From the NCBI RefSeq assembly GCF_037335815.1, contig NZ_CP147841.1:1234591-1298590 (forward strand): a DNA stretch of 64,000 bases. The letters are read 5' to 3'. Under the pieces are notes generated by a model. The model had not been told where the DNA came from. It saw only the letters and a list, made by a program, of their open reading frames with translations, and did not search any database. Of the stretch, positions 1 through 64,000 are shown piece after piece. The translations under genes were made by a program, and so were the position numbers. Origin of the DNA: Salinirubellus litoreus. GTDB taxonomy: Archaea > Halobacteriota > Halobacteria > Halobacteriales > Haloarculaceae. The stretch's first letter is position 1, and every line of letters starts with the position of its first letter.

Positions 1-679
1 GTGTGTTCGCCGCGACCGTCCCGAGGTCGGGGAACCCCTCGGGGGGTGTGACGCCGTCGATGGGGTCGAACCCCGCGTCGGACGGGCGGTCGCGGACGAG
101 AACCCCGACCCCGAGGGTGAAGGCGAAGCCGACGAGGGCCGCCGCGAGCATCGAGTCGCGCCACCCGGTCGCCTCGACGGCGAGCGCGAGCGGCGTCGTC
201 GCGAGCACACCGCCGACACCGGCGGCCGCGGCCGTCAGGCCGGTCATCGTGGCGAACTCGCGGGGGCGGTACCAGTTGGCGAGGAAGCGGAGCGTGGCGA
301 TGAACAGGACGCTCCCGCCGAGACCGACGACCGCCCGCGAGAGGAAGGCCGCGAGGAACGACCCCGAGACGGCGAAGCCGACGACGCCGGCCGACATACA
401 GAGGAGGCCGACGGCGGCCACCCGTCGGCTCCCGAACCGGTCGACGAGCAGGCCGGAGGGGAGCTGGAGCGCCGCGTAGATGTAGAAGAAGGAAGCGTGG
501 AGGAATCCCAGCTCCGCGCCGGTCGTGTCGAACGTCCGGGCGAGCGGTCCCGAGAGGACGCCCGTCGAGACGCGGTGGAAGTTGACCAGGAGGAAGCCGC
601 CCGCGAGCGCGGCCCAGAGCACCCACCGCCACCGGGTCGGCGCTCGGAGCGTGGAGGGGAGACGGGCGGACGGCGACAT
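1..679 (-). CDS. MFS-type transporter, partial (start codon at 677-679 complement; C-terminal part lies beyond window start)
   Basis: Reverse-strand reading from complement of 'cat' at 677-679 gives MSPSARLPSTLRAPTRWRWVLWAALAGGFLLVNFHRVSTGVLSGPLARTFDTTGAELGFLHASFFYIYAALQLPSGLLVDRFGSRRVAAVGLLCMSAGV... with repeated hydrophobic helices and GC3-rich codons; absent from ORF track only because no in-window stop. Confidence 0.55.
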   Translation of the reverse strand, partial: MSPSARLPSTLRAPTRWRWVLWAALAGGFLLVNFHRVSTGVLSGPLARTFDTTGAELGFLHASFFYIYAALQLPSGLLVDRFGSRRVAAVGLLCMSAGVVGFAVSGSFLAAFLSRAVVGLGGSVLFIATLRFLANWYRPREFATMTGLTAAAAGVGGVLATTPLALAVEATGWRDSMLAAALVGFAFTLGVGVLVRDRPSDAGFDPIDGVTPPEGFPDLGTVAANT

Positions 680-777
680 GGCGGACGCTCCGGGTCCGGG
701 GGTAATACGCTGTCGGTCGTTCGAGCGACCCACCCGGCGGGGTGAGGGTATTTCGGGGTGGTCCCCGTCCGGGCGAT

Positions 778-1659
778 ATGGACACGAGCCGGCAGCTCTA
801 CGAACTGGGAGCGACCGGGTGGCGGCGCGGGCTCTACGACGACGTCGAGCACACCTTTCGGGCCCCGATCGTCAACTGGATCTTCCGGACCGCTACCGCG
901 AACCTCCCCGGGTTCACCCGCTACGCGTGGGGCCAGGTCAAGCCGCTGTTCGAGACCCGTGCGTTCGCCGAGTGCAGCGTCGCCTACCGCGACGCGGTTC
1001 TCTCGGCGCTCGAAGCGGAGGAACGAGGGCCGCTCCCGACGCTCCGCAAGCCGACGACCGGGCTCTCGCCCGCGGAGTACGCACAGCTCCGCGGGCAGGT
1101 CGCCACGTTCGACGTCGTGGCCCCGCGGCTCGCCGTCCTGTTCGAGGTGATGGACCGGGCGCTCCACGAGGAGCCCCTGGGAACGGACGTGGCCGACGAC
1201 CGGGCGACGACCGCCCCGTTCCCCGAGCACCTGGACCGGGACCGAGGAGTCGCGCCGACGATGGCCGACGACGTGCCCGGAGAGATCGTGGAGACGGTCG
1301 ACGAGATCCGGGCGTTCCACGGGTTCGAGGGCGAGAGCCTGCCGAGCATCTACCGCTGTCTCTGTCAGTGGCCGGGCTACCTGGAGCCAGCGTGGGAAGC
1401 CCTCGAACCGCGCTTCGAGGGGTCGGGGTTCGAGGCGGCCCTCGAACGGGGTTCGGCGGTCGTCGAGTCGTTCGTCGACGGCGCACCCTACCGACCGGCG
1501 CTCGGGCCCGGGGCCCTCGACGCCGCGGGGGTCGGCGACGCCGGCGAGGACGCCCGGGAGCTGTTCCGGTCGTTCAACGGCGGCCCCGTCGAGACGGTGC
1601 TCCCGGCGCTCCCGGTGTGGGCGGCGACGGTCGGATCGGAGGGCGAGCGGTCGCTCTGA
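778..1659 (+). CDS. conserved haloarchaeal protein, possibly halocarboxylic acid dehydrogenase DehI-family
   Basis: ATG at 778 inside track ORF 742..1659; acidic, GC3-rich; motifs IYRCLCQWPGYLEPAWEALEP reminiscent of DehI-like proteins; family assignment from memory only. Confidence 0.45.
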   Translation: MDTSRQLYELGATGWRRGLYDDVEHTFRAPIVNWIFRTATANLPGFTRYAWGQVKPLFETRAFAECSVAYRDAVLSALEAEERGPLPTLRKPTTGLSPAEYAQLRGQVATFDVVAPRLAVLFEVMDRALHEEPLGTDVADDRATTAPFPEHLDRDRGVAPTMADDVPGEIVETVDEIRAFHGFEGESLPSIYRCLCQWPGYLEPAWEALEPRFEGSGFEAALERGSAVVESFVDGAPYRPALGPGALDAAGVGDAGEDARELFRSFNGGPVETVLPALPVWAATVGSEGERSL

Positions 1660-1667
1660 CGACGCTG

Positions 1668-2441
1668 TCAGCCGACCATCGTCAGCCCGCCCGAGACCGA
1701 GAGCACCTGTCCGGTGACGAATCCGGCGTCGTCGCTGGCGAAGTAGGCGACCGCGCCGGCGACGTCCTCGGGTTCGGTCATCCGGCCGAGCGGGATCTGC
1801 TCGCTCATCGCGCCGAGTATCCGCTCGGCGAGGTCGGACTCCTCGCGCATCTCGCGGGTGAGCGGCGTGTCGGCGGGGCCGGGACAGACCACGTTGCACC
1901 GGATGCCGTCGCGGGCGAGTTCGCGCGCCATCGTCTTCGTGAACGCGACGATCGCGCCCTTCGTCCCGGCGTAGACGGCCTCGCCGGAGGACCCCACGCG
2001 GCCGGCGTCGGAGGCGACCGAGACGACGGCCCCGCCCTCGCCGCGCTCGGTGAGGACTTCGGCGGCGGCCCGGGTGCAGTTGAGCGTCCCCCGGTAGTTG
2101 ACGTCGATGATGCGGTCCCAGATCTCGGGATCCTGTTCGAGGAACCACTCGATGCGGTCCCAGCCGGCGTTGTTGACGAGGACGTCCATCCCCGCCCTGT
2201 CCGCGACGTCGTCGACGACCCCTCGCATCTCGTCGAGGTCGGTGACGTCGCCGACGGCCGGGAAGGCCTCGCCGGGGAGGTCCGACTCGTCGACGGCCTC
2301 GACGGTGGCTTTCGCTCTGTCGGCGTCGATATCGTTGACGGCGACGGTCGCCCCCGCTTCGGCGAGCCGGTGGGTGATAGCCGACCCGAACCCGCCGCCC
2401 GCACCCGTCACCAGCACCGTTTTGCTGTCGATTCCGTGCAT
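1668..2441 (-). CDS. SDR family oxidoreductase (FabG-like short-chain dehydrogenase/reductase)
   Basis: C-terminal 257 aa of track ORF 1668..3554; start ATG (complement of cat 2439-2441) verified; TGAGGGFG Rossmann motif, NNAG, S...YxxxK catalytic triad (YAGTKGA). Confidence 0.85.
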   Translation of the reverse strand: MHGIDSKTVLVTGAGGGFGSAITHRLAEAGATVAVNDIDADRAKATVEAVDESDLPGEAFPAVGDVTDLDEMRGVVDDVADRAGMDVLVNNAGWDRIEWFLEQDPEIWDRIIDVNYRGTLNCTRAAAEVLTERGEGGAVVSVASDAGRVGSSGEAVYAGTKGAIVAFTKTMARELARDGIRCNVVCPGPADTPLTREMREESDLAERILGAMSEQIPLGRMTEPEDVAGAVAYFASDDAGFVTGQVLSVSGGLTMVG

Positions 2442-2698
2442 AGGCCGATGTGGTGTGGTCGACACTTGACTGACGGGGGTGTGGGGTGCCCTTCGTACCA
2501 CCGGAGCGGTGTGCGGGGATGCGGGCTCTCGTTTCGCGTCGAACTCGTGCGGTGAGGTCCCCGTATCGCCCGTCCGCTCCACGGAGAGCGAGATGGTTCG
2601 GAGCGGGCGAGCGCGTCCGTGGTAGAGTCGCGCCGGCCGCTCGCGGGACCGACTTCGGTCCCGTCTCTCGAGAACGACTCCGATACGGCCCCGCGTCG

Positions 2699-4054
2699 CT
2701 ACACCAGCGGCGTCCCGTCCGCCCGTGGACCGAGCATCGGGCCGTGTGGGCCGTCGCCCTCGACTACGCGGCGGGTCTCGTAGTCCGTCGAGCGCTCGAC
2801 CGGGACGCGACCGATGGCCCGGATCATGTCGACGTACTCCTCCACGGAACGGAACTCCCCGTGCTCCCCGCCCGCGCGCTTGGTGATCTCCTCGGAGAGG
2901 ATGGTCCCCATGAAGTCGTCGGCACCGCAGGAGAGCAGCTTCAGCCCGCGGGCGTCGCCGTACTTCACCCACGAGGACTGGACGTGCTCGACGTTGTCGA
3001 GGTAGAGCCGCGAGACGGCGATCATCAGCTCGTCCTCGGCGTGACTGGCCCCATCCGAGACGAGCCCGCGGTCGTACAGCGGCGTGTCGTGGTGGACGAA
3101 CGAGAGCGGAACGAACTCCGTGATCGCTCCCGTCCGGTCCTGTAAATCCCGTATCCGGTCGAGGTGCATCACCCGGTGCATCTCGTTCTCGACGTGGCCG
3201 TACATGATCGTCGAGGTCGTGGGGAGCCCGACGTTCGCCGCGGCCTCCATCGCCTCGAGCCACTCCGCGGTGTCGATCTTCCCCGGACAGATGACCTCGC
3301 GCACCTCGTCGACGAGTATCTCCGCTGCGGTACCTGGAACGGAATCGAGTCCGGCCTCCTTCAGCGTCCCGTAGATCTCCTCGTAGGAGCGGTCGGTCCC
3401 CCGGCGGGCGTGGTAGGCCTCCTCGGGCGTCATCGAGTGGAGGTGGACGCCACCCACACTCATCGCCTCCATCTGCTCGACGTACGTCCCGGGGTCGACC
3501 TCGTACGCCTCCGGGGGTCGGTAGTTCGGCGGGTCGGCCATCGATTCGAGCCACTCGCGGTGGTCCGAATCGAGGACGAACGCGGGGTGGAGCCCCGAGA
3601 CCGACGTCACCTCGTAGATGCCCCGACCGAGGTGTTCCTCGACGATCTCCCGGGCCTCGGCCGGCGTCTTCGTGAACCCGCCGTCGCCGTGCTCGCCGTC
3701 GTACCCCTCCTCGAACGAGCCGGCGGGGTCCTTGAAGTTACAGAACAGACACCCCGTGTTGCAGGCCGTGGTGACGTTGTTGTTGAGGTTGACGACGAAC
3801 GTGACCTCCTCGCCGACGACCTCGGCCCGCCGGCGGTCCGCGGCCTCCAGAACCCGTTCCTTGCGTCGCGGATCGATCCCCTCGACGTCGGTTCCGGTGG
3901 TCATGAGTTCGACGCCGTCGGCGACGGTCAGCCGCTCGCCCGCGCGGGCCCTCGCAAGCGCGTCCTCGAACGACTGGTCGGTCTCGGGGACGTGTTCGAA
4001 GTCGAACTCCCCCCGCGGAACGTTTGTCCGTGCCGACGTCTCGAACGCGTCCAT
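2699..4054 (-). CDS. cofH: radical SAM FO synthase subunit CofH (7,8-didemethyl-8-hydroxy-5-deazariboflavin synthase subunit 2)
   Basis: CNTGCLFCNF radical-SAM cysteine motif, ~450 aa, archaeal F420 pathway; ATG (MDAFETS) at complement 4052-4054, GTG alternative at 4069. Confidence 0.65.
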   Translation of the reverse strand: MDAFETSARTNVPRGEFDFEHVPETDQSFEDALARARAGERLTVADGVELMTTGTDVEGIDPRRKERVLEAADRRRAEVVGEEVTFVVNLNNNVTTACNTGCLFCNFKDPAGSFEEGYDGEHGDGGFTKTPAEAREIVEEHLGRGIYEVTSVSGLHPAFVLDSDHREWLESMADPPNYRPPEAYEVDPGTYVEQMEAMSVGGVHLHSMTPEEAYHARRGTDRSYEEIYGTLKEAGLDSVPGTAAEILVDEVREVICPGKIDTAEWLEAMEAAANVGLPTTSTIMYGHVENEMHRVMHLDRIRDLQDRTGAITEFVPLSFVHHDTPLYDRGLVSDGASHAEDELMIAVSRLYLDNVEHVQSSWVKYGDARGLKLLSCGADDFMGTILSEEITKRAGGEHGEFRSVEEYVDMIRAIGRVPVERSTDYETRRVVEGDGPHGPMLGPRADGTPLV

Positions 4055-4074
4055 ACCCCCTCCGTTCACCTGAA

Positions 4075-4090
4075 GGGTAAAAACCCACCG
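4075..4090 (-). promoter_or_regulatory. putative TATA-like promoter element (coding-strand GGGTTTTTAC) about 23 nt upstream of cofH ATG; same architecture upstream of glycosyltransferase gene at 5193-5205
   Basis: ttttta-like box centred about -27 from ATG, consistent with leaderless haloarchaeal transcripts; motif CCGGT..GGGTTTTT(A/G) shared by both upstream regions. Confidence 0.3.
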
Positions 4091-4129
4091 GCGTCGGCGA
4101 GCTCGTTCGTGGGTCCCCGCTCACCGTCG

Positions 4130-5170
4130 CTACTCCGCGCCGGCCTCCCGGTAGCAGTCGAGCCACCGCTCGGCGATCGCCCCCCGATCGAACGCCTCGA
4201 AGGAGTCGTCGAACGTCCACTCCGGATAGTCGCCCGCGTCGACGATGGCGTCCTCGATCTCCTCGGGCGTCGTCGCACGGAACCCCCGCTCGCGCCGCTC
4301 GACGAGTTCGTGGGCCGCCGAGTCCTCCTGGTACTCGACGATACCCACGCAGCCGCAGGCCATCGCCCACAGCAGCTCCGTCGCGAACGGCTCCCACGTC
4401 GCGGTGTGGACGAAGACGTGAGCGGCCCGGTAGCGCGCGATGCGTTCCTCCCGCGAGAGGTCGCCGACGAACGTCACGCGGTCGTCGATACGGAGGTCCG
4501 CGACCTGCGCCTCGTAGGCCTCGCGCTCGGGACCGTCGCCGATCACCGTCGCCGTCCAGTCCCGACCCCGGAGTTCGGCGAGCGCCAGAAATAGCGATCC
4601 GAGGTTGGCCGACCCGTCGAGGTGTCGTCCGGCGACGATGTCGGTCCCGCCGGCCGGCTCGGTCGAGTGGATCAGCGAGGTGTCGAGCATCTCCGGGACC
4701 ACCCGGGTTCGCTCCTCGCCCGCGCCGAATTCGCGCACCCACGTCTCGACCAGCCGCGAGGGGGCGACGACCCGGTCGCCGGCCCGGGCAGCCCGTCGGA
4801 TCAGTCGGCCGGTCGGATCGTCGCCGTACCAGTCGACGATCAGGGGGGCCCGTGCCAGCCGTGCGCCCGCCCTGGCGGCGAGGACGGCCGCCGGCGGGGC
4901 CGGCCGCGCGTGGACGACGTCGGGACGGTCGACGGCGAGCAGCCCCGCGATCCGCGAGACGAACGAGACGTCCGCCGGCGAGACCGTGACCGCCCGGTAG
5001 CGGACGCCCTCGCGCTCGCGGTACTCGTCGTAGCCATCCCACCACCCCGTACAGTAGACGGTGACCTCGTGGCCCCGTTCGGCGAGCTCGCGGGCCACCC
5101 GCTCGGTCCGGGCGACGCCGTCCCGGTCGACGTACCGGCCAGTCCGCGAGGCGACGACGACGACCTGCAT
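4130..5170 (-). CDS. glycosyltransferase family 4 (GT-B, RfaB-like)
   Basis: 346-aa ORF with two Rossmann-like halves, C-terminal EPFATELLWAMACGCVGIV motif typical of GT4 (E-x7-E region). Confidence 0.75.
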   Translation of the reverse strand: MQVVVVASRTGRYVDRDGVARTERVARELAERGHEVTVYCTGWWDGYDEYREREGVRYRAVTVSPADVSFVSRIAGLLAVDRPDVVHARPAPPAAVLAARAGARLARAPLIVDWYGDDPTGRLIRRAARAGDRVVAPSRLVETWVREFGAGEERTRVVPEMLDTSLIHSTEPAGGTDIVAGRHLDGSANLGSLFLALAELRGRDWTATVIGDGPEREAYEAQVADLRIDDRVTFVGDLSREERIARYRAAHVFVHTATWEPFATELLWAMACGCVGIVEYQEDSAAHELVERRERGFRATTPEEIEDAIVDAGDYPEWTFDDSFEAFDRGAIAERWLDCYREAGAE

Positions 5171-5410
5171 GCCGGTGGCTCCGAGGGGTCGGACAAAAAC
5201 CCAATCGACCGGCCCCGATCGAACGTCACCGCCTCTCGGAACGGCGTGCTGGATAGGGGGTGTTCGGCACGGGAGAGCGGTCCGGGTCTCTCACCGGTGT
5301 CGACGCTCGCCACCGAGCCCCCGAGATGAACGTCTCGGGGGCTGTGAGACGAGCTCACCCGGTCCCTGCAGGCCGTGCGGGTTTCCGTCTCCCGACCCTC
5401 GGTGTCACGT

Positions 5411-5581
5411 ATGTCCGGGTTGATCCAGCGAACCGCACAGTCGATCGACAGTACGTGGCAGTCGATATGGCACGAGTCTAGTCGTGTCGAAAAGGTGGTG
5501 GTCGCCGTCGTGCTCCTGGCCACCGGACTGGCCATCCCGGTGATCCCGATCGTCTGGATCGCCCGGATCGTCGCCAACTGA
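5411..5581 (+). CDS. small hypothetical membrane protein (56 aa)
   Basis: ATG at 5411 within track ORF 5375..5581; C-terminal hydrophobic stretch VVVAVVLLATGLAIPVIPIVWIARIV; weak evidence. Confidence 0.25.
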   Translation: MSGLIQRTAQSIDSTWQSIWHESSRVEKVVVAVVLLATGLAIPVIPIVWIARIVAN

Positions 5582-5775
5582 TCGGTGACGCGATCGGGGA
5601 TGGATGCGCGACTCGTGTTCGGCGGGTTCCCGGAGTTCGACGCCGGGAGACGGGTTCGTCGGAGCAGCGCGACCCGTCTGTGAGCGTCACCGTGTCCAGT
5701 CGGGTGGTCGACCCGCTCCCCCGTGGTCGGTGGTGTCGTCCGCGGAGGCGGGCACGTCCGCAACGACGATCTCTA

Positions 5776-6630
5776 TCAGAGTACCCCTCGCCCGCCGGCG
5801 ATCCCGAAGGTCGCCCGCGCCTCGAACGGTCGGTCCTCGCCGCTCGCCGGTCCGAACTCGCAGACCGCGTTCGCCGACCGGACGTCGCGGGCGATCCCCT
5901 GCCACGCGACGCCGAACCGACCGTCCCCTCCCGTTCGCCCCCCGTCGTCGGGAGCGATACCGCCACCGTGGAGCGGCGTCCGACCGGAGGGCCCGCGCTC
6001 GCCCAGCGAGACCGGGACGGGACCCTCGCGGAACGCACCCCGGGGCGCGTAGCCGTCGAGGGTCCATCCACGACCGGCCGCCGCGCCCACCGAGACCCGG
6101 GTCACGCTCGCCCGCCCGAGGCCCCCGTCCGGCTGGTCGGCCCGCGCTCCGGCCCAGAGCCACACCCGGTAGGCGTGCTCGTCGCCGTCGAGGCGGTAGA
6201 CGACCACGGCGACGTCGGCGCTCACCCACGACTCGGGAACTCCGCTCCCGTCGTCGCCGGGCACCGAGATCGAGTCGCGGTACGCCCCCACGTAGGTCGG
6301 TCCGTCGACTCCCGGTTCCTCGCTCTGCCCCCAGACGCCGTGCTCGCCGTAGGTCCCCGCGAGCGAGGCCACCTCCGGTCCGAACCCGTCCTCGAACGCG
6401 AGCCGCTCGGTCGTGAGGGCGACGTCGGCGTTCGACTCCCCCGAGGAGCCGAGCGCGGAGAGACAGCCGGACGTGGCGGAGAGCCCGCCACCAGCGAGAG
6501 CAAGCAGGGCACGGCGCGAGCACGCCGACGGCGACGACGTGGTGCGGGGGTCGGGCGGCGAGTCCGATCTGACACGAGGACCGGACGCGTCGGAGGGGCT
6601 GGAGGGCTGGCGCGACACGTCAGCGATCAC
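5776..6630 (-). CDS. Tat-signal lipoprotein, Gly-rich hypothetical secreted protein
   Basis: SRRALLALAGGGLSATSGC twin-arginine motif followed by lipobox-like cysteine; opposite/overlapping frames are R-rich junk; true start (GTG/ATG) within first 40 codons uncertain. Confidence 0.5.
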   Translation of the reverse strand: MIADVSRQPSSPSDASGPRVRSDSPPDPRTTSSPSACSRRALLALAGGGLSATSGCLSALGSSGESNADVALTTERLAFEDGFGPEVASLAGTYGEHGVWGQSEEPGVDGPTYVGAYRDSISVPGDDGSGVPESWVSADVAVVVYRLDGDEHAYRVWLWAGARADQPDGGLGRASVTRVSVGAAAGRGWTLDGYAPRGAFREGPVPVSLGERGPSGRTPLHGGGIAPDDGGRTGGDGRFGVAWQGIARDVRSANAVCEFGPASGEDRPFEARATFGIAGGRGVL

Positions 6631-6722
6631 GGTGCGGTCGGCTATCGGCCTTTCGACCGCGCTCTCCCCCTTTTCCCTACCGGGCGCAACGACTTTCCAC
6701 CGCGCGCGGCAGTCCCCGGTAC

Positions 6723-8519
6723 ATGAAACAGCTCGAACGGTACCTCAACGTCCGGAGTGCGTACGGGGCGTCGGTCGCCCCCGACGGTACCGTGGCGTTC
6801 CTGATGGACACGACCGGCACCCCGCAGGTGTGGACGCTCGATTCACCGGGGGCGTGGCCGGAACAGCGGACCTTCTACGACGAGCGGGTGACGTTCTGCA
6901 GCTACTCGTCCGCTCGACCGGAACTCGCCTTCGGGATGGACGACGGCGGCAACGAGCGCGAGCAGCTCTTCCGGCTGGACCCGGACGGATCCGTCGTCGA
7001 TCTGACGCGGCACCCCGACGCCAAACACTACTGGGGTGGCTGGTCGAACGACGGCGAGCGGTTCGCCTTCGCCTCCAACCGGCGCGACGAGTCCGTCTTC
7101 GACGTCTACGTCCAGGACCGCGACGCCGTGGGCGAGAACGCCGAACTCGTCTTCGAGGGCGACGGTATCTACTCGGTGGGCGGGTTCTCGCCCGACGACC
7201 GTCACCTCGTCCTGCTGGAGAGCCACTCGAACTTCGACGCCGACGTCCACGCCCTCGACGTCGAGACCGGCGAGAAGACCCACCTCACCCCCCACCAGGG
7301 CGACGTCCGCTACGGCGGCATCGAGTGGGGTCCCGACGGGTCGCTCTACGTCGTCACCGACGACGGGACGGACCTGCTCTACCTCGCCCGGCTCACCCTC
7401 GACGCACACCTCGACACGGTAGTTCGGGACGAGGCGTGGAACGTCGACGGGGTGGCCATCGATCACGACACGGGGCGGCTGGTCTACTCGCGGAACGTCG
7501 ACGGCTACACCGACCTCACGGTCGGCGAGTTCTCGGACCCGACCGAGATCGACACCTTTCCCGCGCCGGACCTCCCCGAGGGCGTGGCGGGCGGCGTCTC
7601 GTTCGGCTCGGAGGGCGAGCGGTTCGCCTGCTCTGCCTCCGGGTCGACGACGAACACGAACGTCTACGTCGTCGAGGTCGAGAGCGGGGAGACCGAGCCG
7701 TGGACCCGTGCCTCGACCGCTGGCATCGATCCCGGAACGTTCCGCCCGCGCGAACTCGTCCGCGTCGAGTCGTTCGACGGACGCGAGATCCCCGCGTACC
7801 TCTCGCTCCCCGCCGAAGTCCCGGAGGGGGGTGCCCCCGTGGTGGTCGACGTCCACGGTGGGCCAGAGTCACAGCGCCGACCGTCGTTCGGTTCGCTGGG
7901 ACAGTACTTCCTCTCGAACGGCTACGCGATGTTCGAGCCGAACGTCCGGGGCTCCACGGGGTACGGGAAGGCCTACTCCCGGCTCGACGACGTGAGAGAT
8001 CGGATGGACTCGGTGAAGGACCTGAAAGCGGGGGCGGAGTTCCTCGCCGGCCACCCGGATATCGACGGCGACCGCGTGGTGGTGATGGGCGGCTCCTACG
8101 GTGGATTCATGGTGCTCGCGGCGCTCACCGAGTACCCCGACCTGTGGGCCGCGGGCGTCGATATCGTGGGTATCGCGAACTTCGTGACGTTCCTCGAGAA
8201 CACGGGGTCCTGGCGGCGCGAGCACCGCGAGGCCGAGTACGGCTCGCTGGAGGTGGACCGGGAGTTCCTCGAATCGATCAGTCCGCTCCACGGCGCGGAT
8301 CGCATCCGCGCGCCGCTGTTCGTCATCCACGGCGCGAACGACCCGCGGGTGCCGGTCGGCGAGGCCGAGCAGATCGCCGAGGCCGCGAGCGAACACGTCC
8401 CCGTCGAGAAGCTGATCTTCGAGGACGAGGGCCACGGCCTCTCGAAGCGCGAGAACCGCATCGAGGCCTACACGCGGGTCGTCGAGTTCCTCGACGAGCA
8501 CGTCCGAGCGGGATCGTAG
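6723..8519 (+). CDS. S9 family serine peptidase (prolyl oligopeptidase/acylaminoacyl-peptidase-like) with N-terminal beta-propeller
   Basis: 598 aa; catalytic GGSYGG nucleophile elbow, C-terminal alpha/beta hydrolase with D and H (HGANDPRV); ATG at 6723. Confidence 0.85.
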   Translation: MKQLERYLNVRSAYGASVAPDGTVAFLMDTTGTPQVWTLDSPGAWPEQRTFYDERVTFCSYSSARPELAFGMDDGGNEREQLFRLDPDGSVVDLTRHPDAKHYWGGWSNDGERFAFASNRRDESVFDVYVQDRDAVGENAELVFEGDGIYSVGGFSPDDRHLVLLESHSNFDADVHALDVETGEKTHLTPHQGDVRYGGIEWGPDGSLYVVTDDGTDLLYLARLTLDAHLDTVVRDEAWNVDGVAIDHDTGRLVYSRNVDGYTDLTVGEFSDPTEIDTFPAPDLPEGVAGGVSFGSEGERFACSASGSTTNTNVYVVEVESGETEPWTRASTAGIDPGTFRPRELVRVESFDGREIPAYLSLPAEVPEGGAPVVVDVHGGPESQRRPSFGSLGQYFLSNGYAMFEPNVRGSTGYGKAYSRLDDVRDRMDSVKDLKAGAEFLAGHPDIDGDRVVVMGGSYGGFMVLAALTEYPDLWAAGVDIVGIANFVTFLENTGSWRREHREAEYGSLEVDREFLESISPLHGADRIRAPLFVIHGANDPRVPVGEAEQIAEAASEHVPVEKLIFEDEGHGLSKRENRIEAYTRVVEFLDEHVRAGS

Positions 8520-8593
8520 AGTCCCTCCGGGGCGTGTCCGGTCCCGGCCGCTCGACTGAAGATTGACAACCACCCGCCCGCTACCGGTGGTCG

Positions 8594-9712
8594 ATGCTCT
8601 CGCCCGTGGGTGCCCTCCTCTCGCACCTCGTCCTCGCGCTCGTCTGCCTCTCGGGGGTGCGCCTCGTCGCCGCCTCGGCGGGGCCCGATCCCCGCGTCGC
8701 CCGACGGCTCCGCCGGGGCGGGGCGTTCCTGGCGCTCCTCCTCGCCACCGGCTGGGGGGTCGGCGTCGGCACCGACGCCCACGTGGCGGCGTGGACTGCC
8801 AGCGCCGTCCCGGGGCTCGGTGCCGATCTCTACCCGACGCTCGGGACGTTCGCGCTGTTCTGCGGGCCGGTCCCGCTCGCGACGTACGCGGCCTACCGCG
8901 GCGCGGACGCCGCCCTCACCGCTGCTCCCGACGCCGCGGCTCACAGCGGCGGATCGCCCCGGGGGTTCGCCGAGGGGTACGCCCTGGCCGTCGGTCCGGC
9001 GCTCGTCCTGACGGCGCTCGCGCCCGCGGCCCCCGACGGCTGGTGGCTGGTGGCCGGGGTCGCGCTCGTGGGCGTCCTCCTCGCCGCGGGGTCGCCGCTG
9101 CTCGTCCGTCGGATGGTCAGCTCGCGGCCGCTGAGCGCCGCCGAGCGTGCGGCCATCCCCTCGGAGGTCCCCGTCCTCGTCCTGCTGACGGGACGCGACG
9201 GCCCGGTGAACGCGCTCGCGGCGGGCGTGCTCCCCGGCCTCCGATGCGTCTACGTCACCGAGCGGCTGCTCGACTCGCTCCCGTCTCACGAGGCCGCGGC
9301 CATCGTCACCCACGAGGTCGGCCACCACCGCCGCAGACACGTCCCGCTGCGGCTCGGGGCGGTCGGCGCGTACGTCCTCCCGTGGCTCGGCGCGACGACG
9401 CTCGACGTCCCCGGCGCGTTCCTCGCTGGGCTCGTCCTGCTCGTCCCCGCGACGCTCGTCATCTTCCGGATCGTCCGCTGGACCGAGTACGACGCCGACG
9501 CCTACGCCGCCCGGCGGACCTCCCCGGGGGCGCTGGCCGACGCGCTCCGCCGGCTCGGCGAGCGCGGGCTACTGAGCGGGACGGGCGGCCCGCTCGCGCT
9601 CCACCCGCCGCTCGCCGTGCGTATCGCCCGTCTCGATGACCTCGATCGCGAGCGGCCCGATCCCCACCGGGAGGGCCGCCAGCCCCGGCCCGAGGGCCAC
9701 TCGGGAGACTGA
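8594..9712 (+). CDS. M48 family zinc metalloprotease (HtpX/Ste24-like), polytopic membrane protein
   Basis: HEVGHH zinc-binding motif, multiple TM helices; ATG at 8594. Confidence 0.8.
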   Translation: MLSPVGALLSHLVLALVCLSGVRLVAASAGPDPRVARRLRRGGAFLALLLATGWGVGVGTDAHVAAWTASAVPGLGADLYPTLGTFALFCGPVPLATYAAYRGADAALTAAPDAAAHSGGSPRGFAEGYALAVGPALVLTALAPAAPDGWWLVAGVALVGVLLAAGSPLLVRRMVSSRPLSAAERAAIPSEVPVLVLLTGRDGPVNALAAGVLPGLRCVYVTERLLDSLPSHEAAAIVTHEVGHHRRRHVPLRLGAVGAYVLPWLGATTLDVPGAFLAGLVLLVPATLVIFRIVRWTEYDADAYAARRTSPGALADALRRLGERGLLSGTGGPLALHPPLAVRIARLDDLDRERPDPHREGRQPRPEGHSGD

Positions 9713-9787
9713 GCGACCTCCCGCACACTACTCGCCGGTGAGAACTATCTGCTGGTTTTATCCATCTCCACGGGACTCTACCCGCAC

Positions 9788-10252
9788 GTGACACCACCGT
9801 CCCGCGACCGGGCCGAGGCCGCGCTCCGCTCGTTGCGGGGGGCCTACGACTCGTTCGACGTCCACCAGACCTCCGTCTCGCTCGACCCGGGGGCCTACGA
9901 CACCGCGCTCCACGACGGGCTGATCGACGCCGCGATACGGGTCGAGAACGACGCCGGGGAGGTGCTCGTGGTCGAGGACCGAAGCCGGTGCGAGCCGCGC
10001 GTCCGGTTCGATCACGAGGCGGGGAGCGACCTCGCCGAGACGGCGCGGTCGGCGCTCGCCGACACGACCGGCGTCGTCTGCCGGGTGACCGACCTCCGGA
10101 GGGTCTCGGTGCTGGCGATACACGACGAGACGGACGCGAGTCGTCCCGCGAAGTTCGCGCTGGACGTCCGCCTCTCGGGTCTGTACGAGGGCGGCGAACC
10201 GGGGAACGGGTTCGACTGGTGCGACGGTCTCGAAGTCCAGGCGATCGAGTGA
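9788..10252 (+). CDS. hypothetical acidic protein (possibly NUDIX-like fold)
   Basis: GTG start at 9788; acidic composition unlike R-rich opposite-strand ORF 9758..10282; weak NUDIX-box-like segment E..ETARSALADTTG. Confidence 0.4.
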   Translation: MTPPSRDRAEAALRSLRGAYDSFDVHQTSVSLDPGAYDTALHDGLIDAAIRVENDAGEVLVVEDRSRCEPRVRFDHEAGSDLAETARSALADTTGVVCRVTDLRRVSVLAIHDETDASRPAKFALDVRLSGLYEGGEPGNGFDWCDGLEVQAIE

Positions 10253-10310
10253 GCCGAGGTCGGCCAGAGCGGTCGTTCCCACCGTCAGGAGCCGGCTCCG
10301 GCGGTCCCGG

Positions 10311-10697
10311 CTACTCGATTATCTCGCCGACCGCGAAGTTCGACTTGACCTCGGTTATCTCGATCTTGACGCGCTCGCCGACCTCGCCGCCCGGGACGAT
10401 GATGACGTAACCCCGTTCGACCCGCGCGATGCCGTCACCCTGCTTGCCGAGGTCCTCGATCTCGACGTAGCGTATCTCGCCGCGCTCGACCGGCGGCTGT
10501 GGCTCGTCCGGCGGACTCGATCCCTCCGCCGACTCCTCGACCGCCTCCTCGGTGCTGATGAGCGCCACCCGGTAGGTCTCGCCCGCCGCGACCGACCCGG
10601 TGTCTATCTCCCGGCGCGGCACCTCGACGACGAACCGGTCCTCCTCGGACTCGATCTCGGCACTGAATAGACACAGCAGTTTCTCGGAGATCTCCAT
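10311..10697 (-). CDS. TRAM domain-containing protein
   Basis: C-terminal GKQGDGIARVERGYVIIVPGGEVGERVKIEITEVKSNFAVGEIIE matches TRAM OB-fold consensus common in haloarchaea. Confidence 0.8.
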   Translation of the reverse strand: MEISEKLLCLFSAEIESEEDRFVVEVPRREIDTGSVAAGETYRVALISTEEAVEESAEGSSPPDEPQPPVERGEIRYVEIEDLGKQGDGIARVERGYVIIVPGGEVGERVKIEITEVKSNFAVGEIIE

Positions 10698-10773
10698 GAG
10701 ACTCTCTGACTCGCGGCAAGGCCGCCCAGCGGTATAGAACTACCGACGGGGCGGCGACGGGGGGACGGGACGG

Positions 10774-11463
10774 CTACGGATCGTCCCCCGAGAGCGGGGT
10801 TCCGTCGGGCCGTTTCGCCCCCTCCGAATCGTGGACCACGACGCCCTCGACGCCCGCCGGCTCGTAGTTCTCGCGGAGCGCGATGGCCTCCTCGACGTCG
10901 CGGACGGCCCGCTCCTTCAGCGCCCGGGCGAGATCCTCGGCGTCCTCGCGGGAGATGTCGCGTCCGAGCCCCTCGCACTCGTGGGCGCGTACAGGACCCT
11001 CGCGGTCGACGGCTTCGCCCATCGGCTGGCTCGCGGTCGCCAGGTCGACGCTGAACGGGTAGGTCCGACAGACCAGCGGCCGGGCGTCGTGGACGGTACA
11101 CGCGCCGGTTCCCTCGTCCTCCGTGTAGAACGTACAGTCCCCGCAGGCATCGGTCTGGAGCGCCCACTCCAGGGTCTCGCCCTCGGGGCCGTCGGCCCCT
11201 TCGTGGAGGCCGTAGGGCATCGGGCGGGCGACGTCCCGCCAGTCGTACTCGTGTTCGAACTCGGGGCTCTCGGCGGTGGCCCGCTGGAGGTTTCGTACTT
11301 CCTCGGGAAACACGGTCGCGGTGTGTTCGTCCCCAGCGTGGCCCTTGCAGCACGCCCCACAGCGCGTACACTCGAACCCGATGGTCTCGATGGCATCCGC
11401 GAGTTCCGAGACGTCGAGGTCCCGCGCCCGTTCGAGTTCGGCTTCGAGGCTCTGACCCGACAC
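10774..11463 (-). CDS. YkgJ-family (UPF0153) cysteine-cluster zinc/iron-chelating domain protein
   Basis: CTRCGACC plus further Cys clusters (CGDC, C..C); GTG start at 11461-11463. Confidence 0.65.
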   Translation of the reverse strand: MSGQSLEAELERARDLDVSELADAIETIGFECTRCGACCKGHAGDEHTATVFPEEVRNLQRATAESPEFEHEYDWRDVARPMPYGLHEGADGPEGETLEWALQTDACGDCTFYTEDEGTGACTVHDARPLVCRTYPFSVDLATASQPMGEAVDREGPVRAHECEGLGRDISREDAEDLARALKERAVRDVEEAIALRENYEPAGVEGVVVHDSEGAKRPDGTPLSGDDP

Positions 11464-11527
11464 ACCCTCGTTTCGGGTCGAACGCGAAAAGAGGTGTCGG
11501 GTGGCGAGTGGACGTGGAGTGTCGGGT

Positions 11528-11913
11528 GGGACTGAAAGGGGCCGGCGGTTCGGGGAAGGCGGGCGACGTAAGCACCGAAGCGGAGTGAGCGAAGCGAACG
11601 GAGCGAGGAGCGCAGCGAGCTCTGCTCGCGGGCCGAAGGCCCGCTCGCATGGTCCGCGGCGGCTTCGCCGCCGCGCTACCCCCGACCCGAACCGTCGGGG
11701 GCTTTCGGGGTGTTCTCATCGTTGGCAGCGGGGGAGACCACGACCACCTCGAAAGCCCCCGGTGGCTGGACTCGCGCGGAACACTCTGCGCTCCTCGGCC
11801 TTCGGCCTGCGGTGCTTGAGGCTCCGTGCTTCGTCCAGTCAGCGCGAGGCCGGCGGAGCCGGCCTCGAATGGTCGCGGCGGCGAAGCCGCCGCGCACGGC
11901 CCCTTTCAGTCCC
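11528..11913. repeat. 386-bp palindromic (head-to-head dimer) intergenic repeat element, family shared with 21010-21293 and 25537-25712
   Basis: Left terminus GGGACTGAAAGGGGCC (11528-11543) and inverted copy GGCCCCTTTCAGTCCC (11898-11913); inner CGGGGGCTTTCGGGGTG (11696-11712) and CACCTCGAAAGCCCCCG (11745-11761); internal hairpins CGGCGGC-TTC-GCCGCCG, GAGGCCGGC-TCC-GCCGGCCTC. Confidence 0.7.
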
Positions 11914-11963
11914 TCCCGACATCGGAGGCTATCGAACGCCGTCGCTGACCGAGACGACACGCC

Positions 11964-11970
11964 AAAAAAG
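11964..11970 (-). terminator. oligo-T tract (CTTTTTT on coding strand) 22 nt downstream of thermosome stop
   Basis: plus-strand AAAAAAG at 11964-11970; archaeal termination typically at oligo-T. Confidence 0.45.
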
Positions 11971-11991
11971 TGCGGAAGGTCGAAACGCCGT

Positions 11992-13572
11992 CTAGTTCGA
12001 CGCGATGACGTCGTCGATGCGGGCGATCATGGTGGCGGCCTCGGTGGCGCTCTCGATGGCCTCGCGCTTGACCGCCGCGGGGTCGAGGACGCCGTGCTCG
12101 ACGGGGTCGCCGATCTCGCCGGTCTGGCCGTGCGAGATGATGCCGGCGATGCCCTCGTTATCGTGGCGCGAGCGCAGGTCGACCAGCGCGTCGATGGGGT
12201 CCATACCCGTGTTCTCGGCGAGCGTGCGCGGGATGATGTCGATGGCGTCGGCGAACGCCTCGACGGCGAGCTGCTTGCGGCCCTCGATGCCGGCCGAGCC
12301 CTGACGGATGTGGTCCGCGATGGCGATCTCCGTCCCGCCGGCCCCGGGGACGACGCCGCCCTTGTCGAGCGCGGCGGTGACGACGTCGAGCGCGTCGTTG
12401 AGCGCGCGCTCGAGCTCGTCGGCGACGTGTTCGGTGCCGCCGCGGGCGAACACCGTCACCGATTCGGCGGCCGCGCCGCCCTCGACGAACGCGAGTTCGT
12501 CGTCGCCGAACTTCTCGACGCGGATGTGGTCGGCCCGGCCGAGGTCGTCGGATTCGAGGTCGTCGACGGAGCCGATGGTCTTCGCGCCGGTGGCCTTCGC
12601 GATGGACTTCGCATCGGAGTCACCGACCGACTCGAACGCGAGGATGTCCTGCTTGGCGAGGTAGGAGGCGACGCGGTCCTCGATGTCACCGGTGACGAAC
12701 GCGACGTCGACGCCCGCGTCGGCGACCTTCTCGGCGTAGCTCCGGAGCTCACCCTCCTCGGCCTCGATGGCGGCCTCGAGCTGGTCGACGCTCGTGATGT
12801 CGTACTCGGCGTCGATGTTGGATTCGCGAATTTCGAGGTCGAGGTCGAGCACCGCGACGGTGGCGTCCTCCACCGAGCGGGGCATGTCGTCGTGGACGGG
12901 CTCCTCGTCGACGATGACCCCCTGGACGAGTTCGGTCGCCGAGGACGAGGCCCCGGTCTGGGTCCGGACGGTGATGCTGTCGCGGTCGACGCCACTGTCG
13001 GTTCGGACCTGCTGGACGGCGGCGACGATGGTTTCCGCGAGCGCGTCGGCCTCGATGTCGCCCGTGCCCTTGCCGGTCATCGAGGACTCGGCGACGGACT
13101 CGAGGAGGTCGTCGTCGAGCTCCTCGTCGAGGGTGACGTCCTCGATGGCCTCCAGCGCGAGCTGTGCGGCCTCGTTGTACCCCTCGACGATGGTCGTCGG
13201 GTGGACGTCGTCCTCGAGGAGGTCCTCGGCCTGGACGAGGAGCTGACCCGCCAGCACCGACGCCGTGGTCGTCCCGTCGCCGACCTCCTCCTCCTGGGAG
13301 TCGGCGACCTCGACGATCATCTGGGCGGCGGGGTGCTCGATGTCCATCTTGTTGAGGATGGTCGCGCCGTCGTTCGTGATGACGACGTCGCCCGAGTCCG
13401 AGACGAGCATCTTGTCCATCCCTCGGGGGCCGAGCGTGGTCCGTACGGCCTCACTGACGGCTTTCCCGGCCTGGATGTTCGAGGACTGTGCGTCCTGCCC
13501 GCGTGTCCGCTGGGTGTCCTCCGCGAGGATGAACATCGGCTGACCGCCCATGCGCTGACGCTGTTGTGCCAT
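11992..13572 (-). CDS. ths: thermosome subunit (group II chaperonin, CCT/TCP-1 family)
   Basis: 526 aa; N-terminal ...[42 protein letters not shown]-binding motif, full equatorial/apical domains. Confidence 0.95.
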
Positions 13573-13597
13573 AATCGGTTCTTAATCGCCAGCGGTT

Positions 13598-13610
13598 CTA
13601 TATAAAACCT
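13598..13610 (-). promoter_or_regulatory. TATA box (coding strand TTTTATATAGA) about 28-31 nt upstream of thermosome ATG
   Basis: plus strand TCTATATAAAACC at 13598-13610; AT-rich island in GC-rich context; position fits leaderless haloarchaeal promoter. Confidence 0.55.
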
Positions 13611-13725
13611 TCTGAAACTGCCCCGGAGAACGACGGACGGCGGCGTGTGCCGACTGTTGGCACGGGACGGAACGACCCACGGAAGGGGCCCGGAACGGGT
13701 CGTCTCGCGAGACGGGCGAGTCGCC

Positions 13726-14502
13726 TTACGGCTCGACGATCTCGACCGGTTCGATCCCCCGCTCGGACAGTTCGGACTCGATCCGGTCCACCCGGGGGCC
13801 GATAGCGTCGGGTTCGTGGCTGTCCGTCCCGACCGTCACCTCGACACCGGCGTCGAGGAGGGCGTCGAGGAACGGGCTGTTCGGGTGGAGTTCGCCGTAC
13901 TCGTCGAGCGCCCGGCCGGCGTTGATCTCGGGGACGGTCCGCGAGTCGGCGAACGCCTCGGCCGCCCGCCGGTAGTGCTCGTCCGTCGCGAGCCCGCGGA
14001 ACGCGGGGTTCCGTTCGAGGAGGTCGGGGTGGGCGGCGATCTCGAACAGTTCGGCGTCGGCGAGCGCGACCAGCTTCTCGAAGTAGCGGTCGACGAGTTC
14101 GCGGCGCTCGGCCTCGGGCTTCTCCGCGAAGTACGACTCGACGTGGACGTTCACGCCGTCGAGGAAGTGGACGCTCCCGATGGCGTAGTCGAAGCCCGCC
14201 TCCTCGAGAAACGCCTCGATGGTCCCCTCGTCGTCGGGCTCGTAGTCCATCTCCACGGCGTCGAACACCCGGAGGTCGAACCGCTCGCCGATCCGCTCGA
14301 TACCCTCCCGTCGGCGCTCGTAGGTCAGGTCGAGGTTGAACCCCATCGCCTTCTTCCGGCTCGCCCGGCCCTCGTCGGTCGAGACGTTGCAGTGATCGGC
14401 GATGCCGACCGCGTCGAGGCCGGCGTCCTCCGCGGCGCGGCACATCGACCAGAGGAACGAGCCGTCCGAGTAGGTGGAGTGGGTGTGGTAGTCGGCGTTC
14501 AC
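13726..14502 (-). CDS. PHP domain protein (histidinol-phosphatase HisJ family-like)
   Basis: N-terminal HTHSTYSDG metal-binding motif, further His/Asp ligands (GIADHCN, GSVHF, GTDSHEPD); GTG start. Confidence 0.7.
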   Translation of the reverse strand: MNADYHTHSTYSDGSFLWSMCRAAEDAGLDAVGIADHCNVSTDEGRASRKKAMGFNLDLTYERRREGIERIGERFDLRVFDAVEMDYEPDDEGTIEAFLEEAGFDYAIGSVHFLDGVNVHVESYFAEKPEAERRELVDRYFEKLVALADAELFEIAAHPDLLERNPAFRGLATDEHYRRAAEAFADSRTVPEINAGRALDEYGELHPNSPFLDALLDAGVEVTVGTDSHEPDAIGPRVDRIESELSERGIEPVEIVEP

Positions 14503-14548
14503 TGATCGTCGGGAGGGTCGGGACGGTTACGTACCTGTCGGCTTCCCG

Positions 14549-14974
14549 GTGGAACGGGCCACGCATAGCGAGATCCGGACGGATACGGGAGCTCCCGTTC
14601 GAGCCACGGTAACACCGGGCAAAGGTTCTATACCGGTCTCTCGCCTACGGACGGGCGTGCTCCGGAACCGGGAGGGGACGGCCGTCGACCCGGTGCCGTT
14701 CCTGGTCGTGAGCGGGCTCTCGCTCCTCGGGAGCCTCTCGTTCGTCCCGGTCTACTGTCTCACCCTGGGGCTCTCGATGCCCCTGTCGGTCGGTGTCGGC
14801 GGGGCGGTCTTCCTCTGTCTCTCTGCCGCCGCGTACTACCGGATGGTGTGGCGGGCCCTCCCGGATCTCCGGGGGGAGGTTCCCCCCGCTGTTCGCCTCC
14901 AGCGGCTCGTCTACGGCGCGCTCGCCGTCGCCGGCGTCCTCTCGCTGCTCACCCTCCTGCTTTTGTCGCGGTGA
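14549..14974 (+). CDS. hypothetical small membrane protein (true start possibly internal)
   Basis: three predicted TM helices (VPFLVVSGLSLLGSLSFVPVYCLTLGL, MPLSVGVGGAVFLCLSAAAYY, LVYGALAVAGVLSLLTLLLLS); N-terminal 30 codons look non-coding. Confidence 0.3.
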   Translation: MERATHSEIRTDTGAPVRATVTPGKGSIPVSRLRTGVLRNREGTAVDPVPFLVVSGLSLLGSLSFVPVYCLTLGLSMPLSVGVGGAVFLCLSAAAYYRMVWRALPDLRGEVPPAVRLQRLVYGALAVAGVLSLLTLLLLSR

Positions 14975-14988
14975 CCGGTACGGGAGGT

Positions 14989-15384
14989 ATGCGCGAGGTG
15001 GAGGTGTCGCGGTTCGTTCAGGCCCCGCCGGCCGCCGTCGAGCCGCTGCTCTCCCCCATCGGCCTGATGGACGCCGAGGGGAGCTTCGAGGTCCGGAACG
15101 TGAGCGACACCGACGGGGGGACGGAGGTCACAGTGGGAGGCTACGGGCTCGAACTCGTCTTCCGGTTCACCGAACGCGAGGACGGGATCGCCTACGAACA
15201 GGTATCGGGGCCGCTCGACGTCCTCGAAACGACGGTCACCTGTGCCCCGGAGAACGAGGGGACGCGACTCACCGCCCGGTCGCGGGTGGCCGTCGGCGGT
15301 CCCGAACTGATCGACCGACTCGCGGCGTGGAAGCGCCGCGGGGAACTCCGGCGGGCGCTCCGGGCCGTCGCGGACGCGGCCTGA
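14989..15384 (+). CDS. SRPBCC (polyketide cyclase/START-like) domain protein
   Basis: ATG at 14989 preceded by GGGAGG; 131 aa acidic protein MREVEVSRFVQAPPAAVEPLLSPIG... typical of SRPBCC fold. Confidence 0.55.
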   Translation: MREVEVSRFVQAPPAAVEPLLSPIGLMDAEGSFEVRNVSDTDGGTEVTVGGYGLELVFRFTEREDGIAYEQVSGPLDVLETTVTCAPENEGTRLTARSRVAVGGPELIDRLAAWKRRGELRRALRAVADAA

Positions 15385-15501
15385 ACTCCCCGACTCGACC
15401 TCCTCTCGCTGGCACTCCCTGCGGAGTCCTCTTTCCGTGGTTGTGCGTACGCCCCGCCCGTTCGCCCTGGTGTTTCAGGGCTGGAGAGGGTTTCTCCGGT
15501 C

Positions 15502-15726
15502 ATGGGCGTCCTCAGCACGCTGAAGGAGACCCTGCAGGCGTCGACGCAGTCGGGGAACCGCGGCGACGTCACGGAAGGCGAGTCGAAGGGTGCCTACTGG
15601 TGTCACGACTGCGACGAGCGCATCAGGGACGTGGACGCTCCCGGCGAGGGACCGCCTAACTGCCCGGACTGCGGCGGGGAGATGACGTTCGAGCGGTCGG
15701 TCGGGTCGACCGGCTGCGCCTGCTAA
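15502..15726 (+). CDS. small zinc-ribbon protein (CxxC...CxxC)
   Basis: 74 aa, CHDCDE ... CPDCGGE zinc-ribbon spacing, acidic, GC3-rich. Confidence 0.5.
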   Translation: MGVLSTLKETLQASTQSGNRGDVTEGESKGAYWCHDCDERIRDVDAPGEGPPNCPDCGGEMTFERSVGSTGCAC

Positions 15727-15736
15727 GTCGCCCACT

Positions 15737-16993
15737 CTACTCGAACGCCAGTTCCTCGCCCTCCGATTCGGGGAAGGGGTTCTCGAAGTCCGACCAGTCG
15801 GCGTCCATCTCGGCGTCGGTGAGCACGCAGTTCGCGAGCCGATCCCGGAGGCCGTCTTCGTCCATCCCGCGGCCGATGAGCACGAGTTCCGTCCGTCGGT
15901 CGCCCCACTCCTCGTTCCAGGGGAGGTCGGGTCGCATCCGCCGCTGGGTCTCCCGGCGCTCCTCGGGGAGCGCGGCGACCCAGTTCCCGCGCACCGTCAC
16001 CGCCCGGTACGACGGACCGACGCCGCTGTACCGCAGGGCGACGTCCTCGCGCCCGGCGACCCAGACGATACCCTTCGAGCGGATGACCGACTCCGGCAGG
16101 TCGGAGAGGAACGACGCGAACCGCCCGGGGTGGAGCGGCCGCTCGGATCGGAACGGGAACGACGTCACCCCGTAGGTCGACTGGGGATCGTGGTCGGCGT
16201 GGTCGTGGTCGTGTCCTTCCTCGTGGGCCTCGGCGTGTTCGAGCGCCCGCTTCCAGCCCTCGGTCTCGCTCACCGTGTCGTGGTCGAACAGCCCGGTATC
16301 CAGTACTGCGTCGAGGTCCACTTCCCCCCGGGTGACCCGGTACTGCCGGGCCTCGGGGTTGAGCGCCTCTAGGAGGTGCTCGGTCTCCTCGATGCCCTCC
16401 TCGTCGGCGACGTCGCACTTGTTGACGAGGAGGACATCCGCGCACTCTACCTGCCCGACGAGCAGGTCCGACAGCGGCCGGACCTCCCCCTCGCGTTCCG
16501 CCTGTCCCGGTCGCGTTCTCCGGATATCCTCGGTCGTGACCACCTCGTCGTCGGCGAGCGTCGACCGGAAGTTCGCCGCGTCGACCACGGTGACGAGCGT
16601 GTCGAGCCGGTACGGCGCGCTCGCGGGGCCGGTCGTGAAGAGCCGGGCGACCGGCGCGGGTTCGGAGATTCCCGAGGACTCGACGACGAGGTGGTCGAAG
16701 TCCCGGCGGCGGGCGAGTCGGCTCACCGCCACCTCCAGGTCGTCCCGGAGGTCACAGCAGATACACCCGTTCGAGAGTTCGGTGATGCCGTCCTCCCGAG
16801 CGTCGATCAGTTCGGCGTCGACGTTCACCGCACCCATGTCGTTGACGAGCACCGCGAGACGTCGGCCGTCGGCGTTCGACAGCAGGTGGTTGAGCGTCGT
16901 CGTCTTCCCGGCCCCGAGCGCCCCGCTGAACACCGTCACCGGGACGCCGTCGCCACCCGTCAGGCTCATGCTCGTCGTTCGGGCCTCGCTCAC
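15737..16993 (-). CDS. CobW/COG0523 G3E-family GTPase (metallochaperone) with His-rich segment
   Basis: GALGAGKTT P-loop, GCICCDL metal-binding motif, HEEGHDHDHADHD His-rich linker, CobW C-terminal domain; alternative ATG at 16969. Confidence 0.8.
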   Translation of the reverse strand: MSEARTTSMSLTGGDGVPVTVFSGALGAGKTTTLNHLLSNADGRRLAVLVNDMGAVNVDAELIDAREDGITELSNGCICCDLRDDLEVAVSRLARRRDFDHLVVESSGISEPAPVARLFTTGPASAPYRLDTLVTVVDAANFRSTLADDEVVTTEDIRRTRPGQAEREGEVRPLSDLLVGQVECADVLLVNKCDVADEEGIEETEHLLEALNPEARQYRVTRGEVDLDAVLDTGLFDHDTVSETEGWKRALEHAEAHEEGHDHDHADHDPQSTYGVTSFPFRSERPLHPGRFASFLSDLPESVIRSKGIVWVAGREDVALRYSGVGPSYRAVTVRGNWVAALPEERRETQRRMRPDLPWNEEWGDRRTELVLIGRGMDEDGLRDRLANCVLTDAEMDADWSDFENPFPESEGEELAFE

Positions 16994-17071
16994 TTAGTGC
17001 TCGCGACCGGCGGTCGTGCGCGGCCCGCGGGCGGTCGACACGCTTTTTCGCCGAACGCCCCACGGGCGGGC

Positions 17072-17368
17072 ATGGACCTGGAAGCGCGTATCCGGGCGTT
17101 CCGGGCGGACCTGGAGGAGTGGCTCCGGGGGCTCTACCACGGGATGATCTCGCATCCGGCGTACGAACTCATCGAGAAGGAGGCCGAGGACCAGGAGGAC
17201 GCCTTCCTGCTGGCGTGCTTCCCCGACGCGTTCGGCATCCCGAGTCCCGTCTCGTACTACACCGCCGAACTGCTCCCGTACCTGGGCGAGGAGTTCGAGG
17301 GGTGGGAACGGCGGATGTGGGACCGCGAGTCGATGCTCGAACGCAAGGGCCAGCAGTACCACTTCTGA
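17072..17368 (+). CDS. small acidic hypothetical protein translationally coupled (TGATG) to ArsA-family ATPase
   Basis: ATG verified at 17072; 98 aa MDLEARIRAFRADLEEWLRGLYHGMISHPAYELIEKEAEDQEDAFLL...; stop TGA overlaps ATG of next gene at 17366-17370. Confidence 0.5.
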   Translation: MDLEARIRAFRADLEEWLRGLYHGMISHPAYELIEKEAEDQEDAFLLACFPDAFGIPSPVSYYTAELLPYLGEEFEGWERRMWDRESMLERKGQQYHF

Positions 17369-18366
17369 TGGACGGGACGGCGACGAACGAGGACGACGGG
17401 ATCGAGAAGTTCGTCTTCTTCGGCGGGAAGGGCGGCGTCGGCAAGACCACCGTTTCGAGCGCCTACGCCCACCGGTGTGCGACCAGCGGTATGGAGACGC
17501 TGCTGGTGTCGACGGACCCGGCACACAGCACCGCGGACGTGTTCGACCAGGCGTTCGACGACGACCCGACCCCCGTGGAGGGGTACGACTCGCTCTCGGT
17601 CATGGAGATCGACCCCGACGAGGCCGTCGACGAGCACCTGATGGAAATAAAGCGGACGATGGGCGACCAGGTGAGCCCCTCGATCGTCAACGAGATCGAC
17701 CGACAGATCGAGCTCGCCCACCGGACGCCGGGTGCCCACGAGGCGGCGCTGTTCGACCGGTTCATCGAGGTGATGCGCGGCGCGGACGAGTACGACCGCG
17801 TCGTCTTCGACACTTCGCCTACCGGAGGAACGCTTCGATTGCTCTCGCTCCCGGAGTACCTGGGCGGGTGGATCGACCGGCTCCTGAGCAAGCGCGAGGA
17901 GAGCGTGAGACTGTTCGAACGGGCGGCGCTGGGCGACCGCGAGCCACGGCGCTCCCGCGTGGGCGATCCCATCATCGCCCGGCTCCAGGGGCGAAAGGAG
18001 AATTTCGAGTTCGCGGGGGAGGTCCTCCGCGAGCGGGCGTCGTTCTACCTCGTCCTGAACCCCGACCAGCTCTCGATCCGCGAGACGCGGCGGGCGATCG
18101 ACTCGCTCCGCGAGCAGGACCTCGTGGTGTCGGGGCTGGTGATGAACCGGCTCACCCCCGAACCCGACGCCGAGGAGGACGGTCGCGGCGCGCGCTACCT
18201 GCGCGAGCGGGTCGAGACCGAGACCGAGCGGGTCCGGGAGGCCCGTGAGACGCTCGACCCGCCCGTCGTCGCGACCATCGAGACGCGCGTCCGCGAGGTC
18301 AAGGACGACCTGCTCGGAGCGGTCGCCGACGAGCTCGATATCGATATCGGCGTCGTCGCCAACTGA
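17368..18366 (+). CDS. ArsA/GET3-family anion-transporting / tail-anchored-protein-targeting ATPase
   Basis: GGKGGVGKTT deviant Walker A, DTSPTGGTLRLL (signature DTAPTGHT-like), 332 aa. Confidence 0.85.
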   Translation: MDGTATNEDDGIEKFVFFGGKGGVGKTTVSSAYAHRCATSGMETLLVSTDPAHSTADVFDQAFDDDPTPVEGYDSLSVMEIDPDEAVDEHLMEIKRTMGDQVSPSIVNEIDRQIELAHRTPGAHEAALFDRFIEVMRGADEYDRVVFDTSPTGGTLRLLSLPEYLGGWIDRLLSKREESVRLFERAALGDREPRRSRVGDPIIARLQGRKENFEFAGEVLRERASFYLVLNPDQLSIRETRRAIDSLREQDLVVSGLVMNRLTPEPDAEEDGRGARYLRERVETETERVREARETLDPPVVATIETRVREVKDDLLGAVADELDIDIGVVAN

Positions 18367-18493
18367 GGCCGCCACGGCGAATCGCCATGTAAATGTAGGT
18401 CCCTAGAACACCCGCAAGAAACCCCGAGGAAGGGGTTCACACCTCAGAATTACCAAATTTTAAGTGGGAGTTTTCGTATGGTCTCGGTACGTC

Positions 18494-20329
18494 ATGGTTC
18501 AGATAGCCGTACTGGTGGTGCTTTCGCTGGTAACGTTCACGATCGGGTATCTCGGGTACTCGAGGTATCTCGCCGGCTTCGTCGAACTCGACGACGAGAA
18601 GGAGACGCCAGCACACAAGTACGAGGACGGCCAGGAGTACGTCCCGGCGAAGAAACCCGTGTTGCTGGGACACCACTACTCCAGCATCGCGGGTGGGGCA
18701 CCCATCGTCGGGCCGATCACGGCCGGGGCGGCGTTCGGGTGGCTCCCCGCCATCCTGTGGATCGCCATCGGCAACCCGCTGTTCGGCGCGGTCCACGACT
18801 TCATGTCGCTCTCGGCGAGCGTGCGCCACGAGGGTAAGTCGATCGGCTACATCATCGGCGAGTACGTCGGCAAGCGGGGGAAGGACATGCTGCTGTGGTT
18901 CGCCTTCCTGACGATCATCCTGGTCATCGCCGTGTTCGCGCTGGTGGTCGCCGTCGTCTTCAACGCGTTCCCGTCCTCGGCGACGGCGAGCGCCATCTAC
19001 ATCGCGCTCGCGCTGGTCTTCGGGGTCTACCTCTACCAGCTCGACCTGCCGTTCCTGCCCGGCGCGGTGGCGTTCGTCGCCATGGTGTTCGCCGGCGTCT
19101 GGGTCGGCCTCCAGTACCCCATCGCGATGGTCGCCTCCGAGTCGACGGCCCCCGACGTCATCGTGCTGCTCGGCTCGGCGTCGAGCTGGGACTGGCTCCC
19201 GCTGGCGAGTTCGCTCGGCGCGAACGTCGCCGCCTGGGTGCCGGTCGTCTGTATCTACGGGTTCATCGCCAGCGTCCTGCCCGTGTGGGTGCTGCTCCAG
19301 CCCCGCGACTTCCTCACGTCGAGCCTGCTGTACGTCGGCGTCGGCGGGATGCTCCTCGGGATCCTCGTCGCCACGGGCATCTCGCTGTTCGGCGGCGGCT
19401 TCTCGGTGGTCTACGACGGGACGACGTACACGTCCCTGGAGACGAGCCTCCCGGCGTTCACCGGGTTCACCAGCGCGCTCGGACCCATCTTCCCGTTCCT
19501 GTTCGTCACCATCGCCTGCGGGACCATCAGCGGGTTCCACTCGCTGGTCTCCTCGGGCACCTCCGCGAAACAGCTCAACAAGGAGACCGACGCCCGCGCA
19601 ATCGGCTACGGCGCGATGCTCGGCGAGGGGCTACTGGCGACGACGGCCGTCTCGGCGCTGGCCATCGTCGGCGTGACCTCCTGGCAGGGCGGCGGCATCG
19701 TCGGCGCGCTCGCCAACTTCCCCGTCGGCGGGGCGATCATGCTCGGTGCCGGCTTCGGCATCCCCACGGCCGCGGGCGCGGCGTTCATCGGCCTCGTGTT
19801 CGTCAGCTTCCTGCTGACCAGCACGGACACCGCCGTCAGGCTCGGCCGGTACATGATGGACGAGATCGTGGGCGTCCCCGAGTCCGGTGCCGGGGAGTTC
19901 GCCACGAACAAGTACGCCAACGCCGGCATCCTGCAGGTCATCCCGGCGTACCTGCTCGTCGGCAGCGGGACGTGGTCGAGCCTCTGGCCGCTGTTCGGCG
20001 GCGCGAACCAGACGCTCGCCGCGCTCGCGCTTCTGGCCGCGACGCTCTGGCTCGCCAACTGGGACGAGAAGAAGCAGCTCATCAGCACGGGGCTGCCGAT
20101 GGCGCTGATGCTCGTCATCACCGTCACGGCGCTGCTGTGGATCGGCCTCTACCGCGCGCCGCTCGCGTTCCTCGGCGCGACCGACCTCGCCTCGCAGATA
20201 TCGTTCGCCATCCAGTCGATCATCTCGCTGGTGCTGGTGGGACTCGCGGTCTCGGTGGCCTGGATGGGCTACAAGAACATCCGGAACGTCCGGGACAGCT
20301 ACACCGGCGCGGTCACGAGCGACGACTGA
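18494..20329 (+). CDS. cstA: carbon starvation protein CstA (peptide/pyruvate transporter family)
   Basis: 611 aa polytopic membrane protein; HHYSSIAGGAPIVGPI and GNPLFGAVHDFMSL motifs characteristic of CstA. Confidence 0.9.
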   Translation: MVQIAVLVVLSLVTFTIGYLGYSRYLAGFVELDDEKETPAHKYEDGQEYVPAKKPVLLGHHYSSIAGGAPIVGPITAGAAFGWLPAILWIAIGNPLFGAVHDFMSLSASVRHEGKSIGYIIGEYVGKRGKDMLLWFAFLTIILVIAVFALVVAVVFNAFPSSATASAIYIALALVFGVYLYQLDLPFLPGAVAFVAMVFAGVWVGLQYPIAMVASESTAPDVIVLLGSASSWDWLPLASSLGANVAAWVPVVCIYGFIASVLPVWVLLQPRDFLTSSLLYVGVGGMLLGILVATGISLFGGGFSVVYDGTTYTSLETSLPAFTGFTSALGPIFPFLFVTIACGTISGFHSLVSSGTSAKQLNKETDARAIGYGAMLGEGLLATTAVSALAIVGVTSWQGGGIVGALANFPVGGAIMLGAGFGIPTAAGAAFIGLVFVSFLLTSTDTAVRLGRYMMDEIVGVPESGAGEFATNKYANAGILQVIPAYLLVGSGTWSSLWPLFGGANQTLAALALLAATLWLANWDEKKQLISTGLPMALMLVITVTALLWIGLYRAPLAFLGATDLASQISFAIQSIISLVLVGLAVSVAWMGYKNIRNVRDSYTGAVTSDD

Positions 20330-20933
20330 ACCCGAGCAGCGACCTGAACCGTCCGAGCACTCCGCTCTCGCCGTCTCCCTTCTCCCCTCCCTCGGACCAC
20401 AGCCGGAAGGCGGCCGCCACGTCCGCCCCCGGACTCGCCACGACGGTCTCGTTTTCCGGGGAGACGACGACGAACCGGAGCCAGTAGTGGCCGTGGTAGC
20501 CGTACGAGAGCAGCGTCCGCGACTCGAGGTCGACGACCCGCTCTCCGACCTCCTCCGGGATCTCGGGGACGACGAGCGCGAAGACGAACTCCGTCTCGTA
20601 GTGGCGCTCGTCGGGGTCGATCCACTCCTCGGCCAGCGTCTCGCCCAGGTCCGCGAGCCGGTCGAGGTCCGCGGCCGTGACGCCGTCGGCCCGGCGGACG
20701 AACAGGTGTCCGACCTTCTCGTGGTGGCCGTAGGAGATCGACGGGTGGAGGAACTGCTTGTGGTTCTCGACCTCCAGCCGCCCGTAGAGCCCGAACCGCT
20801 CGCCGTCCACCCGTCGGTCCTTCTCGAGGTCGTAGCTGTACATCAGCCGGTCGCTCACCCGGTCGAGGTACTCGTCCTCCCAGTCGGGCACCCCGGAGAC
20901 CGTCCCCCCCCGCCGGACGGGCGTCACCGTCAC
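20313..20933 (-). CDS. hypothetical conserved haloarchaeal protein (206 aa)
   Basis: acidic GC3-rich ORF; 17-nt convergent overlap with cstA 3' end; no recognisable domain. Confidence 0.55.
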   Translation of the reverse strand: MTVTPVRRGGTVSGVPDWEDEYLDRVSDRLMYSYDLEKDRRVDGERFGLYGRLEVENHKQFLHPSISYGHHEKVGHLFVRRADGVTAADLDRLADLGETLAEEWIDPDERHYETEFVFALVVPEIPEEVGERVVDLESRTLLSYGYHGHYWLRFVVVSPENETVVASPGADVAAAFRLWSEGGEKGDGESGVLGRFRSLLGFSRRS

Positions 20934-21009
20934 TCATACTCCCGAGTCCGCGCCCGTTCGGCAAAACCCCATCGGGGTTCCGCAACCGGTGTGGGGTGGC
21001 CCATCGGGT

Positions 21010-21293
21010 GGGACTGAAAGGGGCCGCGCGTGGCGGCTCCGCCGTGGTACGAGAGACGCGAAGCGTCTCTCGTCACTGAGCGAATCGGAGATTCGCGAGG
21101 TCTGCGAACGCGGCGCGTTCGCCCGATCACGAAACGGCTCCGCCGTTTCGAACGACCGCGACCGTTCGAGGCCGGCGTTGCCGGTCTCGCGCTGGCTCCG
21201 GTCGCGCGGCTCGCGGCGCTCCTCGCCTTCCTGCGGTCGGCTGCGGTGCTTACGTCGCCGTGCTTCCCGGAGCCAGCGGGGGCTTTCGAGGTG
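21010..21293. repeat. 284-bp monomer copy of the palindromic intergenic repeat family (see 11528-11913, 25537-25712)
   Basis: termini GGGACTGAAAGGGGCC (21010-21025) and CGGGGGCTTTCGAGGTG (21277-21293); interior collinear with reverse complement of right arm of element at 11.7 kb (ACCGTTCGAGGCCGGCGTTGCCGGTCTCGCGCTG, GCGGTGCTT) with a ~100-bp insertion. Confidence 0.7.
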
Positions 21294-21417
21294 CTCCTGT
21301 CTGAAGTGAGATTGCTGGAAACACCTCGGGAGTCCCCGACGCGACCTACTGTGGGCTCGGACGTTCGAACCCCCCACGAGGGCCAGAGCTAAGTTCCCAC
21401 GCGAATTGATAGCGCGT

Positions 21418-21626
21418 ATGGGCAAGACCGAGGAGAACACCGAGACCTGCGGTCGGTGTGCGATGAGTTCGGTCGCGGGCGTGATGGAGGGGGGAGCACG
21501 ACCCGTTCGCCGAGGGCGGGATCGAGGTCGACGACCGCGAACTGCGGACGGTCTCGCCGGGGGTCTGGCTCGGGCGCGTGAAGACCCGGCTCGACGACTG
21601 GGCGACCCGTCTCACGTACGGTCGGT
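21418..21626 (+). CDS. small CxxC protein with apparent frame break at a G6 homopolymer (about 21489-21494); second half continues in +1 frame to stop at 21624-21626
   Basis: frame A MGKTEENTETCGRCAMSSVAGVMEGG then frame B EHDPFAEGGIEVDDRELRTVSPGVWLGRVKTRLDDWATRLTYGR*, both GC3-rich; one extra G would restore a 69-aa ORF; track ORF 21406..21693 continues in R-rich frame. Confidence 0.35.
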
Positions 21627-21706
21627 GAGACGGACGTCGGACAACCGTTCGGTGATCGACACGCGACAAGACGTATTACCCTTCGTACCGTAATCCCGTC
21701 AACCGA

Positions 21707-22402
21707 ATGGAAGAGAGCGTCTCGGGATTCAAGGAACGCGGGTCGTGGGCGGACATCGTCGAACACGGCGAGCGGGTCACGCGGGCACTGAAGGACCTCG
21801 CCGGCGAGGACCACCACGTCCCCGGCGGACCCCTCGCGGAGTGGGACGAGTGGCGTCCGAAGGTCGAGGAGCGCCTCGACGAGGACGTCTCGGAGAAGAC
21901 CGCCGAACAGGCCGCCGTCGCCGAGGGCGAGGGCGAGCGCGCCGGGAAGGAGCCCAACGAGGACGTCCAGACCGCCGGCGAGAAACTCACCGAGTCCTAC
22001 GAGAGCCTCGACGAGCCCGACCAGGCGGTCGAGAAGGCCGGCGAGTCGATCGACTACATCAAGCGGGCCGCCGATTCGGCCGGTCGGCGGGCGATACGGG
22101 CCGTCGAAGGCACGGTCTACAAGACGGTCATGACGCAGGTCTCGCCGTACTACTTCGACAACGAACTCGTCAGCGCGAACGTCCGCCGGGCCGGCCGGGA
22201 CGACTACGTCTTCGAGGTGAACGTCAACGACGACGACCTGAAGATCCACGTCTCGAACAGGCTGGCCGACCTCGAACAGTCCGTCGAGCGCTGGCACGTC
22301 GACACGGAGAAGGAGGTCGAACACGCCGCCGTCGCCGAGGGGGCCGAGGAGGTCCTCGACGACGCCGGGACCGACGGTCGCTCGCGTCCACACTCGAACT
22401 GA
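21707..22402 (+). CDS. hypothetical acidic protein (231 aa)
   Basis: strongly acidic, GC3-rich, ATG start; no recognised domain. Confidence 0.6.
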   Translation: MEESVSGFKERGSWADIVEHGERVTRALKDLAGEDHHVPGGPLAEWDEWRPKVEERLDEDVSEKTAEQAAVAEGEGERAGKEPNEDVQTAGEKLTESYESLDEPDQAVEKAGESIDYIKRAADSAGRRAIRAVEGTVYKTVMTQVSPYYFDNELVSANVRRAGRDDYVFEVNVNDDDLKIHVSNRLADLEQSVERWHVDTEKEVEHAAVAEGAEEVLDDAGTDGRSRPHSN

Positions 22403-22471
22403 GCGGTCGCGGCCCGCCGTCCACCCCGCGCTCGTCCTCGCGGGTCGGCGTAGCGAACGGTTGCAACCACC

Positions 22472-22499
22472 GCGCTTCTCGCGGGTCGCTTCGCTCCCC
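22472..22499. repeat. 28-bp inverted repeat, left copy (CGCTTCTCGCGGGTCGCTTCGCTCCCCG); partner at 23702-23729
   Basis: reverse complement of 23702-23729 matches 27/28; pair flanks M29 aminopeptidase gene. Confidence 0.6.
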
Positions 22500-22580
22500 G
22501 CTCGCTATGTGGAGACTCTCCCTTCGGTCGAGTCTCCCGCTTCCGAAACCTGTTTCCACCGACCACACGACGTGGTGAGC

Positions 22581-23660
22581 ATGGACCCGCGCATCCGCGA
22601 ACACGCAGAGGTCATCGTCGACCACTCCGTCGACCTGCAGGAGGGGGACAACGTCGTCGTCGTCGCGCCGTCGGTCGCCGAGGACCTCGTCGTCGCGCTC
22701 CACGAACTCATCGGGGACCGTGGCGCGAACCCGGTGTCGCTCGACGGCTCCACCCGCGCGGCCCGGGCGTTCATGCGGGCTTCGGACCCGGAGGACTTCG
22801 AGCTTCCGAGCCACCAGATGGCGCTCTACGAGGAGATGGACGCCTACATCGCCATCCGGGGGCAGACGAACGCGACCGAGACCAGCGACGTCGATCCCGA
22901 GATCATGGCCGCCCGCCAGCGGGCCCACCAGCCGATGCTCGACGAGCGTCTGGGGAAGCGCTGGGTCGGCACGCAGTTCCCCACGCAGGCACAGGCCCAG
23001 CTCGCCGAGATGTCCACCGAGGGCTACGAGAACTTCGTCTGGGACGCCACGATCAAGGACTGGGATGCGGTCCGCGAACACCAGGAACAGCTGGTCGAGA
23101 TCCTCGACCCCGCCGACGAGATCCGGATCGTCTCCGGCGAGACGACCGAGGTGACCATGAGCATCGCCGGCAACCCCTGTCTCAACGACTACGGCGAGAA
23201 GAACCTCCCCGGCGGGGAGGTCTTTACCGCACCCGTCCCCGACAGCGTCGAGGGCGAGGTGCTGTTCGACAAGCCCGTCTACCAGCAGGGTCGGGAGGTC
23301 AACGGTGCGAGGCTCGTCTTCGAGGACGGCGAGGTGGTCGACCACTCCGCCGAGAAGAACGAGGCGGTCCTGACGAGCATCCTGAACACCGACGAGGGCG
23401 CTCGTCGACTCGGGGAGCTCGGTATCGGGATGAACCGCTCGATCGATCAGTTCACGTACAACATGCTGTTCGACGAGAAAATGGGCGACACGGTCCACAT
23501 GGCGACCGGCAGAGCCTACGAGGACACGGTGGGCGAGGGCAACGAGCGCAACGACTCGGCGACCCACGTCGACATGATCGTCGACATGAGTGAGGACTCG
23601 TTCATTGAGGTCGACGGCGAAGTGGTGCAACGGGACGGGACGTTCGTGTTCGAGGAGTGA
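22581..23660 (+). CDS. M29 family aminopeptidase (aminopeptidase T/PepS-like)
   Basis: ATG verified at 22581; 359 aa with MATGRAYEDTVGEGNERNDSATHVDMIVDM C-terminal metal-binding region typical of M29 (AmpS/AmpT). Confidence 0.75.
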   Translation: MDPRIREHAEVIVDHSVDLQEGDNVVVVAPSVAEDLVVALHELIGDRGANPVSLDGSTRAARAFMRASDPEDFELPSHQMALYEEMDAYIAIRGQTNATETSDVDPEIMAARQRAHQPMLDERLGKRWVGTQFPTQAQAQLAEMSTEGYENFVWDATIKDWDAVREHQEQLVEILDPADEIRIVSGETTEVTMSIAGNPCLNDYGEKNLPGGEVFTAPVPDSVEGEVLFDKPVYQQGREVNGARLVFEDGEVVDHSAEKNEAVLTSILNTDEGARRLGELGIGMNRSIDQFTYNMLFDEKMGDTVHMATGRAYEDTVGEGNERNDSATHVDMIVDMSEDSFIEVDGEVVQRDGTFVFEE

Positions 23661-23701
23661 GTGGCCGTAGCGACCGTAGGGAGCGAGGCCTCTGTACCGA
23701 A

Positions 23702-23729
23702 CGGGGAGCGGAGCGACCCGCGAGAAGCG
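23702..23729. repeat. 28-bp inverted repeat, right copy (CGGGGAGCGGAGCGACCCGCGAGAAGCG)
   Basis: see 22472-22499; also lies within a ~50-nt imperfect direct repeat (23653-23705 vs 23799-23850) that duplicates the gene's terminal TTCGAGGAGT(G/A)AGTGGCC. Confidence 0.6.
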
Positions 23730-23865
23730 TGAGGCGCTCGCTCCACTCGCGCCTCGGAGATACGAGCGGCGACCAGCGGGAGCCGCGAGTATGGATTCGA
23801 GGAGTAGAGTGGCCCGAGCGAAGCGAGTGAGGCCCTCACCGAACGGCGAGGCGTCGCTCGGCGCG

Positions 23866-24162
23866 TCAGTCCTCTTCTATCGCCCCGCTCTCGGCCATCA
23901 GTTGCGCGGATCTGAGGCAGTCCTCGGCGACCCGCTCCAGCGGGTAGTCCTCGAAGTACCGGTGCATCAGGAGCATCTGCATCCCCACCAGGTTCGCGTA
24001 GGGCGTGTTGTCGTCCGCGGACCCGACGTGGCTCTGGATGGAGAGCTCGTCCCCGGAGCCCTCGACGGTCTCGCTCGCGACGAAGACGAAGTCGTCGTCC
24101 TCGTCGAGCTCCTCGATCGTCTCGATCACGTTTCCTTTGGCGTCTTCGAAACCGGACGACAT
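23866..24162 (-). CDS. small acidic hypothetical protein (98 aa)
   Basis: ATG at complement 24160-24162 (MSSGFEDAKGNVIETIEELDEDDDFVFV...); longer track ORF start overlaps tRNA and is rejected. Confidence 0.5.
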   Translation of the reverse strand: MSSGFEDAKGNVIETIEELDEDDDFVFVASETVEGSGDELSIQSHVGSADDNTPYANLVGMQMLLMHRYFEDYPLERVAEDCLRSAQLMAESGAIEED

Positions 24163-24230
24163 TGTGCGGTCGATGGTTCGGGGAGTGAAACGGCTTGTGG
24201 TCGGCAGCGCAGTGAGCGAACGCCCCGGGA

Positions 24231-24305
24231 CGAGCACGGTGGGATTCGAACCCACGGCCATCGGATTAGAAGTCCGACGCTCTGTCCTAGCTGAGCTACG
24301 TGCCC
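24231..24305 (-). tRNA. tRNA-Arg (anticodon UCU)
   Basis: reverse complement GGGCACGTAGCTCAGCTAGGACAGAGCGTCGGACTTCTAATCCGATGGCCGTGGGTTCGAATCCCACCGTGCTCG folds as cloverleaf: 7-bp acceptor stem, D-loop AGCTAGG, anticodon loop CU-UCU-AA, T-loop GTTCGAATC; no encoded CCA. Confidence 0.9.
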
Positions 24306-24452
24306 TCGGCGCGTCGTAGCGCCGCCGCGGTCAAAAGCGGTTGGGATTCCCCCTCCTAGCGACGTCGGTCTCCGTCCACCTCCTCGACGCTCTCCGGAGT
24401 ATCGGAGCCCGGGACCGCAAGCCACCTAACCCGTCCCGTCGACCCCTCTCCC

Positions 24453-25502
24453 GTGCAGACCACCCACGAGGTCCACGTCGGGGACGCCCGCGATCTCTCA
24501 CTCCCCGACGACTCGATCGAACTCGTCGTCACCTCGCCGCCGTACCCGATGATCGAGATGTGGGACGCGTCGTTCGCGGCGCAGGACTCCCGGATCCGCG
24601 ACGCGCTCTCGGCGGAGGAGGGCGACCGGGCGTTCGACCTGATGCACGACCTGCTCGACGACGCGTGGGCCGAGGTCGCCCGTGTGCTCGTCCCCGGCGG
24701 AATCGCGGTCGTGAACGTGGGTGATGCGACCCGGACGGTCGGTGACACCTTCTCCCAGTACCCGAACCACGTCGAGATTACCCGGAGACTCCGCGGACAC
24801 GGGCTCTCGGCGCTCCCCGATATCGTCTGGCGCAAGCCGACGAACTCGGCGGCGAAGTTCATGGGCAGCGGGATGCTCCCGCCGAACGCCTACCCGACCC
24901 TCGAACACGAGCATCTCCTGGTGTTCCGGAACGGCGACACCCGCTCGTTCCCGCCCGGCGACGACGCCCGGTACGGGTCGGCCTACTTCTGGGAGGAGCG
25001 AAACGAGTGGTTCTCGGACCTCTGGGAGATCACCGGGACGCGCCAGTCCCTCCCCGGCGAGGTCCGGGCACGCTCGGGGGCGTTCCCGCTCGACCTCCCG
25101 CTGCGGCTGGTGCTGATGTTCTCCGTCTACGGCGACACCGTACTCGACCCCTTCTGGGGGACCGGGACGACCTCGATGGCGGCGCTCGTCGCCGGACGGA
25201 ACTCCGCGGGCGTCGAGCGCGAACCCGATCTGGTGGGGGCGTTCGCCGAGCGGGTCGGCGAGGCTCCCCGCATCTCGGAGGCGTTGGCGACCGAGCGACT
25301 GGATCGCCACCGGGAGTTCGTGACCGAGCGGCGGTCGGACGGTGGGGAGCCGGGATACGAGGCCGAACACTACGACTTTCCGGTGGTCACGAAACAGGAG
25401 CGGTCGATCCAGCTTCGGGTCGTCGAGTCGGTCGGGCGAGAGAACACCGATGGCGAGGAGGACGCGACGAACCGATGGGTGGCCCAGCACGTGACGATGT
25501 AG
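24453..25502 (+). CDS. beta-class DNA methyltransferase (N4-cytosine/N6-adenine type; probable orphan, Zim/CTAG-MTase-like)
   Basis: motif IV TSPPYP near N-terminus followed by motif I DPFWGTGTT near residue 230 (circular permutation class beta); no adjacent restriction endonuclease; GTG start. Confidence 0.8.
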   Translation: MQTTHEVHVGDARDLSLPDDSIELVVTSPPYPMIEMWDASFAAQDSRIRDALSAEEGDRAFDLMHDLLDDAWAEVARVLVPGGIAVVNVGDATRTVGDTFSQYPNHVEITRRLRGHGLSALPDIVWRKPTNSAAKFMGSGMLPPNAYPTLEHEHLLVFRNGDTRSFPPGDDARYGSAYFWEERNEWFSDLWEITGTRQSLPGEVRARSGAFPLDLPLRLVLMFSVYGDTVLDPFWGTGTTSMAALVAGRNSAGVEREPDLVGAFAERVGEAPRISEALATERLDRHREFVTERRSDGGEPGYEAEHYDFPVVTKQERSIQLRVVESVGRENTDGEEDATNRWVAQHVTM

Positions 25503-25536
25503 GGGCCAGTGCGTGCTACTTCGGATACGTCTGCAA

Positions 25537-25712
25537 CACCTCGAAAGCCCCGAGTCGCTAGGGGAAGGCGGACGACGCGGGGACCGCAGGCCGAAGGCAG
25601 AGGAGCGCAACGACCCGGAAGCCGAGCGAGACGGCTTTGCCGTCTCGCTGGCCGTGCGAACGGGCGGCTTTGCCGCCCGTGAGCAGACGTAGCCGTCGGG
25701 GGCTTTCGAGGT
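25537..25712. repeat. 176-bp compact copy of the palindromic intergenic repeat family with perfect 16-17-bp terminal inverted repeats
   Basis: CACCTCGAAAGCCCCG (25537-25552) ... CGGGGGCTTTCGAGGTG (25696-25712); interior GGGGAAGGCGGACGACG, CCGAAGGC, GAGGAGCGCA, hairpin CGGGCGG-CTTTG-CCGCCCG homologous to left arm of 11.5-kb element. Confidence 0.7.
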
Positions 25713-25809
25713 GTTCCCAACTGCTGTCGCGGCTCACGACTCGTAGGCGATGCACCACCCTCACGAAACCCCACGCGCTTTAGTCGGGACCTCACGAAAC
25801 CCACCGTAC

Positions 25810-26487
25810 ATGGACCTCTCGTTCGACGAGTTCGTCCTCGCGGCGGCCACCGCCGACCTCTCCGAGGAGCCGGCGGCCCGCGAGCACGCCGACTGCGTCG
25901 AGTTCCGGATGGACCTCGCCGGAGGTGACCCGCTCGATGCTCTCTCGGGATACGACGGGGAGCTCCCGCTGCTCGTCACCGATCGCCCGGAGTGGGAGGG
26001 TGGCGAGGCGGCCGACGAGGGCCGGATCGAGGACCTCGTCGCGGCGGTCGAGCACGAGGCCGTCGCGGCGGTCGACGTCGAACTCCACGAGGTGGCCGGC
26101 GGGGACGGCCTCGACGTCGTGGAGGCCGCCCGGGAGTCGGGGACGAAAGTGGTCGTCTCGGTCCACGACTTCGAGGGGACGCCGCCACGGAGCGAGCTCC
26201 GGCGGCTCGTCGAGCGGGCGAGCGAGTACGGCGACGTCGCGAAGCTCGCGGTCACGGCCGAGAGCCCCGACGACACGCTCGCGCTGCTGGCGGTGACGCG
26301 GGCGCACGCCTCCGCGGGGCGAACGCTGGCGACGATGGCGATGGGCGAGGCCGGTCGGCACACGCGCGTCGTCGCGCCGCTGTACGGTTCCCGGATCGGC
26401 TACGCGCCGGTCGACCCGTCGCGGGCGACCGCGCCCGGCCAGTACGAGCTCGGGACGCTCTCGCGGCTGGTCGACGAACTCCGCTGA
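25810..26487 (+). CDS. aroD: 3-dehydroquinate dehydratase type I
   Basis: ATG verified at 25810; 225 aa; conserved catalytic Lys/His context (VEFRMD, VSVHDFEGTP, AKLAVTA) typical of AroD. Confidence 0.85.
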   Translation: MDLSFDEFVLAAATADLSEEPAAREHADCVEFRMDLAGGDPLDALSGYDGELPLLVTDRPEWEGGEAADEGRIEDLVAAVEHEAVAAVDVELHEVAGGDGLDVVEAARESGTKVVVSVHDFEGTPPRSELRRLVERASEYGDVAKLAVTAESPDDTLALLAVTRAHASAGRTLATMAMGEAGRHTRVVAPLYGSRIGYAPVDPSRATAPGQYELGTLSRLVDELR

Positions 26488-26557
26488 GGCCCCCATTCAA
26501 GAGGGGTCGTCTACACCCGCAGAAGGCCTATGTGCGGCGGGCGGGAATCATCCGGGA

Positions 26558-27001
26558 GTGACCGGGCGACCGACCTACAAGCGGCCGTGGCTGGCCGCCA
26601 TGCTGGCGTTCCTCCAGCCCGGACTCGGGCACCTCTACCTGCGGGCGTGGATGCGCGCGCTGCTCTGGTTCGCCCTCTGGATCGGTACGCTCGCCGTGAC
26701 GGTCCCGTCGGTCGGGTCCGGGAGCCTGCTCGCGATCGTCGAGCGGACGCTCGGGGCGCTCGCCGCGCTCCCGACGGGGGCCGCGCTCGCGCTCGGGTCG
26801 ATCACCCTGTTCAGCACGCTCGACGCCTACTGGCTGGCCTCGCGGCTCAACGAGCGCTCCCGCAGGACCGAGCGCGGGGCCGCGAACTGCCCCCACTGCG
26901 GCAGGGAGGTCGACGCGTCCCTCGACTTCTGTCACTGGTGTACCGAACCGATCGACGTCGGCCCCGGGTACGGTGACGGCGAGGAGTCGATCGTACGGTA
27001 G
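26558..27001 (+). CDS. hypothetical membrane protein with C-terminal zinc ribbon
   Basis: two-three TM helices then CPHCGREV...CHWC; GTG start at 26558 (ATG alternative at 26600). Confidence 0.5.
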   Translation: MTGRPTYKRPWLAAMLAFLQPGLGHLYLRAWMRALLWFALWIGTLAVTVPSVGSGSLLAIVERTLGALAALPTGAALALGSITLFSTLDAYWLASRLNERSRRTERGAANCPHCGREVDASLDFCHWCTEPIDVGPGYGDGEESIVR

Positions 27002-27076
27002 CAGGGTCCCGGTGAACGACGGGCGAGCTGATACCTGCTCGCATCGGTCGTTCGAGGAAAGGTCGAGACGGTGTGT

Positions 27077-28465
27077 TCAGTTCGCCGGCTCGATGTTCTG
27101 GTTCACGTGGAAGACGTTCTCCGGGTCGTACTCGGCCTTGACCTCCCGGAGTCGCTCGTAGTTGTCGCCGTAGGTGGCGTGGATCCGGTCCTCTCCCTCT
27201 TCCATCATGAAGTTGACATACGCACCGCCCGCCGAGTGCGGGTGGAGCGCCTCCCAGTAGTCCCGGGCCCAGTCGGTTATCCGCTCGGTCTCGTCCCGAT
27301 CCGAGGCGACGCCAGCCATGACCATCGACCAGGTGGCGTCCCGGTAGCGCCAGGCGGTCTCGTCAGCGTCGACGTCGTGGACGGCACCGTCGATGGGGTA
27401 GAGGTGCATCGTCGACTGGGGGGTCGGCACCTCGGCGAAGCGCTCGTGTGCGGCGATGGCCTCGTCGGTCAGTTCCCGGACGAAGTCGCCCTTCCAGTAC
27501 CAGTGGTCGCCCGGCGGATAGAATCCATCGAACATCGCCTGGAGCGCCGGGTAGGGCATCTCCCCGACGTGCTCGAACAGCGGTTCCGCGACGTCGCGGG
27601 CCGGCCCGAGCACGTCGTCGACGTCCCCGTCTCCCAGGTAGCACCACATCAGCCCGCAGACCTTCTCGCCGTGGATGTCGGTCGGGAATGGGTCACCCGG
27701 GACCTCCGCGACCAGGTAGAAGGCGTAGACGTCCTCGGGCTGCTGTGGGAGCCACTCGCGGTACCACTTCATCGTCGGTTCGAGCTGATCGAGGGGCCAG
27801 AACATCGGCCCGGCGACCACCGTGTCGACGGGGTGGAGCTGGAACTCGAAGCTCGTGACGACGCCGAAGTTGCCGCCACCACCACGCAGCGCCCAGAACA
27901 GGTCCGGGTTCTCCGTCTCGCTGGCGTGGACCAGGCTGCCGTCGGCGAGCACTACGTCCGCGCTCACCAGGTTGTCGCAGGTCAGGCCGTACCTGCGGGT
28001 CAGATAGCCGTGGCCGCCGCCGAGGGCCAGGCCGCCGACGCCGGTCGTCGAGATGATCCCGCTGACCGTCGCCAGCCCGAACCCGTGGGTCGCGTGGTCG
28101 ACGTCGCCCCACGTACAGCCGGGCTCGACGGCCACGGTCATCGCGTCGAGGTCGATGCGGATTCCCGTCATCTCTGACAGGTCGACGACCAGGCCGTCGT
28201 CCACCAGGGACAGGCCGGGGCCGTTGTGTCCCCCGCTACGGATGGCCGTTTCGAGCCCGTGTTCGCGTCCGAAGTTCACCGCCGCGGCGACGTCGGTGAC
28301 GTCCTCGCACATGGCGATCAACGCCGGCTCCCTGTCGATCATCGCGTTGTAGATCGCGCGCGCCTCGTCGAACTCGGGGTCCTCCGGTCGGATCAGTTCC
28401 CCCCGAAGCGCCTCGTCGAACTCCTCGATCGCCGCTTCGTTCGCGTCTCCTGTTGTCGCTGACAT
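27077..28465 (-). CDS. FAD-binding oxidoreductase (FAD-linked oxidase / berberine-bridge-enzyme-like, PCMH-type)
   Basis: ATG verified at complement 28463-28465; RSGGHNGPGLS FAD-binding PCMH motif, C-terminal BBE-like domain (NVFHVNQNI). Confidence 0.8.
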   Translation of the reverse strand: MSATTGDANEAAIEEFDEALRGELIRPEDPEFDEARAIYNAMIDREPALIAMCEDVTDVAAAVNFGREHGLETAIRSGGHNGPGLSLVDDGLVVDLSEMTGIRIDLDAMTVAVEPGCTWGDVDHATHGFGLATVSGIISTTGVGGLALGGGHGYLTRRYGLTCDNLVSADVVLADGSLVHASETENPDLFWALRGGGGNFGVVTSFEFQLHPVDTVVAGPMFWPLDQLEPTMKWYREWLPQQPEDVYAFYLVAEVPGDPFPTDIHGEKVCGLMWCYLGDGDVDDVLGPARDVAEPLFEHVGEMPYPALQAMFDGFYPPGDHWYWKGDFVRELTDEAIAAHERFAEVPTPQSTMHLYPIDGAVHDVDADETAWRYRDATWSMVMAGVASDRDETERITDWARDYWEALHPHSAGGAYVNFMMEEGEDRIHATYGDNYERLREVKAEYDPENVFHVNQNIEPAN

Positions 28466-28661
28466 AGTGATCTCCGTCTCCCGCGCTCGTCTCCACAGGT
28501 CCTCGCCCGCTCTACTCGGCACGGCGAGCGCTACTTCTCACTTCATAATTATCTATAGTTAATGTTTTCGTGTCGTAGAATATACTCGATATTTCGGCGC
28601 AGGCACAAAGGTTCGTGCGAAGGGGGGAGGCCGGAGAGTCCTCGAGCCCTCTCCGGTGTGC

Positions 28662-29837
28662 TCAGGACGAAACCGCGGTGGGCCGCTCGCTCGCGACGCG
28701 ACCGGCCAGATCCGGCGCTCCGAGCGGGAGTTCGACGGTGAACGTGCTCCCGTCCGGGCCGGTGTCGGTCAGTTCGATGGTTCCGCCGTACGAGTCGACC
28801 AGTACCGACACGAGGTAGAGGCCGATCCCGTGGTCCGCGCCGCCGAGGTCCGGTCGAGTGAACAGGGTGTCGGCGGCCCCGTCGGGGATGCCGGATCCGT
28901 CGTCGGTGATCTCGACGGCGACCGCGTCGATGGCCGCCTCGACGACCACGGAGACGTGCGGCGTGTCGCCGCCGTTGTGCTCGACCGCGTTCGAGAGCAG
29001 GTTCCAGAACACGCGCGGGAGCAGTGCGTTCGCCCGGACACGGACCCCGTCGGGGACGTCCGTCTCGACTTCGACCCGCTCGTACCGCTCCTCCAGCTTC
29101 TCTACCTCCTCGGCGAGCACGTCGCCGAGATCGACCGACTCCAGCTCTGACTCGCCGGCCATCGCGTTCAGCAGCACTCGGACGTCGCGTATCACGGCGG
29201 CCATGTCCTCGCTCTGGCGGTGGATCGTCTCGCTGTAGTCGTGGGTCCGGTCGCCCGGGGAGTGCTCGTCCATCAGGGTCGCGGCGTAGCCGGAGACGAC
29301 GTTCGCGGCGTTGATGACCTCGTGTCGGAGGAGGCCGTTGAGGTACTCGAGGAGGTCGCGCTGGGATTCGAGGTGCTCGGCCTCCAGCGCCGCACGTTCG
29401 GCCTCGATGGCACTGTGGATCGCCCGCTCCTCGGAGACACCCACGAGGACGCCGATGCCGCCGCCGATGGCGACCGCCCAGCGCGCCCAGGCGACGGCGA
29501 TCCACGGGTCGACGGGGATGACCGCCATGAGCGCGAGGTTGATCGCGAGGAAGCTGATCGTCCCACCGGCGGTCCACGCCCCGACCCGGGAGTAGCGTCC
29601 GGGGCCGAGGTCGCTCCGTTCGAGCCAGTAGCCGGCGTATCCGAGCAGGACGACGAACGGTACGGTCGTGAGCAGGCCGATGAGGAACTCGTCCGCGAAG
29701 ACCGCCGGGGCGTTCGGCCCAGCGACTCCGAGGGCACGGAGGAGGATCTCACCGGCGGTGACGAACGCGAGGGCGACTGCGAACCCCAGGAGGTACCGGG
29801 GGGTACGGTGGTCCGCCGATAGAAGCGCGTTCGCCAT
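28662..29837 (-). CDS. membrane-bound sensor histidine kinase (no cognate response regulator adjacent)
   Basis: ATG at complement 29835-29837; 5-6 TM helices, H-box LRHEVINAANVV, HATPase_c N/G1/G2 boxes (NLLSNAVEHN, DDGSGIP, GIGLYLV). Confidence 0.8.
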   Translation of the reverse strand: MANALLSADHRTPRYLLGFAVALAFVTAGEILLRALGVAGPNAPAVFADEFLIGLLTTVPFVVLLGYAGYWLERSDLGPGRYSRVGAWTAGGTISFLAINLALMAVIPVDPWIAVAWARWAVAIGGGIGVLVGVSEERAIHSAIEAERAALEAEHLESQRDLLEYLNGLLRHEVINAANVVSGYAATLMDEHSPGDRTHDYSETIHRQSEDMAAVIRDVRVLLNAMAGESELESVDLGDVLAEEVEKLEERYERVEVETDVPDGVRVRANALLPRVFWNLLSNAVEHNGGDTPHVSVVVEAAIDAVAVEITDDGSGIPDGAADTLFTRPDLGGADHGIGLYLVSVLVDSYGGTIELTDTGPDGSTFTVELPLGAPDLAGRVASERPTAVSS

Positions 29838-29954
29838 CTGCTTTTCCGGTTTCCTGCCGCCTCGTATATACGTCCGCTTCGTCTCACGCAACGTGTCTCG
29901 CGCGGACGAACCCGAACCGACCGGCGTACCGCCCGACGTCCGGTGACGATCCCG

Positions 29955-31127
29955 CTACTTCTCGATGATGTTCTCCTCGACGGCCTCGCCGAAGTGCCGC
30001 GCGGTATCCTCGTAGTAGACGAGCATCTCGTCGCCCACCTCGAGGTCGGTCACCGCCTTGCGACCCTCCCGGGTGGCCACCTTGATCGTCTCGGCGTTCT
30101 GGAGCAGCGTCTCGATGCGGTCGCCGCCCTCGGTCTCGGCCTGGACGCGGAACATCGGTCGTCGCTCGATCTTCACCCGTCCCACGAGCGCCTCGCGGGT
30201 CTTCCCGGACGTGTCGACGACCTGCACCTCGTCGCCCGAGCCGAGTTCGGCGAGGTACTTCGTCTCGCCGCCGGGCGAGCGGACGTAGGCGTGGACCGCG
30301 CCCGCGTTTACGCGGAACGGGCGCGAGGCGACGTACGGCGACTCCGCCGTCTCGGCGTGGACGAAGAACAGCCCCCGCGCCATCGACCCGACGAGCATCC
30401 CCTCGTCCTCCGCGAACATCGAGGCCGTATCGACACAGACCCGGTCGGCGCTGCCCGTCTGCTCGATCTCGGTGACGGTGGCGTACTCCAGATCGAGCGT
30501 CTCGCGGTCGGCCTCCTCGCGCAGACGGACCGTCTCCCGTATCTCGTCGGCGTCGTCCGTGTCGAGGAGGACGCCGTCGGCACCGAGTTCGAGCGTCTCG
30601 AACGCCGTCCGGGCCTCCTCGGCCGACCGGACGCCCGCCACGAGGCTCGTCTCCTCGCCGATGCGCGCGATGAGGTTCTCCAGGGGGATGATCTTCCAGT
30701 CCTCGCCGACGACGAGCGTGTACTCGGCGTCGGCGGCCGCCGCCTCCGCGAACGCCTCGTGGTCCGGGCTCGTGATCCGAACGTAGGATCCCTGCGCGGC
30801 CTGGTCCGACCGCCGGAGGGTGGTCAGATCGGCGCTCCCCGAGAGATCGCTCGGCAGGTCGATGGTGCCGTCGCCCTCCCCACCCTTGCCGACGACGAGG
30901 AGATCCGGTTCGGCCTCCTCGCCACCCTCGGCGTCCATCACGTGGACGTCGTCGCCGGCGAACGCCGCGACGTTCACTCGACCCAGTTCGCGGACCTTCG
31001 CCACGTCGTGCCGGTCGACGAGAACCCAGTCGACGCCCGCCTCCAGTCCGGCGGTGATGCGCCGCTTGCGGGCCTCCCAGTCGCCCACCTCGTCGTCGGC
31101 CTTCAGCCAGACGGTCCGATCTGTCAT
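29955..31127 (-). CDS. 3-dehydroquinate synthase II (archaeal-type, aroB')
   Basis: 390 aa; archaeal DHQS-II family architecture (MTDRTVWLKADDEVGDWEARKRRITAGLEAGVDWVL...); shikimate pathway partner of aroD 3.5 kb upstream. Confidence 0.8.
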   Translation of the reverse strand: MTDRTVWLKADDEVGDWEARKRRITAGLEAGVDWVLVDRHDVAKVRELGRVNVAAFAGDDVHVMDAEGGEEAEPDLLVVGKGGEGDGTIDLPSDLSGSADLTTLRRSDQAAQGSYVRITSPDHEAFAEAAAADAEYTLVVGEDWKIIPLENLIARIGEETSLVAGVRSAEEARTAFETLELGADGVLLDTDDADEIRETVRLREEADRETLDLEYATVTEIEQTGSADRVCVDTASMFAEDEGMLVGSMARGLFFVHAETAESPYVASRPFRVNAGAVHAYVRSPGGETKYLAELGSGDEVQVVDTSGKTREALVGRVKIERRPMFRVQAETEGGDRIETLLQNAETIKVATREGRKAVTDLEVGDEMLVYYEDTARHFGEAVEENIIEK

Positions 31128-31385
31128 GTCTGTCCGGGGGGTCGAGGGGTCCCGTATTTAAGGTGGCGAACGCACTCCCCGAGGTCAGGTCCGGAACGGG
31201 GCCGTCGGAGGCAGCTTCACCGCCCGCACGTACGGCGGCTGTTCCGCTCGCCCGCCACGTCGTCTCGATCACCGAGAGTGCCAGTTCCCGACGGTCCGCC
31301 CGCGGAACGGCGCGCGCGGTGGCCTGCGCCGACCGTAAACCCCCTCGGTGCCAACTCTTATACCCGTCTTCTCCGTACGTCTACT

Positions 31386-32615
31386 ATGCTCATCCCGTTG
31401 CAGACGGGTATCGCCCTCCCCGTGGTCGCGCTCGTACTGCTGGCCATCGCCATCGTCGCGGTCTACCAGGCGGTGGAGATCGTCAACGCCTACGAGAAGC
31501 GCGCGCTGACGGTGTTCGGGGAGTACCGCAAACTCCTCGAACCCGGCATCAGCTTCATCCCGCCGTTCGTCTCCCGCACCTACGCGTTCGACATGCGGAC
31601 CCAGACCCTGGACGTCCCGCGCCAGGAGGCCATCACGCGGGACAACTCGCCGGTGACCGCCGACGCCGTCGTCTACATCAAGGTGATGGACGCGAAGAAG
31701 GCGTTCCTCGAGGTCGACGACTACAAGCGCGCCGTCTCCAACCTCGCCCAGACGACCCTCCGGGCGGTGCTGGGCGACATGGAACTCGACGACACGCTCA
31801 ACAAGCGCGGTGAGATCAACGCCCGCATCCGTCGCGAACTCGACGAGCCCACCGACGAGTGGGGGGTCCGCGTCGAGAGCGTCGAGGTCCGGGAGGTCAA
31901 CCCCTCCCAGGACGTCCAGCAGGCGATGGAGCAGCAGACCTCCGCCGAGCGCCGCCGCCGTGCCATGATCCTCGAGGCGCAGGGTGAACGCCGCTCCGCC
32001 ATCGAGACCGCCGAAGGTGACAAGCAGTCGAACATCATCCGCGCCCAGGGTGAGAAGCAGTCCCAGATCCTCGAGGCGCAGGGTGACGCCATCTCGACGG
32101 TCCTCCGGGCGAAGTCCGCCGAGTCGATGGGCGAACGGGCGGTCATCGACAAGGGGATGGAGACGCTCGCGGAGATCGGTCAGAGCGAGTCGACCACGTT
32201 CGTCCTGCCCCAGGAGCTCACCTCGCTCGTCGGCCGCTACGGCAAGCACCTCACCGGAAGCGACGTGAAGACCGACGGCCAGCTCCTCGACAGCATGGAC
32301 TTCGACGAGGAGACCCGCGAGATGCTCGGCCTCGACGACATCGAGGAGATCCTCGGGCAGATCGACGAGGAGGCCGAGATCGACACCGAGGCGATGGAGC
32401 AGGAGGCCGAAGCCATCAAGCAGGGTGCGGACCCGACGGATATCCGGAGCGCCGACGAGGTGATCGAGGAGATGGACGACGAGATGCCCGAACCGGACGT
32501 CCCCGAGCCCGAATCGGAGTCGGAGCCCGAACCGGAGTCCGGGACGGACGACACGGCCGCCGAGGACGGCGCGGCCGACGGGGAGGAGTCGAAGCGCGAG
32601 CCCGAACCGGAGTGA
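31386..32615 (+). CDS. SPFH/band-7 (stomatin/prohibitin-like) membrane protein with acidic C-terminal tail
   Basis: ATG at 31386; N-terminal TM, SPFH core (IPPFVSRTYAFDMRTQTLDVPRQEAITRDNSPVTADAVVYIKV), coiled-coil EAQG repeats, long D/E-rich tail; track ORF 29943..32615 upstream part is junk. Confidence 0.85.
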   Translation: MLIPLQTGIALPVVALVLLAIAIVAVYQAVEIVNAYEKRALTVFGEYRKLLEPGISFIPPFVSRTYAFDMRTQTLDVPRQEAITRDNSPVTADAVVYIKVMDAKKAFLEVDDYKRAVSNLAQTTLRAVLGDMELDDTLNKRGEINARIRRELDEPTDEWGVRVESVEVREVNPSQDVQQAMEQQTSAERRRRAMILEAQGERRSAIETAEGDKQSNIIRAQGEKQSQILEAQGDAISTVLRAKSAESMGERAVIDKGMETLAEIGQSESTTFVLPQELTSLVGRYGKHLTGSDVKTDGQLLDSMDFDEETREMLGLDDIEEILGQIDEEAEIDTEAMEQEAEAIKQGADPTDIRSADEVIEEMDDEMPEPDVPEPESESEPEPESGTDDTAAEDGAADGEESKREPEPE

Positions 32616-32685
32616 GCCGGCCCGACCGAGGGCGGCGCGCGAACAGGCAAAGGGGTTTTACCGCGGAGCCCGAATAGGCGGACGT

Positions 32686-33306
32686 ATGGGAGAGGAGCGG
32701 GGGGTAGACGAGTCCAAGCGGTCGACGCTCCGGCGGTTCGCGGCGCTCGGAGCGGCGAGCCCCCTGACGCGACTCGCCGGCGACGGATCGAGCGGTAGCG
32801 CCTCGAGTTCGAACGTCCGCGACGCCATCCTCGGTTACCTGGCGACGACGCCCGGCGCGCACTTCTCGAAGCTCCGCGACGACCTCAAACTCGGGACCGG
32901 CGAGACCCAGCACCACCTCCGCCGGCTCGAGGAGCGCGGGACCGTCGAGTCCAGACGCGACGGCGACTACCGCCGGTTCTTCCCCGCCGGGCGCTTCTCG
33001 GCGTTCGAGCAGGACGCGCTCGGCTACCTCCGGCGCGGGACCGCCCGGGGGATGGTGCTCGCGCTCCTTCGCGACCCGGACGCCTCGGGCGGTGACCTCG
33101 CCGAGACCCTGGACGTCTCGCGCTCGACCGTCTCGAAGTACGCGGCCGAACTCGACTCGGCGGGTCTGCTCTCCCGCGAGGACGGCTACGCGCTCGAACG
33201 GCCGGAAGCCCTGCTGATGCTCGTCGTCAGGTACGCGGACTCGTTCGGACCCGACGCCGTCGCGTTCGCGAGCGAGGCCGCCGAGTACGTGAGATACGAC
33301 GGCTGA
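32686..33306 (+). CDS. winged helix-turn-helix DNA-binding protein (two wHTH-like segments)
   Basis: ATG verified at 32686; HFSKLRDDLKLGTGETQHHLRRLEERGTVES and GGDLAETLDVSRSTVSKYAAELDSAGLL wHTH segments; N-terminal SKRSTLRRFAALGAAS twin-arginine-like motif. Confidence 0.6.
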   Translation: MGEERGVDESKRSTLRRFAALGAASPLTRLAGDGSSGSASSSNVRDAILGYLATTPGAHFSKLRDDLKLGTGETQHHLRRLEERGTVESRRDGDYRRFFPAGRFSAFEQDALGYLRRGTARGMVLALLRDPDASGGDLAETLDVSRSTVSKYAAELDSAGLLSREDGYALERPEALLMLVVRYADSFGPDAVAFASEAAEYVRYDG

Positions 33307-33371
33307 GGCGTGCGATCACGCGGGACGGTCGAGCGTGCGGGGGAGGGCCGAATCGGGGATGGAGGCGGACT

Positions 33372-33450
33372 GTACGGACGGTTGTAGTCTTTTACCGATG
33401 ACCGCCGACCCGACCGGACGATCATCGGTACATCGTTACACCCGTCCGTA
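33372..33450. repeat. nested-hairpin element at convergent gene junction (copy 1); partner at 35531-35620
   Basis: outer stem TACGGACGG (33373-33381)/CCGTCCGTA (33442-33450), inner stem TACCGATGA (33393-33401)/TCATCGGTA (33422-33430), 20-nt loop CCGCCGACCCGACCGGACGA; abuts stop codon of minus-strand gene (TCA at 33451). Confidence 0.5.
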
Positions 33451-33693
33451 TCAGACCGTCACCTTCCAGGTCGTCCCCGAGGAGTAGCCCCACTTCTCGA
33501 CCTCGACGTCGAACTCGCCGTCGCGGATAGCGGTCATGTTCGTCCCGACCTCCTTCGCCGAGAGCCCGAGCTCCTCGCCGATGAGCCGTGACTTGAAGTA
33601 GGTCTTCATCGCCGCCTGCTCCCGCAGGTACTGGAGGATTCGTCGCTGCTTGTCGGTCAGGTCCCCGCCGGTCGCCGCCGCGGTGGCGCTCAT
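33451..33693 (-). CDS. small HTH-like haloarchaeal protein (80 aa)
   Basis: MSATAAATGGDLTDKQRRILQYLREQAAMKTYFKSRLIGEELGLSAKEVGTNMTAIRDGEF... HTH segment, ATG start. Confidence 0.55.
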   Translation of the reverse strand: MSATAAATGGDLTDKQRRILQYLREQAAMKTYFKSRLIGEELGLSAKEVGTNMTAIRDGEFDVEVEKWGYSSGTTWKVTV

Positions 33694-33895
33694 GGAGATA
33701 CGGTGGGGACGACCACACCTATACGGTTTGGTACGTCGGGTAAAACGCCGCGCAGTCGTGCGATTTCGTCCGAAATACCGCAGCCAGTCACCCCTGCATC
33801 CCGCGGCTCCCCGGTCGGACGGGGGGGCTTGGTACGGCAGGGAAACGCCCGATCCGACGGGTGCACGGTCGGGGTTCGGGACCGGTCCGAGCGGA

Positions 33896-34954
33896 TCAGA
33901 TGACGTCGGTCACCGTCGCGGCCTCGACGGCCGCCTCCTCGCTGACGCCGTCGCCGAGGATGGTGTAGCGGTCGCGGATGGAGTGTGCGGTGGTCATCGC
34001 CTCGACCATCGTCTCGGGATCGACGCCGAGCCCCTCCGCGGTGGTCGGCGCGCCGATGCTCCGCAGGGCGTCCCGCACCTGTCGCCACTCGCCGTCCTCG
34101 CCGCTGTGGAGGTACTCGGTGAGTATCGATCCGACGCCGACCTGGTGGCCGTGGAGCGCCTGCCCGGGCGCGATGCGGTCGAGCTGGTGGGAGATGAGGT
34201 GCTCCGCGCCCGACGCCGGCCGGGAGGAGCCCGCGATGGACATCGCCACACCCGAGGAGACCAGCGCCTTGACGACCACCCACGCGCTCTCCTCTAACCC
34301 CTGTTTGATCGAGTCCGCGTTGCCGACGAGCATCTCGGCGGTCATCTGCGAGAGCGCGCCCGCGTACTCGGAGTACTCGACGTTCTTGAGCCGGTGGGCG
34401 AGCTGCCAGTCCTTCACCGCGGTGTAGTTCGAGATGATGTCCGCACACCCCGCGGTCGTGAGCCGCCAGGGGGCGTCGGCGAGCACCTCCGTGTCGGCGA
34501 TGACGGCTACCGGTGGGTCGGCCGCGACCGAGTGGCGGGTGTCCCCCTCCGGGACGCTCCCGCGCCCGGAGACGATGCCGTCGTGGCTCGCCGCCGTCGG
34601 GACGGAGACGAGCGCGCGGTCGACGCGGTCGGCCGCCATCTTCGCGATGTCGATGGGCTTGCCGCCGCCGATGCCGACGAGGAATCCCACCTCCTCGCGC
34701 TCGGCCCGCTCGATGACCCGCTCGACCTCCGCGAACGAGGCGTCCTCGACGACGATCCGGACGGGGTCGTGGCCGGCGTCGGCGAACGCCGCGGCCACCC
34801 GGTCGCCGGCGAGCTCGTTCGGCGTCGGCGAGGTGACGACCAGCGGCCGGCCGTCGAGGTAGAGGTCCTCGACCGCCTCGACGGTCCGGTCGAGGACGCC
34901 GTGACCCACCACCACGTCCCGCGGGAGGCGGATCCACGTCGATTTCCGGAACAT
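33896..34954 (-). CDS. egsA: sn-glycerol-1-phosphate dehydrogenase [NAD(P)+] (archaeal lipid backbone synthesis)
   Basis: ATG verified; 352 aa; GIGGGKPIDIAK glycine-rich NAD(P)-binding loop and DHQS-like fold His ligands (HGHQVG) typical of G1PDH. Confidence 0.85.
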   Translation of the reverse strand: MFRKSTWIRLPRDVVVGHGVLDRTVEAVEDLYLDGRPLVVTSPTPNELAGDRVAAAFADAGHDPVRIVVEDASFAEVERVIERAEREEVGFLVGIGGGKPIDIAKMAADRVDRALVSVPTAASHDGIVSGRGSVPEGDTRHSVAADPPVAVIADTEVLADAPWRLTTAGCADIISNYTAVKDWQLAHRLKNVEYSEYAGALSQMTAEMLVGNADSIKQGLEESAWVVVKALVSSGVAMSIAGSSRPASGAEHLISHQLDRIAPGQALHGHQVGVGSILTEYLHSGEDGEWRQVRDALRSIGAPTTAEGLGVDPETMVEAMTTAHSIRDRYTILGDGVSEEAAVEAATVTDVI

Positions 34955-35171
34955 ACCCGAGATGACGGCGGCACGCGTTTAACGGTTCCCTCCCCTCGCT
35001 CCGTTCGTCCGTCACGAGGGGTCGCTACGCGGTCCCTCGAACGGCTCCGATCGCTCACCGCCACTCGACCGAACCGAGCGCGACCACCGAACACGCCGTC
35101 TCGCCCTCCAGTCGGCCGGCGAGCGCCCGTGCCGGCCGAAAGCTGTTAGTAGTCCTACCTTTGATGCTAAC

Positions 35172-35519
35172 GTGCCGGGCGTGGTCTCGGGGGGACGCTC
35201 CACGACCGGGGGGAACGTGGAGGAGAACGAGAACGATCGGCAGGTGTCGGGACGGAGGACGGCGCCGGGAGCCCTCTACGCCAGTGCGGACGCCGTCGCG
35301 GTCGACTTCACCCGCGACGGGTACCGTACGGTGTTCGTGGAGGTCGGACCGGACGCCGACGAGGAGTGGCGACTGGTGGCCGAACGGCTCGGGTACACCG
35401 TCGAGGGGCCGGGCACGGACGTCTACCGGCGGTGGCGGGTCGAGGAGTGGTGGGAGGGTTCGGCCGAGGCCGTTCACGTCCTCCGGCTGGACCCCGACCG
35501 CGAGCCGCTGCGGCTGTAG
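35172..35519 (+). CDS. hypothetical small acidic protein
   Basis: GTG start (35172 or 35218); C-terminal 80 aa GC3-rich and acidic (DFTRDGYRTVFVEVGPDADEEWRLVAERLGYTVEGPGTDVYRRWRVEEWWEG). Confidence 0.35.
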   Translation: MPGVVSGGRSTTGGNVEENENDRQVSGRRTAPGALYASADAVAVDFTRDGYRTVFVEVGPDADEEWRLVAERLGYTVEGPGTDVYRRWRVEEWWEGSAEAVHVLRLDPDREPLRL

Positions 35520-35530
35520 TCACGGCGCTC

Positions 35531-35620
35531 GTACGGACGGCTGTAGTCCTCTACCGGTGACCGTCGGCCCCGCCCGGACGAGCCCGGTGGTCACTTGGTA
35601 GATCGCCACGACCGTGCGTA
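35531..35620. repeat. nested-hairpin element at convergent gene junction (copy 2)
   Basis: GTACGGACGG...CCGTGCGTA outer stem (8/9), TACCGGTGACC...GGTCAC-TT-GGTA inner stem with compensatory substitutions relative to copy 1; flanked by GCTGTAGTC as in copy 1 (GTTGTAGTC); abuts stop of epimerase gene (TCA 35621). Confidence 0.5.
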
Positions 35621-36610
35621 TCAGACGGTGTCGAGTATCGAGAGCACGCCCTCCTCGGCCTCGCGGTCCGGGCCGTTCTCCCGACCCGTCCGCTCGGAGT
35701 CGCGGTGGTCGGCGACCGTCGCCGCGAGCGCCGTCCCGTGGTCGGTCGAGCCCCACCCGAGCGACCGGAGCTTCGTCGTCGAGAGCAGGTGGGGATACTC
35801 CCGGTAGAGCGGGAAATCGGCGAGTTCGAGGTCGGCGGCCGCCAGTTCGCGGGGACCGGCGAACACCCGCTCGACCGCCGTGTCGCAGGCCTCCGCGATA
35901 CGATCGACCCACTCGCCGAGCGTCGGGGCGTGGCCGTCGCCGACGTTGTACGTCTCGCCCGGCTCGCCCGCCTCGGCGACCGTCCGGAGCGCACGCGCGA
36001 CGTCCCCGACGTAGACGAGGTGCCAGAGGTTCGTCCCGTCGCCCGGGACGACCACCCGGTCGAAGTTCTCGACGCGGTCGATCCAGTAGTCGAACCGCTC
36101 GGTGTAGTCGTGCGGGCCGTAGATCACGGGCGGTCGGACGCTCATCGCGTTCACGCCCCGCTCCGCGGCCTCGTACACCGCGCGGTCGCCCTCGGCCTTC
36201 CGCGGGCCGTAGCTGTCCCAGGAGTCGTCGACCGCCTGCTCGGGCGTGCAGTCGTGGAGCGGCGTCTCGTCCTCGCGCTTGGGGATCCGGTTCGCGCCGT
36301 AGGCGGCCCCCGAGGAGACGTAGACGTAGGCGTCGGCGTCCGCGAACGCCTCCGTGGCGACCCGGACCTCCCGGGGGTGGTAGGCCACGCAGTCGATGAC
36401 CACGTCCGGGTCGACCTCCATCGACAGCCGCTTCACCTCCCCCTCGACCGTCCGGTCGCCCTCGACGCGTTCCACCCGGTCGTCGTCGGCGAACGGGTTC
36501 TCGCTGTTCCCGCGGTTGAATATCGTCACCTCGTAGCCGGCGTCGAGGAACTCCTCGACGGTGTGTCGACCGACGAACCGCGTCCCGCCGACGACGAGCG
36601 CTCGTGTCAT
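35621..36610 (-). CDS. NAD-dependent epimerase/dehydratase (extended SDR)
   Basis: ATG at complement 36608-36610; VVGGTRFVGRH Rossmann motif, YxxxK (YGPRKAEGDRA), 329 aa. Confidence 0.85.
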   Translation of the reverse strand: MTRALVVGGTRFVGRHTVEEFLDAGYEVTIFNRGNSENPFADDDRVERVEGDRTVEGEVKRLSMEVDPDVVIDCVAYHPREVRVATEAFADADAYVYVSSGAAYGANRIPKREDETPLHDCTPEQAVDDSWDSYGPRKAEGDRAVYEAAERGVNAMSVRPPVIYGPHDYTERFDYWIDRVENFDRVVVPGDGTNLWHLVYVGDVARALRTVAEAGEPGETYNVGDGHAPTLGEWVDRIAEACDTAVERVFAGPRELAAADLELADFPLYREYPHLLSTTKLRSLGWGSTDHGTALAATVADHRDSERTGRENGPDREAEEGVLSILDTV

Positions 36611-36722
36611 ACGCCCCCCTCCCCCGGCGGGGCAAAAAACACCACGGGACGGTCCGAACTGTCCGACTCCGCGCGGCCTCCAAGGTTTATTACGCCGCTT
36701 TGCGTGCCGGACGCGTGAGGAC

Positions 36723-36869
36723 ATGAGTCACGGCCCGCGGGATCACCTCGACGACGCGCCGCCGGAGCGGGTCCCCGGCGGGCTCAAGGACGGGACGGCC
36801 GACGGGACGACGATGGACGACGGGGGCGACGAGGCGGCCGACGGGCCCCGGGACGACGGAGGGGCCTGA
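36723..36869 (+). CDS. very small acidic/disordered hypothetical protein (48 aa)
   Basis: ATG at 36723, ends 17 nt before next gene; D/G-rich; weak. Confidence 0.2.
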   Translation: MSHGPRDHLDDAPPERVPGGLKDGTADGTTMDDGGDEAADGPRDDGGA

Positions 36870-36885
36870 CGGCCGTCGCCCGGAG

Positions 36886-37896
36886 ATGGCGACGCTCCCC
36901 GTCCCGAGCCAGATCGTCCTCGCGCTCGTCCTCCTTCCCGGGTACGTGCGGTTCCGTGTCGCCCTCTACTTCGCCCGGTACGCCGGCCCCGTCGACTGGT
37001 CCGAGTACGAGAAGGCCGCCCTGAGCCTCGTCGCGAGCGCGGGGCTCCTGGCGGGAACCGGCGTCGCCTTCCCGGGCGTCGTCGCCGTCCGTAGCGTCGA
37101 CGGCGAACTCGCCGTCGTCACCGACGTCACCCTGGAGGGGTACGTCGCGCTCCTGGTCGTCGCGGTCCTCGTCGGCGGGGCGCTCGGTCACGGGCTCGTA
37201 GTGCTCTACGGCCGGGTGTACGGGCTGACGCGCCTCCGGGTCGATCCCCGGGAGTACCTGCTCCGGCGGCTGGAGGTGCCCGTCACGGCCCGCGTCGTGA
37301 CCGACGACCGGGAGATCGTCGGCGGCGTGCGCTACACCGACAGCGAGGGGACGCCCGCGGTGATCAGCGGCCCGCGGCTCCTCACTACTCGCGATGGGGT
37401 GCCGTACCGCGAGTGGATGGGGCGGTACGCGTACGTCGACCCCGAGACCGTCGAGAGCGTCCACTTCGGCTCGCCGTTCGGGCCCGAGAGCGAGCGAGGT
37501 GGCCCCCTCGCCCGGGCGTGGCGGGACCTCCGATCGCGTCTCGGCTCCGGCGTCGAGACCGGAGCCGGGAGCGAAGCCGCTACCGCCGGGCTGGAGACCC
37601 CCGGGGGGCGCGAATCGACCCCGCCGGTGACCGTCTCGGAGGGGCCGCTCGACCGCGGGGCCGATCGCGTGGGCGTCCGGGGAGCGGTCCGGAACGAACT
37701 CGACGAGCGGATCGCGTTCGTCCAGGTCAGAGTCGAGTTCGAGGACGCCGACGGGGCGATCGTCGGGACGGCCGTCGACAGTTTCGAGCGGCTGGGCGGA
37801 GGGGACGCCTGGCGGTTCGAGGCGAGTTACGCGACCGACGACCCCGGGGAGGTCGCGTCGTACTCCGTCGGGTGGCACGCCGCCCCGTCGCTGTAG
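36886..37896 (+). CDS. hypothetical membrane protein (336 aa, N-terminal TM helices)
   Basis: ATG at 36886; hydrophobic N-terminal third, acidic soluble C-terminal domain. Confidence 0.6.
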   Translation: MATLPVPSQIVLALVLLPGYVRFRVALYFARYAGPVDWSEYEKAALSLVASAGLLAGTGVAFPGVVAVRSVDGELAVVTDVTLEGYVALLVVAVLVGGALGHGLVVLYGRVYGLTRLRVDPREYLLRRLEVPVTARVVTDDREIVGGVRYTDSEGTPAVISGPRLLTTRDGVPYREWMGRYAYVDPETVESVHFGSPFGPESERGGPLARAWRDLRSRLGSGVETGAGSEAATAGLETPGGRESTPPVTVSEGPLDRGADRVGVRGAVRNELDERIAFVQVRVEFEDADGAIVGTAVDSFERLGGGDAWRFEASYATDDPGEVASYSVGWHAAPSL

Positions 37897-37929
37897 CCGG
37901 GTCGGACTACCTGAACCGAGGTGAGAGTC

Positions 37930-38107
37930 CTGCCCTTCAGGGCGGACGTGAATCGGACAACAGAGACGCAACCGCCGGTATTAACCCACCTGACAGTGTA
38001 TTGGCGACAAGCTCAACGCGGAAAATTGGAGGTGGTTTGGCGTTCCTCCGTCATCAAAAACGCGAGCCTCCCGCGATTGAGCCTGCCCATCGTGGTATGA
38101 AGGGCAG
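37930..38107. ncRNA. candidate structured ncRNA (unassigned family) in 460-bp ORF-free convergent intergenic gap
   Basis: gap 37897-38356 between convergent gene ends has no credible ORF; local GC dip; long-range closing stem CTGCCCTTCA (37930-37939)/TGAAGGGCAG (38098-38107); internal hairpins GGAGG-N12-CCTCC; further palindrome CGCGTCC-GACGT-GGACGCG at 38201-38219. Confidence 0.15.
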
Positions 38108-38356
38108 GCAGGCCGATGGCACGGCCCGTATCCACCCACCGTCCAACCGTGGGGGGTCGGTCGATGCGGTATCGACCGCAGTGCAAGGAGATACCGCGTC
38201 CGACGTGGACGCGCAACTCGCCACACCGCGCACGCGGCTCACGCACCGTGTACGAACCCGGTACTCTCCACGCGGGGAGAGGAAGTTGCCTTCGGGGACG
38301 TGGGACCGGCCCGCTGTCCTGCGAGGGAAACCCCGCCGTTCATGGCGGGGAGGACG

Positions 38357-39223
38357 TCATTCCGCCCAGACCTGCCCGAAGGCCTCGAAGAACTCGGCGT
38401 CGGTCCCGAGGAGTTCGTGGCGGGCCCGGAGGGTTCTCGCGCGCGCGGCCACGTCGTCCACGTGCGCGTCGAGGCGCTGGCGGTAGCTCTCGCGCCGGCG
38501 GTTCCCGAGGTGCGTTCGGAGGGTGCGCTCCTCCTCGAGCCCCTCGACGACGGCGTCGCCCGAGACGGGGAGGTCCCGCTCGACGGGATCGATGACCCGC
38601 GCGAGGACGAGCTTGTTCCGCGCGAGCGCTTCGAGCCCCCGTTCGATCTCGTCGGCCGGTTCGAGGAAGTCGCTCGCCACCAGCACGAGCGAGCGCGAGC
38701 CGATGGTCGCGGCGTAGGACTCGAGCGCCCGCCCGAAGTCGGCGTCGCCGGCCGGTTCGATGGCGTTGAGCGTGTCGACCAGCCCGAGCACCTCCCCCCG
38801 GTTCGAGCGGCCGCGGTCGAGCCGGTCGTACGTCTCGTCGAACCGGACGAACCGGAAGTCGTTGTGCTCGCGGGCGACGAGGTAGGCGAAGCCCAGCCCC
38901 AGTTTGGCGGCGAACTCGAACTTCGTGGGGAGGCCCTCCTCGCCCGCGAAGTCCATCGACGCCGAGGAGTCGAGCAGGACGTGGACCGTGAGGTTGCGCT
39001 CGGCCTCGTACTCCTTGACGTAGAACTCGTCGGTGCGGGCGAACAGCTTCCAGTCGATCCGCCGGGTGTCGTCGCCCGGGGCGTACCGCCGGTAGTCCGC
39101 GAACGTGAGCCCCTCGCCGCGCTCGGCCGAGCGCTGCTCGCCCTGGAACTGCGAGGCGACGTTGCGCTTCTGCGAGCGGGCGTAGCGCTCGATCTCGTCG
39201 AGGAACCCCGGTTCGATGGTCAT
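38357..39223 (-). CDS. DUF58 domain protein (vWA-like, MoxR-associated)
   Basis: 288 aa; characteristic DUF58 core (FADYRRYAPGDDTRRIDWKLFARTDEFYVKEYEAE...LLDSSASM); immediately downstream of MoxR ATPase. Confidence 0.8.
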   Translation of the reverse strand: MTIEPGFLDEIERYARSQKRNVASQFQGEQRSAERGEGLTFADYRRYAPGDDTRRIDWKLFARTDEFYVKEYEAERNLTVHVLLDSSASMDFAGEEGLPTKFEFAAKLGLGFAYLVAREHNDFRFVRFDETYDRLDRGRSNRGEVLGLVDTLNAIEPAGDADFGRALESYAATIGSRSLVLVASDFLEPADEIERGLEALARNKLVLARVIDPVERDLPVSGDAVVEGLEEERTLRTHLGNRRRESYRQRLDAHVDDVAARARTLRARHELLGTDAEFFEAFGQVWAE

Positions 39224-39239
39224 GGCCGGAGTGGTCGTC

Positions 39240-42032
39240 TCACAGCAGTTCCTCGACGGCGTCGTCGGAGGTCATCCCCTCGCGCTCGGCCCGGAAGTCG
39301 ACGATGATCCGGTGGCGGAGCACTGGCTTTGCCATCGCCTCGATGTCGGCCTCGCTGACGTACGAGCGGCCCTCCAGGAGCGCACGGGCCTTCCCCGTCA
39401 CGACGAGCGCCATGCTCGCCCGCGGGGAGGCCCCGTACTCGATGTGGTCCGCCTCGCGGGTCTCGCGGACGAGCCCCACGGCTCGGTCACGGATGTCCTC
39501 GGCGATCGGTACCTCGCGGGTGAGCTCCTGGGCCTCCCGGAGCTCCGCCCGGTCGAGCACGGTCTCGACGGGGATCGTCCGGTCGAGCCGCGAGGTGTAG
39601 CGGTCGACGACCTCGATCTCCTCCTCCAGCGAGGGATAGTCGACGAGGATCTTCAGCAGGAAGCGGTCGGACTGCGCCTCGGGCAACGCGTAGGTGTTGT
39701 GGTTGATGCCGCACGCGCCGAGCCCAGCGAGGTAGTTGTGGGTCTCCGGGACGCTCAGCCCAACGACCGGCCCCTCGTAGGGTTCGCGTTCGATGCTCGT
39801 CACCCGGTCGTAGAACACGTCGCCATCGACCAGTCCGCGGAGGTACTCGGTCAGCTCTGTGGCCTCGTCGATACGGTCGGTGTACTCCTCGACGACGTAC
39901 GAGACGGCCTCGCGGGGTCGTTCCTCCGACTCGTAGGCGCTCCAGACTTGGTGTTTCGTCAGTCCAGATCCGTCGACGACGTCGGTCAGCGACAGGCCAC
40001 ACGCCCTCGCGGTGTCGCCGAGGTCGTCGACGATGCTCGTCCGGAGGTCCCGTCCTCGCCGGTCGGCGAGCGTCCGCTCGGCGTCCTCGAGGAACGACTC
40101 GAAGTGGCTCGTCGCCATCCGGTCGCGTCGTTCCCCGAGCCACCGGTAGGAGTTATACCAGTCCCGCTCGGAGAGCGGCGAGTCGTGTTTCATCCCGAGC
40201 CGGTCGACGACTCGATCGACGGGCTCGGCCGGAAGCGGGGTCGTTCGGTGAGCCGACTCGAACGCCTCGACGTCGGGCTCGTCCCCGCGCCACTCGAACC
40301 GGTCGAGGTACCGCGCGACGTCCTCGCCCTGTATCCGCACCTCGAAGCGGTCCTCGCGCTCGTACAGCCACGGGACGATGCCCTCCCCGAGGAGGAGATG
40401 AGCAACGAGGTTCGTCAGGGTGCGGTCGGTCTGGACGAACGTCACGCGACGCTGTTCCGCGTCGTAGTGGGACTCGGTGAGCAGGAACGTCTCGAGGAAC
40501 GGACGCTTGAACGCCTCGGGGGCCGAGAGGAGTCGTTCGGGCTCGTGAAGGTGGTAGCGCTCGGCGAGGTAGTCGACGAACGGCTTCGAGTCGACCGTAG
40601 CCTCGCGTCCGGTGTCGTCCTCGCGGATGCGCACGTCGAGGCCGACGCGCTCGACGATGTCGATCCATCGGTCGAGGAGGTTGGGGAGGTTCTTCTGGCG
40701 TACGGCGACGCTCGAATCGGTTACGTGGCCCTCGGCGAGGACGAGGCCGAGGAGGAGACCCGCCTCCTCGTCCGTGAGCTCGTCATCGATTCGGTGTCTC
40801 GCGTGCGATTCGGTGTGATCGCCGCCTTCGACGTTGGCGCTACGGAGTGCCTCGTGGAGTGCCTCGCCGACACCGTTCTCCGTCCCGGAGAGGTAGGAGA
40901 GCACCCGATCGTAGCTGGTGCCCGCCCGGTCGGCCAGTTTCCGCTTCGTGAGCCCCGCTGCGATACGGAGGTCGTCGATCTCGTCGGACGAGAGCAGTTC
41001 GCCCTCGTCGAGTCGTTCGTCGAGTGCGGCGACCCGCTCGCGTCGAACGACGTGGTGGCCGTGCTCGGATTCGAGCCGCTCCATCGCTTTACCGTGGGAC
41101 GGGAACGGCTCCGTCGGCAGGTCCATCTCTCGTGGCGCGACGAGGTGGTCGTCCTCGTCCAGTTCGCGGGCCTTCACCCACTGTATCGCCCCGGTCCGGT
41201 TGACGAGGAACGGGTGGTCGGCCGAGACCCGAATGGTCCGTCCGGTCTTCGTCTCGACGGTGTACGTCTCGCCCTCGTAGTCCACCTCGTAGACCATGCA
41301 GGGCGTTTCTCCGAGTTCGCCACCGGGACCGAGCGTCTGCGTCGTCCCGCCGACGTCGTACATCCGGGTGTCGTCGCTCTCGTGGACGAGTTCGCCGTGC
41401 TCGCGGGCGTGTTCCAGCGCGTCGCCGGCACGCCACAGCCGGCCGTCCATGTAGAGCGACTCGTCGGGATGGAGGCTCCCCTCCTGGTCGATCGGGTTCT
41501 GTGTCGCCAGGAGGAAGAACGGTTCGGGGAGCCGGTAGGTCTCGCCGGCGGCAGTCACCTGCTTCTCCTCCATCGCCTCGAGGAGAGCGGCCTGGGTCTT
41601 CGGCGTCGCGCGGTTGATCTCGTCGGCGAGGACGATGTTCGCGAAGATCGGCCCCTTCTCGAAGACGAAGTCCCGACCGCCCTCGCCCTCCCGGATGATC
41701 TCGGTCCCGGTGATGTCCGAGGGCATCAGGTCGGGCGTGTTCTGCACCCGCGAGAACGAGAGGTCGATGACGTTCGAGAGGGTGCGAACGGTGAGCGTCT
41801 TCGCCAGCCCCGGGTTCGATTCGAGGAGGGCGTTGCCATCACACAGCAGACAGATCAGCAGGTCGTCGAGGACCTCCCGCTGGCCGACGAGCCGCTTGCC
41901 GACCTGCTCGCGGACCTCCTCGAGTCGCTCCTGGAGGGTGTCGATGTCGATGTCCGTGGTTCGCGCCGCGGTGTCGCCGTCGTACTGTACGTCACTGCCG
42001 TCGGTCGGGGTCGTATCGGAGCGGTCGTTCAT
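39240..42032 (-). CDS. MoxR-family AAA+ ATPase interrupted by a ~594-aa intein (mature extein about 336 aa)
   Basis: ATG at complement 42030-42032; Walker [10 protein letters not shown], Walker [21 protein letters not shown] | [insert] | [30 protein letters not shown]; extein junction matches MoxR consensus QNPIEQEGTYPLPEAQ exactly. Confidence 0.9.
39696..41477 (-). mobile_element. intein with LAGLIDADG homing-endonuclease domain inserted in MoxR sensor motif
   Basis: N-terminal [15 protein letters not shown] (block A-like, Ser1), block [19 protein letters not shown] motifs [17 protein letters not shown] and [17 protein letters not shown]-terminal block [26 protein letters not shown] followed by +1 Thr; embedded HTH-like segment [27 protein letters not shown]. 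Confidence 0.75.
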
Positions 42033-42060
42033 GCGTCTTCGTCGTCCTCTCGTCTGTCGT

Positions 42061-42900
42061 TCATGTCTCCTCGTTCTGGCGGATGCGGACGTTGTACTCG
42101 CGGATGATGTCGGCGTTCTCGACCTCGTCGGCGGGGGCGAACCCCGACTGCTGGGCGTCGTACGAGCCCGAGGCGGAGAATCCGCCGCCCTCGTAGGAGC
42201 GGTCCTGGGTCTCGCTGTCCTCCTCGCCGCCGGCCGAGCCGCCGATGACCGCGTCGAGATCGTCGTCACCGCCGTCGACGTCGGTCTCCTCGCCCAGGAT
42301 CTCCTCGCCGTCCTCGAGCCCGCTGTAGTCGTCCTCGTCCCGGTCCTCGTTCCCGGTGTCGAGGTCCTCTGGGCCGCCCGTCAGGTCGATCCCGACGACG
42401 CTCGCCTGGACCGTCGCCGCCGAGAGGACGATCACGAGGACGACGCCGCCGGCCACCCGGCGGGTCGAGACGAGGTCGGCGCTGGACGCCCGGCGGAGCC
42501 CCGCGAGGACGTCCTCGTAGAGGCGGGCGGCGACGCGGGTCTCGGAGCCGGCCCGGGCGGCGTCCCGGGCCGTCCGGAGCGCCTCGCGGACTTCCGGATT
42601 GACCTCCTCGAACCGCTCGACGAGCGGCACGCGGACCCGGATGACGAACTCGACGACGCCCACGAGGAGGCCCACCCCGGCGGCGATGGCCTGGGGGGTG
42701 TACTCCGGGCCGGGGAGGTCGAGGCCGAGGACCGTCAGCCCGAGGTTGACCGCGAGCGTGACGACCGCGAGGTCGACGACGGCCTGGATCGCGGCCGCCT
42801 TGTACCCCTCGCGCCGGACCCGGCCGACGGCCCGTTCGACCCGCTCGCGGGCCTCGCCGACCGGGAGGCGCTCGTCGGTCGTCCGACTACCCTCCGCCAC
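42061..42900 (-). CDS. hypothetical membrane protein in MoxR/vWA cluster (four TM helices, acidic C-terminal tail)
   Basis: GTG start at 42898-42900; [26 protein letters not shown]..., D/E/G-rich tail; 28 nt upstream of MoxR start. Confidence 0.6.
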
Positions 42901-42903
42901 GGT

Positions 42904-43599
42904 TCAGGGCCTCCTCGACGGCTGGGGCTCGTCCCGCGAGGACGAAGACGAGGACGAGGAGCGTGCCTCCTCCAGCTGCTGTTCGAGCTGCTCGATCCGG
43001 TTCTCCTGATCGCTTACGGTCTGCTGGAGCGACTCGATCTGGTTCTCCTGTGCGGTGACGGTCCGGCGGAGCTCCGTGTTCTCGTCCTCGAGCTGGTTCA
43101 CCTCCTCCTCCAGTTCGGCCACCTCCTCCTCGAGGTCCTCGCGCTGCTGTTCGAGGGTGTCGACCTGGTTCCGGAGCCGGTTCCGCTCCTGTTGGAGCTG
43201 GTTTACGTCCTGCTCCAGGCGGTCGCGCTCCTGTCTCGCCTGCTGGAGCTCCCCGCGTGCGGTCTGGAGCGAGTCCTGCGTCTCGGCGAGTTCGCTCTCC
43301 GCCTGACTGAGCTGCTGTTCGGTCTCCCGGAGGTCCTCCGTGACCTGCTGGAGGTCCCGCTGTCGGGTCTCTATGCTCTCGTTCACCTGCTCGAGCTCGT
43401 TGCGCGCACTCCGTAGCTCCGAGCGGGTCTCGGAGAGGTCCTCCCGGAGCTGCTGGTTCTGCGTGCGCAGCTGATCGTTCTGCTGGCGCATGTCCGACAC
43501 CGACTCCTGGTAGAACATCGTCGCGCCGGCCGTCCCGGCGACGCTGACGGCGATGAGCAACACGAGCGCGAGGTTGATGCTGCTTCCGATGAGTTTCAT
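42904..43599 (-). CDS. coiled-coil protein with N-terminal signal/anchor (Q/E/L heptad-rich)
   Basis: MKLIGSSINLALVLLIAVSVAGTAGA signal-anchor then ~170 aa of QQLxxxLxE repeats; ATG verified. Confidence 0.65.
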   Translation of the reverse strand: MKLIGSSINLALVLLIAVSVAGTAGATMFYQESVSDMRQQNDQLRTQNQQLREDLSETRSELRSARNELEQVNESIETRQRDLQQVTEDLRETEQQLSQAESELAETQDSLQTARGELQQARQERDRLEQDVNQLQQERNRLRNQVDTLEQQREDLEEEVAELEEEVNQLEDENTELRRTVTAQENQIESLQQTVSDQENRIEQLEQQLEEARSSSSSSSSRDEPQPSRRP

Positions 43600-43659
43600 T
43601 GTGGGTCTCCAGTTCCCGGACGGACATACTTCTTGTCCGTGCGGCCGCAGTCGACTGTC

Positions 43660-46077
43660 TCAGTCGTTCTCACTCTCCACCCCCCTCCCGGTCCGCGTGG
43701 TCGCCCGACGCCCGCTCGCGCGCCGGTAGGCCCCGAGCCGGCGCGCGACGACCTCGAGCAGGAACACGATCAGCGCGGCCGTCAACAGGACCCACCCCCA
43801 CTCCTGCCTGACGTCGCGGGTGCTGATGGCCCGCTGGGTGACGACCTCGGCGATCCGTTCGGCCTCGCCCGACAGGAACCGCTCGCCCCCGGTCATCCGT
43901 GCGAGCGACGCCAGTCCCCCGGCGGGGCCGAGCGGCGCGTACTCGTCGGGGTAGTTCACCGCGTAGGTGGTGTTCACCACCGTCTCGAACCCGGTCCTGG
44001 TCGGCGTCACCGTCGTCTCGTAGGTCCGGGGGCCGACCTGGCGGAACGTCGGCGGACCCGCCGGGCGATCCTCGCCGACGTACTGGATCCGGGTGGGCTG
44101 GCCGACGCGGGTGTCCGGCGCGGAGACTACCCCGGTCGCGCCCCGCTCGGGGTCGCCGATGGCCCAGTTGACCGACTTCGTGAGCAGCAGCGAGTCCGGC
44201 TCCTGGAGCAGGCCGTCGAGCGTCCCGTCGTTTCCGTAGGCGGTGATCGAGACCACGCGGCCGAGCCCGTAGCGCCACTGGGCGATCGCGGGCGTCCCGT
44301 CGCCGGCGGCGACGAGGAAGTCCGCGCCCGGCCGCACGCTCACGTCGTGGACCAGCGGCGGGTTCGCGGTCGTCTCCACGCCGGCGGTGATGAAGTGATT
44401 CCGGTCGACGATGGTGAGTTTGTCCGAGGCGAACGTCCGGGAGTCACCGCCGAACAGCAGCCGCAGGCGGTCGGTCTCGTCCGCCCGGAGGAACTGCCCG
44501 CCGGTCACGCCCGCGACCTCCGTGAGCAGTTCGTCGTTCACGGGGTTGCCGACGCCGACGGTGATGACCTGGGTGCCCCGCGCGCCGAGCCGCCGCGCGG
44601 CCTGGACGGCGGTGCTCCCGCGGTCGTTCCCGTCGCTGATGACGATGACCGTCCCGGGGCCGGAGAGCAGGTCCGAGGCCCCCCGGAGCCCCACGCCGAG
44701 GTCCGTCCCGCCGCGGCTGTTCAGCCGCCTGATCTTCGACTGGAGCTGCGATCGGTTCCCCCCGAGCTCGACGACGTCCTGCACCCTGAACGCGCGGGTG
44801 TTGAACCCGACGATGCCGACCTCGTTCTCGTCGCCGAGCTGTTCGAGGACGTCGAGTGCGATCGACTTCTGGACCCGCATCCCCGACTGGGCGCTCGATG
44901 AGATGTCGACCAGCAGGGTGATGCGGGCTGTCCGGCCGCCTCCCTCGCCGAACGAGACCGGGAGCGTCGAGGCCAGCGCGGAGCTCTGGTAGCCGCCGCG
45001 CTCGTAGGCGCTCGGCCCGCCCGCGACGACCAGGCCCGTCCCGTTGATGACCGCCTGCTGGAGCGCCGAGACGTTCCCCAGCGCCAGGTTCGGCACGTTC
45101 TGGAGCACGACCGTCTGGTACGGCGAGAGGTCCGACGGGATCGAGTCCGCACGCTCGACGTCGTAGAGCCGCTCCAGGAGGTCACCGAACGGGTACTCCC
45201 CGCGGGCGACGTAGAGCACCCTCGGCTTCGGGACCACCCGGACGGACTTGTAGTAGACGTCGTTGGCTCCGAATCGGTCGTCGCTCTCGAGCCGAACCGT
45301 GAGTTCGTGGCTGCCGATCTCCGAGAAGGTGTAGGTGAACTCGTAGGCCCCCTCACCCGCCACCTCCCCGGTCGCGATGGGTGTCCCGTCCGCCGAGACC
45401 GTGACGGTCGCGGAGCCGTTCCCGATCCCCGCGCCGCCGACCCTGACGAGGAAGGCGTTCTGGACGCCCACGCTCGTCTTCGCCGGCCCCGCGAGGCTGA
45501 CGTATCGCTCGGGCGAGCGGACCGAGAGATCGAGCGTGTGGACCGTCGCGTTCGCGCTCCGGGCGATCTCGGCGGCCTCGTCGAGCGAGCGTCCGCCGGT
45601 CACCCGCCCGTCGGAGACCAGCAGCACGGACGACCCGCGGTCGACGTTCGCGACGACGGCGTCGCCGATGCGGGAGGTGTTCTCCGAGGCGATCACCGAC
45701 CTCGTCACCGGGACGCCCTCCGCCTCGATGTCGCTGGCGAGGTCGGCCGGGTCCGCGCCCGTCACCCCCATCGACCTCGACTCGTCGACGAGCATCTGGA
45801 CCTGCGGGTCGCCCGGCGTCGTCCGAGAGACGACGGTGTACGGTCCCGCCGCGGCGAGCACCAGACAGATCACGACGACGACCCGGGTGGTGAACAGGAG
45901 GACGCGACGGCGGCGCGGCCAGTCGCCGCCCGACCCCCGGAACCGGAAGGTGAGCCAGGCGGCGAGCGCGAGCGCGACCGGGAGCGCGAGGAGGACCCCC
46001 GGGAGTTCGACCCCGACGGTCACCCCGCGAACGGTGGTCTCGAACGACGACCAGAGGTCCGAGAGCGCGACCGCCAT
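43660..46077 (-). CDS. large vWA domain-containing membrane protein (BatB-like)
   Basis: 805 aa; N-terminal TM helices, vWA MIDAS region (LLVDISSSAQSG ... ISDGND), C-terminal TM; ATG at complement 46075-46077 abuts stop of upstream gene. Confidence 0.8.
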   Translation of the reverse strand: MAVALSDLWSSFETTVRGVTVGVELPGVLLALPVALALAAWLTFRFRGSGGDWPRRRRVLLFTTRVVVVICLVLAAAGPYTVVSRTTPGDPQVQMLVDESRSMGVTGADPADLASDIEAEGVPVTRSVIASENTSRIGDAVVANVDRGSSVLLVSDGRVTGGRSLDEAAEIARSANATVHTLDLSVRSPERYVSLAGPAKTSVGVQNAFLVRVGGAGIGNGSATVTVSADGTPIATGEVAGEGAYEFTYTFSEIGSHELTVRLESDDRFGANDVYYKSVRVVPKPRVLYVARGEYPFGDLLERLYDVERADSIPSDLSPYQTVVLQNVPNLALGNVSALQQAVINGTGLVVAGGPSAYERGGYQSSALASTLPVSFGEGGGRTARITLLVDISSSAQSGMRVQKSIALDVLEQLGDENEVGIVGFNTRAFRVQDVVELGGNRSQLQSKIRRLNSRGGTDLGVGLRGASDLLSGPGTVIVISDGNDRGSTAVQAARRLGARGTQVITVGVGNPVNDELLTEVAGVTGGQFLRADETDRLRLLFGGDSRTFASDKLTIVDRNHFITAGVETTANPPLVHDVSVRPGADFLVAAGDGTPAIAQWRYGLGRVVSITAYGNDGTLDGLLQEPDSLLLTKSVNWAIGDPERGATGVVSAPDTRVGQPTRIQYVGEDRPAGPPTFRQVGPRTYETTVTPTRTGFETVVNTTYAVNYPDEYAPLGPAGGLASLARMTGGERFLSGEAERIAEVVTQRAISTRDVRQEWGWVLLTAALIVFLLEVVARRLGAYRRASGRRATTRTGRGVESEND

Positions 46078-47885
46078 CAGAGGTCACCCCGCCACCGCAG
46101 GTACGACAGTTCGGCGAGGACGAACAGCAGCGCCCCGCTCGCGGCGAGCGGCGAGAAGTCGAGCGGCCTCGGGACCTCCTCCTCGCGCTCCTGGACCATC
46201 CCACCCGGACCGGTCGAGAGCGCCGGGGCCGAGACGTTCGACTCGGACTCGCTGAGCAGCGACGCGCCCACCCGACGCTCGCCGTAGCTGTAGAACCCCG
46301 TCTCGGTCAGGACGAGCGTCCCGGACTCGGGCGTCACGCTCCCCGCCGGCGTCTCGACGGTCGTCCCGTTCGGGACCGGCAGGCGTGCCCCCGTCTCGTA
46401 GTTGGTCGCCGGGAGCGGCTCGCGTCCCGCCGCCTCGTAGACCGCCCGCTTCCAGAACACCGGATACTGGTAGTGGAACTGGAACGCCGAGTCGTCCTGG
46501 AGGTAGCCGTAGTAGAGCAGCCGCCCCTCGCCGAGCGGCGCGCGGGCGATGAACGGCGAGCCGTCCGCGGTGACGATCGCCTCGGCGTCCCGTTTCAGCT
46601 CGGCCCGCTGGTACACCTGCGGCGGCGGGAGCTGGATCCCCCGGACCAGCGGGTCGCTGTCGACCCGAAGCGAGGGGTTGGTCGCGGTGCCGTTCGGCTC
46701 CACCGCGAGCAGTCGGCCGTAGCTGATCGAGCCCAGGTTCCCCTGCGCGCCGACGATGACGCCCCCGCCGTTCCCGGCGATCTCGACCGCCCGGTCCCGC
46801 GTCGACTGGAGCAGGCGGTCCCCGTCCACGCCCGAGAAGATCACCACGTCGTAGGACCGGCTGATGGTCGTCGGCGGGTTGTCGACCGTCAGGTCCACCT
46901 CGTCGAGCACCTCCAGGGCCGTCCGCAGGTACCGGTTCTCCTCGTTCGTGAGCAGGAGCACCCGTATCTGGGCCTCCCCGGGGCCGGCGACGTGGAGCCG
47001 GTCGTCGACGGGGAAGCTATCGCCGGGCGAGAGGCGCACCTCGCTGTTGCCCGTCGGCACCGGGAGCGTCGCGGTCCCGACGTCGCCCGGCTGGAGCGTG
47101 AGCCGTTCGCGCTCGCCCCCCAGGCTCACCGTCCGCTCGACCTCGCTCTCCCCGTAGTTCTTCACCGAGACCGTGACGTCCGTCCGCCCGTACTCGGCGG
47201 CGATGAGGCCGACGTTGTCGACCCGCCCGCCGACCTGCCTGACGTCGACGGTGTAGCCGCGCCCCCGGACGGTCTCGACGGCGGTCCGCCAGGCGTCCGA
47301 GCCGGCGAAGTCCGAGGCGACGACGATACGCGCCTCCTGGTCGCCGACGGCGGCCGCCGCCGTGATCGCGGCCGCGAGGTCCCCGTCGACGTCCGTGACG
47401 CCGGCCTCGTCGATGGCGGCCGTGGCGTCGTCGCTGCTCCCGCGTCTGAGCACCACCTCCGGGCTCTCCCTGGCGACTACGACCGAGGTCGTCCCCGTGA
47501 CGACCTCCTGTGCGATGGCCTTCGCGCGGGCGAACCGTGTCCCACCGTCGGCGTCGCCGATCGTCATGCTCGCGCTCGCGTCGAGGACTACGACCGTCTC
47601 CTCGACCGTCTCGGTGCCGCTGACGGTGACGTACGGCGAGGCGAGCGCGAGCGCCACCGCGACGATGACGAGCGCCTGGATCAACAGCAGGAGGTTCCGC
47701 CGGAGCTTCTCGAGGGCGGGGCTGTCCGTGCCGGCCTCGTCGCCCGACTCGAGGAACTCCAGGGTCGGCAACCGGAGCCGGGTCGGCTCCGGCCGCACTA
47801 GGTAGAGGAGGGCGAGCGGGACGAGGGCGGCGAGGGCGGCGAGGCCCAGCGGGGTGAGGAAGACGTCCGCGAGTCCTGCCATCAT
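46077..47885 (-). CDS. BatA-like vWA domain membrane protein
   Basis: N-terminal two TM helices, vWA core (VVVLDASASM ... VVASDFAGS); start ATG pair MM about 47880-47886 (track GTG at 47921). Confidence 0.75.
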   Translation of the reverse strand: MMAGLADVFLTPLGLAALAALVPLALLYLVRPEPTRLRLPTLEFLESGDEAGTDSPALEKLRRNLLLLIQALVIVAVALALASPYVTVSGTETVEETVVVLDASASMTIGDADGGTRFARAKAIAQEVVTGTTSVVVARESPEVVLRRGSSDDATAAIDEAGVTDVDGDLAAAITAAAAVGDQEARIVVASDFAGSDAWRTAVETVRGRGYTVDVRQVGGRVDNVGLIAAEYGRTDVTVSVKNYGESEVERTVSLGGERERLTLQPGDVGTATLPVPTGNSEVRLSPGDSFPVDDRLHVAGPGEAQIRVLLLTNEENRYLRTALEVLDEVDLTVDNPPTTISRSYDVVIFSGVDGDRLLQSTRDRAVEIAGNGGGVIVGAQGNLGSISYGRLLAVEPNGTATNPSLRVDSDPLVRGIQLPPPQVYQRAELKRDAEAIVTADGSPFIARAPLGEGRLLYYGYLQDDSAFQFHYQYPVFWKRAVYEAAGREPLPATNYETGARLPVPNGTTVETPAGSVTPESGTLVLTETGFYSYGERRVGASLLSESESNVSAPALSTGPGGMVQEREEEVPRPLDFSPLAASGALLFVLAELSYLRWRGDL

Positions 47886-48080
47886 TCGGTCCAGCGTGTG
47901 GGTGGATAAGGGTCTTTCCACCGTCGTCCGCGTTAGGCCGGGCGTAAGTCACCCCCTCGGACACCCGCCCCACTCGATCCGTCGTGGGCGACCGGACCAC
48001 CGGGTGCGGTGACGACCTCGCCACGGTGTTCCGGGCGCTACGTCCGGGCCCCTCGGGAGGTGTCGTCGACGGCTACGGGC

Positions 48081-48656
48081 TCACGACTTCGGGACGCAGA
48101 CCGTGCCGTTGGCCTCCGCGGTGAACGCGCCGTTCTCGTCGGTGTCCCCCCAGAAGAACAGGATCCCGGTCGCTCCCTCCCACCGGCCCGTTCCATCGGT
48201 GACCCGTCCCCGGCTGGTGAACTCGCCGTCGGAAGCCAGGTCGGAGTCGAAGATCCCCACGTCCTGTAGCGTCAGGGTCCCCCAATTGGTGGCTATCTCG
48301 AACACACCCCTGTAGGAGACGGTGTCGGAGGGTACTGTAGACAGCCCCGCCGACGGCACGAGTTCCTCGATGGCGAGGGCGGTTGAGCCGTTGAGCGGGC
48401 CCGCGCCCCTGAGGATCCCCTCGGTACTCGGAAGCGACTCGGGCGTCGGGGGCGGGAGTATCCGGCCGGCTATCTTGCCGCCGTTGATCGTGAAACACCG
48501 CTCGTCCGGTGCGGCACGGCCGGGAGAACTCGCTATTGCTCCCACCGTTCCCAGCCCGAGCAGGCCGAGCGCGGTCCGCCGCGAGAGCCCGCCGGGGCGG
48601 TCCGTTCGTGCGTCGGTGTCGGTGTCGGTCGTCTCGCCGAATGTGCGTGTTTCCAT
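48081..48656 (-). CDS. Tat-secreted hypothetical protein
   Basis: SRRTALGLLGLGTVGAIASS twin-arginine signal; ATG at complement 48654-48656; preceded upstream by extremely AT-rich promoter island. Confidence 0.6.
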   Translation of the reverse strand: METRTFGETTDTDTDARTDRPGGLSRRTALGLLGLGTVGAIASSPGRAAPDERCFTINGGKIAGRILPPPTPESLPSTEGILRGAGPLNGSTALAIEELVPSAGLSTVPSDTVSYRGVFEIATNWGTLTLQDVGIFDSDLASDGEFTSRGRVTDGTGRWEGATGILFFWGDTDENGAFTAEANGTVCVPKS

Positions 48657-48805
48657 CGGAACTACCCGAGGATAATTATAGCTATTAACTATTAAATTAA
48701 TACGTTCGTCCGTCGACCCTGCGCGACGGTGTTCCCGGGCGAGGACGCCCCGGCGGTGAAGGTGAGCGCGGCGTTTCCGAACGCCGATCCGATCGGTCGC
48801 TGTCC

Positions 48806-51800
48806 TCAGTCGTCGGTCGAGACGACGCCCTGGTCCTCGGAGCCGGCCGCGCCGGCCGCACCGGCGGCGTCGGGGAGTCGGTTGCGGACGTCGGCCTCCT
48901 CGCGCTCGGCGATGACCTCCGCGTAGGCGTCGGGCATCACCTTCACGAACTTCCCGAGCTCCTCCTCCCAGTGCTCGAGGACGTAGTTCCCGCGGTCCGA
49001 GTCGGTGTGGGCGACGTGGTTCTCGACCAGCCGGCGGAGCATCCGGCGGTCCTTCTCGTCGAGGTCACGCGAGGTCGAGACCATCCCGTGGTTGACCTTC
49101 GACTCGAAGTCGCCCTCGCGGTCGAGCACGTAGGCCACCCCACCACTCATCCCGGCGGCGAAGTTCTTGCCCGTCTCGCCGAGGACGGCCACACAGCCGC
49201 CGGTCATGTACTCACAGCCGTGGTCGCCGACGCTCTCGACGACCGCCTTCACGCCGGAGTTCCGGACCGCGAAGCGCTCGCCGGCCATCCCGTTGACGTA
49301 GAGCTCGCCGCCGGTCGCGCCGTAGAGCGCGACGTTGCCGACGACGATGTTCTTCTCGGCCTCGTAGGGGGCGTTCTCCGGCGTCTCGACGACGATCCTG
49401 CCCCCGGAGAGCCCCTTGCCGAGGTAGTCGTTGCCCGAGCCGGTGAGCTCCATCGTCACGCCGGGGGCGAGGAACGCGCCGAACGACTGGCCGGCGACGC
49501 CCTCGAAGTCCACGCGGATGGTGTCGTCGGCGAGACCGGCCTCGCCGCGTGCCTGCGAGATGCGGTTCGAGAGCGTCGCGCCGACCGCGCGGTGCCGGTT
49601 GTCGATCTCCATGTCGAGCGAGATCGGCTCGCCGCGCTCGATCGACCCCGCCTCCTCCACCGCGTCGAGTATCTCCCAGTCGAGCTGCTCGTCGACGTCG
49701 TGGGTCTGGGGGTCGACCTTCGTCCGGGCCTCGCCGGCCAGCGGCGCGATGACCGCCGAGAGGTCGAGCTTCCTCGCCTTGGGGTGCTCGACGTCGTCGC
49801 GCTGGCGGAGACACTCGACCCGTCCGATCATCTCCTCGACGGTCGTGAAGCCGAGCTCGGCCATGATCTCCCGGAGCTCCTGGGCCATGAACGTCATGTA
49901 GTTGATGACGTGCTCGGGCTGGCCGGGGAACCGCTCTCTGAGGTCCTCGCGCTGGGTGGCCACGCCCACGGGACAGGTGTTCTCGTGGCACTGGCGGGCC
50001 ATCACACAGCCCGAGGTGACGAGCGAGGCGGTGCCGAAGACGTACTCCTCCGCGCCCAGCAGCGCGGCGATGGCGACGTCGCGGCCCGTCTTCAGCCCGC
50101 CGTCGGTGCTCACCTTGATGCGCGAGCGCAGACCCGTCGCACAGAGCATCTGGTTGGCCTCGGCGAGACCGAGCTCCCACGGCAGGCCGGCGTTCTTGAT
50201 GCTGGTCTTGGGCGAGGCACCCGTCCCGCCGGAGTGTCCCGAGATGTGGACCGCGTCGGCGTTGGCCTTGGCGACGCCGGCCGCGATGGTGCCGATGCCG
50301 GCCTCGCTCACGAGCTTGACGTTGATGTCCGCGTCGGGGTTGCCCGCCTTCAGGTCGTGGATGAGCTGTTTCAGGTCCTCGATCGAGTAGATGTCGTGGA
50401 GCGGCGGCGGCGAGATGAGCCCGACGCCGGGCGTCGAGTAGCGGACGTGGGCGATCATCTCGTTGACCTTCTTCCCGGGGAGGTGCCCGCCCTCGCCGGG
50501 CTTGCTCCCCTGGGCCATCTTGATCTGCAGTTCGTCGGCGTTCGTCAGGTAGTTCGAGGTGACGCCGAACCGCCCGGAGGCGACCTGTTTCACCGAGGAG
50601 TTCTTCTCCGTCCCGAACCGTTCCGGTGGTTCGCCGCCCTCGCCGGTGTTGGCCTTCCCGCCGAGCCGGTTCATCGCGATGGCGTTGTTCTCGTGGGCCT
50701 CCGGCGAGAGGCTCCCGAGGCTCATCGCCGCCGTCGAGAACCGCTCGACGATGGACTCGACCGGCTCGACGTCCTGGACCCTGACTGGATCCCGATCGGA
50801 GACGAACTCCAGCAGCCCCCGCAGGCTCTGGAGGTTCTCCGTCTGGTCGTTCATCATCTCCGCGAAGTCCCCGTACCGCTCGTAGTCGCCCGTGCGGACC
50901 GCCTGCTGGAGCGTCCCCACCGACTTGGGGTTCCACTCGTGGAACATCCCGTTCGAGCGGTGCTCGTACTCGCCCTGGTGTTCGAGGGTGACGTCCTCGT
51001 CGAAGGCGACCTCGTGGCGGCGCTCGAGATCGGTTTCGAGGTCGCCGATGTCGATCCCCTCCGTCCTCGCGGTGGTCCCCTCGAAGTACTCGGAGACGAG
51101 CTCCGAGGAGAGGCCCACGGCCTCGAATATCTGGGCCCCCTGGTAGGACTCCACGGTCGAGATGCCCATCTTCGCCATCGTCTTGAGGAGGCCGTCCTCG
51201 ACCGCTCCCACGTAGGAGTCGATGGCCTCCTCGACGTCCGCGCCGTCCGGCCCGGCGACGATGTCGGCGATGGACTGGTAGGCGAGGTAGGGGTTGATCG
51301 CTCCCGCGCCGTAGCCCACGAGCGTCGCGAAGTGGTGGACCGCACGCGGGTCGCCCGACTCGAGGACGAGTCCGACGTGGTTGCGCAGGCCGTTCCGGAC
51401 GAGGTGGTGGTGTACCCCACCGACGGCGAGCAGCGAGGGGACGGGCACCCGATCTTCGCCGGCGTTCCGATCCGAGAGCACGAGGATGTCGTGTTCGTGG
51501 GCGGCCTCGGTCGCGTCGGCCCGCACCCGGCGAACCGCGTCCTCGAGCGTCGGGACCTCCTCGGGATCGTAGGTGATGTCGACGACGGCCGTCGAGAGCC
51601 CGGTAGAGCCGTCGAGGTCCTTGATCGCCGCGGTTTCGGCGTCGGTCAGGACGGGCGAGTCACACACCAGCTGGCGGGCGTGTTCCGGCGTCTCGCCGAG
51701 CAGGTTCCCCTGGGGGCCGAGCCGGGTCTCCATCGACGTGACGAGCTCCTCGCGGATGTAGTCGATCGGCGGGTTCGACACCTGCGCGAACAGCTGCTTG

Positions 51801-53401
51801 AAGTAGGTAAAGAGTGGGCGGTTGAACTGCGACAGGACGGACAGCGGCGTGTCGTCGCCCATCGAGCCCACCGGGTCCTTCCCCTGCTCGACCATCGGCT
51901 CGATGAGGTGGTTCATCTCGTCCTGGGTGTAGCCGTACAGCGCCTGGTGCGAGCGGAGCCCGCCCACCTCCTCGTGGGGCGTCCGATCGGTACCGTCGTC
52001 GAGGTCGCCGAGCGAGACCTGGTTCCCGCGGACCCACTCGCCGTACTTCGAATCGAGCAGGCCCTCGAACACCTCATCGTCGGGCACGATGCGGCCCTCC
52101 TCGGGGTCGACGAGGAAGAGCTGTCCCGGCTGGAGCCGGCCGCGCTCGACGATCTCGGCGGGGTCGTGGTCGAGCGCGCCGGCCTCGCTCGCCATCACGA
52201 GCGTGCCCTCCTCGAGGACGTCGTACCGGCAGGGTCGTAGCCCGTTCCGGTCGAGGACGGCTCCGATGCGGTCGCCGTCCGTGGCCGCGACCAGCGCGGG
52301 GCCATCCCACGGTTCGACCAGCGAGGCGTGGTAGTCGTACCACTCCTGGCGCTCCTCGCTCACCCGGTTCTCGGGCTTGCGCCACGCCTCGGGGATGAGC
52401 ATCCGGAGCGCGTGGGGCAGGTCGCGGCCGCCCTTCATCAGCAGTTCGAGCGCGTTGTCGACGCTCGCCGTGTCGGACTGCTCGGGGTCGTCGATGATCG
52501 GCTTGACCGTCTCGATATCGGAGCCGAAGTCGGGGTGGGCGATGTCGGTCTCCCGGGCCCGCATCCAGTTGATGTTCCCCTGGATGGTGTTGAACTCGCC
52601 GTTGTGGATGATGGTCCGGTAGGGGTGGGCGAGGTGCCACGCGCCGAGCGTGTTCGTCGAGAACCGGGCGTGGACCATCGCGAACGTCGTCTCCATCCGC
52701 TCGTCGGTGAGTTCCGGGAAGTAACGTGGGAGCTGATCGGCCTTCAGCAGCCCCTTGTAGACGACGGTCTTGCGGTCGAGCGAGCAGACGTAGAAGCGCT
52801 CGCCGCCCGAGATCCCCTCCTCGTCGATCCGGTTCTCGACGTCCCGTCGCGCGACGTAGAGCGCCCGGTCGAACGCCTCCGCGTCCATCCTCTCCTCATC
52901 CTCCGCTCCTCCCTTCGAGAGCCCGCCCTCCGGACGGACGAAGACCTGGGCGACGCGGGGTTCCGACTCCCGGGCCGTCCGGCCGATGTCGGCGGCCTCC
53001 GCGTCGGTGGGGACGTCCCGCCAGTGGAACGCCTCGAGCCCGTGCTCGGCGAACGCCGACTCGAAGACCCGCCGCAGTCGCTCGCCCGCCTCGCGGTCCT
53101 GGGGGAGAAACAGCGTCCCGACGGCGTACGCCCGGGCCGGCGGGAGGTCGACGTCGAGCTCCTCGGCGAAGAACCGATGTGGGGTCTGGAGCAGCACTCC
53201 GGCGCCGTCACCGGTGTTCCGCTCCGCCCCGGTCGTCCCCCGGTGTTCGAGGTTCTCGAGCAGTTCCAGTCCGTCCGCGAGCACGTCGTGGCCGCCGTCA
53301 CCGTCGAGGTCGTAGACGACCCCTACGCCACAGGACCCGCGGTAGTCGTCCGGCGACGCGAGCCCGGCTACGCCCGCGTCGGCGTCCCTTCGGTCTGACA
53401 T
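48806..53401 (-). CDS. gltB: glutamate synthase large subunit
   Basis: 1531 aa; N-terminal amidotransferase Cys (CGVGV), FMN/GXGXXG and 3Fe-4S cluster cysteines, C-terminal GXGG beta-helix; ATG (MSDRRDAD) at complement 53399-53401. Confidence 0.95.
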   Translation of the reverse strand: MSDRRDADAGVAGLASPDDYRGSCGVGVVYDLDGDGGHDVLADGLELLENLEHRGTTGAERNTGDGAGVLLQTPHRFFAEELDVDLPPARAYAVGTLFLPQDREAGERLRRVFESAFAEHGLEAFHWRDVPTDAEAADIGRTARESEPRVAQVFVRPEGGLSKGGAEDEERMDAEAFDRALYVARRDVENRIDEEGISGGERFYVCSLDRKTVVYKGLLKADQLPRYFPELTDERMETTFAMVHARFSTNTLGAWHLAHPYRTIIHNGEFNTIQGNINWMRARETDIAHPDFGSDIETVKPIIDDPEQSDTASVDNALELLMKGGRDLPHALRMLIPEAWRKPENRVSEERQEWYDYHASLVEPWDGPALVAATDGDRIGAVLDRNGLRPCRYDVLEEGTLVMASEAGALDHDPAEIVERGRLQPGQLFLVDPEEGRIVPDDEVFEGLLDSKYGEWVRGNQVSLGDLDDGTDRTPHEEVGGLRSHQALYGYTQDEMNHLIEPMVEQGKDPVGSMGDDTPLSVLSQFNRPLFTYFKQLFAQVSNPPIDYIREELVTSMETRLGPQGNLLGETPEHARQLVCDSPVLTDAETAAIKDLDGSTGLSTAVVDITYDPEEVPTLEDAVRRVRADATEAAHEHDILVLSDRNAGEDRVPVPSLLAVGGVHHHLVRNGLRNHVGLVLESGDPRAVHHFATLVGYGAGAINPYLAYQSIADIVAGPDGADVEEAIDSYVGAVEDGLLKTMAKMGISTVESYQGAQIFEAVGLSSELVSEYFEGTTARTEGIDIGDLETDLERRHEVAFDEDVTLEHQGEYEHRSNGMFHEWNPKSVGTLQQAVRTGDYERYGDFAEMMNDQTENLQSLRGLLEFVSDRDPVRVQDVEPVESIVERFSTAAMSLGSLSPEAHENNAIAMNRLGGKANTGEGGEPPERFGTEKNSSVKQVASGRFGVTSNYLTNADELQIKMAQGSKPGEGGHLPGKKVNEMIAHVRYSTPGVGLISPPPLHDIYSIEDLKQLIHDLKAGNPDADINVKLVSEAGIGTIAAGVAKANADAVHISGHSGGTGASPKTSIKNAGLPWELGLAEANQMLCATGLRSRIKVSTDGGLKTGRDVAIAALLGAEEYVFGTASLVTSGCVMARQCHENTCPVGVATQREDLRERFPGQPEHVINYMTFMAQELREIMAELGFTTVEEMIGRVECLRQRDDVEHPKARKLDLSAVIAPLAGEARTKVDPQTHDVDEQLDWEILDAVEEAGSIERGEPISLDMEIDNRHRAVGATLSNRISQARGEAGLADDTIRVDFEGVAGQSFGAFLAPGVTMELTGSGNDYLGKGLSGGRIVVETPENAPYEAEKNIVVGNVALYGATGGELYVNGMAGERFAVRNSGVKAVVESVGDHGCEYMTGGCVAVLGETGKNFAAGMSGGVAYVLDREGDFESKVNHGMVSTSRDLDEKDRRMLRRLVENHVAHTDSDRGNYVLEHWEEELGKFVKVMPDAYAEVIAEREEADVRNRLPDAAGAAGAAGSEDQGVVSTDD

Positions 53402-53756
53402 ACCACGATCTAGCCACAGGCTTCTTATGAGGCTTCGCTTCAAGGACTAATGGTTCATAAAACGCAACTTAGGCTATTAATACAGAATGAGGTCTCCACA
53501 GGGGGGTAAACGACCGTCCAGTGGGAGCACGACTCGTGGCCTGTTTGATTGTTTAACCCGCTCGAGTACACCTGAGGTTACCGATTCCGGCGGTATTTGA
53601 CAGGATTCCTCATCGGATGGTCCGAATCCTGACGGTCCGAAACAGTGTACTCACGATAGACAGGACGCATCGCCCCGGGCACGACCGCTCCCGGACCGCG
53701 AGGCCACGGGGGTACCGGGGCCAGTTCGACGACCGATCCCCGGAATACCATCACCG

Positions 53757-53816
53757 CTCGAACAGCAGGCTCTCACGGCTACTCGAACGCCCGGGCCTCA
53801 CAGCGCACCCTCGAAC
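53757..53816 (+). repeat. three phased CTCGAAC direct repeats (25 and 28 nt spacing) in ORF-free gltB-proS intergenic region
   Basis: CTCGAAC at 53757, 53782, 53810 plus degenerate GCTCGACC at 53884; perfect hairpin GAGGCGGCC-TGAC-GGCCGCCTC at about 53846-53867; GACGC-TTC-GCGTC hairpin then T5 runs at 53924-53928 and 53941-53945. Confidence 0.4.
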
Positions 53817-54004
53817 ACAGGAGGGGAGCTAAACCCCCGTACCGCGAGGCGGCCTGACGGCCGCCTCACGGGCACTCCGCGCCCGCTCGACCATTCCCCG
53901 ACGCTTCGCGTCGCGCGCCGAGCGGCCTTTTTCACCCATGTTTTTGGACCGGGGTCCACAGCGAGCGGAGCGAGCGAGGACCCCCGGCTGGAAAAAGATG
54001 GTCG

Positions 54005-55468
54005 CTAGTAGTTCCGCGCGAAGTAGGCCGTCTCCACGGCCTCCTCACCGCAGATCCCGCAGGTGTCGTGGACGGGTTCCTCGTCCTCGTCGAGCGGGAG
54101 GAGCACGATCTCGGCGGCGACGTTCTCCTTGATCTCCGCCTCGCAGTCCTCGTCGCCACACCAGCCGGTCTTCACGTAGCCGCCGTGGCGGCCGACGGTT
54201 CCGAGGATCTCGTCGCGGCCGTGAACTTCCCGGATGTTCTCCTCTAAGTTCTCCTCGGCGGCGGCGTAGAGCTTCGCGTAGACGGTGTCGAGCGCCTCGT
54301 CGACCGTGCCTCCGATGTCCTCCCGGTCGGCGACCTCGCGCTCGCCGTCCGGGCGGTGGACGAGCGTGGCCTCGCCGTCCTCGACCTCGTTGGGGCCGAC
54401 CTCGATCCGGAGGGGCACGCCCTTCAGCTCCCACTCGTTGTACTTGAAGCCGGGGTTGCGCTCGTCGCGGTCGTCCAGGTTCACGCGGAACTCGGCACCG
54501 AGGTCGTCGGCGAGGTCGCCGGCGTACTCCAGCACGTCGTCCTTCGTCTCCTCGTTCCAGATGGGGACGATCACGACCTGCGTGGGCGCGAGCGTCGGGG
54601 GCAGGACGAGCCCCTGATCGTCGGAGTGGGTCATGATGAGCGCGCCGAGCGCCCGCCAGGAGAGCCCCCACGAGGTGGTGTGCGCCACCTGTTCCTCCTC
54701 GTCCTCGTCGGTGTAGTAGACGTCGTAGGCCTCGGCGAACCCCGTCCCCAGGTAGTGGCTGGTACAGGCCTGGACGGACTTGCCGTCGGGCATCAGCGCC
54801 TCGATGGTGGTCGTCGTGTCCGCGCCGGGGAACTTGTCGTGGTCGGGTTTACGACCCTTGAGCCCGGGGATCGCCATCACCTCCTCGTAGAGGCGGTGGT
54901 ACTGGTCGAGCCGGGTCATCGTCTCGTCCCAGGCGCCGTCGCGGTCGCGGTGTGCGGTGTGGCCCTCCTGCCAGAGGAACTCCTTGGTGCGGAAGAACGG
55001 TTTGGTGTCCGTCGCCTCCCACCGGATGACCGAGCACCACTGGTTCACGCGGAGGGGGAGGTCGCGGTGGCTCCGGACCCACTGGCTGACGAACGGGGTG
55101 ATGATCGACTCGCTGGTCGGCCGGACCGCGAGTCGTTCGTCGAGCTCCTCCCGACCGGCGTGGGTGACCCAGGCGACCTCGGGGTCGAACCCCTCAACGA
55201 TCTCGGACTCGCGTTCGAGGTAGCTCTCGGGGATGAGGACGGGGAAGTAGGCGTTCTGTACCCCCGTCTGCTTGAACATCCCATCGAGGTTCTCCTGGAG
55301 CCGCTCCCAGAGGGCGTATCCTCTGGGCCTGGTGACGATGAACCCGCCCATGGGGGCGTAGTCGGCCAGTTCGGCCTTCCGCACTACCTCGGCGTACCAG
55401 TCGCCGGTGCTGTGCTCCTTGGACTCGGTGATCCCGAGTTCTTGGTCCTGATCCGTCGCGTCGCTCAT
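54005..55468 (-). CDS. proS: proline--tRNA ligase (archaeal/eukaryotic type)
   Basis: 487 aa; class II aaRS motifs, C-terminal zinc-binding CGICGEE ... archaeal-type C-terminal domain ending ...AYFARNY; oligo-T 8 nt after stop. Confidence 0.95.
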   Translation of the reverse strand: MSDATDQDQELGITESKEHSTGDWYAEVVRKAELADYAPMGGFIVTRPRGYALWERLQENLDGMFKQTGVQNAYFPVLIPESYLERESEIVEGFDPEVAWVTHAGREELDERLAVRPTSESIITPFVSQWVRSHRDLPLRVNQWCSVIRWEATDTKPFFRTKEFLWQEGHTAHRDRDGAWDETMTRLDQYHRLYEEVMAIPGLKGRKPDHDKFPGADTTTTIEALMPDGKSVQACTSHYLGTGFAEAYDVYYTDEDEEEQVAHTTSWGLSWRALGALIMTHSDDQGLVLPPTLAPTQVVIVPIWNEETKDDVLEYAGDLADDLGAEFRVNLDDRDERNPGFKYNEWELKGVPLRIEVGPNEVEDGEATLVHRPDGEREVADREDIGGTVDEALDTVYAKLYAAAEENLEENIREVHGRDEILGTVGRHGGYVKTGWCGDEDCEAEIKENVAAEIVLLPLDEDEEPVHDTCGICGEEAVETAYFARNY

Positions 55469-55617
55469 GGTCGTGAGTGTGTCAGCGTGGTCTTAAACAC
55501 GGCGCGTTCGTCGCCGGGGGCCGCCCGAGAGGGATCAGGAGGGTTCACCCTGCGGACCCGGACAGGAGAAGACTACCGACGGCCCGGGAGCGGACAGCGG
55601 CGGAAAGGTGATAAGGG

Positions 55618-56046
55618 ATGGAGGCCGACCGACACCCGAGAAGGATGACGAACGAGCCCCCCTCTAGCGCGGACCTCGACGTGGTCCTCGGGGTCATCTC
55701 CGAACGGGAGCGCCGGTTCGCGCTGTATTACCTGCGCGAGCGCGAGTCGACGTCGGTCCGTCGGCTGGCCGACGTCGTCGGGACGTGGCTGGCCGTCGAG
55801 GACGGGACGGCTCCCGCGAACGTCGAGGAGCGCGACCGCCTTATCGAGGCGCTCCGCGGGACGCACCTGCCGGCGCTCTCCGACGTCGGACTCCTCGAGT
55901 TCGACCGGGAAGCCGACGAGGTGACGCTGGTCCCGCCGTGTGGGGTCGTCGACCCGCTCCTCGAGACGACGGCGTCGCTGGAACAGGCGACGCGGGTGCC
56001 ACCGTCGGCCGAGGCGGCGGCCGCCCGGAACGAACGAACGCTGTAG
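55618..56046 (+). CDS. hypothetical HTH-like haloarchaeal protein
   Basis: ATG at 55618 with upstream GGTGATAAGGG; RRFALYYLRERESTSVRRLADVV winged-helix-like segment. Confidence 0.5.
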   Translation: MEADRHPRRMTNEPPSSADLDVVLGVISERERRFALYYLRERESTSVRRLADVVGTWLAVEDGTAPANVEERDRLIEALRGTHLPALSDVGLLEFDREADEVTLVPPCGVVDPLLETTASLEQATRVPPSAEAAAARNERTL

Positions 56047-56049
56047 GCC

Positions 56050-56787
56050 ATGAGCCTCGCGGAGTTCGTCGACCAGGTCGCCGACCGCCGCAAGCGGATC
56101 ACCGTCTACGGGCCCGAACCGCCGGAGGACGTCGCCGACCTGTTCGAGACGTGGAACGTCACCGTCGACTACGAGCACCTGCCGACGGCCCCGGAGGACG
56201 CCTTCATCACGGTCCACGAGGGCGAGGAATTCCTGGGTGGGGTGAGCGCGGCCGCGCTGGCGACACTCACCACCCCCACCGTGGGCGAGCCCTGGGGGGA
56301 GTCCGACCGCGAGGAGAGCTATCGCGAACTACTGGAACTGCTCGACGACACGCTGTTCTTCTCGCAAAACCGCCGTCAGCTGCTGGCGACCTCCCGGGAG
56401 TTCGAGGAACGGGCCTGGCGACGCGGCACGGGAGCGCTCCACGCGACGTTCCAGTCCGAGGACGCCTTCGGTCCGCAGGTCAGCGTGTACGGGCGACTGG
56501 CCGGACAGTCCGACCTCGGGGTCCACGTTTACGCACCCGAGGCGTGGCGGCCCGTCGAGGCCGCCCCCGAGTGGGCACCCTCCACCGACGGCGTCCACTG
56601 GCACCACGCCGACGCCGAGGAGCTCCACCGGACCTGGCTCGTCGCCTACGACGGCGGTGAGGACCCCGAACAGAAGTGCGCGCTGGTCGCCTTCGAGGAA
56701 CGCGAGGACGAGTACGAGGGGTTCTGGACGTACGACCCGATGCTCGTCGACGATATAATCGACTATCTCTGGCGGAACTACCGATAG
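56050..56787 (+). CDS. hypothetical protein (possible DICT-like sensory domain), starts 4 nt after previous stop
   Basis: 245 aa acidic ORF; ATG at 56050. Confidence 0.5.
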   Translation: MSLAEFVDQVADRRKRITVYGPEPPEDVADLFETWNVTVDYEHLPTAPEDAFITVHEGEEFLGGVSAAALATLTTPTVGEPWGESDREESYRELLELLDDTLFFSQNRRQLLATSREFEERAWRRGTGALHATFQSEDAFGPQVSVYGRLAGQSDLGVHVYAPEAWRPVEAAPEWAPSTDGVHWHHADAEELHRTWLVAYDGGEDPEQKCALVAFEEREDEYEGFWTYDPMLVDDIIDYLWRNYR

Positions 56788-56853
56788 CACCCCCCGTCGT
56801 GGTTGCCGTGCGGCGAACGAGCAGTCATGCCCGGTGAGGCCGTAGTCGGGCCC

Positions 56854-57327
56854 ATGTACTCGACGATACTCCACCCGACCGACGGCAGCGAGGCGTCGAC
56901 GGCGGCCGCCGACCACGCCATCGAACTGGCGAGTACGAACGACGCCACCCTCCGTCTGCTCTACGTGGTCGACGTGAGCACGCTCGCGGCCGACGACTTC
57001 GGAACGGTCCTGCTCGACAGCCTGGAGGAGAACGGCCGGGCGGCCCTCGACGACCTCGCGGCGCGTGCCGAGGCGGCCGGCGTCGAGTGCGTCACCGTCG
57101 TCGAGACGGGCACCCCCCACCGCGAGATCGTCGCCGACGTGGAGGGCTCGGACGTGGATCTCGTCGTGATGGGGACGCACGGACGAACGGGCCTCGACCG
57201 GTTCCTGCTCGGGAGCGTCGCCGAGCGCGTCGTCCGCACTGCCGGCGTCCCCGTGCTCGTCGTCCCGCCGGAACGGGGCGGGGAGAGCGAGGGGACGGAC
57301 GAGACGAGCGAGGCGGGCACGGAGTAG
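56854..57327 (+). CDS. universal stress protein (UspA family)
   Basis: ATG verified at 56854; ILHPTDGSEAS, MGTHGRTGLDRFLLGSVAERV, VLVVP motifs. Confidence 0.8.
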   Translation: MYSTILHPTDGSEASTAAADHAIELASTNDATLRLLYVVDVSTLAADDFGTVLLDSLEENGRAALDDLAARAEAAGVECVTVVETGTPHREIVADVEGSDVDLVVMGTHGRTGLDRFLLGSVAERVVRTAGVPVLVVPPERGGESEGTDETSEAGTE

Positions 57328-57404
57328 TCCAGAGGACCGCGCGAGTCCTCGAGGGCACCGATCACGCCGTCACCCGGCCAGGAGCGACTGTTGCACGATT
57401 TATA

Positions 57405-58486
57405 ATGTCCGCTGGCTTAGCCGTACGGATGGGTGTCGACCGGACACGGCGGGCGATACTGCGGCTCGGTAGCGCCGGTCTCGCCGCCGGGGTCGCGGGG
57501 TGTTCGATCCCGCTCGACGGCGAGGATCGAGGCCGGACGGCCACGGTGACGCCCGCGCCGCTGCCGACGGTCGACGCCGATAGATCCCGGCTGCCGCCGG
57601 TCGGTGCGGTGGTCGAGTTCGGTCCGCTCGAACTGCTCGTCGAGAGCGTCGAGCGCTCCGATCGGGCCACCGTGCTCGGGACCGAGATCAGGCTGGTCGA
57701 CGACGACGAGTTCCTCGCCGTCGAGACCCTCTTTTTGAACACGAGCGATCGGTACCTCGCGGTCGACGTCGACCGGTACGAGGTGGCCCACGGGACGGGG
57801 GTCGCCGAGCCGATCGAGCCGTTCGCCGGGCTCGCCGCGTCGAGCTTCGGTGGCTGGGCGTTCGCGCCGGGCGAGCGACGGCGGGTACGGCTCCACTACA
57901 AGATCCCGCCCAGGGCCGCCGACGCGCGACTCCGCGGGTCGGTTCGGATCCGCTCGCTCCCCGACGAGGCGACTGCCGTCGCCGTCCTCGAGATCGATCT
58001 GACCTCGGTGACTGCCGATTCCACCGGGCTAGAGGGGTCGCTCTCGGCACCGGTTCGCGAGGTCGGCAAGGGGGCCGCCGCGTCCGGGCTCTCGGTGACC
58101 GTCCGCGACGTCGCGGTCCCGGTCGCGGTGCCGAACTGGACGCCGCCTCCCGGACGCGAGCACCTCGCGCTCTCGCTCTCGGTCACGAACGAGGTCGAGC
58201 CCGGGCGACCGATAGTCGTCGCGCTAGGGCGGTTCGGCGGGCTGACGCTGGCCGATCCCCGGGGGACGGCGTTCACCGAGGAGGTCCGGTTCGACGGGAC
58301 GCTCGCGGACGAGCGCCGCTACGACGGCTCGTCGGCGCTCCTCACGGGCGAGACCCGTGAGGGGGTACTGGCGATCCCGGTGCCGGTCGAGGCCTCCCGC
58401 TCTACCTGTTCTGGACGCCGCCGGTCGCGCTCTGGGAGGTCGGGACGGAGGTCGCGATCAACCGGTTCGTCTGGCGGCTCCGCTGA
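57405..58486 (+). CDS. Tat-signal lipoprotein, reading frame broken near 58391-58400 (apparent single-C indel); C-terminus continues in another frame to TGA at 58484-58486
   Basis: MSAGLAVRMGVDRTRRAILRLGSAGLAAGVAGCS (Tat + lipobox); frame 0 loses coding signature after ...VLAIPVPVEA, alternative frame GC3-rich (L)PLYLFWTPPVALWEVGTEVAINRFVWRLR*; track ORF 57087..59894 is a composite. Confidence 0.45.
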
Positions 58487-58488
58487 AC

Positions 58489-58881
58489 TCACCGGAACCC
58501 GAGCACCCGATACCGGTGGGCGAGGTACGCGACGGCGACCAACGTTCCCAGCCCGGGGACGAAGACGGCGTAGTAGTACCCCGGGGGGACGCGCCCGGTC
58601 CGGGAGGCGACGTACAGCCCGTCGTAGTGGACGGCCAGGGGGCTCGCCAGCCAGTTCCCGACCACGACCGCCCAGTAGAGCGGGACGAGCAGCCGGCCGC
58701 CGGCCGGCAGGTACGCGCCGGCGACGCCCGCGAACCACAGGAGGAACGCCGACACGGGGATCACGGTGGCGACGACCGCGACGGGGACCCACCAGAGCGA
58801 ACTGCCCGGGGCGTCGGCCACCGCGAACACGAGCTCCTCCTCGGTGCTGTCGGCCTTCGTGGGGGCCCGCGACCGGCTCAT
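58489..58881 (-). CDS. small membrane protein (130 aa)
   Basis: M51 of track ORF; three TM helices (LWWVPVAVVATVIPVSAFLLWFAGVAGAYL...); stop 2 nt from convergent lipoprotein stop; ATGA overlap with upstream Cys-rich gene. Confidence 0.45.
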   Translation of the reverse strand: MSRSRAPTKADSTEEELVFAVADAPGSSLWWVPVAVVATVIPVSAFLLWFAGVAGAYLPAGGRLLVPLYWAVVVGNWLASPLAVHYDGLYVASRTGRVPPGYYYAVFVPGLGTLVAVAYLAHRYRVLGFR

Positions 58882-59429
58882 CGCTCGTCGTCGTACCGCT
58901 CGGCGGCCGTGGCGAAGCCGGTCTCGTCGAGCTCTCGCGAGCGCCGCCCCTCGGCGGCCGCCACCGCCTCGGGATCGGGCGAGGCGTCGTCGTCGATGCG
59001 CGCCCAGGACCGGTGGACCTTCGCGTGACACCAGCGACAGAGGTAGACCGTCACCTCGTGAGCCGGTTCGTCCCCCGCTCGCTGGGGTGTGTCGGCCGAT
59101 CCGTCGCGGTAGGAGAGGTGGTGCTCCTCGAGCAGCGGTCGCTCAATCGAGTTGGCGACGCGGTGTTCCTCCAGCCCACACCGGACGCACTCGCGGTCGT
59201 GCTGGCGGGCCCGGAAGTGCGGGCAGTCCTTCCACTCCCACTCGCCGTGGGGGTCGGCGGCCGGACACCGCAGGTCGTCCGCCCGGCGCTCGGCGGCGAA
59301 CTCCGGATCGTTCTCGGCGCGCTCGACGGCGTAGCGACACCGGCCGTCGTCGGTGAGGTGGTCGCATCGCTCGACGAACGCGTAGGGGTCGTCGACGCCC
59401 ACGGAGGTGCCACCGGGGGCCTTCTCCAT
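58878..59429 (-). CDS. Cys/His-rich putative zinc-binding protein (183 aa)
   Basis: ATG at complement 59427-59429; C..C pairs: CDHLTDDGRC, CPAADPHGEWEWKDC, CVRCG, CRWCHAKVH. Confidence 0.55.
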   Translation of the reverse strand: MEKAPGGTSVGVDDPYAFVERCDHLTDDGRCRYAVERAENDPEFAAERRADDLRCPAADPHGEWEWKDCPHFRARQHDRECVRCGLEEHRVANSIERPLLEEHHLSYRDGSADTPQRAGDEPAHEVTVYLCRWCHAKVHRSWARIDDDASPDPEAVAAAEGRRSRELDETGFATAAERYDDER

Positions 59430-59534
59430 GCCCGGAAGTGGGACGCGCGGCGCTTGAACCTGACGCGGCCTCGTCCGCGCTCGCGGTTCGATTCCCCGCC
59501 AACCGTTTTGTCCCGGCGTCGAGTCGCTCGGACC

Positions 59535-59894
59535 GTGCGCGTCGTTCACCGACCGTCGGGCGGGCCGGAGCGGACACTCGCCACGGACGTCGACGTGGCC
59601 GACTCCCTCCTCGGGAGGGCCCGCGGGCTGATGTTCCGCCGGTCGATACCCGATGACTACGCGCTCGTCTTCCCGTTCGGGAGACCCGTAACGCGGGGGC
59701 TCCACATGGTCTGTGTGCCCTTCGACATCGACGCGGTCTGGCTCGTCGACGGTCGGGTCCAGCGCGCGACGCGACTCCGGGCCTGGCGGGGGTTCGGCCG
59801 AGCCTGGGGGGATACGGTCCTCGAACTCCCCGCGGGGGCCGCCGACGGCGTCGACCCCGGGGACCGCGTCGATCTGGTCGGCGCGGGGCAGTAG
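59535..59894 (+). CDS. DUF192 (COG1430) domain protein
   Basis: C-terminal part of track ORF 57087..59894: RARGLMFRRSIPDDYALVFPFGRPVTRGLHMVCVPFDIDAVWLVDGRV matches DUF192 core (GLM.R..L....G..F.F......FWM.N...P.D..F.D); GTG/TTG start near 59506-59535. Confidence 0.45.
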   Translation: MRVVHRPSGGPERTLATDVDVADSLLGRARGLMFRRSIPDDYALVFPFGRPVTRGLHMVCVPFDIDAVWLVDGRVQRATRLRAWRGFGRAWGDTVLELPAGAADGVDPGDRVDLVGAGQ

Positions 59895-59955
59895 CGACCC
59901 CGCCGGACGACCTCGGAGAGACAAATTTTATAGACACTCTCAACGGTTTCCGTGT

Positions 59956-61305
<1,350 letters not shown>

Positions 61306-61376
61306 CCGCCCGGGCCCGACCTCGGGCCGCCGCGGACCGCCACCACTACTACCACCCCCGTCGCTACCACCGAACC

Positions 61377-62372
61377 ATGACCGACGAGACGGACGGGACG
61401 GACGGAGCGGACGAGTTCGACGTCCTCGTCCTCCGGCACGGGACCGAGGGGCTCTCGATGGAGTCGTACGCCGAGGCGCTGCGCGAGCGTCTCCCCGACA
61501 GGGACGTTCGGCTGGCGCGCACGCCCGGCCAGGAGCGCGACCTGGTTGGGGGAGCGCGGATCGTGACGGGGAGGAACATCGACGAGTCGCTGATCGACCG
61601 TGCGGAGCGGCTCGAACTGTTCGCGTGTACGTTCGCCGGGACCGACCACGTCCCGACCGACGCGCTGGCCGAGCGCGGCGTCGCGGTGACGAACGCGGGC
61701 GGCATCCACGCGCCCGGTATCGCGGAGGGCGCTATCGGGCAGATGCTCACGTTCGCCCGGCGACTCGACGAGGGGTGGCGACGGAAGGGGAACCACGAGT
61801 GGCGGCACTTCCAGTCGAACGAGTTCATGGGTTCGACGGTCACCGTCGTCGGCCTGGGCTCGATCGGGCGGGCGCTCGTCGAGCGACTCGAGGGGTTCGG
61901 CGTCGAGACGATCGGCGTCCGCTACACCCCCTCGAAGGGCGGACCGACGGACGAGGTGATCGGCTTCGAGACCGAACCGCTCCACGAGGCGCTCTCGCGG
62001 ACCGACTACCTGGTGATCGCCTGCCCGCTGACCGACGAAACCAGAGGACTGATCGACGCCGAGGCGTTCGCGACCCTCCCCCCGGAGGCCGTCCTCGTGA
62101 ACGTCGCCCGGGGTGGCATCGTCGACACTGGGGCGCTGATGGACGCGATCCAGGACAACGGCATCCGGGGGGCGGCCCTGGACGTGACCGACCCCGAACC
62201 GCTCCCCCCGGACCACCCGCTCTGGCGGTTCGAGAACGTCCTCATCACGCCACACACGGGCGGGCACACCCCCCAGCACTGGCCCCGCCTCGCGGATATC
62301 GTGGCGCGGAACGTCGACCGGCTCGACTCGGGCGATCCGCTCGAGAACCTGGTCCGCGCGCCGGAGGAGTGA
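61377..62372 (+). CDS. D-isomer-specific 2-hydroxyacid dehydrogenase family
   Basis: ATG verified; GLGSIGRALVERL NAD-binding, catalytic R/E/H context (NVARGGIVD, ITPHTGG). Confidence 0.85.
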   Translation: MTDETDGTDGADEFDVLVLRHGTEGLSMESYAEALRERLPDRDVRLARTPGQERDLVGGARIVTGRNIDESLIDRAERLELFACTFAGTDHVPTDALAERGVAVTNAGGIHAPGIAEGAIGQMLTFARRLDEGWRRKGNHEWRHFQSNEFMGSTVTVVGLGSIGRALVERLEGFGVETIGVRYTPSKGGPTDEVIGFETEPLHEALSRTDYLVIACPLTDETRGLIDAEAFATLPPEAVLVNVARGGIVDTGALMDAIQDNGIRGAALDVTDPEPLPPDHPLWRFENVLITPHTGGHTPQHWPRLADIVARNVDRLDSGDPLENLVRAPEE

Positions 62373-62376
62373 GGGC

Positions 62377-63045
62377 TCAGTCGTTCCTGGGGGTCGGTCC
62401 CGTGTCCCCGTCGTGCGCCCGGAGGATCCGCTCGTAGTAGGGGATCATTATCTCCATGGCCTGCCTCCAGTGGTCCTCGGTGTGCATGTCGTGGAGTTCG
62501 ACCGCGAGGAGGTAGCGCGCGGCCTCGGGGCCGTAGCCGGACTGGCCCTGATGGGGCTTGTGGGGGTACTCGGGGTCGGCCATCGCCGCCCGGAGCTCGT
62601 ACATCTGCGCGCGCTGCATCGGCTGGGCGTAGTCCCCGCCCACCTTGTGTCGCTTCCAGGCGACCGTGCTGTCCGGGGCGTACTGCGGGTCCATGCCGAC
62701 CAGCGCGGCGCGCTCGGCGAACGCCTCCTCGACGGGGCTCCAGTCGGCCTCGGCCAGCGCGTCGTAGTCGAGCTCGCCGTCGACCGTACACGTCGCCTCG
62801 ACGTCGTCCTTCGCCCACAGCGCGTCGACGTACGCGGCGGCCGCCGCCCGGGTCGTCGAGGGGTCGAGGTGGGCGAACTGGTATCGGTCGACGACCGCGA
62901 AGGCGTCGATCGCCTTCTCCCGCTCGCGCCGGTCGTGCCACCGGAACCCGAGGCAGATCTGTTCTGCCATCTCGCTCGCGACGTCTCTCGCGGGCTCGTC
63001 CCCGAAGACGGCCGAACTCGCCCCGTGGTCGGCCGAACTACTCAT
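62377..63045 (-). CDS. hypothetical protein (222 aa from ATG 63045; track ATG 63120 alternative)
   Basis: acidic GC3-rich ORF; no recognised domain. Confidence 0.5.
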   Translation of the reverse strand: MSSSADHGASSAVFGDEPARDVASEMAEQICLGFRWHDRREREKAIDAFAVVDRYQFAHLDPSTTRAAAAAYVDALWAKDDVEATCTVDGELDYDALAEADWSPVEEAFAERAALVGMDPQYAPDSTVAWKRHKVGGDYAQPMQRAQMYELRAAMADPEYPHKPHQGQSGYGPEAARYLLAVELHDMHTEDHWRQAMEIMIPYYERILRAHDGDTGPTPRND

Positions 63046-63421
63046 TGTCACCCCACGAGGTGCCACCGTCGGCGGACGGGGCCGCCCGATCGCTCCCGAG
63101 GCCGCTCCGCGTCGATCCATCGTGCTCAGCTACCCTGCCGGGGGTCGTCGGGGTCGTCGTCGACATATTTTCACCAATCACGGGACGTAGTAAAAACTGG
63201 ACGCAGTGACTTCAGATTCTGAAGAAACCCCGGGCGGAGTACCGCATATTCTGGTGATACATCGAGAGGCATGTGTGGTTTAGCTCGCTACATCCGCGTA
63301 CGGATCTACAGGTCATAAACTCCTGATCCGGCTCAGAATCCGATCCACGCTCCCTTCGCCACGAACCGGACGTGGCTCGCGGGGGTGCGACCGTCCCGAC
63401 CGGGCCACGGTTCGGTCGCCC

Positions 63422-64000
63422 TCAGAGGAGTTCGCGCGGGAACTCGGCGAACGTCTCCGCGCCGTCGTTCGTCACCCTGAACGTCTCGCTGATCTCGACG
63501 CCGAACTCGTCGTACCAGATGCCGGGGATGAGGTGGAACGTCATGTCCTCCTCGAGCACGGTGGTGTCCCCGGGGCGGAGGCTGGCGGTGTGTTCGCCCC
63601 AGTCCGGCGGATAGCCGAGCCCGCAGGCGTAGCCGATGCGGGACTCCTTCTCGATCCCGTACTCGGCGATGACCTCCCGCCAGGCGGCCTCGATCGACTC
63701 CGCGGTCACGCCCGGCTCGACGGCGTCGAGCGCCGCCTCGAGCCCTTCGACGACTATCCCGGCGGTCTCGTCCATCTCTCTCGGGGGATCGCCCACGTTC
63801 ACGGTGCGGGCCATCGGGCAGTGATACCGGTGTTTGCAGCCGGCGAGTTCGATGATGACCGGATCGCCCTCCTCGAACTCCCGGTCGCTCCAGGAGAGGT
63901 GTGGCGTCCCCGTGAACTCCCCCGAGGGCATCAGCGGGGCGATCGCGGGGTAGTCCCCGCCGTCGGCCTCGACCCCCTCGATGAGCGCCTCGTAGATGGC
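63422..64000 (-). CDS. M24 family metallopeptidase (creatinase/prolidase fold), partial - N-terminus beyond window end
   Basis: reading frame continues open upstream of track start 63931 (…AIYEALIEGVEADGGDYPAIAPLMPSGEF…) to window edge; pita-bread C-terminal domain-like sequence. Confidence 0.5.
   Translation of the reverse strand, partial: AIYEALIEGVEADGGDYPAIAPLMPSGEFTGTPHLSWSDREFEEGDPVIIELAGCKHRYHCPMARTVNVGDPPREMDETAGIVVEGLEAALDAVEPGVTAESIEAAWREVIAEYGIEKESRIGYACGLGYPPDWGEHTASLRPGDTTVLEEDMTFHLIPGIWYDEFGVEISETFRVTNDGAETFAEFPRELL

What the first reader, a model, noticed from the sequence alone, without database searches (positions are those of the whole stretch)
11528..11913. 386-bp palindromic dimer member of a previously unrecognised, hairpin-rich intergenic repeat family between ykgJ-like gene and thermosome
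The 528-bp gap between two minus-strand genes is filled by a near-palindrome. Its outer termini are GGGACTGAAAGGGGCC and GGCCCCTTTCAGTCCC. Its inner termini are CGGGGGCTTTCGGGGTG and CACCTCGAAAGCCCCCG, around a ~30-bp centre. Each arm matches the monomeric copies at 21010-21293 and 25537-25712. Each arm also carries perfect local hairpins (CGGCGGC-TTC-GCCGCCG; GAGGCCGGC-TCC-GCCGGCCTC; GGCC-GAA-GGCC). This is structure the gene annotation does not explain. It could be a MITE-like mobile element, a cruciform-forming DNA element, or a family of structured small RNAs.
Basis: seen in the sequence. Interest (0 to 1): 0.7.

Follow-up and report, generated by a model that had tools for sequence, protein, structure and literature searches.

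The report
Haloarchaeal hairpin repeat module, convergent pair
The 386-bp "palindrome" is two head-to-head copies of a ~115-nt hairpin-forming DNA repeat found in gene-free spacers across salt-loving archaea; it looks like undescribed selfish DNA that in some genomes travels inside small IS6-type transposons.

Summary
Window 11522-11921 holds two convergent copies of one hairpin module. As single-stranded DNA the region folds at -154.5 kcal/mol, z = -9.8 against shuffles.

The module runs 5'-GGGACTGAAAGGGGCCG ... CGGGGGCTTTCGAGGTGTT-3', with the core GACGYAAGCACCGCAG ... GAGGAGCGCAGCGAG. It is not local.

Its rod-like fold is strongly supported. 95% of pair cells are paired, against 75% in shuffles, and 21 of 27 pairs show compensatory changes. 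Pairing is strand-specific: G.U 124 against A.C 22.

Copies sit in promoter-containing spacers, often about 100 nt upstream of a start codon. They turn over fast. At orthologous loci in 93-96% relatives the flanks are 82-91% identical, but the interiors are no more alike than shuffled sequence. Whole hairpins collapse to 26-nt or shorter stubs.

In Haloplanus and several MAGs the modules lie inside 200-330-bp MITEs with 8-9-bp target duplications. Those MITE inverted repeats equal the ends of an annotated IS6-family IS. The window copies have no such ends.

There is no Rfam match, and no paper in the held library contains the motif strings.

Best reading: a selfish, REPIN/BIME-like palindromic repeat. 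A cis-regulatory RNA or DNA role is not excluded.

The parts
11522..11714 (+). Left module (forward orientation). 5' motif GGGACTGAAAGGGGCCG at 11528-11544, core about 11563-11623, 3' motif CGGGGGCTTTCGGGGTG at 11696-11712.
   Evidence: Covariance model R1 full-length hit, 69.8 bits, E = 9e-13. Fold.
11628..11675 (+). Two extra perfect hairpins inserted into the left module: GCGGGCC-GAA-GGCCCGC (11628-11644) and CGCGGCGGC-TTC-GCCGCCGCG (11655-11675).
   Evidence: They are absent from the minimal units at the orthologous locus in L125 and L126.
11713..11744 (.). 32-nt spacer between the two facing 3' motifs.
   Evidence: The equivalent spacer is present in L126.
11745..11921 (-). Right module (reverse orientation). 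3' motif read as CACCTCGAAAGCCCCCG at 11745-11761, apical hairpin 11797-11807, 5' motif read as CGGCCCCTTTCAGTCCC at 11897-11913.
   Evidence: R1 hit at 11759-11844 on the minus strand, 52.5 bits. Motif matches. Fold.
11845..11894 (-). Two extra perfect hairpins in the right module: 11845-11867 and 11874-11894. The same pair, nearly identical, occurs in a unit of an unrelated MAG (L113, about 4995-5045).
11494..11529 (+). Two direct copies of GTGTCGGGTGG that lead into the 5' motif. The orthologous loci carry 2-5 CCGACAC-type repeats at the same place.
   Evidence: family D3.
21004..21300 (+). Second locus: a long module with 5' and 3' motifs in forward orientation, several extra hairpins, and the inner core inverted (21190-21277 matches the model on the minus strand).
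21316..21335 (-). Stub of a collapsed reverse module (GAAACACCTCGGGAGTCCCC). The relative L144 has the 26-nt-type short form at the same position.
25535..25717 (+). Third locus: a variant module whose 5' end is the reverse complement of the 3' motif, giving a perfect closing helix. It has a forward core and two extra hairpins, and lies 101 nt upstream of the ATG at 25810 of a DHquinase_I gene.

Best explanation
The region is a convergent pair of two members of a Halobacteria-wide family of non-coding palindromic repeat modules.

Structure of a module. Each module is a ~90-125-nt imperfect hairpin.
- A GAAAG/CTTTC closing helix.
- A conserved GGG/GGG internal loop.
- A 10-14-bp stem of free sequence.
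- A conserved core.
- An apical GNA-triloop hairpin.

Most likely mechanism. I think it is selfish DNA that is propagated and reshaped at the DNA level.
- Shown: the hairpin is constrained on one strand.
- Inferred: the constraint arises because new copies must fold as single-stranded nucleic acid to be copied or moved, as REP/REPIN elements do.
- Shown: in some lineages the modules are passengers of IS6-type MITEs that transpose with 8-9-bp duplications.
- Shown: after arrival, copies gain extra perfect hairpins, invert their core, have their interior replaced, or collapse to a 26-nt stub.

The window pair is a lineage-specific insertion, shared with relatives whose thermosome is at least 93% identical. 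Each arm has since grown by two extra hairpins.

The enzyme that propagates 'naked' modules is not identified. Any effect on the neighbouring promoters would be secondary.
For: Family and distribution.
- A consensus BLAST found 107 plasmid records, all haloarchaeal: ten genera are named in the output and '24 more' are counted. 51 of the records cover at least 80% of the unit.
- 72 units are 93-129 nt long.

Structure.
- RNAalifold predicts 27 pairs, 18 with compensatory changes.
- On 122 model-aligned units, 95.2% of cells are paired against 75.5% in shuffles (0 of 500 shuffles reach it).
- There are 511 double-change cells against 154 in shuffles. Slid controls give 38-50% paired.

Strand specificity.
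- G.U/U.G 124 against A.C/C.A 22.
- Apical loops are C-GNA-G 14 against C-TNC-G 1. The extra hairpins are 11 against 11.

Mobility.
- Haloplanus sp. C73 has a 324-bp composite element at 97.8% identity at unrelated loci.
- Target duplications are TCGCTTGGG, CGAGACGG and ATTCTGAC(G).
- The same inverted repeat GGTAGTGTTCAGATAAG ends a 698-bp IS with a DDE_Tnp_IS240 transposase and the 8-bp duplication GGTAAACC.

Turnover.
- At the thermosome locus the flanks are 82-91% identical to L125 and L126. Collinear homology stops at the end of one 5' motif and resumes at the other.
- Interiors are 50-53% identical, the same as shuffled sequence.
- One unit is collapsed in L125.
- The same 26-nt short form occurs in four different genomes.
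- The second window locus shows truncation and collapse in relatives.

No conserved host locus and no linked gene.
- Genera with 81-83% identical thermosomes lack both the synteny and the element.
- No recurrent neighbouring gene family was found.
- No conserved upstream TATA was found.
Against: - The window copies have no terminal inverted repeat of the IS6 type and no target duplication. How naked modules spread is therefore inferred, not shown.
- Near-invariant, non-complementary end motifs and core across at least four haloarchaeal families are unusual for MITE interiors. They point to binding by a conserved factor.
- Position and orientation are not random. Units are depleted in convergent spacers (3 observed, 10 expected, p = 0.024).
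- Single units in co-directional spacers point with the genes 19:5 (p = 0.007).
- 41% of units end 85-125 nt before the downstream start codon. Selection or target preference could explain this, but so could a promoter-linked function.
- Copy density varies widely. There are 3 loci in this 64-kb window but only 1 in a 196-kb Halobaculum plasmid.
Confidence: 0.55

Rival explanations
1. A cis-acting structured RNA module. The forward strand is transcribed towards the downstream gene, as an upstream or 5'-leader RNA. The rod-like hairpin binds a conserved protein through the GGG/GGG loop and the tandem G.A and GNA apical motif, and so alters expression or stability of the neighbouring mRNA. Under this reading MITEs merely distribute it.
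For: - Compensatory covariation is strong.
- There is a 5.6-fold excess of G.U over A.C on the strand that points at the downstream gene.
- Units share the orientation of the downstream gene, and the spacing peaks near 100 nt.
- Loop and core sequences are conserved across families of Halobacteria.
Against: - No conserved promoter or AT-rich box lies upstream of the 5' motif.
- Divergent pairs leave only about 33 GC-rich nt between the two 5' ends.
- There is no Rfam hit even at E = 10.
- Copies at orthologous loci are truncated, collapsed or replaced within a genus-level clade.
- Downstream genes are functionally unrelated.
- The core can be inverted relative to the ends (L035).
- The held part of the Haloferax volcanii TSS table shows no TSS with these motifs in its 70-nt upstream sequence. 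This is weak evidence, because the file was cut and Haloferax volcanii has few copies.
Confidence: 0.22
2. A DNA-level architectural or regulatory site. The double-stranded motifs, or an extruded cruciform, bind a host protein such as a nucleoid protein, an Orc1/Cdc6 paralogue or a regulator. They act just upstream of core promoters, for example as an insulator or a sink for supercoils.
For: - Units are enriched in promoter-containing spacers and depleted in convergent ones.
- MITE ends sit 10-30 nt upstream of TATA-like boxes in recent insertions.
- ssDNA stability is extreme.
- GCGNAGC-type loops are, from my own knowledge, unusually stable DNA mini-hairpins (loop counts).
Against: - The G.T against A.C asymmetry argues for one folded strand, not a symmetric cruciform.
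- Units decay quickly at orthologous loci.
- No binding protein is known. The resemblance of ACTGAAAGGGG to origin-recognition boxes is only a recollection and was not tested.
Confidence: 0.13
3. A hairpin cassette with its own site-specific insertion mechanism. The ~90-nt inner hairpin inserts into and excises from a 26-nt palindromic docking site, GGGACTGAAAGGGGCCGR-NNG-CTTTC, without target duplication. This would resemble the enigmatic 'small mobile repeats' of Haloquadratum that target palindromes in other elements.
For: - The same 26-nt short form recurs in four genomes, one of them inside an otherwise complete MITE.
- Homology at orthologous loci breaks exactly at the motif boundaries, and the interiors are unrelated.
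- Interiors are occasionally inverted.
- The Haloquadratum SMRs are described as ~110 bp, with inverted ends and no duplication. They insert in palindromes, and the same site can be hit in either orientation.
Against: - The termini of the putative cassette (stem 1) are its most variable part, which is the opposite of a transposase-recognised end.
- Only about 3% of interiors are inverted.
- Deletion of a hairpin by replication slippage explains the short forms equally well. L125 shows a deletion with 2-nt microhomology.
- No near-identical filled and empty pair was found.
Confidence: 0.1

Closest known systems
REP / BIME / REPIN elements of bacteria (mobilised by RAYT Y1 transposases)
   Same: - Extragenic, non-coding imperfect palindromes.
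- They occur singly and as inverted pairs in both arrangements.
- The stem is kept by compensatory change.
- The structure is strand-specific.
- They persist across a large clade.
   Different: - The unit is 3-4 times longer than a REP.
- There is no GTAG or CGTC tag.
- Units lie upstream of genes, not at 3' ends.
- The family is archaeal.
- No RAYT-like gene has been linked to it.
IS6-family derived MITEs (terminal repeats GGTAGTGTTCAGATAAG, 8-bp duplication)
   Same: In Haloplanus sp. C73 and the QS/QH MAGs the modules lie between exactly these repeats, with 8-9-bp duplications. An IS with the same ends and a DDE_Tnp_IS240 transposase exists in Halorubrum and Halolamina plasmids.
   Different: The window copies, and roughly 80% of sampled copies, lack a recognisable form of these repeats. 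The conserved part of the family is the interior hairpin, not the ends. That is the reverse of ordinary MITE families.
Haloquadratum walsbyi small mobile repeats (SMR; HqIRS42/43/55), PMC3119063
   Same: - About 110 bp, with prominent inverted ends.
- No target duplication and no known transposase.
- Nested in other mobile elements at palindromes.
- The same site can be occupied in either orientation.
   Different: No sequences were available to compare, and Haloquadratum did not appear among the hits. Those families are species-specific and more than 95% homogeneous, whereas this family is class-wide and diverse.
Correia elements (CREE) of Neisseria and similar structured MITEs (ERIC, RUP, BOX)
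   Same: Short intergenic repeats that form long hairpins, sit next to promoters, and can alter neighbouring gene expression.
   Different: Those have defined inverted ends and a TA duplication on every copy. They are genus-specific and show no comparable covariation or modular gain of hairpins.

Membership tests
MITE (window element itself) | Terminal inverted repeats that match a transposase-encoding IS | tested here: not met
   The outer 25-nt inverted repeat is simply the 5' motif of two opposed modules. The IS6-type repeat CTGAACACTACC is absent near all three window loci: 3 weak matches elsewhere against 1.8 expected.
MITE (window element itself) | Target-site duplication flanking the element | tested here: not met
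   The flanks GACGTGGAG (left of 11520) and TCGGAGGCT (right of 11921) are not direct repeats.
MITE (relatives carrying the same module) | Inverted ends, target duplication, several near-identical copies, and a partner IS | tested here: met
   324 bp at 97.8% identity at unrelated loci. 8-9-bp duplications. A 698-bp IS6-family IS with the same ends and an 8-bp duplication.
REP/REPIN-RAYT | Conserved GTAG or CGTC tetranucleotide at the foot of a 20-40-nt palindrome | tested here: not met
   The consensus 5' end is CGGGYGGGACTGAAAG and units are 93-129 nt long.
REP/REPIN-RAYT | Inverted doublets that fold as one hairpin, with the stem kept by compensatory change | tested here: met
   Convergent and divergent pairs are common. 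Covariation.
REP/REPIN-RAYT | A single-copy Y1 (RAYT) transposase gene flanked by the repeats | not tested
   No recurrent neighbouring gene appeared in about 70 sampled loci. A single-copy gene would be missed by this sample, so whole genomes are needed.
IS200/IS605-type PATE or TnpB omega-RNA | Sequence continuity with the ends of tnpA/tnpB elements, or adjacency to tnpB | tested here: not met
   No tnpB or tnpA lies next to any sampled unit. The tnpB in L144 (19162-20439) has no model hit nearby.
Rfam RNA families | A score at or above a family's gathering threshold | tested here: not met
   At the gathering threshold only a tRNA was found in the window. At E up to 10 there were only chance-level hits of 10-16 bits.
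Integron attC sites | RYYYAAC / GTTRRRY core sites and arrays of gene cassettes | tested here: not met
   The ends are GGGACTGAAAG / CTTTCGAGG. Units are dispersed next to housekeeping genes and are not in arrays.
Haloquadratum SMR | Sequence similarity to HqIRS42/43/55 | not testable with these tools
   The paper and its supplements give sizes and counts but no sequences.

The most novel reading that the evidence does not exclude
The module is not just junk DNA. It would be a class-wide, strand-specifically folded element with a conserved protein partner, spread by MITEs to sites about 100 nt upstream of start codons, where it modulates promoters. Alternatively, it propagates by an undescribed hairpin-cassette mechanism that docks into a 26-nt palindromic site without target duplication.
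Probability: 0.2. Interest if true: 0.8.

Novelty: new variant of a known kind. Interest (0 to 1): 0.58.

Why it matters
Bacterial REP, BIME and REPIN elements have been studied for forty years. No archaeal counterpart of comparable breadth came to light in the searches made here.

This family has four properties that make it a tractable system.
- It is present in most haloarchaeal genera sampled, including the model Haloferax volcanii (pHV4).
- It has a fold backed by hundreds of compensatory changes.
- It is strand-specific.
- It visibly gains, flips and loses hairpins between close relatives.

It could be used to study how palindromic DNA arises and is tolerated in polyploid, GC-rich archaea. 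It could also show whether such repeats rewire promoters.

Practically, these units fill otherwise unexplained long intergenic regions. They will confound sRNA prediction, assembly and synteny analyses in haloarchaea.

Tried and rejected
- Rfam at the gathering threshold and at E up to 10: nothing.
- Literature search for four unit motif strings and four inverted-repeat strings: no relevant paper.
- Link to a specific neighbouring gene (riboswitch or leader idea): rejected. Neighbours fall into no recurrent family.
- tnpB/omega-RNA or PATE idea: no adjacency.
- Own promoter upstream of the 5' motif: no AT-rich peak.
- Virus association: the 5 exact 17-mer hits in IMG/VR carry no full unit.
- Conservation of the thermosome-locus element in other genera: synteny is absent.
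- Transcript evidence from the Haloferax volcanii TSS table: the stored file is cut, covers only part of the chromosome, and gave no hit.
- Sequence comparison with the Haloquadratum SMRs: no sequences are held.
- IS110-like ISHvo9 next to the pHV4 unit: about 390 bp away and on the other strand. The orthologous region in another plasmid (L060) shows the unit's near flank is the same. I treated this as coincidence.
- An early guess that the window comes from Halobaculum, based on the best plasmid hits, was wrong. The closest named thermosome match (96%) is from a Haloarculaceae MAG.

Full report
**1. What is in the window**

The 528-bp spacer lies between the CxxCxxCC/YkgJ-family gene (10774-11463, minus strand) and the thermosome gene (11992-13572, minus strand).
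- Outer inverted repeat: 11520-11544 with 11897-11921, 25 nt, 96% complementary.
- Inner motifs: 11696-11712 and 11745-11761, 32 nt apart.
- Five perfect short hairpins.

As single-stranded DNA the region folds at -154.5 kcal/mol. Shuffles give -109.0 +/- 4.6, so z = -9.8.

The two arms are only 65% identical to each other, against 58 +/- 2% for shuffles. The region is therefore two different members of one family placed tail to tail, not a duplicated palindrome.

**2. The unit**

Related sequences from haloarchaeal plasmids showed a minimal unit of about 115 nt:

5'-(C)GGGY GGGACTGAAAGGGGCCG [stem 1] .. [stem 2] GACGYAAGCACCGCAG [apical hairpin] GAGGAGCGCAGCGAG [stem 2'] [stem 1'] CGGGGGCTTTC nnGnTGTT-3'

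115 of them are Halobacteria, and the other 5 are bacterial loci without a unit.
- Of 129 motif matches, 105 are followed by the 3' motif. 72 units are 93-129 nt long, and the rest reach 335 nt because of inserted hairpins.
- A consensus query found 107 plasmid records, all haloarchaeal: ten genera are named in the output and '24 more' are counted. 51 records cover at least 80% of the unit.
- Those records include Haloferax volcanii pHV4, Haloferax mediterranei, Halobacterium, Natrinema and Haloarcula. The pHV4 copy scores 99.2 bits with my model.
- In the window, the model finds the left arm full-length (69.8 bits) and the inner part of the right arm. It also finds the core of the 21-kb copy on the opposite strand, so that core is inverted within its own ends.

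**3. Structure**

Single sequences fold as a rod.
- On 65 minimal units, RNAalifold gives 27 pairs, 18 of them with compensatory changes.
- On 122 model-aligned units, 95.2% of cells pair against 75.5% in shuffles (0 of 500 shuffles reach it).
- 21 of 27 pairs have double changes. There are 511 double-change cells against 154 in shuffles.
- Sliding the partners by 1-3 columns drops pairing to 38-50%. That alignment was fitted to the model, which favours it. The independent MAFFT alignment tells the same story.
- Conserved unpaired features are the 3x3 GGG/GGG loop next to the GAAAG/CTTTC helix, an A.A mismatch and an AA/GCA loop in the core. The apical motif is of the type C-GA-NC-GNA-GN-GA-G.
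- Pairing is strand-specific. G.U/U.G occur 124 times against 22 for A.C/C.A, or 86 against 22 without the dominant pair.
- Apical triloops are C-GNA-G 14 times and C-TNC-G once on the forward strand. The accessory hairpins show no preference, 11 against 11.

One strand, read 5'-GGGACUGAAAG, is therefore the one that folds, as RNA or as ssDNA.

**4. Genomic context**

I used a simple GC3-based gene finder, which reproduces the genes in the window and agrees with the annotation at 3 of 4 plasmid loci.
- Spacers holding units are divergent 26, co-directional 31 and convergent 3. Expected values are 19.4, 30.3 and 10.3 (p = 0.024).
- Single units in co-directional spacers point with the genes 19:5 (p = 0.007).
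- 41% of units end 85-125 nt before the downstream start codon.
- The window copy at 25.5 kb ends 101 nt before the ATG of a DHquinase_I gene.
- Neighbouring genes are unrelated to one another.
- There is no AT-rich peak upstream of the 5' motif. The downstream 100 nt are AT-richer, as expected for the neighbour's own promoter.

**5. Mobility and the IS6 link**

- About 20% of units have CTGAACACTACC 27-44 nt after the 3' motif. The background rate is 0.007 per 150 nt.
- In one subfamily the reverse complement sits about 40 nt before the 5' motif, so these are terminal inverted repeats.
- In Haloplanus sp. C73 a composite of two divergent units between such repeats occurs at five loci. Two copies are 97.8% identical over 324 bp.
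- Those copies carry 8-9-bp target duplications.
- The repeat GGTAGTGTTCAGATAAG also ends a 698-bp IS on Halorubrum pHrrPV6 and on a Halolamina plasmid. That IS has the 8-bp duplication GGTAAACC and a DDE_Tnp_IS240 (IS6-family) transposase.
- The modules therefore travel inside IS6-type MITEs in some lineages. The window has no such repeats.

**6. Turnover**

The window organism is an uncultured member of Haloarculaceae: its thermosome is 96% identical to that of a Haloarculaceae MAG.

*Thermosome locus.*
- In relatives with 96% (L125) and 93% (L126) identical thermosomes, the same spacer holds the same convergent arrangement.
- The flanks are 82-91% identical. Collinear homology stops at the end of one 5' motif and resumes at the other.
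- The interiors are 50-53% identical, equal to shuffled sequence.
- L126 has two minimal units without the extra hairpins.
- L125 has one unit, and the other is collapsed to ACATCTCGAAAG|TCCCACCC.

*Second locus.*
- L144 has a 5'-truncated unit plus a short form.
- The window has a long unit with an inverted core plus a 20-nt stub.
- L145 has only debris.

*Other observations.*
- Four genomes carry the same 26-nt short form, GGGACTGAAAGGGGCCGR-NNG-CTTTC, one of them inside a complete MITE.
- MITE copies that are otherwise about 97% identical differ by perfect triloop hairpins inserted at different points. The window's accessory hairpin pair recurs almost unchanged in an unrelated MAG.
- More distant genera lack the locus arrangement altogether.

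**7. Interpretation**

A functional RNA gene at a fixed locus would not be truncated, collapsed and replaced within a genus-level clade, and it would have a promoter. A plain MITE would not keep a covarying, strand-specific hairpin with invariant non-complementary motifs across a whole class.

The reading that fits both facts is a selfish palindromic module whose constraints act when new copies are made, as in REPINs. The IS6-type MITEs are one vehicle among possibly several. Decay and remodelling follow after insertion. I give this 0.55.

The bias in position and orientation, together with the conserved loops, keeps a cis-regulatory RNA role (0.22) and a DNA-level promoter role (0.13) alive. 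The recurrent short form and the exact homology breaks keep a site-specific hairpin-cassette mechanism possible (0.10).

**8. Comparison and novelty**

- Rfam has nothing.
- No paper in the held library contains the motifs.
- The closest described classes are bacterial REP/BIME/REPIN elements, structured MITEs such as Correia elements, and the unexplained small mobile repeats of Haloquadratum.
- A large MITE census noted that Haloarculaceae and Halovenus MAGs carry the most archaeal MITEs. These look like the same kind of hypersaline MAGs as those sampled here, though I did not confirm that they are the same assemblies. The census did not describe this family.
- I rate it a new variant of a known kind: real, widespread and well structured, but most likely selfish DNA.

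Noticed in passing
L001 about 1740-1850; L002 about 1400-1490; also L007, L012, L016, L028, L029, L033, L035, L045, L047, L061, L069, L088, L110, L118: A second conserved module..GAGCGAATCGGCTGGGGAGGCGTGTGG.., lies 25-30 nt upstream of the 5' motif in about 16 loci from several genera. It is absent from the window (0 matches).
   Followed up: partly
L069, L110, L118, L016, L047, L117, L064, L028 (downstream of units): Tandem arrays of about 50-nt half units, each ending in GGGGCGGGGGCTTTCTGGG. The 3' motif is repeated without the rest of the hairpin.
   Followed up: no
L063 against L099/L112; L101 and L078 (alignment A3): MITE copies that are otherwise about 97% identical differ by perfect 9-11-bp hairpins with 3-nt loops, inserted at different internal positions. 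The hairpin sequences are unrelated to each other, which suggests that palindromes are generated de novo, for example by snap-back synthesis.
   Followed up: partly
L017, L033, L044, L061, L094, L116: A subfamily has the same 5' and 3' motifs and outer stem but an unrelated interior..GTCGTCTGAGCGACCCCTATC..GATATGTCGCTCAGCGAC...
   Followed up: no
L148 615-1613 (Haloferax volcanii pHV4, NC_013966.1): An IS110-like ISHvo9 transposase gene lies about 390 bp from the pHV4 unit. From my own knowledge, IS110-family elements in bacteria often target REP-like palindromes. It was not resolved here whether this one does.
   Followed up: partly
window 24231-24305 (minus strand) and 24453-25502 (plus strand): A tRNA gene (71.5 bits) lies next to an N6_N4 DNA methylase gene, just upstream of the third repeat locus. 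This could be the edge of an integrated element.
   Followed up: no
L126 about 5930-6010; window 11494-11529: CCGACAC / GTGTCGGGTGG short repeats vary in number (2 to about 5) between relatives, next to the 5' motif of the unit that faces the ykgJ-like gene.
   Followed up: no
L144 19162-20439: A TnpB-like gene (Cas12f1-like_TNB) lies in the closest relative's contig, about 7.6 kb downstream of the thermosome gene. No repeat unit is associated with it.
   Followed up: partly

Follow-up and report, generated by a model that had tools for sequence, protein, structure and literature searches.

A putative relic of a palindromic repeat family widespread in Halobacteria lies upstream of aroD in Salinirubellus litoreus

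The 177-bp non-coding sequence that sits between an N6/N4 DNA methyltransferase gene (24453–25502) and aroD (25810–26487) in Salinirubellus litoreus is probably the relic of a rearranged single unit that belongs to a family of interspersed, palindromic, non-coding repeats; this family is widespread in Halobacteria and appears to spread as selfish DNA. The copy was found in a high-GC stretch of 64 kb, which was analyzed as a whole and is termed the window in the following. At the aroD locus itself, the copy looks like a decaying relic and not like a working gene or RNA—a modest result, with the aroD promoter putatively placed outside of the element. The family that it points to is described here, together with the evidence on how its hairpins are maintained and how its copies might move.

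The canonical unit of the family is about 110 nt long (minimal units measure 109–118 nt) and consists, in this order, of box A, a 12-nt arm, a core module M, the complementary arm, and box B'. Box A follows the consensus cGGGYGGGACTGAAAGGGGC, which contains GGGACTGAAAGGGGC, box B' reads GGGGCTTTCGAGGTGttc, and the core module has the form ..CGACGCAAGCAC..variable..GAGGAGCGCAGCGAG... Read inward, both unit ends are alike (CT(C)GAAAG) save for GGGGC on one side and GCCCC on the other. Hence, the unit folds as one rod-like hairpin, in which an invariant outer helix (TGAAAG/CTTTCG) gives way to an invariant GGG/GGG mismatch loop and then to variable, complementary arms. The A and B boxes are near-invariant across several haloarchaeal families, and their polarity is fixed: the G tracts lie on one strand, and M has the same orientation in almost all units. 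Most units are arranged as inverted doublets, while others stand alone; the usual doublet is B..A'[31–35 nt]A..B', the alternative is A..B'[~32 nt]B..A', and unit lengths in doublet loci are ~100–230 nt. The linkers are thereby of two types—31–35 nt for A'–A, corresponding to 47–51 nt from A-box start to A-box start, and ~28–33 nt for B'–B.

Exact matches to the B box were found in at least about 30 haloarchaeal loci in a scan of one genome per species, the bacterial matches being attributable to chance, and B(+)...B(-) pairs lie 109–481 nt apart in the haloarchaeal loci. The genera concerned include Haloplanus, Halonotius, Haloparvum, Halomarina, Halomicrococcus, Natrinema, Natronorubrum, Natronobiforma, Halovalidus, Haladaptatus, Natronomonas, and Halobacterium. 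From haloarchaeal loci, 37 units were extracted, and a second subfamily could be recognized that has the boxes in common and differs in its interior, with arms CCGCTCGCG. A covariance model built from 15 units gave 45 matches at a cut-off of E≤0.001; all of them fall into haloarchaeal loci, and the nine bacterial loci used as controls gave none; the unit on plasmid pHV4 of Haloferax volcanii scores 94 bits. With a canonical doublet as the query, matches were obtained in 97 plasmid records of haloarchaea, among them H. volcanii pHV4 and Halobacterium salinarum, and in 29 of the 30 plasmid records listed no annotated feature underlies the match. A literature search with the motifs and related terms did not find a description of the family, which may have been annotated earlier in ISfinder or HaloLex. 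Carriage by viruses was considered and rejected: of the 20 exact matches to box A in IMG/VR contigs, not one has a B' box behind it, as expected of chance matches, and no viral unit was seen.

Within the window, five units are present in three loci (Table 1). The end motif, allowing for up to three mismatches, matches six times in 64 kb against 1.2 expected matches, and 0 of 100 shuffled sequences reach six. A similar concentration is seen for perfect hairpins whose stem reaches 9 bp or more around a 3-nt loop, seven out of eight in the window lying inside the three element loci. The copies other than that at aroD bear the second end type, box A GGGACTGAAAGGGGC, and kinship of the aroD copy with the copies at 11.5 kb, as proposed in the original prediction, was borne out by their membership in one repeat family. 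All loci adjoin ordinary genes (thermosome, CxxCxxCC, DUF8052/DUF8007, N6_N4 methyltransferase, and aroD), two of the three lying 3' of a gene and one between divergent gene starts.

Table 1. Features of the aroD copy and positions of the other family copies in the 64-kb window
Feature	Position	Strand	Remarks
Family copy, unit A..B'	11528–11712	+	two nested hairpins
Family copy, unit A..B'	11745–11913	-	with 11528–11712 forms doublet A..B'[32 nt]B..A'
Family copy, A..B'	21010–21293	+	five nested hairpins; arm-M-arm' core inverted; covariance model match 21190–21278 on minus strand
Degenerate B box after the 21010–21293 copy	21322–21337
Left outer flank, degenerate remnant of outer terminal repeat (AGTG..TTCGGATAC)	25508–25536	+	compare AGTGTTCAGATAC in Haloplanus L077; common to orthologous locus L127
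Left end box, B type CACCTCGAAAGCCCC	25537–25551	+	box A occupies this position in canonical units
Degenerate left arm GAGTCGCTAGG and core module M (GGGGAAGGCGGACGACG..GGACCGCAGGCCGAAGGCAGAGGAGCGCAACGA)	25553–25617	+	arm akin to common type GACTCGCTGGAG
Nested perfect hairpin 1, AGCGAGACGGC-TTT-GCCGTCTCGCT	25625–25649	+	11-bp stem, TTT loop
Nested perfect hairpin 2, ACGGGCGGC-TTT-GCCGCCCGT	25660–25680	+	9-bp stem, TTT loop; hairpin cited in the original prediction
Right arm GCAGACGTAGCCGTCG	25683–25698	+	no complementarity to left arm
Right end box B' GGGGCTTTCGAGGTG	25699–25713	+	pairs with left box, 15 bp perfect
Right outer flank TTCCCAACTGCTGTCGCGGCTCACGACTCGTAGG	25714–25747	+	orthologous to L127 and L124 flanks

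Box A (TGAAAGGGG) loosely recalls haloarchaeal G-string ORBs, and in an origin-related reading the sequence would be an ORB-like binding site of Orc1/Cdc6. The likeness to a published ORB-like example (TAACAGCGGAAACAGTGGGGTGGGGGGGT) is superficial and limited to a GAAA motif that precedes G residues, and the long G-string is absent, the sequences do not align, no AT-rich unwinding element is present in the sequences examined, and no orc/cdc6 gene is among those called at ~15.8–36.5 kb of the window, a range that covers two of the three loci. The density of the loci, three in 15 kb and many per genome, likewise speaks against it. An origin function is hence extremely improbable and was rejected.

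The aroD copy departs from the canonical unit in a characteristic manner. Its MITE-like or panhandle architecture, which had been recognized from the sequence, holds, as its ends form a perfect inverted repeat. This perfection extends over 15 bp, whereas the 16-mer and 17-mer originally quoted carry one extra C/G and are not exact complements; the element, first thought to end at 25712, in fact includes 25713. Both strands fold more stably than shuffled sequences (z-scores of -6.5 for the plus and -8.7 for the minus strand). With respect to the features of MITEs, the copy is small, non-coding, and one of many, and has terminal inverted repeats, yet no direct repeat that could represent a target-site duplication was found around it or around the two other window loci. 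Its left arm is of the GACTCGCTGGAG type and its right arm of the GCAGACGTAGC type, as in L007; these arms do not pair, by which the copy is recognizable as a chimera of two units. Hairpin 2 has a near-identical stem in Haloplanus L077 and a related one in L007. The family covariance model assigns only 14 bits to the copy, and blastn with it as a query gave no match among plasmids, in contrast to the 97 records matched by the canonical doublet—hence, the copy is too rearranged to serve as a query. An ancestral doublet that underwent a deletion between its two units might have given rise to this form, since such an inter-unit deletion would leave two B-type ends and thus a perfect terminal repeat, non-matching arms, and a score as low as 14 bits.

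The comparison with relatives at the same locus is in line with this history. The closest named relatives, as judged by AroD, are Natronomonas species with 71–75% identity. A metagenomic relative (L127), whose AroD is 92% identical, has the same spacer, whose outer flanks are conserved and enclose a collapsed unit (B-TCCTGC-A'), a linker of 35 nt, a full A.. unit, and a degenerate B'. In three further relatives with 98% identical AroD (L124–126), the spacer is 145 nt shorter and only a remnant of ~100 nt with a degenerate B' (GGAGACTTCGAAGTATCC) is kept. The full doublet in L127 and the remnant in L124–126 indicate that the insertion predates these lineages and decays differently in each; as the relatives with the remnant are the closer ones, the window copy is read as a collapsed B...B' derivative. 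Across relatives, all orthologous sites hold the element in one state or another—as a full doublet, a remnant, or a collapsed unit—and a clean empty site was not seen. The left flanks of the window copy and of L127 share the pattern AGTG..TTC(A/G)G.(T/G)A., and the ~17 nt that directly follow B' resemble the outer segment of Haloplanus elements.

Two boundary assignments were tried for this locus and dismissed. An att site of the tRNA-Arg gene, marking the border of an island, is incompatible with the position of the element on the 5' side of tRNA-Arg, and ends of an IS605/TnpB element do not fit either, as the TnpB element beside aroD in L128 is without A or B boxes.

Downstream of the element, two tandem boxes (CCTCACGAAACCC) precede the aroD start, as had been noted before: CCTCACGAAACCCCAC at 25759–25774 and CCTCACGAAACCCACC at 25790–25805, 31 nt apart. 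They flank a TATA-like CTTTAG (25778–25783), which lies ~29 nt upstream of the aroD ATG at 25810—the distance at which a leaderless haloarchaeal promoter would be expected. L124 has the segment CGAAACCCCACGCGCTTTAGTCG unchanged and L127 has it with a single different base, while the repeat upstream of it differs in all three. Hence, the boxes, conserved as they are in relatives with a different or reduced element, do not form part of the element and are by their sequence most readily taken as host promoter sequence of aroD. The boxes do resemble box B (CCTC-GAAAG-CCCC).

The hairpin itself was assessed on 26 distinct units from many genomes. Here, the 12-bp arm beside the end boxes is 98% paired, and two-sided changes occur at all 12 pairs. 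Compensatory cells in the arms amount to 120, compared with 35 after shuffling and no more than 32 with a slid partner column, whereby G:U pairs make up ~2% and one-sided states are almost absent. An RNAalifold consensus continues the pairing through the core (helices P2–P4), with compensatory changes at 19 out of 32 pairs. As arm types are few and common to several genera (GACTCGCTGGAG, CGGCGTCTCGGC, and CGCGTGCTCGAC), these compensatory counts do not represent independent events; paired changes are, however, also found inside one arm type, namely GAGTCGCTGGAG/CTCCAGCGACTC in L020 and GCCTCG../..CGAGGC in L075. The covariation on the level of the family thus supports a hairpin that is selected or templated, and the strict complementarity of the arms despite their diversity needs either selection for pairing or templating. 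In this regard, the maintenance of the hairpin structure, as originally predicted, is supported, and not so the example that had been given for it. Three compensated stem positions between hairpin 2 and the hairpin of the 11.5-kb copy (CGCGGCGGC-TTC-GCCGCCGCG at 11655–11675, with its mirror at 11874–11894) are uninformative, as the same holds for any two perfect hairpins and depends on the alignment, and positional homology of these two hairpins cannot be established.

Units enlarge via such nested perfect mini-hairpins. Among 40 distinct ones, comprising 380 pairs, G:T accounts for 4%, and the loops are almost all 3 nt long and closed by GC..GC, with GAA/TTC, TTT, GGA/TCC, and AGA/TCT being the commonest. 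Many contain GCGAAGC/GCTTCGC, and d(GCGAAGC) is a classic, unusually stable DNA mini-hairpin. The types combine a conserved base with a variable top, as in GTTCAC-stem-loop-stem-GTGAGC or CCAGAAC..GTTCTGG. Haloplanus and the Haloarculaceae relative L150 both have a module of 62 nt with two hairpins (GTTC-hp1-TCATCA-hp2-GAAC) at one and the same point of M (GAGGAGCG^CAGCGAG), with differing stems.

A covarying fold of this stability could point to an RNA that works through its structure, be it the product of a small RNA gene or a cis-acting part of an mRNA (for instance a 3' stabilizer or a terminator), in which case the covariation would stem from selection on the RNA fold. Unpaired nucleotides are conserved, the polarity of the core is fixed relative to the boxes, and the position of two of the three window loci 3' of a gene would suit such a role. 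Against this stand the pairs, which are almost exclusively of the Watson–Crick type, the loops, which are GC-closed triloops and not tetraloops, and the arrangement of the units, which occur in both orientations and as inverted doublets and in one window locus lie between divergent gene starts. In addition, no oligo-T tract is present, inspection of the GC-rich linkers by eye reveals no AT-rich TATA element, and Rfam provides no match even at E≤10: tRNA-Arg is the only match above the gathering threshold in the window, and a search of 11400–12000 at E≤10 returned merely noise. For these reasons, of the two options initially named—RNA or cruciform DNA—the hairpin at the DNA level is favored from the sequence features, and with copies at orthologous sites collapsed or replaced, an RNA appears improbable. 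The hairpins would accordingly act as DNA, either single-stranded or as a cruciform.

The turnover of the unit interiors is seen downstream of the thermosome gene, where the window was compared with L150/151 (99% amino acid identity) and L154/L153 (96–97%). The flanks are ~90% identical up to the outer A boxes, and everything between the boxes differs. The arms are GCTGACTGGAC in the window, CGCGTGCTCGAC in L150/151, and CGACCGATACGC in L154/L153; nested hairpins are either missing or not the same, the linkers of 32 nt are dissimilar, and the second unit of L154 is collapsed to CATCTCGAAAG joined to TCCCACCCGA. Hence, the replacement of unit interiors by far outpaces the divergence of the flanks, and the boxes are retained. 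Paired point changes at orthologous loci are not what distinguishes these relatives of 96–99% identity, in which arms and nested hairpins are replaced wholesale or missing. Ectopic conversion between copies or repeated site-specific re-insertion would fit this turnover, paired point mutation would not.

Evidence for mobility comes from Haloplanus and Halonotius. In Haloplanus sp. C73, the doublet is embedded within ~35 nt extra on each side that end in an inverted repeat (..AGTGTTCAGATWAGCG), and flank sequence is directly duplicated in Haloplanus L099 (TCGCTTGGG), L113 (CGAGACGG), L057 (ATTCTGACG), and L053 (GTGTGTG); Halonotius L089 carries the same outer repeat with CAGCCAGATC duplicated. 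With these outer terminal repeats and target duplications of 7–10 bp, which lie outside the additional outer repeat, the doublet is a genuine MITE in both genera. Spread of the family as selfish DNA might thus involve a putative transposase that moves the MITE form in trans, and ectopic recombination or conversion between copies, for which boxes and M would offer the homology, may replace the unit interiors. The near-invariance of the boxes and their fixed polarity exceed the need of a decaying selfish element, and speak to this extent against the explanation preferred here. They hint at a dedicated protein partner or a strand-specific function.

Such a partner is the substance of a further explanation, in which the units are recognition sites of a dedicated protein and form an archaeal counterpart of REP/BIME–RAYT or attC systems. 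The protein would read the outer helix, the GGG/GGG spacer, and arms recognized only by their structure on folded single-stranded DNA, and would drive a cassette-like replacement of the interior; this would explain the invariance and polarity of the boxes as well as the strict complementarity of the arms. The boxes are indeed invariant across families while the arms vary under strict pairing, and the layout of outer helix, unpaired spacer, inner helix, and variable terminal structure is as anticipated. Two linker types alternate between inverted units, as in BIMEs, different arm types occupy the same site in relatives of 96–99% identity, and identical arms (CGCGTGCTCGAC) occur in the distant taxa L044 and L150. 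However, no recombinase or Y1 transposase adjoins any unit in the loci examined, and the TnpB element of L128 lacks the boxes. The IS110 element ISHvo9, close to the pHV4 copy, begins ~150 nt away from it—a boundary placed there by ISHvo9-like copies, so that the proximity is taken as a coincidence and a link to IS110 was discarded. Gene-cassette organization is absent, with housekeeping genes as neighbors, neither the REP tag GTAG/CGTC nor the attC core GTTRRRY is present, and copies at orthologous sites decay. On balance, recognition by a dedicated protein is a possible but rather unlikely explanation. A specific version of it is about as unlikely: the A and B boxes would constitute the folded single-stranded site for a haloarchaeal enzyme dedicated to them, either a recombinase or a domesticated transposase, which swaps interiors between loci and seeds the nested hairpins. 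Model species, Haloferax volcanii among them, would then have such a system.

If the family is indeed undescribed, a class-wide, high-copy, strongly structured repeat resides between the genes of the best-studied haloarchaea, with H. volcanii pHV4 and plasmids of Halobacterium among its sites, and genome and small-RNA analyses would have to mask or annotate it. The repeat may also drive local rearrangements and changes of promoter spacing.

Regarding known systems, the family resembles MITEs in being small, non-coding, multi-copy, and intergenic, with terminal inverted repeats. It differs in that the window copy is without a target duplication, in that the conserved boxes lie internal to the outer repeats where these are present, and in that the arms next to the boxes vary and stay paired, unlike transposase-binding repeats. 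With bacterial REP/BIME/REPIN and ERIC/IRU sequences, it has imperfect intergenic palindromes and hairpin-preserving variation in common; as in BIMEs, inverted units alternate with two types of linkers, and as in ERIC, size variants arise via internal insertion or deletion at fixed sites. On the other side, the host is an archaeon, the boxes GGGACTGAAAGGGGC and GGGGCTTTCGAGGTG do not bear the GTAG/CGTC tag, the unit measures ~110 nt compared with 20–40 nt for REP/BIME/REPIN, and the loops suggest DNA rather than RNA hairpins; a RAYT-like gene was not seen among the loci examined. The attC sites of integrons, which are read as folded single-stranded DNA, likewise combine a conserved outer helix, an unpaired spacer, an inner helix defined only by structure, and a terminal structure of variable length. 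Nevertheless, the R''/R' core (RYYYAAC/GTTRRRY), the cassette array, and a nearby integrase are absent, making this an analogy of form only. Double-hairpin elements and GC clusters of fungal and algal mitochondria are short GC-rich hairpin modules that nest in non-coding DNA, and the 62-nt module nests alike, with unrelated hosts and sequences.

The closest described class—likened here by description only—are the short mobile repeats HqIRS42, HqIRS43, and HqIRS55 of Haloquadratum walsbyi, which are 103–122 bp long, have imperfect inverted terminal repeats of 15/25 to 23/31, and are present in 26–54 copies without target duplication and coding capacity (Dyall-Smith et al. 2011, PMC3119063). One site may hold different elements or opposite orientations of these repeats, insertion into near-terminal palindromes of IS605-type elements and PATEs was reported, and the mechanism of mobilization was called enigmatic by the authors (PMC3119063). 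The canonical units of 109–118 nt, their end repeat of ~27 nt formed by box and arm with a GGGG/CCCC mismatch, and the window loci without duplication are well comparable. In contrast, insertion into IS605/PATE palindromes was not seen in the present small sample, in which the window loci lie between ordinary genes and one TnpB element was examined; moreover, the present family spans many genera, and invariant boxes, covarying arms, and nested hairpins are not described for HqIRS. Together, invariant boxes and covarying arms might offer a handle on how short repeats without a transposase move in archaea—the very question that the Haloquadratum authors raised.

Both boxes of the haloarchaeal hairpin repeat, whose unit comprises box A, an arm, core M, the complementary arm' and box B', are brought together in collapsed units, where 0-20 nt separate them; examples are GGGACTGAAAG-AAGC-GGGGGCTTTCGAGGTG and CATCTCGAAAG next to TCCCACCCGA. 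Such units may have arisen by deletion or may represent empty target sites. Only two units carry the arm-core-arm' segment in reversed orientation with respect to the A and B boxes, which fits a flip via recombination between the inverted arms. In a second subfamily the A and B boxes are those of the main family and the interior is unrelated to it, bearing arms CCGCTCGCG/CGCGAGCGG and including GAGCGACCGCGAGC. In Haloparvum sp. PAK95, a tandem array of ~115-nt repeats comes after a canonical unit; each repeat has a TTTATAA box inside and a B'-like GGGGCTTTCTGGG at its end.

Positions of variant units and of neighbouring features (L-numbers denote loci from other haloarchaeal genomes)
Feature	Locus	Position (nt)
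Collapsed unit	L083	5534-5564
Collapsed unit	L116	4675-4718
Collapsed unit	L127	2160-2190
Collapsed unit	L154	~3640-3660
Inverted arm-core-arm'	Window	21190-21278
Inverted arm-core-arm'	L045	2825-2941
Second subfamily	L014	
Second subfamily	L051	2303-2420
Second subfamily	L055	874-1002
Second subfamily	L085	248-432
Second subfamily	L094	6760-6872
Canonical unit and array	L090	3671-4120
11-bp hairpin	Window	5316-5343
Inverted repeat around peptidase gene	Window	22473-22507 / 23695-23729
GAGCGA-rich hairpins	Window	23660-23860
Covariance-model match	Window	23627-23724
tRNA-Arg(TCT)	Window	24231-24305
Methyltransferase gene	Window	24453-25502
CCTCACGAAACCC boxes	Window	25759-25805
ParE-like toxin gene	L124	295-591
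TnpB gene	L128	3876-5153

Within the window, a perfect 11-bp hairpin, AGCCCCCGAGA-TGAACG-TCTCGGGGGCT, preceded by CCACCG, resembles a B/B' box pair without TCGAA and so may be related to the family as a minimal or decayed form. Further downstream, the peptidase M29 gene is bracketed by a 35-nt inverted repeat (91% complementary), and the spacer following this gene is dense in GAGCGA-rich hairpins resembling the family core and second-subfamily sequences. The covariance model built from 15 units matches here weakly, at 20.6 bits.

The methyltransferase gene upstream of the window's rearranged B...B' element adjoins the tRNA-Arg(TCT) gene. Since close relatives carry a ParE-like toxin gene before the methyltransferase gene in place of the peptidase gene, and since the methyltransferase gene is absent in L128 (an 89% relative), this neighbourhood is suggested to be variable and possibly mobile. 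L128 also bears a TnpB (Cas12f1-like) gene, in the order aroD, DUF7575 gene, TnpB gene, DHQS gene; A or B boxes were sought at the ends of this TnpB element, and none were found. On Haloferax volcanii pHV4 (L122, 12300-17409), two IS110-family elements in opposite orientation, ISHvo9 and ISHvo10, lie at most 2.5 kb from the repeat unit, whose box A' is ~150 nt from the ISHvo9 boundary.

Upstream of aroD itself, two CCTCACGAAACCC boxes stand 31 nt apart with a TATA-like CTTTAG between them, ~29 nt upstream of the window's aroD ATG. The core of this region, CGAAACCCCACGCGCTTTAGTCG, is unchanged in the relative L124 and has a single base difference in the relative L127. The region is probably the aroD promoter together with a repeated regulator site. 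The CCTCACGAAACCC boxes themselves bear a likeness to box B of the repeat family (CCTCGAAAGCCCC).

Follow-up and report, generated by a model that had tools for sequence, protein, structure and literature searches.

In the window analysed here, the whole 64 kb stretch of Salinirubellus litoreus DNA, two related hairpin elements, assigned to neither strand, lie between convergent genes. Copy 1 (33373..33450, 78 nt, nhmmer E = 1.3e-16) directly abuts the TGA stop (33451..33453, minus strand) of a DUF7123 gene (33451-33693), the triplet that would have been the insertion target; the reading frame upstream of this stop has a GC3 of 0.95. The convergent gene on the plus strand encodes an HVO_0163-type HTH regulator (32686..33306) and ends 65 nt ahead of the element. 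Copy 2 (35532..35620, 89 nt, nhmmer E = 1.8e-11) directly abuts the TGA stop (35621..35623, minus strand) of a minus-strand gene for an NAD-dependent epimerase, which extends over 35621-36724 as an open reading frame (368 codons, GC3 0.91) and over 35621-36610 in the NCBI record (329 aa). On the plus strand, a 115-aa orphan ORF (35172..35519), missing at the loci of relatives, converges on copy 2 and stops 11 nt before it. The genes flanking the two copies are core genes, syntenic in relatives. On the distal side, where the family normally has a second target triplet, copy 1 is preceded by a degenerate CTG (33370..33372, no strand) and copy 2 by TCG (35529..35531, no strand), a common "G-end" variant in which TCG...TCA is equivalent to TGA...CGA.

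An earlier note on this DNA had placed the elements at 33372-33450 and 35531-35620, with both of them starting within about 65 nt of a plus-strand stop and overlapping a minus-strand stop codon. The two related elements were recovered, trimmed to the coordinates given above, and their ends do fall at minus-strand gene stops, where each element abuts the TCA and does not overlap it. The plus-strand distances are within the limit given, and they follow no fixed register (65 nt vs 11 nt), so that only the relationship to the minus-strand gene is fixed.

The inverted-repeat arms of copy 1, at 33373-33387 (TACGGACGGTTGTAG) and 33436-33450 (TTACACCCGTCCGTA), enclose an inner stem formed by TTTACCGATGA.../...TCATCGGTA. 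Copy 2 is an older, more degenerate insertion whose outer stem contains mismatches and whose inner stem is longer by about 10 nt. As the earlier note had read from the letters, the two copies are long hairpins of nested design with inner stems that differ by compensating changes. Copy 1 folds at -43.5 kcal/mol (z = -6.45) and copy 2 at -47 kcal/mol (z = -2.2), and the complementary strands fold equally well. The 18-mer GTACGGACGG[T/C]TGTAGTC, common to the two copies, is present twice in the window, for which shuffling predicts 0.13 occurrences, and a family profile built from 26 members detected no further copy in these 64 kb. A segmental duplication as the source of the pair was rejected, the flanks being unrelated and the likeness between the copies only about 78%.

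A dispersed family of palindromic repeats

The possibility, considered in the earlier note, that only these two copies exist and that they come from a local duplication was not borne out, as dozens of copies are found elsewhere. A profile search brought together about 39 distinct loci of the hairpin family. They come from metagenomes of hypersaline settings, from one MAG and from plasmids of Halomicrobium (seven copies on pHmuk01), Halomontanus, Natrinema and Natronorubrum, and further plasmid matches were obtained by BLAST in Haloarcula, Halostella and Salinibaculum; the family spans at least eight genera of Halobacteria. Pattern scanning of metagenomes contributed 29 loci. The scan of 185,579 species genomes with the exact 18-mer, a strict pattern, added 2 loci, both in one Halobacteriales MAG, and the remaining 42 of its 44 exact 18-mer matches were chance matches in bacteria, all rejected by the family profile. 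In IMG/VR the two-arm pattern gave 0 matches, and of the 15 matches to the 15-nt repeat, two were in GC-rich contigs and did not correspond to the element, the others being chance matches in low-GC phages; these scans revealed no viral link of the family. The contigs that host subfamily B have a GC content of 58-67%, and for this reason the hosts are not Haloquadratum. Element length ranges from 76 to 89 nt and is typically about 79 nt, and loci whose flanks differ (L051, L057, L063) share a 79-nt element at 100% identity. The repeat sequence itself was found in no paper, and general literature searches on MITEs and haloarchaea returned no description of a TGA-targeting element.

All copies carry 15-nt terminal inverted repeats, TACGGACGGTTGTAG / CTACAACCGTCCGTA, with TACGGACGGTTGTAG as the consensus. 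The TACGG...CCGTA termini are invariant or nearly so across the 39 sequences, and the GT.G of TTGTAG within the repeats is invariant. Towards the centre of the element the sequence is variable and the base pairing is kept. Covariation of the hairpin stems, which had been proposed as a check, is significant: 90.9% of cells are paired, 14 pairs are changed on both sides and 0 of 500 shuffles scored as high. It could reflect selection on an RNA hairpin as well.

The flanks of the element are constrained on one side, where TGA is present in 31 of 32 oriented copies. On the other side, the triplet is TGA in 21 copies and CGA in 9, giving a perfect TGA...TGA arrangement in 21/32; the G-end variants are TCG...TCA and TGG...CGA. 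A flank logo showed TGA and an upstream codon periodicity only, with no wider target motif. A clean duplication is absent from window copy 1 (CTG...TCA). The size of the duplication is ambiguous, the options being 3 bp, 1 bp plus an element-borne terminal R...Y, and an element-borne GA; the repeated occurrence of the G-end variant speaks for one or more flanking bases moving with the element.

Filled and empty sites and the position at stop codons

Comparison of plasmids pHmuk01 and pLC1Hm-01 gave four clean filled/empty pairs, each corresponding to a precise insertion of about 79 bp into a single TGA. With the element written as [el], these are caacTGA[el]TGAcgcc vs caacTGAcgcc, cgccTGA[el]TGAc vs cgccTGAc, TCG[el]TCAgacg vs TCAgacg and caccTGA[el]TGAtcg vs tcgTGAtcc. 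What is gained at the polymorphic sites is the ~79-bp element alone, with no cargo gene. At the Halomicrobium site 187625, the TCG...TCA arrangement, the same as that at copy 2, is derived from a single TCA.

Both window sites are empty at the orthologous loci of relatives in which the egsA protein is 93%, 85% and 82% identical: L084 and L085 have no element at the counterpart of the copy 1 site, and in L084, L085 and L088 the stop of the epimerase gene is not followed by copy 2. In these relatives the DUF7123 stop is TAG, with no element, and removal of GATACGG...CCGTAC from copy 1, read on the gene strand, would give back their GTC TAG TCC stop.

An in-frame stop codon is abutted by 21 strong and 3 weak cases among 39 copies, while crude null models expect 4-23% (binomial p <= 4e-4). 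In RefSeq, the annotated CDS end falls precisely at the element border for 4/7 of the pHmuk01 copies, for the pLC1Hm copy and for the Halomontanus copy. Some members of the family are situated away from genes. Another copy interrupts a GNAT gene, which it entered at an out-of-frame cTGAc (L077 7383-7461; also L050), indicating that the triplet is the target whether or not it serves as a stop. Plain TGA targeting combined with loss of gene-disrupting insertions predicts a smaller excess at stop codons than the one observed, so another factor contributes to it; gene 3' ends may be targeted, or insertions on the promoter side may be selected against.

Nature of the element and alternative explanations

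We consider it highly probable (about 85%) that each of the two hairpins arose from its own insertion of a small, non-autonomous element that is non-coding, is palindromic over nearly its whole length, targets TGA and is similar to MITEs or to what annotators of haloarchaeal genomes have named "small mobile repeats". As for the transposition chemistry, a putative enzyme acting in trans would insert the element into TGA (TCA on the opposite strand) and leave a TGA at each side of it; when the target is the stop of a gene, the junction would rebuild the stop and the protein would be unaltered, which probably explains the precise placement of most surviving copies at stop codons. Of the two insertions in the window, one would have occurred into the DUF7123 stop and one into the epimerase stop, both presumably later than the split from the relatives with 93% identical egsA protein.

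The element shares with the prokaryotic MITEs (Correia/nemis of Neisseria, ERIC/MITEEc1, and the haloarchaeal MITEHsal and HqIRS MITEs) a short, non-coding sequence with terminal inverted repeats, duplication of a short specific target as seen against empty sites, many small, dispersed and near-identical copies, presence/absence polymorphism between strains, a location mostly in or next to gene 3' ends, and the formation of a hairpin when transcribed. It differs from them in being palindromic throughout and not at the ends only, and in having most of its copies exactly on stop codons, which are rebuilt. The usual MITE targets are TA/TNA-type sites, whereas the target of this element is TGA. 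A further difference is that the repeats were not matched to a parent insertion sequence: neither an autonomous element with the same inverted repeats nor a candidate transposase was detected in the window, in two whole plasmids totalling 446 kb and in the fetched loci, and a search for repeat half-sites, allowing up to 2-3 mismatches, in the window, pHmuk01 and viral loci returned the short elements themselves and isolated chance sites only.

A small mobile repeat (SMR) of Haloquadratum walsbyi, HqIRS41, measures 79-80 bp with an ITR of 17/21 (PMC3119063) and resembles our element in its host class, Halobacteria, and in its size, the comparison being by size and ITR description alone. Like our element, SMRs have prominent inverted terminal repeats unlike those of any known transposon and no transposase, and their mobilisation is described as "enigmatic"; they are reported to make no target duplications and to have other mobile elements as targets (PMC3119063). 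In contrast, our element is flanked by TGA...TGA and its empty sites hold a single TGA, which sets it apart from SMRs with regard to target duplication.

An unlikely, although not negligible, alternative is a REPIN/REP-like or IS200/IS605-derived (PATE-like) element, that is, a single-stranded DNA hairpin moved by a RAYT- or TnpA-like HUH/Y1 enzyme with cleavage beside a short specific sequence, the second TGA being borne by the element. A single long hairpin makes up essentially the whole element, as in a REPIN doublet, the invariant G-T-x-G in TTGTAG/CTACAA recalls the GTAG motif of REPs, the target is a short fixed oligonucleotide, and at least one flanking base is seemingly element-borne in the TCG...TCA and TGG...CGA variants. 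Copy 1 would be explained, with zero extra mutations, by the insertion behind the T of TAG of an element that carries GA, and a DDE partner with matching inverted repeats was not seen in the window, the two plasmids and the fetched loci. The abundance of IS200/IS605-type elements and PATEs in haloarchaea also counts in favour of this alternative. For Haloquadratum, both kinds of element are reported as abundant (PMC3119063). The REPIN/REP and RAYT system (PMC3116915) resembles our element in its extragenic hairpin of about 80-100 nt made of two inverted arms, in a palindrome kept by compensating changes, in the GTAG-like motif and in having no transposase of its own. REPINs differ from it in being bacterial and tied to a single-copy RAYT gene, and we know of none described with a TGA target; no RAYT gene flanked by the repeats was noticed in the fetched loci. 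RAYTs are mainly bacterial, and this counts against the alternative. Moreover, IS200/IS605-type elements have no terminal inverted repeats and a single orientation to the target strand, while here the asymmetry runs both ways (orientation relative to the abutting gene, 10 vs 9), an argument possibly blurred by the near-perfect palindrome. PATEs are characterized by separate subterminal hairpins with no terminal inverted repeats and by a fixed orientation to a target 5' of the left end; our element has true terminal repeats, a single long hairpin and an asymmetry in both directions relative to TGA and gene.

Copy 1 also suggests a conversion of TAG to TGA by the element, and this enters a rather doubtful variant in which the repeat homes to stop codons: an unknown, possibly HUH/RAYT-like enzyme would recognise the 3' boundary of genes by more than the TGA triplet, the element would bring its own terminal (G)A, rebuilding the stop every time and even turning TAG into TGA, and the hairpins would perhaps be co-opted as orientation-independent 3'-end or terminator signals. 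To our knowledge, no hairpin terminators are known in haloarchaea.

It is improbable that the hairpins are primarily a functional RNA or DNA signal selected at gene ends, such as a bidirectional terminator, a 3'-end stabiliser or a processing site, with their spread being secondary or due to convergent recruitment. This would agree with the strong hairpins (-43 to -55 kcal/mol) located right after stops and often at convergent junctions, with the significant stem covariation and with the stop-codon excess above the simple null; bacterial palindromic repeats (REP, Correia, ERIC) do influence mRNA stability or termination. Against it, the sites are not conserved at the orthologous loci of close relatives, insertions are precisely polymorphic with the TGA duplicated, an identical 79-nt element recurs at differently flanked loci, and copies are found away from genes and, in the GNAT case, interrupting a coding sequence. 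Neither stability nor orientation is biased to the sense strand, the more stable fold being on the sense strand in 9 copies and on the antisense strand in 9, and G-U vs A-C asymmetry gave no RNA-sense signal. Searching 32500-36500 against all families of Rfam 15 produced chance-level matches only (E >= 0.3, far below the gathering score), none fitting the element. Archaeal termination depends on oligo-T, and the statement in the earlier note that this is not an oligo-T archaeal terminator holds, since neither copy has a T-run 3' of the hairpin and a terminator/promoter scan gave nothing, with 0 terminator sites in 33000-36000. Of what that note had proposed, the conserved nested-hairpin family with compensatory stems at gene 3' ends stands, and the results do not point to a bidirectional terminator, RNA stability element or small structured RNA gene.

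Finally, an integron-attC-like or other site-specific recombination site marking gene cassettes is extremely unlikely: the imperfect palindrome with conserved ends, variable paired centre and variable length, the stop codon of an ORF at or next to the conserved end, and three copies about 650-700 bp apart in L050/L077 recall attC, but the filled/empty pairs show the element inserting alone as a 79-bp unit with no cassette cargo, the genes flanking the window copies are syntenic core genes, and neither integrase nor array context was seen.

The interpretation of the hairpins as insertions of a TGA-targeting mobile repeat has consequences for annotation, where they are to be masked or labelled as mobile repeats and not as sRNA genes, terminators or conserved regulatory motifs; it also explains spurious small ORFs that overlap hairpins, such as HMUK_RS17945 and HMUK_RS16855. 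By landing on TGA stops and restoring them, the element follows a near-neutral route for a transposon, and many 3'UTRs thereby open directly with a strong hairpin, which could have a putative effect on 3'-end formation or mRNA stability as a by-product. Four genes that differ between Halomicrobium mukohataei DSM 12286 and LC1Hm by the presence of the element alone (HMUK_RS15915, HMUK_RS16305, HMUK_RS16380 and the MarR gene LC1Hm_RS16485) represent natural experiments in this respect. As a repeat with no transposase of its own, like the SMRs of Haloquadratum, the family provides a handle on the mechanism of mobilisation.

Two nested-hairpin copies and the family to which they belong

Direct sequence reading of 33200-35800 placed copy 1 at 33373-33450 (TACGGACGGTTGTAGTCTTTTACCGATGA...TCATCGGTACATCGTTACACCCGTCCGTA) and copy 2 at 35532-35620, which shares the ends of copy 1, with some mismatches, and has a longer inner stem, confirming the two related nested-hairpin elements that an earlier note had reported at the 3′ ends of minus-strand genes. 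Directly 3′ of both copies lies TCA, which on the minus strand is the TGA stop of a gene (the DUF7123 gene, 33451-33693, for copy 1; an NAD-dependent epimerase gene, from 35621, for copy 2); the plus-strand stops are 65 nt from copy 1 and 11 nt from copy 2, so that only the minus-strand stop stands in a fixed register with the element. Each strand folds into a long nested hairpin, at -43.5 and -47.6 kcal/mol in copy 1 and at -47 and -50.8 kcal/mol in copy 2. The outer-stem 18-mer shared by the copies occurs twice in the window against an expectation of 0.13, a profile built from 26 family members found these two copies and no other in the 64 kb, and a search of Rfam gave no match to them. At 57400-57445, just past a TATA-like box (TTTATAATG), CCGTACGGATGGGTGTCGACC reproduces the end repeat with three mismatches; without a matching second arm, it was judged a chance match.

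Beyond the window, the sequence searches revealed a dispersed family, with about 39 distinct loci in a profile search over all retrieved sequences. An exact scan of representative genomes with the 18-mer gave 44 matches, 42 of them chance bacterial ones; the other two (L018 and L035) are complete elements at other loci of one Halobacteriales MAG. A two-arm pattern leaving ends and centre free retrieved 29 loci from hypersaline metagenomes, and BLAST searches of plasmids turned up copies in Halomicrobium (seven of them on pHmuk01), Halostella, Salinibaculum, Natrinema, Halomontanus, Natronorubrum and Haloarcula. The two main subfamilies, A and B, have 15-nt ends in common (TACGGACGGTTGTAG / CTACAACCGTCCGTA), and their inner palindromes are unrelated to each other (...TTTACCGGTGAGCGCC / GGCGCTCACCGGTAAA... 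in A, ...CCCAGTCGACCGCACG / CGTGCGGTCGATCTGGG... in B). In some copies the middle of both end repeats is changed jointly, e.g., TACGGAGAGTTGTCG...CGACAACTCTCCGTA. The covariation that the earlier note had proposed to look for is present: over 24 A-type copies 90.9% of the hairpin is paired and 14 pairs show two-sided changes, a level attained by none of 500 shuffles.

Lineage-specific insertion into TGA

Relatives were compared by the identity of their egsA homologues, 93% in locus L084, 85% in L085-L087 and 82% in L088 (Halorarius halobius, the closest named homologue). The epimerase and egsA genes are kept in all five loci, and DUF7123 together with an HTH regulator in L084-L087; all of them lack the element, at both sites and throughout ~9 kb. 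Copy 1 is present on metagenome contigs encoding an identical DUF7123 protein, and the only one of these to span the second site (L046) has copy 2 there as well. The window copies are lineage-specific. The copy 1 site is GTG TAG GAC or GTC TAG GTC in relatives and GTC TGA, element, CAG TCC in the window, where removal of GATACGG...CCGTAC restores GTC TAG TCC; this one site hints that the stop hit by copy 1 may have been a TAG and that the element provided the TGA now present.

The epimerase-egsA junction is a variable spot, with a 115-aa orphan ORF lacking a Pfam match in the window (35172-35519), nothing at its position in L084 and L088 and a DNA methyltransferase in L085. The 11-nt sequence CGGCTGTAGTC is repeated exactly, once across the stop of this ORF (35511-35521) and once within the 5′ arm of copy 2 (35538-35548), which alone has C for T at position 10; coincidence, a leftover of another arm and repair-templated copying are all possible origins. 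Upstream of the DUF58 gene, L084 (1-1461) encodes a 928-aa MoxR-type AAA ATPase with intein and LAGLIDADG domain matches, and the Halorarius halobius gene at the same position encodes 318 aa.

TGA directly precedes the element in 31 of 32 oriented copies, and the triplet after it is TGA in 21, CGA in 9 and a near variant in the rest. Comparison of two whole, related Halomicrobium plasmids gave four clean pairs of the same site with and without the 79-nt element: gatcaacTGA-element-TGAcgccgtcgg versus gatcaacTGAcgccgtcgg (site 87715), accgccTGA-element-TGActgcgcgcgg versus accgccTGAccgcgcgcgg (202422), TCG-element-TCAgacgttgcc versus TCAgacgttgcc (187625) and ctcaccTGA-element-TGAtcgaccgtcgacc (pLC1Hm 123655) versus ctctcgTGAtccgctgtcgacc in pHmuk01. 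In each pair the target is an annotated stop codon. Since the "G-end" flank recurs in unrelated copies (TCG...TCA; once TGG...CGA), one or more flanking bases are probably part of the element (terminal R...Y), and the true duplication may then measure 3 bp or less. The differently flanked loci L051, L057 and L063 share a 79-mer at 100% identity. Another copy (L077 7383-7461; L050 4252-4331) interrupts a GNAT acetyltransferase gene at a cTGAc that is out of frame, and ...TIEPL-TLYKYSSHRVD... is restored once the copy is removed; the target is thus the triplet itself rather than a stop codon. The element is mobile and targets TGA.

In the split GNAT gene (L077 7247-7988, and L050 too), the last A of the element and the TG of the duplicated triplet form an ATG opening a downstream 175-aa ORF, so that the C-terminal part may still be expressed. 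The orthologous L050 and L077 copies, with the same flanks in two samples, differ by an inversion confined to the central loop (CACGACGGCGTG versus CACGCCGTCGTG) between unmoved arms, which looks like a hairpin-mediated flip-flop. They belong to a local cluster of insertions, three copies inside 1.5 kb (L050 2913-4331; L077 6045-7461) spaced ~650-700 bp apart and interspersed with two paralogous genes for 143-aa membrane proteins. On pLC1Hm-01, only a decayed half-element (aaatcgttcacagacgtacagccggtcgtaTCA; ~166570-166625, L092) adjoins a GH2 gene stop, against a full element in pHmuk01 (4602-4680); either an old copy is eroding or one stop codon has been used more than once.

Known elements and mobilisation

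The closest known elements are prokaryotic MITEs, bacterial REPINs and, among haloarchaeal repeats, the "small mobile repeats" described from Haloquadratum walsbyi (PMC3119063). Among the latter HqIRS41, compared here by description, is 79-80 bp long with an ITR score of 17/21, no known transposase and a mobilization termed "enigmatic"; the class was described without target duplication (PMC3119063), unlike the present family. A literature search found no paper containing the repeat sequence, and a large MITE census reporting many MITEs in Haloarculaceae does not describe this family.

Read classically, the element would be a MITE that a DDE transposase moves in trans. Neither a transposase near the copies nor a longer element with these repeats was found in ~0.8 Mb inspected, and viral contig scans gave no link to viruses. 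The chief alternative, a single-strand mechanism like that of REPINs or IS200/IS605, fits an architecture of one hairpin, a target that is short and fixed and a flank base carried by the element; the true terminal inverted repeats and the occurrence in two orientations speak against it.

Stop codons and the question of an RNA signal

A stop was considered credible when ending an in-frame ORF of ≥80 codons (≥30 if the ORF leaves the contig end) with GC3 ≥0.8 and GC3 - GC2 ≥0.2. Such stops adjoin 21 of the 39 copies, and weakly three more; RefSeq CDSs end exactly at the element in 4/7 pHmuk01 copies, the pLC1Hm copy and the Halomontanus copy. The flank logo contains codon periodicity upstream of TGA and no motif beyond these. 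The null, the share of TGA stops among all non-disruptive TGA/TCA sites from crude gene calls, was 4-16%, or 9-23% with flanking bases restricted to G or C, far below the 21 of 36 evaluable copies on stops (p = 9e-9 against 0.16; p = 4e-4 against 0.30). Insertions on stops are harmless because the stop is rebuilt; this alone does not fully account for the excess, which reflects either an enzyme preference for gene 3′ ends or selection removing other intergenic (promoter-side) insertions. Two pHmuk01 "hypothetical protein" CDSs in RefSeq, HMUK_RS17945 (69009-69209) and HMUK_RS16855 (119265-119735), overlap copies at 69164-69242 and 119697-119775 and are probably annotation artefacts made by the repeat.

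The arm facing the gene divides 10 to 9 among 19 stop-abutting copies, the more stable fold is on the mRNA-sense strand in nine copies and on the antisense in nine, and sequence reading and a terminator scan found no T-run after the hairpin and no hairpin-plus-T-run terminator at the window elements, in agreement with the earlier note that this is not an oligo-T terminator. These tests give no evidence that the element acts primarily as an RNA signal. Covariation would be expected just as much of a DNA palindrome kept by enzyme recognition of both ends or by templated arm-to-arm correction, and is thus no specific argument for RNA function. A strong hairpin that starts where the 3′UTR starts could nevertheless influence 3′ ends. 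Of the original interpretation, a hairpin family at gene ends stands; a conserved terminator or RNA gene does not. The feature is a palindromic miniature mobile element of a known kind, whose notable habit is to insert into TGA stop codons that are restored.
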